Shown here piece by piece: positions 1-11,056 of a DNA stretch of 11,056 bases. The position numbers and the translations under genes are program-made. This stretch comes from an uncultured archaeon (GTDB taxonomy: Archaea > Asgardarchaeota > Jordiarchaeia > Jordiarchaeales > Jordiarchaeaceae), in contig CAZECW010000189.1 of NCBI GenBank assembly GCA_964510585.1, positions 1-11,056 on the forward strand. Reading direction: 5' to 3'. Within the stretch, counting starts at the first letter, position 1. Each line of letters begins with the position of its first letter. Under the pieces are notes generated by a model. The model saw only the letters and a program-made list of their open reading frames with translations. It did no database searches and was not told the origin of the DNA.

Positions 1-317
1 AACTCATTTTCAAATACTGTAATCAAGGAGTCAACTATTTATATATGGTGATTGTTTTTAGTTCTATTAACTTTAAATCCCGCTTCCGTCCCCCGGGAAC
101 CATCTTTTTGCACTCCCTGACCTTGCCGGGCGCGAAACCCCCTTAAAAAACAAAGCGGTTTAACTCCGCTTTCCCTGCACAAAACCACCACGAAAATTAA
201 CACAAAAGAATAATAAAATCAGAACATTATAAAAGATAGACTCATTGCCTTAGTCGATATGTTAGCCTTGAAAATATTTAATTTTTTCCTAATTATTAAT
301 ATAATTATTTTTTTGTC

Positions 318-381
318 AAAAAATTAATATAATTCCAGAGTAAACCATAATTTTAAAAACGTCGAAATAGCTTTGGGAGGT
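318..381 (+). promoter_or_regulatory. Putative archaeal promoter and ribosome-binding site of the BKACE gene
   Basis: A-run (BRE-like, 318-323) followed by TTAATATA (324-331); GGAGGT at 376-381, 8 nt before ATG 390. Confidence 0.55.
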
Positions 382-389
382 AAATTTTT

Positions 390-1337
390 ATGGCCGCATT
401 AACTGCTTGGCGAGAGAAATGCATCATAACATGTGCACTTACCGGAGGTGCAACCTTCCCCGCCCAGTCAAAATACATACCTGTAACACCAGACCAGATA
501 TCTGACGAGGCCAAAAAGGCTCGTGATGCAGGCGCAGCAATAGTCCACGTTCATGTGAGGGATCCCAAATCTGGGTTTCCAACAGCGGATTTAAAAGTCT
601 GGAGAGAAACCCTAGAAAAAATTAAGCAAAAGGCTGACGATCTCATAATTTGTTGTACAACTGGCGGCGGCAAAGACATGACTGCCGATGAAAGAATTGC
701 CGTGGCTGCAGAGTTCGCTCCCGAAATGTGCTCCTGCAACACTGAAACAATGAACTTCTCCATGTTCCCCCTCGCAGAGAGATTTAAAGACGACCAGCTA
801 ATGTACGCAATTCTTATGTCTACAAAGGATTACGTATTTAAGAACACATTTGCAGACGTAGAGAGATTTATTGGCATAATGTATGAAAATAATGTTAAAC
901 CCGAATTTGAATGCTATGGACCTAATGGACTCTGGAACCTTATGGCAATGATCAGGTTCGGGTGGGTAAAACTACCCGCACATATGCAATTCGTCCTAGG
1001 AGTCTTGGGAGGAACCGGAAACACCCCCTACGAACTGGTACACATATACACTGAAGCTCAAAGAATACTCGGCCTAAACAATTTCACGTGGTCAGTAATT
1101 GGAGTAGGGTATCCAGCGCAATTCCATCTCGGCGCTGTAGCTGCAACAATGGGAGGCCATGTGCGGGTGGGTTTAGAGGACAACCTATATATCAGGTACA
1201 GAGAACTTTCACCTGGTAATGCACCACTAGTTGAGAAAATGAGGAGAATCATTGAGGATTTGGGCAGAGAAATTGCTACCCCCGACGAAGCCAGAAAAAT
1301 GTTGGGACTTAAAGGAATAGACAAAGTTAACTTCTAA
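390..1337 (+). CDS. kce: BKACE / 3-keto-5-aminohexanoate cleavage enzyme family protein (DUF849), substrate uncertain
   Basis: 315 aa with family motifs: ITCALTG, P-x-TPDQI, Zn-binding VHVHVRDP, TTGG, PEFECY, QFVLGVLGG, GGHVRVGLEDN, ATPDEARKMLGL. The Glu14 (TGAE) of true lysine-pathway Kce is replaced (TGGA). Confidence 0.95.
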   Translation: MAALTAWREKCIITCALTGGATFPAQSKYIPVTPDQISDEAKKARDAGAAIVHVHVRDPKSGFPTADLKVWRETLEKIKQKADDLIICCTTGGGKDMTADERIAVAAEFAPEMCSCNTETMNFSMFPLAERFKDDQLMYAILMSTKDYVFKNTFADVERFIGIMYENNVKPEFECYGPNGLWNLMAMIRFGWVKLPAHMQFVLGVLGGTGNTPYELVHIYTEAQRILGLNNFTWSVIGVGYPAQFHLGAVAATMGGHVRVGLEDNLYIRYRELSPGNAPLVEKMRRIIEDLGREIATPDEARKMLGLKGIDKVNF

Positions 1338-1362
1338 GCCCTCCTCTCTCCCCTCTTTTTTT
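1338..1362 (+). terminator. Pyrimidine tract ending in T7, probable archaeal terminator
   Basis: C/T-rich run directly after the TAA at 1335-1337, ending in TTTTTTT at 1356-1362. Confidence 0.55.
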
Positions 1363-1578
1363 GAAAATGGTATATTGACAATTTTAATTTTTTCATTGCG
1401 AATCGCTTCTCCCCGATTTTCTCTTTTTTACGCAGAAAAAAGTATTTTTCACCAATTTAGCGCCAGATAGGGAAACCAAATCCATTTAACATCGTCGAGA
1501 TAATAAACTTTGGTTATCCCACTATCATTGCAGAATTAATTAATCACAGGATTTATATTGTGGAAGCCTTCCTGCCTT

Positions 1579-2529
1579 TCACTTGAATATATCTTTGGTT
1601 TTCTTTTCCATCTCTTTAAGGTCGCCCTTCTTTAATTGCTTGGGATTATAGTATTTCGCCCTAGAGGATTCGGGAAGCCAGTTATCTGGCACACTAATGG
1701 TCTTGACTTCTCCAGCTGGAGCCGGTGCAGGTGTATGGGCTGGTTCTGCTGCGTATGCTAGTTGTGGTGGGGGTGGACCATACGTACCTACACCTGTTGG
1801 CTGAGTTGGGGCTTGATAGCCCGGAGGTGGGCCATATTGGACTGGCGAGGGGCGGGGAGCCCTTATTTGGGCTTCTGGTCTTATTTTTCCTAGAACAGCT
1901 GAAATTTGTTGTCTGAGCTGCATTGATGGTGGGGGTGCAATTCCCCCGGGGCCGTATGGTGTCTGGGGTGCGGTGGCTACAGCTTCCTGTAGCTTATTTA
2001 ACTCTTTTGAGAATACTGAGGGTTTAACGAATTTCTCCTCTACTATTCCTCCTCTGGAGGGTCTGTATCTTCCGAATTCTTCCTGTGATGGCGCTCCTCC
2101 CGACCCTAGGTTCTCTTTGGAGATGAAACTGGCGGGTTCTATTGTTCGTCTTGTAGGTTGTCTAGTGGGAGGTGTTCTTACTGGTGCTGGGTAACTTTCT
2201 TCTACTGGTGTAGGCTCTTCTCGTATTTGGGGTGTGTATTCTTCACTTGGGGTTGGTCCATGAACTATTGGTGTGGGTTTTGGTCTCATTTGAGGGGGGG
2301 CTTCTGGGGCTTCTTTAGGTTCGAGAGGAAAATGTTTTGGTGTTTCTCCCGAGAAGGAGGCCCAGTTTTCAATACTGTCGATTTTGCTTTCGAGGTCTAA
2401 GATTCTTTGATTTATGAAGGCGATTTCTTGCCTCACGGTTTCTGTGTATTGGTCAAAGACTTCCGCAATTTTTTCGATTCCTTGTTCCAGCCTATTTAAG
2501 GCTTCTTCAACTTTTTTGTCTCTACCCAT
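1579..2529 (-). CDS. Hypothetical protein: N-terminal coiled coil, long proline-rich disordered region, short conserved-looking C-terminal motif
   Basis: 316-aa ORF with ATG preceded by GGGGGAG; heptad pattern in residues ~7-55 (VEEALNRLEQGIEKI...INQRILDLESKIDSIE); Pro-rich residues ~64-272; no competing ORF of similar length. Confidence 0.85.
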   Translation of the reverse strand: MGRDKKVEEALNRLEQGIEKIAEVFDQYTETVRQEIAFINQRILDLESKIDSIENWASFSGETPKHFPLEPKEAPEAPPQMRPKPTPIVHGPTPSEEYTPQIREEPTPVEESYPAPVRTPPTRQPTRRTIEPASFISKENLGSGGAPSQEEFGRYRPSRGGIVEEKFVKPSVFSKELNKLQEAVATAPQTPYGPGGIAPPPSMQLRQQISAVLGKIRPEAQIRAPRPSPVQYGPPPGYQAPTQPTGVGTYGPPPPQLAYAAEPAHTPAPAPAGEVKTISVPDNWLPESSRAKYYNPKQLKKGDLKEMEKKTKDIFK

Positions 2530-2650
2530 CGATTCTCCCCCAAAAAAATTGGAGGTATTTAAATATTCTTTATTTTTTAAATATAAATATCTATCACTCT
2601 ACACTGTCTTTCAACACAAATTATTAGTTAGAAAATAGGGTGTGGGATAA
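2530..2650. promoter_or_regulatory. Divergent promoter region between the Pro-rich gene and the Fe-S gene pair
   Basis: AT-rich TATA-like cores (ATTTAAAT at 2557-2564; TTTAAATATAAATA at ~2576-2589) readable on both strands; G-rich RBS-like stretches next to both start codons. Confidence 0.45.
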
Positions 2651-3364
2651 GTGATAATTGATGGGGAAAAGTGTGTAGGTTGTGGGGCTTGTGTACCTTA
2701 TTGTCCTGTTAACGCCATTTTGCTGGAGAATGGTAAGGCAAGAATAGATGAGGCTAGGTGTGTTGAGTGTTTTACTTGTTACCGTTCCTGGATTTGTCCG
2801 GAGGGCGCGATTAAAATACCCGTTTTAGAGTGGCCCAGAGAAATTCGGAACGCCTTTAGTGATGTTGCGGGTACACACAAGGTGACGGGTATTCCTGGGA
2901 GGGGAACAGAGGAAATGAAAACAAATGATATTACTGATAGGTACGGCTGGGGAGAGGTTGGTTTTTGTGTGGAGCTTGGAAGACCAGGTGTGGGAACAAG
3001 CTTTAGGGAAGCAGAAAAAGTTTCTAAAGTTTTGGCTGGAAAAGGGGTGGAGTTTGAGAAGCAAAATCCCTATACACATCTTATAGATGAATCTGGAAAG
3101 TTGAGATTCAATATTGGTGAGGAAAGGGTTCTTTCCTGCTTGATTGAATTCAAAACCAAGCTAGAAAATGTCCCAGAAATCCTCAGAACACTGAGGAGCC
3201 TTGAAAGCGAAGTTGAGACCGTATTTACAGTGGGAGTGATTTCAAGGTTCAATCCTGATGGTTCTATTCCCATACTTTCCCTGATTGAAGGGGAGGGGTT
3301 CAAGGTGCGGCCTAATGCAAAAATCAACCTAGGTCTGGGAAAAAGACCCGGAGGCGATTCCTAG
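2651..3364 (+). CDS. 2x[4Fe-4S] ferredoxin-domain protein with an uncharacterised C-terminal domain
   Basis: GTG start; CxxCxxCxxxCP (C8,C11,C14,C18) and variant CxxCxxC-x5-CP (C37,C40,C43,C49); C-terminal ~180 aa with [11 protein letters not shown] and VELGRPGVG motifs. Confidence 0.9.
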
Positions 3365-3954
3365 TGACGCATACTCTACACCGTTTGGGCGATGAGGACT
3401 CCCTAAAAAAAGACTATGTTGTGGTGGCTATTTATGCTCATGGAATAAATGACAATCAACCAGATTCACGGGACAAGCTCCTGAGAATAGCTGAGATACT
3501 GAAATCTCAGAGACCCATAAACATGATAAATGAACTTCTTTGGAACTTTACACCAGCAATCCAGGCGGTTTACGGCGACAAAGGCTCGTTTAAAGCGGCA
3601 CTCAGGCTTCTTAAAAAGGAAGACTTGGGAATATCAATAACAGTCAGCGGATTAATGTCAGAAATTAAAGAAATAGCGGAGGAACTTGGTCTCAAGCTAC
3701 ACACAGTTAACCTCTCACTAGGAGTATTCGGAAACAAGAAATTGCTCCCCTCAGAAAAAATATTAGAAATGACCTCAATGTGCGGACACCACTGCGTATC
3801 CCCAAACCTAGTCAAAAATTTAGTACAGCAAGTAATAAAGAACAAAATAACACCCGAAAAAGCGGCTGAAGAACTCTCTAAACCCTGCATTTGTGGCGTT
3901 TTTAACAAAGCAAGAGCTATAGACCTAATAAAAAACCTAATTTCACAAAAATAA
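3364..3954 (+). CDS. Hypothetical protein with MCGHHC and PCxCGVFN Cys/His motifs (putative metal binding)
   Basis: 196 aa; GTG start overlaps the upstream TAG by 1 nt (TAGTG at 3362-3366); C140, H142, H143, C144, C175, C177; N-terminal THTLHR. Confidence 0.85.
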   Translation: MTHTLHRLGDEDSLKKDYVVVAIYAHGINDNQPDSRDKLLRIAEILKSQRPINMINELLWNFTPAIQAVYGDKGSFKAALRLLKKEDLGISITVSGLMSEIKEIAEELGLKLHTVNLSLGVFGNKKLLPSEKILEMTSMCGHHCVSPNLVKNLVQQVIKNKITPEKAAEELSKPCICGVFNKARAIDLIKNLISQK

Positions 3955-3959
3955 ATAGC

Positions 3960-3988
3960 TGGAAGCTTTTTTAGGCTTCCAATTTTTT
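3960..3988. terminator. Hairpin plus T-tract in the convergent gap, probable terminator (possibly bidirectional)
   Basis: TGGAAGC (3960-3966) / GCTTCCA (3975-3981) perfect 7-bp stem with T-rich loop, followed by T6 (3983-3988), in a 32-nt gap between two stop codons. Confidence 0.55.
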
Positions 3989-4913
3989 AGCCTAAGGTTT
4001 TTTCCAGTGGCGGTATTACCTGCTTTTTGCGAGACATCATACCCTTAATGTATACTGAGTTATCTTTTAGAACCGCATTGAAGGCTTTCTTGGTGACTGT
4101 TCCCTCCCTGTCACCTACCACTAGGAGTTCCGTTCCCTCCTGTATAATGTCTGTGAGCATCATAAAAATCATGTCGTAGCCCTCCTGCTTCACCATCCTC
4201 TCAATTTCTCCCAGTATATCCTTTTTTCTACTTCTGGCTTCCTCTATGTCCACTATTTCGACTTGTCCCACGCCTACCTTTTTACCGCCAAAATTGTAGT
4301 CCTTGAAGTCCGAATATATTATGTCCCTAGCACTCTTACCCGCTAAACTGGCCTTTGCTTTTTTCACTTCGACTCCGAATTTTAATGGATCCACACCCAC
4401 CATTTTGGCCAGCTTCTCTGCTACCTTCTTGTCCCTTTCAGTGGATGTGGGGGACTTGAAAACCACAGTGTCTGAAAGTATAGCGGCAAGCAGTATTCCC
4501 GCCATTTTTTTGTCCAGTTTTATTCCCTTCTCAAAATATTTCTCCGCAATTAGAGTGGAGGTTGAACCCACGGGTTCGGTGTGGAACAGGATGGGGTTTG
4601 CTAGCTTGAATTCTATGCGATGATGATCCAACACTTCAATTATTTCAGCCTTGTCCGCTCCATCAACCATCTGTCCAAACTCATTATGGTCCACTAGAAT
4701 CAGCTTTTTTCCAGCGGCGTTGTCAAGCTGTTTCGGAGCCTCAACCCCAAAGTGTTTAAGTACAAACTCTGTCTCTGGATTAATCTCACCTGCTCTCGCA
4801 GCTATGGCTGAAGCATTCTCTCCCGTCAACCTCTTAAAATTAGCATAGGAAATAGCGGCACAAACGGAATCAGTATCCGGCGACTTATGACCAATAACAT
4901 AAACCTCAGACAT
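3987..4913 (-). CDS. ppaC: Manganese-dependent inorganic pyrophosphatase, family II (DHH + DHHA2, no CBS insert)
   Basis: Motifs GHKSPDTDS, LVDHNE, LDHHR, PVGSTST, AAILSDT, GVGQVE, SRKKQ. Start set at ATG 4913 (MSEVYVIGH...) because GAGGT lies 8 nt upstream; the ORF-track start at 4943 is a TTG without an RBS. Confidence 0.97.
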   Translation of the reverse strand: MSEVYVIGHKSPDTDSVCAAISYANFKRLTGENASAIAARAGEINPETEFVLKHFGVEAPKQLDNAAGKKLILVDHNEFGQMVDGADKAEIIEVLDHHRIEFKLANPILFHTEPVGSTSTLIAEKYFEKGIKLDKKMAGILLAAILSDTVVFKSPTSTERDKKVAEKLAKMVGVDPLKFGVEVKKAKASLAGKSARDIIYSDFKDYNFGGKKVGVGQVEIVDIEEARSRKKDILGEIERMVKQEGYDMIFMMLTDIIQEGTELLVVGDREGTVTKKAFNAVLKDNSVYIKGMMSRKKQVIPPLEKTLG

Positions 4914-5243
4914 TTGAAATACCTCACACAGATTCTTAACCAAACTTTTCTACACATCAAACATATAAAACATTCGTCTAAACCCATTACAATCCAAATC
5001 ATAAAAGGTAAAACAACTTTTATAATGTTATGATTTTTTTAAATAACACTTACTCAACAATATTAGATTCAGTGTAATACACATTTTCGGAATCTGGTGA
5101 ATCCACCCTTAGTATAACGGCTACTTGGAAACGGGAGTGGCATGAATCATCCTTCCCAACAACTCTAGTGGGAATTAGCGAAACAAAGCTTTAAATAAAA
5201 ATCCAATCCGAACCACATTGCCTCACAATCTTGCTGTAAAATG

Positions 5244-5294
5244 TTTATATACAAGTTAAAGGTAATATAGGAACACCTAAATTTTGACAGAGGT
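5244..5294 (+). promoter_or_regulatory. Putative promoter and RBS of the APC permease
   Basis: TTTATATA at 5244-5251; GAGGT at 5290-5294, 6 nt before ATG 5301. Confidence 0.65.
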
Positions 5295-5300
5295 TGTAAA

Positions 5301-7004
5301 ATGTCTAGTGGAAGGAGAATTGTTTTCACCCGTGACGCCACGGGACTGGTCAGAGAGATTTCACTTATAGATGCGGTTGCCATAACCTTTTCCTTCGTCA
5401 TCGCAGGAGGCATAATGTTCCTATCCGTCCAGTCTCTGTCTCCAGGATATTTCCCCGGAGCAAACCTCCCAGTATCATACATGGGCGGCCTAATTTTGAT
5501 GCTACCAATAGCAGTGGTTTACGCAGTGCTCGCTAGAGCAATGCCCAGAAGTGGTGGTGACTACGTTTTCATTAGCAGAATTCTGGGTCCTGGATGGGGA
5601 TTCATTGCCTCTTGGGGTTCATGGATAGTTACCATGTTCACTATCGGGGTTCTGTGTTTCCAAGCTGTTTCCTTCATAAGTCTCTTCACCATGTACTATG
5701 GCCTCTGGACTTGGGATCTGGGACTACTAGGATGGTCAATCCAGTTAACCGATCCCATTTGGGGGGTCATTTTCGGTATAGTTCTCATTTTCTTCTTCAG
5801 TGTGGTACTAATGGCTAGTATGAGGGGCTCCCTTTGGCTGATGCGAATCCTCTTCATTCTACCCCTTCTGGCGGGTTTGGCAACAATCTGGATTCTGGCA
5901 ACCCACTCCCCACTCGATATGATATGGGCTTGGAACACCATTTTCGGATGGGAAGGACAGAACCTCTTCGGAATTCCCCTCGGAGCGTATGGAGACATAT
6001 TCCGCGTGGCTTACCAGAACTGGTGGTGGCTCTTCTCCTTTAGAGCCTCTCTCAACGGGCTCAGCGACACTATGGGAGCAGTTATAGTATCTATGTTCGC
6101 ATTCTCGGGGTACATGAGTCTCACTTACATAGGTGGCGAGGTTAGAGACACAAGGAGAACATTTTTCTATGTTATGGTGATAGGCCTCTTCTTCATCTTC
6201 CTATTCTACGTGGGCATAATTTACCCCCTGCAAGCCAACTATGGCCCCTTTGTTACAGCTTATAACTATCTCATATACATGAAGAGTGGCAACTTCCTCT
6301 ATTGGTGGTTGTGGGGAAGCCAGCTAAACCAAGGAAATCTCCAATACTGGATCCAATATGGAGCTTGGTACTACCTAGGAAAACTTCCAGCGCCCATTCC
6401 GGCTAGTGTTCCCTTATTTGCGGCCCCTCTAGCTGGTTTGAGCTGGCTGAGTTTGTTCATAATTGCTGGCGGTACACTATGGCTAATTAACTATATTATG
6501 CCCGGCCTTCTAACAACTTCCAGATACATTTTTGCCTGGAGCTTCGACAGACTGATGCCCACAAGGTTAAGCAAACTGAGCGAAAAAAGCAACACGCCTG
6601 TAAATGCAATAGCTGTTTCTATGACCATATCTATGGTGGGCGTTATCCTGAGCTACTGGAGTGCGCTCCAACAGGCATTAAACATTGTGTTTCTGGCAGT
6701 TATCGTCATAGCCCTTACCATCATAGCGGGCCTAAGATTCTATGCTAGAAGAAGGGACCTGGCTGAAAGAACATATTACCCAAGGATTGGAAAAGTTCCA
6801 GTGCTTGGAATCTGTGGAGTTTTAGCATTTATAGCTCTTGTCCCACTGCTTCTAGCCGCACTTGCAACCTTTAACCTTGGCTCGCTATTAATTGGTCTAA
6901 TTGTATACATAGTCGGAGCTGCCATTTACTTCACAATGAAGAGGCGGAACAAGAAAGCCGGCGTAGACATAGAGACAATATTTAGAGAAATACCTCCCGA
7001 ATAA
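5301..7004 (+). CDS. APC-family amino acid/polyamine permease
   Basis: 567 aa, about 12 hydrophobic segments; archaeal-type N-terminus FTRDATGLVREI; AMPRSGGDYVFISR; Y-x-GGEVRD; SRYIFAWSFDR...TP; C-terminus FREIPPE. Confidence 0.95.
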   Translation: MSSGRRIVFTRDATGLVREISLIDAVAITFSFVIAGGIMFLSVQSLSPGYFPGANLPVSYMGGLILMLPIAVVYAVLARAMPRSGGDYVFISRILGPGWGFIASWGSWIVTMFTIGVLCFQAVSFISLFTMYYGLWTWDLGLLGWSIQLTDPIWGVIFGIVLIFFFSVVLMASMRGSLWLMRILFILPLLAGLATIWILATHSPLDMIWAWNTIFGWEGQNLFGIPLGAYGDIFRVAYQNWWWLFSFRASLNGLSDTMGAVIVSMFAFSGYMSLTYIGGEVRDTRRTFFYVMVIGLFFIFLFYVGIIYPLQANYGPFVTAYNYLIYMKSGNFLYWWLWGSQLNQGNLQYWIQYGAWYYLGKLPAPIPASVPLFAAPLAGLSWLSLFIIAGGTLWLINYIMPGLLTTSRYIFAWSFDRLMPTRLSKLSEKSNTPVNAIAVSMTISMVGVILSYWSALQQALNIVFLAVIVIALTIIAGLRFYARRRDLAERTYYPRIGKVPVLGICGVLAFIALVPLLLAALATFNLGSLLIGLIVYIVGAAIYFTMKRRNKKAGVDIETIFREIPPE

Positions 7005-7025
7005 ATCGTCGGAAATAAAATCATC

Positions 7026-7038
7026 TTTTTTCTTTTTT
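7026..7038 (+). terminator. T-tract terminator after the permease
   Basis: TTTTTTCTTTTTT about 21 nt after the TAA stop. Confidence 0.5.
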
Positions 7039-7191
7039 AATCTCAAAATTTTGTTATCTCTGATTATAAGGATCAAACGTATTTTCGTATTCCTAATAAG
7101 GGTCGTAAAAATTCATTAAAATATATGAGAAAATTAAAAATGATAAAATTGAAGGATAAAAAAAGGAATGTTTAAACGAAGTGATTGTAAT

Positions 7192-8277
7192 TTATTTGTG
7201 CTCCTTTACAGCTATAGTTATGCCTTTCAAGAAGTCTTCTGGCTCAACCATGGGGATTTCCCAGCCGGGTTTCTTGTAGGTCTCCTTAATCTTTTCCAAA
7301 AGCTTGTGCTCATCTGTGGCGTCTAAACCTACCAGCGACTTTTCCATGTCCCACAAGTAAGCATCCGGCCTCGCATAAAAATCACCAGAAAACATTATGT
7401 CATCAATTTTTCCCGAACTATTCAGCAGAAGATGAGTTACGATAAGCTTTCTCCCTTTATATCGGCTAAAGAGTAATTCCTGATCCCCTCTTACTTTGGA
7501 GAATCTTTTCTTGCTGGAAACTTTGAAAGTGTGTTCTGGTGAAGAAGCCATCGCTCTCCATTTCTGCCTTATCTTTTCTTCCTCCTCAGTCATTTCACCC
7601 TCAACCAGCTTGACACCTATCTCCTGTTCAAAAGCCTCCACAAAGGCATCCCTAACTTCCTCCTTACTCGGAAGACGTCCGGTTTCTGCCTCCACACTGG
7701 TCACCCACTCAGAAACACTCTTGGCCTTTTTATCCGAAAATTTTTCCGGAGGAATCTTAGCCACCTTGGAGAACAAATCCATATCTGGCTCGCCGATACT
7801 AAGAATGGTATTGCCTAAAATGATTTCAAAAACCTGCGCAAAACCGAATCCTGTAATCTTCCTCTCACCCACCTTTACATCGCCGATATGTTTATACCAC
7901 GGGTCCTTTACTCCCAGCTTCTTGTACGCTTCAACTATCACTTTTCCAAATTTTTGGAAGGCAATGTCCATATTCGGAAAGAAATTATCATAGTATAATA
8001 GACCCACTGCCATGCTGGCATTTTTATCTACAAATATTGTGCCGCCACCAACCCCTAACCTTCTTATTACTCGGACTCCGTATTCCTTACACTTTTCTAG
8101 GTCAACTTCGGTGTCTATGTCTTGGAAAAAGCCCAGACTCACACCAGTTTCCTTAAAGCCTACAATGGACATCCCCATGGGGCCATTTTTCTGCAATTCC
8201 ACGGCTGGGCCCCCAAGGGCTACTGTGTCTAACATGTCGCATTCTGGAAGGAAAAGAAGCCTCCACTCTTTAGTCAA
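7192..8277 (-). CDS. lplA: Lipoate-protein ligase A family protein (catalytic domain + C-terminal domain), divergent
   Basis: 361 aa; TTG start with GGAG RBS; VSLGFFQD...EVDLEKC, VIRRLGVGGGTIFVD (cf. RRxSGGGAVYHD), GDVKVGERKITG with the adenylation Lys; C-terminal IDDIMFSGDFY...LEKSLVG-type domain. Confidence 0.88.
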   Translation of the reverse strand: MTKEWRLLFLPECDMLDTVALGGPAVELQKNGPMGMSIVGFKETGVSLGFFQDIDTEVDLEKCKEYGVRVIRRLGVGGGTIFVDKNASMAVGLLYYDNFFPNMDIAFQKFGKVIVEAYKKLGVKDPWYKHIGDVKVGERKITGFGFAQVFEIILGNTILSIGEPDMDLFSKVAKIPPEKFSDKKAKSVSEWVTSVEAETGRLPSKEEVRDAFVEAFEQEIGVKLVEGEMTEEEEKIRQKWRAMASSPEHTFKVSSKKRFSKVRGDQELLFSRYKGRKLIVTHLLLNSSGKIDDIMFSGDFYARPDAYLWDMEKSLVGLDATDEHKLLEKIKETYKKPGWEIPMVEPEDFLKGITIAVKEHK

Positions 8278-8647
8278 ATCTCCTTCAACTCCCTTCCAAA
8301 TTTTTTATAGAAATTTCACTTTAGGTTATATGTTAAGGGGCAACCTAATTTTTATACTTTACTAGGGCAGACTTTTTTTCGATTGTCTCAAAAAAAGAGC
8401 AATTTTAGAGATTTTTCCAATTTGGAGCCTAAAAAAAGGGTGTTTGGGGGTTCGGTGAATTTCAGGGTTTTTACACGAATAGTAACGTTTAATAAGCCAG
8501 TCGCAGACTAATAAACATAAAAATCTAAAATATTTCAAAGAAAATCCTAAAAAACATAAAATCATTAACAGGTTTAAACTGTTGATAATAAACATAAAAT
8601 TGGAAGAATGAATTGCTCAATATTTATGGGAAAAGGATGTTTGAGAA

Positions 8648-9355
8648 ATGAGCCAGCCAAACTCGAAAAGCAGCATGTATAACAAGAACCCGCTGTCTGC
8701 AGGTGTACTGGTTGAGTTTCGTTCTTGGTCAGAACATATGCACTCTGACTCCTTTTCCCGAACCAGAGAGAATAAACTTGCAAATCCCAATGTTCTCAAT
8801 AAAATAGTCCAAAAAATCTGTCACACTCTCCAAAAAGAGGGGCACTTTTGCCTGTATGTATGTGTCTTTTGTACAAGTTATACTATTTCCCAGCCTCAAA
8901 GACGTGAAAACGAATTAGTTTCAGCTGCTGTCACACTGTGGAACGAAACAATTGTTCTTAGCTTTCAATTCTGTATTTCTGAAAGCGTAAGTCTGGCTGA
9001 AGTGTGTAGTAGAAAAGCTGCACTAATCATTAATGTTGACGGGTACGTTGGGGGAGGGGGGAACATTTACTCTAATTTTTCCTACCAGCGAGGATTACTG
9101 CATAATTTATGCGTGAAGCCTGCATACCCCAGGCAAGTATGCAACACGAAAAAAACTTTTTCGTTTGCCTTAAGTGTGGTAAACTGGTCGGAGTGTTTTG
9201 TGCGTGTGACTTTTGCTTTTACATTCCTGCTTATCGGGTTGGGGGTCGAAGGACAGAGAGAGGGAGAAGTTCTTAAGGGGGAGGTAAAGCTCGAGCCGTG
9301 GAGAACAATCGCCTCTGGAGATCCAAGATATGTGGCTACGGCCGCGAGTCTATGA
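8648..9355 (+). CDS. Orphan ORF, 235 aa, Cys-rich (9 Cys); coding status uncertain
   Basis: Long open frame with no real gene on the opposite strand to explain it; ATG start with weak AAGGA upstream; no recognisable motif, and composition is atypical of the other proteins here. Confidence 0.25.
   Translation: MSQPNSKSSMYNKNPLSAGVLVEFRSWSEHMHSDSFSRTRENKLANPNVLNKIVQKICHTLQKEGHFCLYVCVFCTSYTISQPQRRENELVSAAVTLWNETIVLSFQFCISESVSLAEVCSRKAALIINVDGYVGGGGNIYSNFSYQRGLLHNLCVKPAYPRQVCNTKKTFSFALSVVNWSECFVRVTFAFTFLLIGLGVEGQREGEVLKGEVKLEPWRTIASGDPRYVATAASL
9109..9276 (+). CDS. Possible small Zn-finger-like protein, 55 aa (or 45 aa from ATG 9139)
   Basis: Manual translation: MREACIPQASMQHEKNFFVCLKCGKLVGVFCACDFCFYIPAYRVGGRRTERGRSS*; CxxCG...CxCxxC; below the ORF-track length cut-off; nested out of frame in the 235-aa ORF. 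Confidence 0.25.
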   Translation: MREACIPQASMQHEKNFFVCLKCGKLVGVFCACDFCFYIPAYRVGGRRTERGRSS

Positions 9356-9382
9356 TCAATGATCTTCTGCTCTCTCTGTCCT
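9250..9382. ncRNA. Candidate structured RNA / long imperfect inverted repeat (~130 nt rod)
   Basis: Perfect 13-bp terminal stem AGGACAGAGAGAG (9250-9262) / CTCTCTCTGTCCT (9370-9382); nested stems AGAAG/CTTCT, GCTCG/CGAGT, GCCGTGG/CTACGGC, ACAATC/GATATGT (one bulge), TGG/CCA; followed by TATTTTTGTT on the + strand. Folded by eye only. Confidence 0.4.
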
Positions 9383-9651
9383 ATTTTTGTTGGAGGGGTC
9401 TGGGGGGACTTCGAGTACTTGGACTGGATATTTGAAATCCACTATTAGATGTTAGATTTGAAGTTTTATTTTCTGCGGAATTATATTTCGCTATAAAAAG
9501 AATCTAGAACTTTTAATTTTTTCAATATGCCTAGAGCATGTGGGGTTGTTTTGTAAATGTTTCCTGTTTTGTCTAGATGCTTTTTTGTGTGAGGGTGTTT
9601 TGTGGCATTTTTTCGTTTCAATTTTTGTGAGGTGTGGTGTTTGGTGGGGTT

Positions 9652-10641
9652 TTATTGTAGGAGTCCGTTTTCTTTGTAGCGTTTGAGGGTTAATGCTGCG
9701 TCTCTTGATATTTCTTGGTCTTTTAGGGCTTCTTTTAGTGGTTTTGTGGCTTTTTTGTGCATTAGTTTCCTTTTGGCGTATAGGGCAAGTAGTCTGGCTG
9801 CGGCTTTGCGTGTGTTTTTGTTTTTGTCTTTTAAGAGTTTTACTGAGTTTTCTAGGACTGTTTGGTCGGTGAGGTTTTTGTTGGTGTAGATTATTAGTGC
9901 TTCTGCGGCGTTTTCTCTTACGTGCTCGTTTCTGTCTTTGAGTAGTTTGGCTAGTAGCTTCAATGCTTTTTCGTCTGTGAGTCCTTTTTGGGCGTATACT
10001 CCTAGGGTTATCGCGCAGTTCATTCTCACTCCCGCCTCTATGTCTGTGAGTCCCTTAACCAGTTTATCTAGTATTTTTGCATCCAATATGTCTTGGTCGG
10101 CGTAGTTTAGGATTGCGTAGGATGCGTTTCTTCGCGTACTTCCATCCTTATCCTCCAATAGTCTTACAAGCTGGTCGAAGGCTTCCCTAATCAAAAATTT
10201 TTCCTCCGCAAAGAAGCCGATTATGATTGCGGCGTTTGCCCGGACCTTTTCGAACCTGCTATTAAGGAGTTTTATGAGAATTTCGCTGCCCAAGTCTCCT
10301 TTGTCCAAGAGTCCCAGTTGGGCATAGTTGGCTAAGGCGTAAGTTGCATTGGTGATTATGTCTCTTTCTCCATCTTCCTTCAACATTTTTGTGAGGTAAC
10401 CTATGGCGCTTTTAGTGTAGAGCTTATTTTGAGCGTACTTGCCCAAGGTCCAGGCAGCTGTGCTTCTTGCGGCTTTGTCTTCGTCGCTTAGAAACTTTGT
10501 CAGAAAAACTAGCACATTCTTGTTAAACTCGCCCTTAGAAGCGTATTTAGCTGTTTCAAACAGGGCTTCGCGGCGCACCTTGTACCTTTTGTCTTGAAAA
10601 CTCCCCAAAAGAGCTCCTACCTTTGCACTACTCATCATCAT
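9652..10641 (-). CDS. HEAT-repeat (alpha-solenoid) protein, about 8 repeats
   Basis: Recurrent ~38-aa units L-x-x-L-L-x-D-x-D/N-x-x-V-R-x-N-A-A-x-x-L-x-x-Y-A (e.g. LVRLLEDKDGSTRRNASYAILNYA, LAKLLKDRNEHVRENAAEALIIYT). Three tandem ATGs; RBS GAGGT (10647-10643) spacing favours 10635 or 10638 as the true start. Confidence 0.92.
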   Translation of the reverse strand: MMMSSAKVGALLGSFQDKRYKVRREALFETAKYASKGEFNKNVLVFLTKFLSDEDKAARSTAAWTLGKYAQNKLYTKSAIGYLTKMLKEDGERDIITNATYALANYAQLGLLDKGDLGSEILIKLLNSRFEKVRANAAIIIGFFAEEKFLIREAFDQLVRLLEDKDGSTRRNASYAILNYADQDILDAKILDKLVKGLTDIEAGVRMNCAITLGVYAQKGLTDEKALKLLAKLLKDRNEHVRENAAEALIIYTNKNLTDQTVLENSVKLLKDKNKNTRKAAARLLALYAKRKLMHKKATKPLKEALKDQEISRDAALTLKRYKENGLLQ

Positions 10642-10933
10642 AACCTCATATATGGATACGAAGCTTTTTTCCTTGTGGTAATAATGTAAAATTGAACTAC
10701 ATTCTTAATATCTGTATTGTAAAAAAGGATCCGCAACATTAATTTTCAAAAATGTTGTTCCAAAAACTGCCGCTATGTACTTCTCCTCTGCGAGAACTTT
10801 AATTTATATTCTCACAAATGTCTCCTGCATATTGACTACTGGGTGAAAAATTGTCGCTCTTCTTTATTCACTAAACTTATATATATAGCCTATTTATATT
10901 TTTATTAAGGGTGAAAGGACACTATGTTCCTCG

Positions 10934-11056
10934 TTAGTGAATGGGGGTGATTAGGGTTATGCGGTCTAGTCTGAAGGTTCGCTTCCTGTTCTTCAGGTAG
11001 CAGTAGGCTTCAACGTACTGTTCCCTACGTCTTCTGCCGAATCTGTGGATTTTGAG
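10934..11056 (-). CDS. WYL-domain protein, 3' end only (truncated by window edge)
   Basis: Manual translation of the minus strand: ...LKIHRFGRRRREQYVEAYCYLKNRKRTFRLDRITLITPIH* (TAA at 10936-10934); Y-x-x-AYC-x-L-x-x-x-x-RTFRLDRI is the hallmark WYL-domain C-terminal motif. Confidence 0.85.
   Translation of the reverse strand, partial: LKIHRFGRRRREQYVEAYCYLKNRKRTFRLDRITLITPIH

Follow-up and report, generated by a model that had tools for sequence, protein, structure and literature searches.

A coiled-coil protein family of Jordarchaeales with a disordered arm and a conserved C-terminal peptide: a candidate actin regulator

The 11,056 nucleotide stretch of DNA analysed here (the window), which is part of the genome of a hot-spring Asgard archaeon of the order Jordarchaeales (assembly of 3.78 Mb, 96% complete), contains on its reverse strand a gene for a 316-residue protein whose C-terminal region includes the sequence YNPKQLKK. 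The first-pass annotation had read this sequence as a motif of the beta-thymosin/WH2 type placed behind a coiled coil and a proline-rich region, and had put the protein forward as a candidate actin regulator. The locus thus raises the question of whether the tail belongs to the WH2/beta-thymosin class of actin-binding elements and, if it does not, which partner, actin included, it may bind. The features on which the analysis relies are as follows (window coordinates, strand, description and, in brackets, source).

1579..2529 (-): whole gene, 316 amino acids plus stop (open reading frame translation)
2359..2529 (-): residues 1-57, N-terminal coiled coil with Ile at positions a and d (AlphaFold2, hhalign)
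1696..2358 (-): residues 58-278, disordered arm rich in Pro, Ala, Glu, Gly and Thr, with two conserved islands (AlphaFold2, composition)
1972..2064 (-): island 1, residues 156-186, RPxRGGIVEEKFVKPSVFSKELNKL (alignment; AlphaFold2 helix 170-186)
1864..1935 (-): island 2, residues 199-222, PPSMQLRxQISxVLGKIRPEAQ (alignment; AlphaFold2 helix 201-216)
1582..1695 (-): residues 279-316, conserved C-terminal module SVPDNWLPESSRAKYYNPKxLKKGxLKxMEKKTKDIFK (alignment)
1624..1635 (-): LKKG, residues 299-302, containing the LKK of the first-pass annotation ([LIV][KND]KG in the family)
1597..1620 (-): LKEMEKKT, residues 304-311 ([LIV][KR][DE][ML]EKKT in the family)
1585..1629 (-): predicted terminal helix, residues 301-315, amphipathic and very polar (AlphaFold2, hydrophobic moment)

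Gene, protein layout and family

The end of the protein had been quoted correctly, as window positions 1579-1680 (-) translate as WLPESSRAKYYNPKQLKKGDLKEMEKKTKDIFK followed by a stop codon, and thus represent the end of the open reading frame at 1579-2529 (-). The gene is monocistronic; it converges with a BKACE gene on one side and diverges from the gene of a 4Fe-4S protein on the other. Its neighbours within the genus and in Freyarchaeum are the BKACE and DHH genes, while those in the divergent clade are quite different; the neighbourhoods are metabolic, their conservation stops at the genus level and, given the differing neighbours in the divergent clade, they offer no functional hint. A BAR-like neighbour gene was not found at the locus, and neither tRNA genes nor Rfam families were detected when the window was scanned for them. 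The gene is present in DNA contigs of hot-spring metagenomes. In one RNA-Seq run, short contigs that are approximately 90-95% alike cover window positions 1500-2499 and leave the flanks uncovered, which is at most a weak hint that a relative of the gene is transcribed, since carry-over of DNA is possible.

The layout proposed at first pass (coiled coil, proline-rich region and basic tail) holds. AlphaFold2, run with the family alignment, predicts a single long helix for residues 2-57 (pLDDT 86-97), which is probably an oligomerisation helix; isoleucine at both core positions, together with the trimeric coiled coils matched by the profile of a Loki-type family described below, suggests that the oligomer is probably a trimer. 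The arm that follows contains 20.8% proline (residues 58-278) and has a pLDDT below 50 over most of its length, with low-confidence disorder assigned to residues 59-164 and 227-274. Its proline runs have a length of three or four (PPP, PPPP) at positions that are not conserved, and it lacks conserved tracts of at least five prolines such as the profilin-binding ones of Ena/VASP proteins. A profilin-recruiting element of the Ena/VASP or formin type is for this reason unsupported.

Four islands of conservation stand out in the family alignment, these being the N-terminal coil, two islands within the arm and the C-terminal 38 residues. Island 1, which in this alignment reads RGGIVEEKFVKPSVF, has GGIVEE, V168 and F173 as invariant residues, and these are also retained by a paralog that lacks the tail; in island 2 the conserved positions are L205, R206, S210, V212 and L213. 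Short helices are predicted by AlphaFold2 for residues 170-186, 201-216 and 301-315. When residues 150-316 were modelled alone the pTM was 0.22, from which it follows that the short helices are seemingly unpacked, and a folded C-terminal domain made of these three helices was accordingly rejected.

Searches against Pfam with the whole 316-residue protein and with fragments retrieved no family, yielding sub-threshold coiled-coil noise only, and a feature search of the ESM Atlas with the whole protein and with the tail provided no usable match. The family was delineated by a word-indexed search of 5.8 billion clustered proteins, an exhaustive HMMER search of 1.84 billion representatives (which returned 8 clusters) and a six-frame search of 201 genomes of the phylum, and these three approaches converge on the same small set of 17-18 proteins, all from Jordarchaeales/Freyarchaeota and named as Candidatus Jordarchaeum, Jordarchaeaceae, Jordarchaeales or Freyarchaeota. 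Full-length copies are restricted to two families of one order, where they occur in 5/5 and 4/5 of the genomes scanned; no copy was found in genome G070, which belongs to the same order and possesses both actin and a two-domain gelsolin. The above-mentioned paralog, which only some genomes encode, shares the coil and RGGIVEE with the target and carries a Cys-rich segment at its end in place of the tail, while other proteins of the genome that combine a coiled coil with a disordered arm (C58 and C149) have quite different tails, which suggests that one scaffold design has been re-used for several partners. The family is undescribed in the literature and libraries covered by our searches.

A wider relationship is apparent for the N-terminal coil, which in hhalign matches the head of a family of approximately 145-residue proteins over 54 columns (Prob 96.3%, E 1.7e-9) and is probably homologous to it, as judged from these profiles. 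This second family comprises 225 or more clusters, all annotated as 'hypothetical', from Loki-type and other Asgard archaea; in its members the coil is followed by a (GPPGGPP)n arm and then by an end helix, LRGAIMxELKxLF[ASN][KR][KR], that is invariant. The two families have in common the head, a floppy arm and a conserved terminal peptide, but the protein studied here is twice as long and order-restricted, and between its tail and the end helix there is no relationship (3 columns in hhalign, E 0.13). The best hhalign match to that helix (LRGAIMGE) is the internal RGGIVEE, at a non-significant E of 0.055, and a search of the host genome with the end-helix profile did not match the gene. The present protein is thus a long, order-specific relative of the pan-Asgard family with a distinct tail.

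The same pan-Asgard end helix can be aligned gaplessly to the motif by which human VASP binds F-actin (PMC10340426), yet a profile search of the PDB with it retrieved no actin-related chain, leaving kinship with VASP unconfirmed. In human VASP the G-actin- and F-actin-binding segments GAB and FAB are located at residues 223-239 and 259-278, respectively (PMC10340426). The Jordarchaeales protein is similar to Ena/VASP and WASP/WAVE factors in combining a coil, a Pro-rich disordered region and a basic terminal motif, and its GGIVEE (160-165) resembles the FAB start GGLMEE, although over six residues only; it differs from VASP in its reversed domain order, the coil being N-terminal, and it lacks EVH1, WHD, C and A elements. 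When the N-terminal profile was compared to the PDB, BRICK1 ranked first (E 1.5e-4; 48 gapless columns with 13 identities to the target), immediately followed by designed coiled coils (E 2.2e-4 and 2.7e-4), and the single target sequence reached an E of 0.074. Because generic and designed coiled coils score alike, the match to BRICK1/HSPC300 of the WAVE complex points to a coil built on similar rules and is no evidence of descent.

The C-terminal module and the WH2/beta-thymosin pattern

The feature originally pointed out corresponds to the last 33 residues of the 38-residue C-terminal module, which is the most conserved region of the family: 19 of its positions are invariant in 14 homologs, although these are over their whole length as little as 35-40% identical. 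Invariant polar residues occur throughout it (EKKTK, RAK, PK and KG), while the rest of the disordered protein evolves fast, and such a pattern is compatible with a specific protein interface. Lysine accounts for 24% of the 38 residues. The terminal helix predicted for residues 301-315 has a hydrophobic moment (muH) of 0.58, a mean hydrophobicity of -0.47 and a net charge of +1, and includes four acidic residues. The module is a unique copy in the genome, where no second occurrence was found, and among the 5.8 billion clustered proteins it was encountered in members of this family only and in no other architecture. The module most likely acts as a peptide that binds a partner. Certain known peptide classes were considered and discarded: an HbYX proteasome-docking tail was rejected because the distance to the carboxyl end varies among members, which terminate in IFK, IFKK, IFKG or IFVR, and the hydrophobic spacing of the terminal helix, as assessed by eye, fits neither a PIP-box nor an ESCRT MIM1.

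YNPKQLKK does fit the thymosin pattern, as had been stated, but the pattern [FY][DN]xxxLK[KH] was observed 5 times where 4.3 occurrences are expected from composition (approximately 1.03 million residues of crude open reading frames of this genome), so that the match itself is at chance level and only its conservation is informative. Every full-length homolog retains the tail, while LKK persists only as [LIV][KND]KG. Across the family, Y293 is Y or H, Y294 is Y or F and N295 is N, D or S; P296, K297, K301 and G302 are invariant; L299 is L, I or V; and K300 is K, N or D, being N or D in about a third to 7/14 of the aligned sequences. When set against the L-[KR]-[KRH]-[TV] consensus, residues 299-302 (reading [LIV][KND]KG) present an invariant glycine where T or V is expected, and the remark made at first pass that the residue following LKK deviates from T/V is thereby extended to the entire family. 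When set against the thymosin pattern, the aromatic and N/D positions vary conservatively (Y/F and N/D/S), and an upstream helix is missing.

The resemblance consists of a short basic L-K-K, an aromatic and an N/D residue at thymosin spacing and a Pro-rich upstream region; [YF][NDS]PKx[LIV][KND]K is spaced like the thymosin/ciboulot pattern and allows Y/F and N/D at the same places, and a helix follows LKK as it does in thymosin beta-4. The Pfam WH2 and thymosin models did not match the whole protein or residues 270-316 even at E<=10, a six-frame genome scan with PF02205 at E<=10 returned one unrelated locus and not the gene of interest, and a comparison of the tail profile with the PDB retrieved no WH2, thymosin or other actin-related chain. 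The amphipathic helix by which WH2 elements bind the actin cleft is absent, as residues 287-298, directly upstream of LKK, have a muH of 0.18, are flanked by Pro286 and by Pro296, which interrupts the segment, and are predicted as coil with single turns only; the sole helix predicted in the tail (301-315) is situated downstream of LKK. Given the chance-level pattern, the failed Pfam models, the non-amphipathic segment 287-298 and the position of the helix after LKK, with K300 variable and Gly302 invariant, the tail is not assigned to WH2/beta-thymosin, and the probability that it constitutes a true domain of this class is considered very low.

The host actin toolkit and the gelsolin linker

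The actin proposal had been made dependent on an Asgard host that possesses actin and profilin, and this host has both. It encodes one true actin of 384 residues, which scores 456 bits with the Actin model of Pfam and shares 77-90% identity with its counterparts throughout the phylum, and a profilin of 125 residues (E 1e-26 to solved Asgard profilins). Two gelsolins complete the set, a two-domain one of 201 residues (2DGel) and a single-domain one that is GelX-like. The host profilin is missed by the profilin model of Pfam. In the literature on Asgard actin that was covered, profilins and gelsolins are the sole regulators named for these archaea, which are the nearest archaeal kin of eukaryotes.

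Among these toolkit components, it is the two-domain gelsolin whose linker the tail resembles. The linker between domains D1 and D2 of the host 2DGel reads DQDLAKSILKKMEKKTHP and the corresponding region of the tail reads PKQLKKGDLKEMEKKTKD. The matching core in the tail is LK[DE]MEKKT (residues 304-311), which is located five residues downstream of LKK, and its linker counterpart is ILKKMEKKT; the pattern LK.MEKKT occurs at two sites in the six-frame genome, which are the gelsolin linker and the target tail. The target itself lacks a gelsolin-homology domain (PF00626, Pfam search), the similarity being restricted to the host 2DGel linker peptide.

The likeness between tail and linker had been spotted before the statistical tests described here (9.4 bits, 0/400 and P 0.005) were applied to it. 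With an HMM of the tail searched against 4,878 crude open reading frames (--max), the 2DGel linker is the best non-self match at 9.4 bits (E 0.12 proteome-wide), and the runner-up obtains 5.6 bits. When the columns of the profile were shuffled 400 times with composition kept, no shuffle scored as high as 9.4 bits against the gelsolin, the top value being 7.1 and the 99th percentile 2.6. When the tail family was compared by hhalign with seven Jordarchaeales 2DGels, the sole match fell on the linker, covering 18 columns at 50% identity (DLAKSILKKMEKKT against QLKKGDLKEMEKKT in the alignment to the linker of the host itself), with a P of 0.005 and an hhalign probability of 7%. In blastp-short, the gelsolin linker comes third, at an E of about 0.9. 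At the DNA level, 24/54 nucleotides are identical between tail and linker, and identical residues are specified by different codons, so that the likeness exists at the level of protein; a recent gene conversion from the gelsolin gene was rejected on these grounds. The identity of 7 of 8 residues within the host is partly luck, given that linkers in related genomes vary (LKKTEKKT, LKKVDKKT, LKKTAKKT and LKKVRVEK) around the common core L-K-x-x-x-K-K-T, and EKKT is not conserved in the gelsolins of other lineages.

The ILKKM of the host 2DGel aligns onto LVDV of the Loki 2DGel (7whg) and LKKV of the Thor 2DGel3 (7c2h), and in these solved complexes the element is described as an actin-contacting, WH2-like motif that runs up the actin face, with the Loki form making a Ca2+ bridge to Asp25 of actin (PMC9433394, PMC7444086). 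Motifs of Asgard 2DGels include LRRV/LKKV in Thor, LKHV/LRRT in Heimdall and LVDV/LKDV in Loki (7whg, 7whf, 7c2h; PMC9433394, PMC7444086). Residues 304-307 of the tail family, [LIV][KR][DE][ML], are compatible with the Asgard gelsolin variants LKDV/LKKM, and their third position is acidic throughout the family, as in Loki-type LKDV/LVDV. The tail and the Asgard 2DGel linker share an L-K-x-[MVT] core, a Loki-type acidic third residue, a basic context and a host endowed with actin. They differ in that the tail is not preceded by a gelsolin domain for anchoring in the cleft, forms the very end of a protein made of coiled coil and disordered arm and is predicted to be helical, not extended. The similarity, which is one of sequence and is statistically non-trivial, speaks independently, though indirectly, for a link to actin in a register other than that of LKK.

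Candidate partners of the tail and their implications

That the tail binds actin, and that the protein is an actin regulator, is put forward tentatively from this sequence evidence. The absolute scores behind it are low (9.4 bits, an hhalign probability of 7% and third place in blastp-short), residues 301-315 are predicted by AlphaFold2 to be helical although LKKT elements bind in extended form, and neither a cleft-binding amphipathic helix nor a gelsolin domain precedes the motif. In addition, actin is approximately 80% identical phylum-wide, while the tail is found in one order only, and in G070 no copy was found. Alternatively, the tail may be a short linear motif for some other, possibly lineage-specific protein, in which case the family would act as a multivalent adaptor unrelated to actin and the gelsolin likeness would be a coincidence between Lys/Glu-rich peptides. 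The module occurs in one order and in no other protein context, C58 and C149 combine the same type of coil and arm with different tails, the similarity to actin-related motifs is weak in absolute scores, and the neighbourhoods are metabolic and unconserved beyond the genus; yet no candidate partner emerged, the sole above-background match in the proteome being the gelsolin linker, and this alternative is regarded as possible, if doubtful.

Two further explanations were considered. The G1-G2 linker region of gelsolin is also a phosphoinositide-binding site, and the likeness of the tail to the linker could in consequence reflect lipid binding, the basic terminal helix associating with acidic lipids and the protein serving as a peripheral membrane tether. 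Membrane-targeting helices usually sit at the very C-terminal end of a protein, behind a flexible linker, as does the predicted amphipathic helix (about residues 301-316) in this Lys-rich tail, and Asgard profilins are subject to regulation by PIP lipids, with Lokiarchaeum encoding PIP headgroup enzymes. The low hydrophobicity of this helix, its near-neutral charge and its four acidic residues nevertheless speak against a membrane ligand, as do the invariance of the polar EKKTK, since membrane helices usually tolerate substitution, and the fact that conserved sequence (NWLPE, SRAKYYNPK) continues for 20 residues ahead of the helix, which renders a lipid-binding tail unlikely. Non-specific binding of nucleic acid or another polyanion would likewise draw on the high lysine content, but the non-basic residues N, W, L, P, A, Y, G, E, T, I and F are invariant over the 38 positions, which binding by charge alone would not require, and Pfam detects no nucleic-acid-binding domain elsewhere in the protein, making this explanation highly improbable.

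In the favoured interpretation the protein is a Jordarchaeales-specific scaffold, probably oligomerised by its N-terminal coiled coil, in which each chain extends a long disordered Pro-rich arm bearing three conserved short motifs, the last of these being the tail. Among the candidates, actin is the tail's likeliest partner. If actin is indeed bound, the basic stretch of the tail would lie along its surface much as the D1-D2 linker of gelsolin or the central LKKT/V of WH2 does, with a putative binding core formed by [LIV][KR][DE][ML] (304-307) and EKKT, while LKKG (299-302) might be a degenerate further copy. The third residue of the core, acidic throughout the family, would mirror that of Loki-type LVDV/LKDV, whose Asp bridges actin via Ca2+, and any Ca2+ dependence of the present tail might originate there. 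An oligomer presenting several such tail peptides could fulfil its cellular role by tethering or bundling filaments, or by helping their nucleation. In its complete form, this proposal would place a third class of actin regulator alongside the profilins and gelsolins of archaea, namely a stand-alone protein consisting of a trimeric coil with disordered arms ending in a gelsolin-linker/WH2-like and possibly Ca2+-bridging peptide, and taken as a whole such a combination is considered rather unlikely.

If the actin idea fails, the proteins described here still represent an undescribed and strongly conserved adaptor family of Jordarchaeales. If it is true, the scaffold could gather several actin subunits and thereby nucleate, bundle or tether Lokiactin filaments, and it would be either a pared-down forerunner or a convergent counterpart of the eukaryotic arrangement in which an oligomeriser is combined with a Pro-rich arm and WH2. 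This would mean that the design of eukaryotic actin assembly existed, or arose independently, in archaea.

N-terminal coil and the Loki-type family

When the profile of the N-terminal coil of the target (residues 1-57; window 2359-2529, minus strand) was searched against the PDB, the top match was BRICK1/HSPC300 of the WAVE complex (3p8c chain E), with an E-value of 1.5e-4 and an alignment of 48 columns without gaps. Equal scores are reached by designed coiled coils, and the match is therefore no demonstration of kinship.

The Loki-type Asgard family (≈145 aa) comprises at least 225 clusters, every one of which is annotated as ‘hypothetical’. The coiled-coil head of each member is accompanied by a (GPPGGPP)n arm and by LRGAIMxELKxLF[ASN][KR][KR], an invariant end helix which can be aligned without gaps to the F-actin-binding motif of human VASP. 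In all four Loki-type contigs (4/4), a gene for an all-helical protein of ≈207 aa is located ≈130 nt upstream of the small coiled-coil/proline gene and on the same strand, these two genes being followed nearby by an Elf1 zinc-ribbon gene. The all-helical protein gives a sub-threshold Pfam match to FCH/F-BAR (E 2e-4; 22 bits versus a cut-off of 27.8), and a search for its homolog in the genome containing the window found none.

Loki-type family members and upstream genes in the loci examined
L045:355-792, plus: family member
L046:723-1346, plus: ≈207-aa all-helical protein
L046:1459-1911, plus: family member
L073:5248-5868, plus: ≈207-aa all-helical protein
L073:6001-6438, plus: family member
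L074:5247-5870, plus: ≈207-aa all-helical protein
L074:6001-6456, plus: family member
L075:5240-5869, plus: ≈207-aa all-helical protein
L075:6001-6444, plus: family member

Host gelsolin and the remainder of the window

The two-domain gelsolin of the host is minimal, comprising 201 aa without a tail, and its WH2-like linker motif reads LKKM in this genome and LKKT or LKKV in relatives. In the four sister-genus genomes which carry the target family, gelsolin matches are single-domain only.

G000:C25:23013-23615 (L062:1480-2082), minus: two-domain gelsolin

Divergent from the target gene is a pair of genes, the first specifying a protein whose N-terminus carries a 4Fe-4S dicluster domain and the second a protein without a Pfam family; the start of the second overlaps the stop of the first, and the pair likely represents a two-gene unit. 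Elsewhere, ≈1.3 kb (8300-9650) is without a convincing ORF, tRNA or Rfam match; its features are limited to an odd 235-aa frame (8648-9355, plus strand) and, at 8509-8599, a small number of short direct repeats rich in AT.

Window 2651-3954, plus: 237-aa (4Fe-4S) and 196-aa protein genes
Window 9652-10641, minus: 329-aa HEAT/Armadillo-like repeat protein (HEAT_2, E 8e-33)

Other coil and disordered-arm proteins of the host

Two further coiled-coil proteins with a disordered arm are encoded by the same genome:

G000:C58:40977-41681 (L082:871-1575), plus
G000:C149:11250-11981 (L084), minus, 244 aa

One possesses 13 PPxAG repeats and the pan-Asgard end helix (LRNAMMAELSRLKKLF); the other, of 244 aa, has a coil matching that of the target (hhalign E 2.6e-4) and a tail unlike that of the target. 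The scaffold design seems to be re-used in this genome with different terminal peptides.

Follow-up and report, generated by a model that had tools for sequence, protein, structure and literature searches.

A conserved, unnamed pair of Fe-S protein genes in an Asgard archaeon as a candidate modular oxidoreductase acting on small organic acids

Wherever it occurs, the gene pair described here is annotated only as a "4Fe-4S binding protein" followed by a "hypothetical protein", which raises the question of what two such consistently associated proteins might do together. We addressed this question starting from two overlapping genes, here termed A and B, in a window of 11,056 nucleotides (the whole stretch of DNA that was analysed) from the genome of an uncultured member of the Jordiarchaeia. 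A preliminary description of this DNA had proposed a translationally coupled, two-subunit redox enzyme in which a ferredoxin domain relays electrons to a second metal or cluster site.

Layout, pairing and distribution of the two genes

Both open reading frames were found at the positions given in the preliminary description, and the reported overlap of stop and start codons was confirmed, with the TAG stop of A (3362-3364) and the GTG start of B having one base in common (TAGTG). The start codon of A lines up with Met1 of its homologues, and a near-invariant N-terminus, M-T-H-x-L-H-R, pins down that of B. The locus is laid out as follows:

2530..2650, no strand assigned: intergenic region of 121 bp, A+T-rich, with TATA-like runs; a divergent ORF, 1579-2529(-), lies on its other side
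2651..3364, + strand: gene A, 237 aa, GTG start, TAG stop
3350..3354, + strand: GGAGG, a Shine-Dalgarno-like element within the 3' end of A, 10 nt ahead of the start of B
3364..3954, + strand: gene B, 196 aa, GTG start, TAA stop
3960..3988, no strand assigned: hairpin with a 9 bp stem and a T-run after it, in the gap separating B from the convergent pyrophosphatase gene

Judging from its sequence, the intergenic region, which A-B have in common with the divergent ORF, is likely to be the promoter region for A-B, and the hairpin and T-run beyond B are terminator-like, as had been claimed. The closest transporter gene in the window encodes an amino-acid permease (5301-7004) and lies past the convergent pyrophosphatase gene, so that none directly adjoins A-B. 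In the Jordiarchaeia source genome the module is single-copy and accessory.

A and B are real genes and, because both proteins have many full-length relatives, the pair is more than a chance arrangement. Relatives of B were identified in at least 593 GTDB species genomes, and 870 clusters were counted at 50% identity; the carriers include Asgard archaea, Bathyarchaeia, Thermoproteota, Chloroflexota, Bacillota and Thermodesulfobacteriota. Pairing and gene neighbourhoods were then counted in the best 80 loci of these at least 593, with transporters and aldehyde:ferredoxin oxidoreductase (AFOR) tallied over 77 loci. In the 80 loci the homologues are kept as a pair: A lies directly upstream of 86 of 95 B genes, and independent occurrence was not seen, B being found downstream of 86 of the 88 A C-terminal domains. 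The order is A then B, with the two genes nearly always adjacent and frequently overlapping (median spacing 11 nt; 23 of 84 pairs overlap and 57 of 84 are 0-30 nt apart). Tandem paralogous A-B pairs of one locus fall into different clades of the tree, which marks the paralogy as old, as would be expected for substrate-specialised enzymes. A tandem triplication of A-B was observed at one locus.

Domain architecture and conserved sites of A and B

Protein A is composed of two domains, the second of which carries a highly conserved polar loop:

2651..2821, + strand: A residues 1-57, clostridial-type 2x[4Fe-4S] ferredoxin domain (Pfam Fer4 families, fold match)
2822..3361, + strand: A residues 58-237, ACT-like beta-alpha-beta-beta-alpha-beta domain of about 180 aa with no named family (AF2 model)
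2897..2929, + strand: A loop from G83 to position 93 (GRGTEE.KTND; alignments)

By its motifs and its dicluster fold, the N-terminal domain belongs to the clostridial-type 2x[4Fe-4S] ferredoxins. All eight of its cysteines (C8, C11, C14, C18 and C37, C40, C43, C49) are invariant in an alignment of 44 sequences, A scores above cutoff for Pfam Fer4_6, Fer4, Fer4_10 and Fer4_7, and fold searches matched residues 1-60 to 7vzg_B (Z 8.9, rmsd 1.9 over 60 aa) and the ferredoxin domain to 1dur (Z 8.5, rmsd 1.4 over 54 aa). In the C-terminal domain, loop positions G83, R84, G85, T86, E88, K90 and N92 are invariant across alignments of A homologues. The AF2 model of A (pLDDT 88.8) gives this domain fold matches that are all generically ACT-like (Z 5.8-6.5), the best being those to GcvR-like 1u8s (Z 6.5, rmsd 2.7 over 79 aa) and to 3c1m, an ACT domain of aspartokinase (Z 5.8); a Foldseek match of A to 1yqh_B, of the MTH1187/YkoF-like group (E 1.4e-2, TM 0.50), is no better than those to many unrelated ferredoxin-like folds. 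NCBI names several A homologues DUF362 (PF04015), a label that probably derives from their Fer4 part: no profile match to this family was found for A at E<=0.01, nor in 34 A C-domains at E<=1.

Protein B combines a short N-terminal motif, a ferredoxin-like domain and a C-terminal helical tail (conservation given for 132 representatives):

3364..3384, + strand: N-terminal motif M-T-H-T-L-H-R of B (H3 90%, H6 95%, R7 99%)
3385..3723, + strand: B residues 8-120, ferredoxin-like domain, a probable distant paralogue of the A C-domain (hhalign)
3781..3789, + strand: C140-G141-H142 of B (100% conserved)
3886..3906, + strand: C175-I-C177-G-V-F-N181 of B (C175 and C177 100%, N181 99%)

The motifs cited in the preliminary description, among them the two CxxCxxCxxxCP signatures of A and PCICGVFN in B, were all recovered. 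The residues it had named for a candidate metal or cluster site in B, C140, H142, C175 and C177, are conserved without exception. The remainder of the MCGHHC motif does not share this conservation, as H143 is kept in 16 of the 132 representatives and C144 in 5, and C144 was on this count rejected as a ligand. All four conserved residues are housed in the small C-terminal helical tail, in two inter-helix loops, one of which is a CxC followed by a helix.

The failure to place either protein in a named family, also recorded earlier, persisted: neither the A C-domain nor B could be assigned to a characterised family by Pfam, by NCBIfam, or by comparison with PDB sequences and folds. When A and B, together with 30 relatives of B and 34 of the A C-domain (at E<=1), were scanned against Pfam and NCBIfam, only Fer4 and sub-threshold ACT-like matches came back, the latter to PF22754 (Pfam ACT-like; 21.8 bits against a cutoff of 27.6), which was seen in 10 of the 30 B sequences. 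Apart from the ferredoxin domain, comparison of the AF2 models of A and B with the PDB (Foldseek, VIA-align) gave nothing beyond generic ferredoxin-like folds, with the tail of B barely sampled; matches for B reached Z 6.3, within the generic range, and those to 1vk8 (Z 5.2) and 2ibo (Z 5.6) were no better than those to many unrelated ferredoxin-like folds. Two PDB profile matches, to a glycerate kinase (E 0.0025, 56 residues) and a KDPG-aldolase fusion (E 0.049), were weak and single and were taken as chance. The ESM Atlas contributed unnamed clusters only. The members of ten B representatives' clusters are all "hypothetical proteins" from metagenome-assembled genomes, and thus no cultured organism links B to the literature; a literature search on A-B gene contexts likewise found nothing relevant.

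Comparing the two proteins with each other, we found that the ferredoxin-like domain of B appears to be a paralogue of the ACT-like domain of A. This relationship is weak but significant: hhalign aligned the A C-domain with B residues 8-120 at E-values of 2.9e-4 to 2.8e-3, with probabilities of only 11-40%, and the score of 32.1 compares with 13.6 +/- 2.5 (maximum 23) for shuffles. The secondary-structure elements follow the same order in both, the domain end N-L-S-L-G of B corresponds to N-L-G-L-G in A, and the B loop equivalent to the polar loop of A (R84, T86, E88, K90, N92) holds R7 and D17.

Electron modules, gene neighbours and a proposed reaction core

Natural variants were found to swap or extend the ferredoxin module, which lends better support to the idea of a redox relay feeding into a catalytic core. 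In two Dehalococcoidales relatives (L057 and L067) the A C-domain is fused behind Fer4, Fer4_20 and Pyr_redox_2, a GltD-like NAD(P)H flavoprotein; a Pfam scan found Fer4_20 and Pyr_redox_2 only in these relatives and not in the window's own A. Elsewhere the A C-domain is fused with Fer2_4 and Fer4 (P0207), Fer4_11 is fused to B (P0259), and the gene for a rubredoxin-reductase-like flavoprotein lies 1 nt upstream of A (L052); a search for longer homologues carrying A C-domain fusions yielded one protein only. AFOR immediately adjoins A-B in 12-13 loci from three distant lineages and is absent from about 65 of the 77: in Dehalococcoidia and Desulfurococcaceae its gene immediately precedes A, and in Bathyarchaeia it closes an operon with the order A, B, polyferredoxin, ThiS/MoaD, AFOR. 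Together with these AFOR, polyferredoxin and flavoprotein neighbours, the swapped and added modules support the relay put forward in the preliminary description.

Carboxylate transporters (MFS, TTT, TRAP) are encoded no more than four genes away in 37 of 77 loci; MFS genes lie directly upstream of the pair in 21 Asgard loci, and bacterial operons have the order TctC-TctB-TctA-A-B. Further neighbours encode D-2-hydroxyacid dehydrogenase, glycerate kinase, LarA-like, GlcD-like and GlcF-like proteins, Zn-ADH, SDR, Iso_dh, HMGL/PYC_OADA proteins and GntR-FCD regulators, and the enzymes among them belong to hydroxy and oxo acid metabolism. The contexts are heterogeneous, with no one pathway recurring across all lineages. 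The BKACE, lipoate ligase and amino-acid fermentation genes suggested earlier as conserved neighbours recur only in close Jordarchaeia loci.

Our preferred reading, to which we assign a probability of roughly 0.5, is that A and B together form a modular, conserved, unnamed Fe-S oxidoreductase for small organic acids, with a pseudo-symmetric heterodimer of the two proteins as its catalytic core; in outline, the earlier two-subunit redox enzyme is supported. In such an enzyme the paralogous domains of A and B would pair like ACT domains, and both conserved loops, together with H3 and H6 from the N-terminus of B, would line a single pocket. The Cys3-His site may carry an Fe-S cluster in or beside this pocket (zinc being the alternative), and the ferredoxin domain of A would relay electrons between this site and outside partners, which could be ferredoxin, AFOR, or NAD(P)H via a flavoprotein. 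No flavin, pterin or other organic-cofactor motifs were seen in A or B. As substrate we envisage a small carboxylic acid that may be imported by the MFS, TTT or TRAP transporter often encoded next to A-B; 2-hydroxy acids, 2-oxo acids or their products would be the most likely candidates. ACT-like folds bind ligands more often than they catalyse reactions, which weakens the reading of A-B as an enzyme. The lack of an organic-cofactor motif, the heterogeneous gene contexts, the low hhalign probabilities behind the paralogy and the missing adjacent transporter gene in the window likewise count against the preferred reading.

Known systems, alternative explanations and significance

Among known systems, the lactate-utilisation complex LutABC/LldEFG (PF02589; PMC3924224) offers a similar arrangement, in that it includes a 2x[4Fe-4S] subunit whose other domain has a paralogous copy in a second subunit (LutB, LutC), together with an additional Cys-rich element (LutA); its substrate is a 2-hydroxy acid, it is often found beside a permease, and it has no obvious flavin (PMC3924224). 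The two systems are nevertheless unrelated in sequence: the LUD domain (PF02589) gave no match for A or B at E<=1, nor did it figure at this threshold in the families listed for the 30 B sequences and the 34 A C-domains. They also differ in having two genes versus three, in the ACT-like fold of A-B, and in a Cys-rich part formed by a CGH...CxC tail rather than CCG domains. The electron-input unit of L057 and L067 is also that of GltBD, dihydropyrimidine dehydrogenase, NfnAB and SudAB; unlike in GltD/NfnB-type enzymes, however, the catalytic partner is the unnamed A-C/B core rather than a flavin TIM barrel or an amidotransferase, and the A of the window has a small ferredoxin domain only. With ACT, MTH1187 and YkoF-like domains, A and B appear, on scores within the generic range, to have in common the beta-alpha-beta-beta-alpha-beta fold, two copies of which are expected to pair side by side, but are set apart from these groups by the fused ferredoxin domain of A, the Cys3-His tail of B and the invariant charged loops before strand 1 in both. 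AorABC-type tungsten aldehyde oxidoreductases consist of AFOR, a polyferredoxin and an FAD subunit, and the Bathyarchaeia operon resembles them in its polyferredoxin, ThiS/MoaD-like proteins and AFOR, whereas A-B show no similarity to the FAD subunit AorC and most A-B loci are without AFOR. Lastly, BFD-like [2Fe-2S] domains hold CxC...CxxC within a small helical unit, and the tail of B, a small helical unit with CxC and then a helix, may resemble these; the halves are in reverse order (CGH...CxC), one ligand is His, and Fer2_BFD (PF04324) gave no Pfam match for B at E<=1.

Several other functions might be compatible with parts of these data. A-B could be a non-redox Fe-S hydro-lyase, a dehydratase or isomerase of hydroxy acids with a substrate-binding iron in a Cys3(-His) [4Fe-4S] cluster, as in aconitase- and serine-dehydratase-type enzymes, where the ferredoxin domain only keeps the cluster reduced or repairs it. 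Exactly three invariant cysteines plus one exchangeable-type ligand in B, and the two-subunit layout, would suit such an enzyme, and a dehydratase/isomerase partner is what the HMGL-like and Iso_dh proteins of Sulfolobales, the HMGL-like proteins of Asgard archaea, and the glycerate kinase and 2-hydroxyacid dehydrogenase of Bathyarchaeia need. However, the NAD(P)H flavoprotein fusions and the AFOR/polyferredoxin operons argue for net electron flow rather than occasional repair, and A and B lack HMM similarity to any Fe-S hydro-lyase family (no Pfam or NCBIfam match to the aconitase family, Fe-S L-serine dehydratase alpha/beta or class I fumarase/tartrate dehydratase); we consider a hydro-lyase unlikely. 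It is quite unlikely, too, that A-B are a non-enzymatic electron carrier or adaptor, a specialised ferredoxin and its partner docking on AFOR or other oxidoreductases. The ferredoxin domain of A, the AFOR genes immediately beside A-B in three lineages, the polyferredoxin gene after B and the B-Fer4_11 fusion all speak for a carrier, but the great majority of loci do without AFOR, transporters are commoner near A-B than any single oxidoreductase, and docking would hardly call for the invariant set of polar and charged residues found in the two ACT-like domains.

The transporters themselves invite a regulatory reading, in which an ACT-like heterodimer binds the transported metabolite, the Fe-S clusters sense redox state and the adjacent transporter or pathway is controlled. 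Both domains being ACT-like, their tight linkage with three unrelated transporter families, and a weak structural likeness to transporter-associated MTH1187/YkoF-like binding proteins (1yqh, 1vk8) would fit a sensor; we judge it improbable all the same, given that A and B have no DNA-binding or transporter-interaction domain, that their fold matches are generic (Z about 5-6.5) and that a fusion to an NAD(P)H-oxidising flavoprotein is hard to explain in a sensor. The last function considered, and in our view a very remote one, is that A-B reduce imported metal-carboxylate chelates, such as ferric citrate or siderophore-like complexes, and so free the metal. TTT transporters are known to carry metal-citrate, in 9 Asgard loci MFS-A-B is preceded by a gene for a DtxR-type metal-dependent repressor, and conserved His, Asp and Glu are present in both loops. 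Yet the DtxR gene occurs only in a single set of Asgard loci with close synteny, the neighbours involved in hydroxy acid, aldehyde and alcohol metabolism are left unexplained, and a tandem triplication would be unusual for such a role.

Taking the oxidoreductase reading further, we tentatively suggest, with less confidence than we place in that reading itself, that the A C-domain and B make up the catalytic core of an Fe-S-only oxidoreductase of a new class. This would be a pseudo-symmetric heterodimer of ACT-like paralogues with a Cys3-His cluster, able to work with exchangeable electron modules (ferredoxin, an NAD(P)H flavoprotein or tungsten AFOR), and anaerobic bacteria and archaea, those of the Asgard group among them, would use it for a redox step on imported 2-hydroxy, 2-oxo or related acids. 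A-B could thereby extend the Fe-S enzyme repertoire by a new catalytic module, for which this analysis yields concrete residues, partners and candidate substrates. Its carriers, among them Asgard archaea, Bathyarchaeia, Dehalococcoidia and sulfate reducers, dominate anoxic sediments, and the A-B reaction, once assigned, would supply a step that is repeatedly missing when the metabolism of these uncultured lineages is reconstructed.

A tightly coupled gene pair and its distribution

The preliminary description had proposed a translationally coupled pair of genes for an Fe-S protein and a Cys-His protein; two same-strand ORFs with overlapping stop and start codons were found at these positions, together with all the motifs quoted from their translations and, 3' of B, a terminator-like hairpin:

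2651-3364, + strand: gene A, ORF call, GTG start, 237 aa
3364-3954, + strand: gene B, ORF call, GTG start, 196 aa
3960-3988, no strand assigned: terminator-like hairpin with T-run, 3' of B

The TAG stop of A and the GTG start of B have one base in common, and a GGAGG lies inside A, 10 nt 5' of this GTG. A 121-bp A+T-rich region 5' of A is shared with a divergent ORF; since homologue searches place the closest named homologues of A and B in Jordarchaeia and other Asgard archaea, a sigma-70 promoter scan is uninformative on any promoter. The pair is single-copy in its genome.

At least 593 species genomes carry a relative of B (genome scan), among them Asgard archaea, Bathyarchaeia, Sulfolobales/Desulfurococcales, Dehalococcoidia, Anaerolineae, Bacillota and Thermodesulfobacteriota. 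Pairing and gene contexts were assessed in the best 80 of these loci using our own ORF calls. A gene for the C-terminal domain of A lies directly 5' of 86 of 95 B genes (three more B genes stand at contig ends), and B lies downstream of this domain in 86 of 88 cases, as expected if the homologues co-occur as a pair. Of 84 pairs measured, 23 have a gap of -4 or -1 nt between the two genes, 57 one of 0-30 nt and 4 a larger one (median 11 nt). Pairing is close to obligate.

At several bacterial loci two or three A-B pairs stand in tandem, and a quick tree of 89 B proteins assigns copies of the same locus to different clades, so the A-B subfamilies are old. The Asgard B proteins, that of the window among them, group in a single supported clade (SH-aLRT 95). 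The Borrarchaeum protein (locus L074) sits outside this main clade, with Bathyarchaeia (SH-aLRT 97), and its neighbours, glycerate kinase and polyferredoxin, are of the Bathyarchaeia type, a pattern suggesting that the entire cassette was laterally transferred. The module has a patchy distribution in the phylum of the window: 26 of 201 genomes carry it (17 of the 88 of high quality), and most of these belong to one family.

In eight Asgard loci (locus:position L006:2730, L010:6001, L016:952, L017:6001, L019:6001, L024:5988, L034:2229 and L035:6001) the codon equivalent to Met1 of B, directly 5' of the conserved THSLHR, is ATT or ATA, preceded at 6-9 nt by a GGTG/GAGG element; standard ORF calling shortens B there by ~18-24 codons. 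Judged from sequence, non-canonical initiation of the second subunit is possible in these loci. Elsewhere, in a Thorarchaeota MAG (L043:4786-5749), the A C-domain ends after ~85 residues and B starts at about residue 51, either an internally deleted remnant or an assembly error, and locus L008 has one in-frame stop within A.

Domains, conserved residues and probable kinship of the subunits

The first 57 residues of A form a clostridial-type 2x[4Fe-4S] ferredoxin domain, with Pfam Fer4 families above cutoff, all eight Cys residues invariant (n=44 sequences) and a fold match to 1dur (Z 8.5, rmsd 1.4, 54 aa). Neither A 58-237 nor any part of B matched a Pfam or NCBIfam model, even with 34 relatives of A and 30 of B scanned singly at E<=1, and neither gave a PDB sequence match; both remain, as at first reading, outside any named family. 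Fold searches with AlphaFold2 models (pLDDT 88.8 for A, 90.7 for B) returned only generic ferredoxin-like/ACT-like folds (Z <=6.5 and <=6.3, respectively), and the sole recurrent weak profile match was an ACT-like domain, under its cutoff, in 10 of 30 B proteins. The 'DUF362' label given by NCBI to some A homologues was rejected, as A does not match the Pfam DUF362 model.

An exhaustive profile search yielded 870 clusters of B relatives at 50% identity (504 at E<=1e-10), nearly all 200-230 aa long and matching from residue 1. Across a subset of 132 cluster representatives, C140, G141, H142, C175 and C177 are 100% conserved, so the ligand set proposed earlier, C140/H142/C175/C177, is exactly the invariant one. 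R7, G123 and N181 follow at 99%, H6 and D17 at 95%, H113 at 93% and H3 at 90%. The 'MCGHHC' motif is present in the window's B, but its H143 and C144 recur in only 16 and 5 of the 132. In A, the invariant non-Cys residues (alignment n=44) are G83, R84, G85, T86, E88, K90, N92, R97, G110, R111, P112, P140, S162, E166, K224 and G228.

In a profile-profile comparison, A 84-230 and B 8-120 align in a single register, with two ten-residue segments of A opposite LGDEDSLKKD and ISITVSGLMSE of B, and KINLGLG opposite TVNLSLG. E-values are 2.9e-4 to 2.8e-3 and probabilities 11-40%; the score of 32.1 compares with 13.6 +/- 2.5 (max 23.0) in 60 column-shuffled controls and 20.5 in a reversed control. Predicted secondary-structure elements occur in the same order in both. 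These data argue, with moderate strength, that the subunits are old paralogues.

Gene neighbourhoods

The window's own neighbours comprise, besides an Mn-pyrophosphatase and an amino-acid permease:

390-1337, + strand: BKACE-family protein (Pfam 333 bits)
1579-2529, - strand: 316-aa ORF divergent from A-B; no Pfam, NCBIfam or PDB match
7192-8277, - strand: LplA-like lipoate-protein ligase, 361 aa, also matching the LplB small subunit at residues 274-356
8648-9355, + strand: 235-aa ORF; no family or PDB match

The BKACE protein falls below the cutoff of its top NCBIfam equivalog, 3,5-dioxohexanoate:acetyl-CoA acetone transferase (score 345.6, cutoff 430), and is thus a BKACE paralogue not assigned to that specificity. 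The LplA-like protein, far under all equivalog cutoffs, looks like a fused LplA-LplB form. BKACE and lipoate ligase, put forward as possible recurring neighbours, recur only in the two Jordarchaeia loci of the set, as do the pyrophosphatase, the permease and the 316-aa ORF, the last of these at an identical position.

No single pathway is common to all lineages in the locus set. In 37 of 77 loci, a transporter from a family that carries carboxylates is encoded no more than four genes away from A-B: 21 Asgard loci have an MFS gene directly 5' of A, TctC-TctB-TctA-A-B operons occur in bacteria, and several loci have TRAP DctM nearby. Neighbouring enzymes include Zn-alcohol dehydrogenase (13 loci), HMGL-like proteins (11), D-2-hydroxyacid dehydrogenase (8) and class II glycerate kinase (6); Iso_dh, SDR and GntR-FCD regulators also recur, and Dehalococcoidia carry a set of LarA-like, two GlcD-like and GlcF-like proteins. 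In an Anaerolineaceae MAG (L042:3689-8109), A-B overlaps an AllF/FdrA-like gene (CoA_binding + Ligase_CoA) and lies between it and an AllG-like gene (PF06545). The theme that unites these neighbours, and that we count as evidence on the substrate class, is short hydroxy/oxo carboxylic acids with the corresponding aldehydes and alcohols.

In a Dehalococcoidales cluster (L075:1-10729 and L056), AFOR is followed by A-B, an extra B, a further A-B, a LarA-like racemase, a xylose-isomerase-like TIM barrel, two GlcD-like FAD oxidases and a Fer4_8 protein; the cluster resembles an island for 2-hydroxy-acid utilisation in which two or three A-B subfamilies are represented.

Putative redox partners, proposed mechanism and rival readings

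Two Dehalococcoidales proteins have Fer4, Fer4_20 and Pyr_redox_2 (a GltD/NfnB-type NAD(P)H flavoprotein) fused ahead of the A C-domain, one such GltD-fused A having an HMGL+PYC_OADA gene directly 5'; another protein has Fer2_4 and Fer4 there, and one B carries a fused Fer4_11 polyferredoxin. At locus L052 a rubredoxin-reductase-like flavoprotein gene stops 1 nt before A. AFOR is directly 5' of A in Dehalococcoidia and one Desulfurococcaceae MAG, and Bathyarchaeia operons run A, B, polyferredoxin, ThiS/MoaD-like, AFOR, ThiS/MoaD-like. The electron-input side thus differs between loci while the A-B core is constant, which we count as evidence for a redox function.

That A-B is a real, conserved two-subunit Fe-S module is highly probable (about 0.9); the pair itself is confirmed, and its earlier interpretation as a heterodimeric redox enzyme is supported in outline. 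In the mechanism we consider most likely, the A C-domain and the N-terminal domain of B would pair like ACT domains; the conserved loops at equivalent places in the two, together with the invariant N-terminus of B, would form one carboxylate pocket, a proposal that several invariant Arg and Lys residues fit. An Fe-S cluster would be bound at the Cys3-His site of the B tail; it would pass electrons to or from the pocket, and A's ferredoxin domain would connect it to an external electron donor or acceptor. To this full statement we give roughly even odds.

Against it stand readings of the pair as a non-redox Fe-S dehydratase, as a dedicated electron adaptor for AFOR-type enzymes, as a transport-linked sensor of ligand and redox state, or as a metal-chelate reductase. 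By layout the nearest analogue of A-B is LutABC, which acts on a 2-hydroxy acid and in which the LUD domain occurs, as paralogues, in both a dicluster protein and a second subunit (PMC3924224). Neither A nor B matches the LUD profile, so the likeness is an analogy and does not make A-B a member. The GltD-type fusions are reminiscent of glutamate synthase, dihydropyrimidine dehydrogenase and NfnAB, although the catalytic partner differs. A-B is an unannotated, widespread and tightly coupled Fe-S gene pair.
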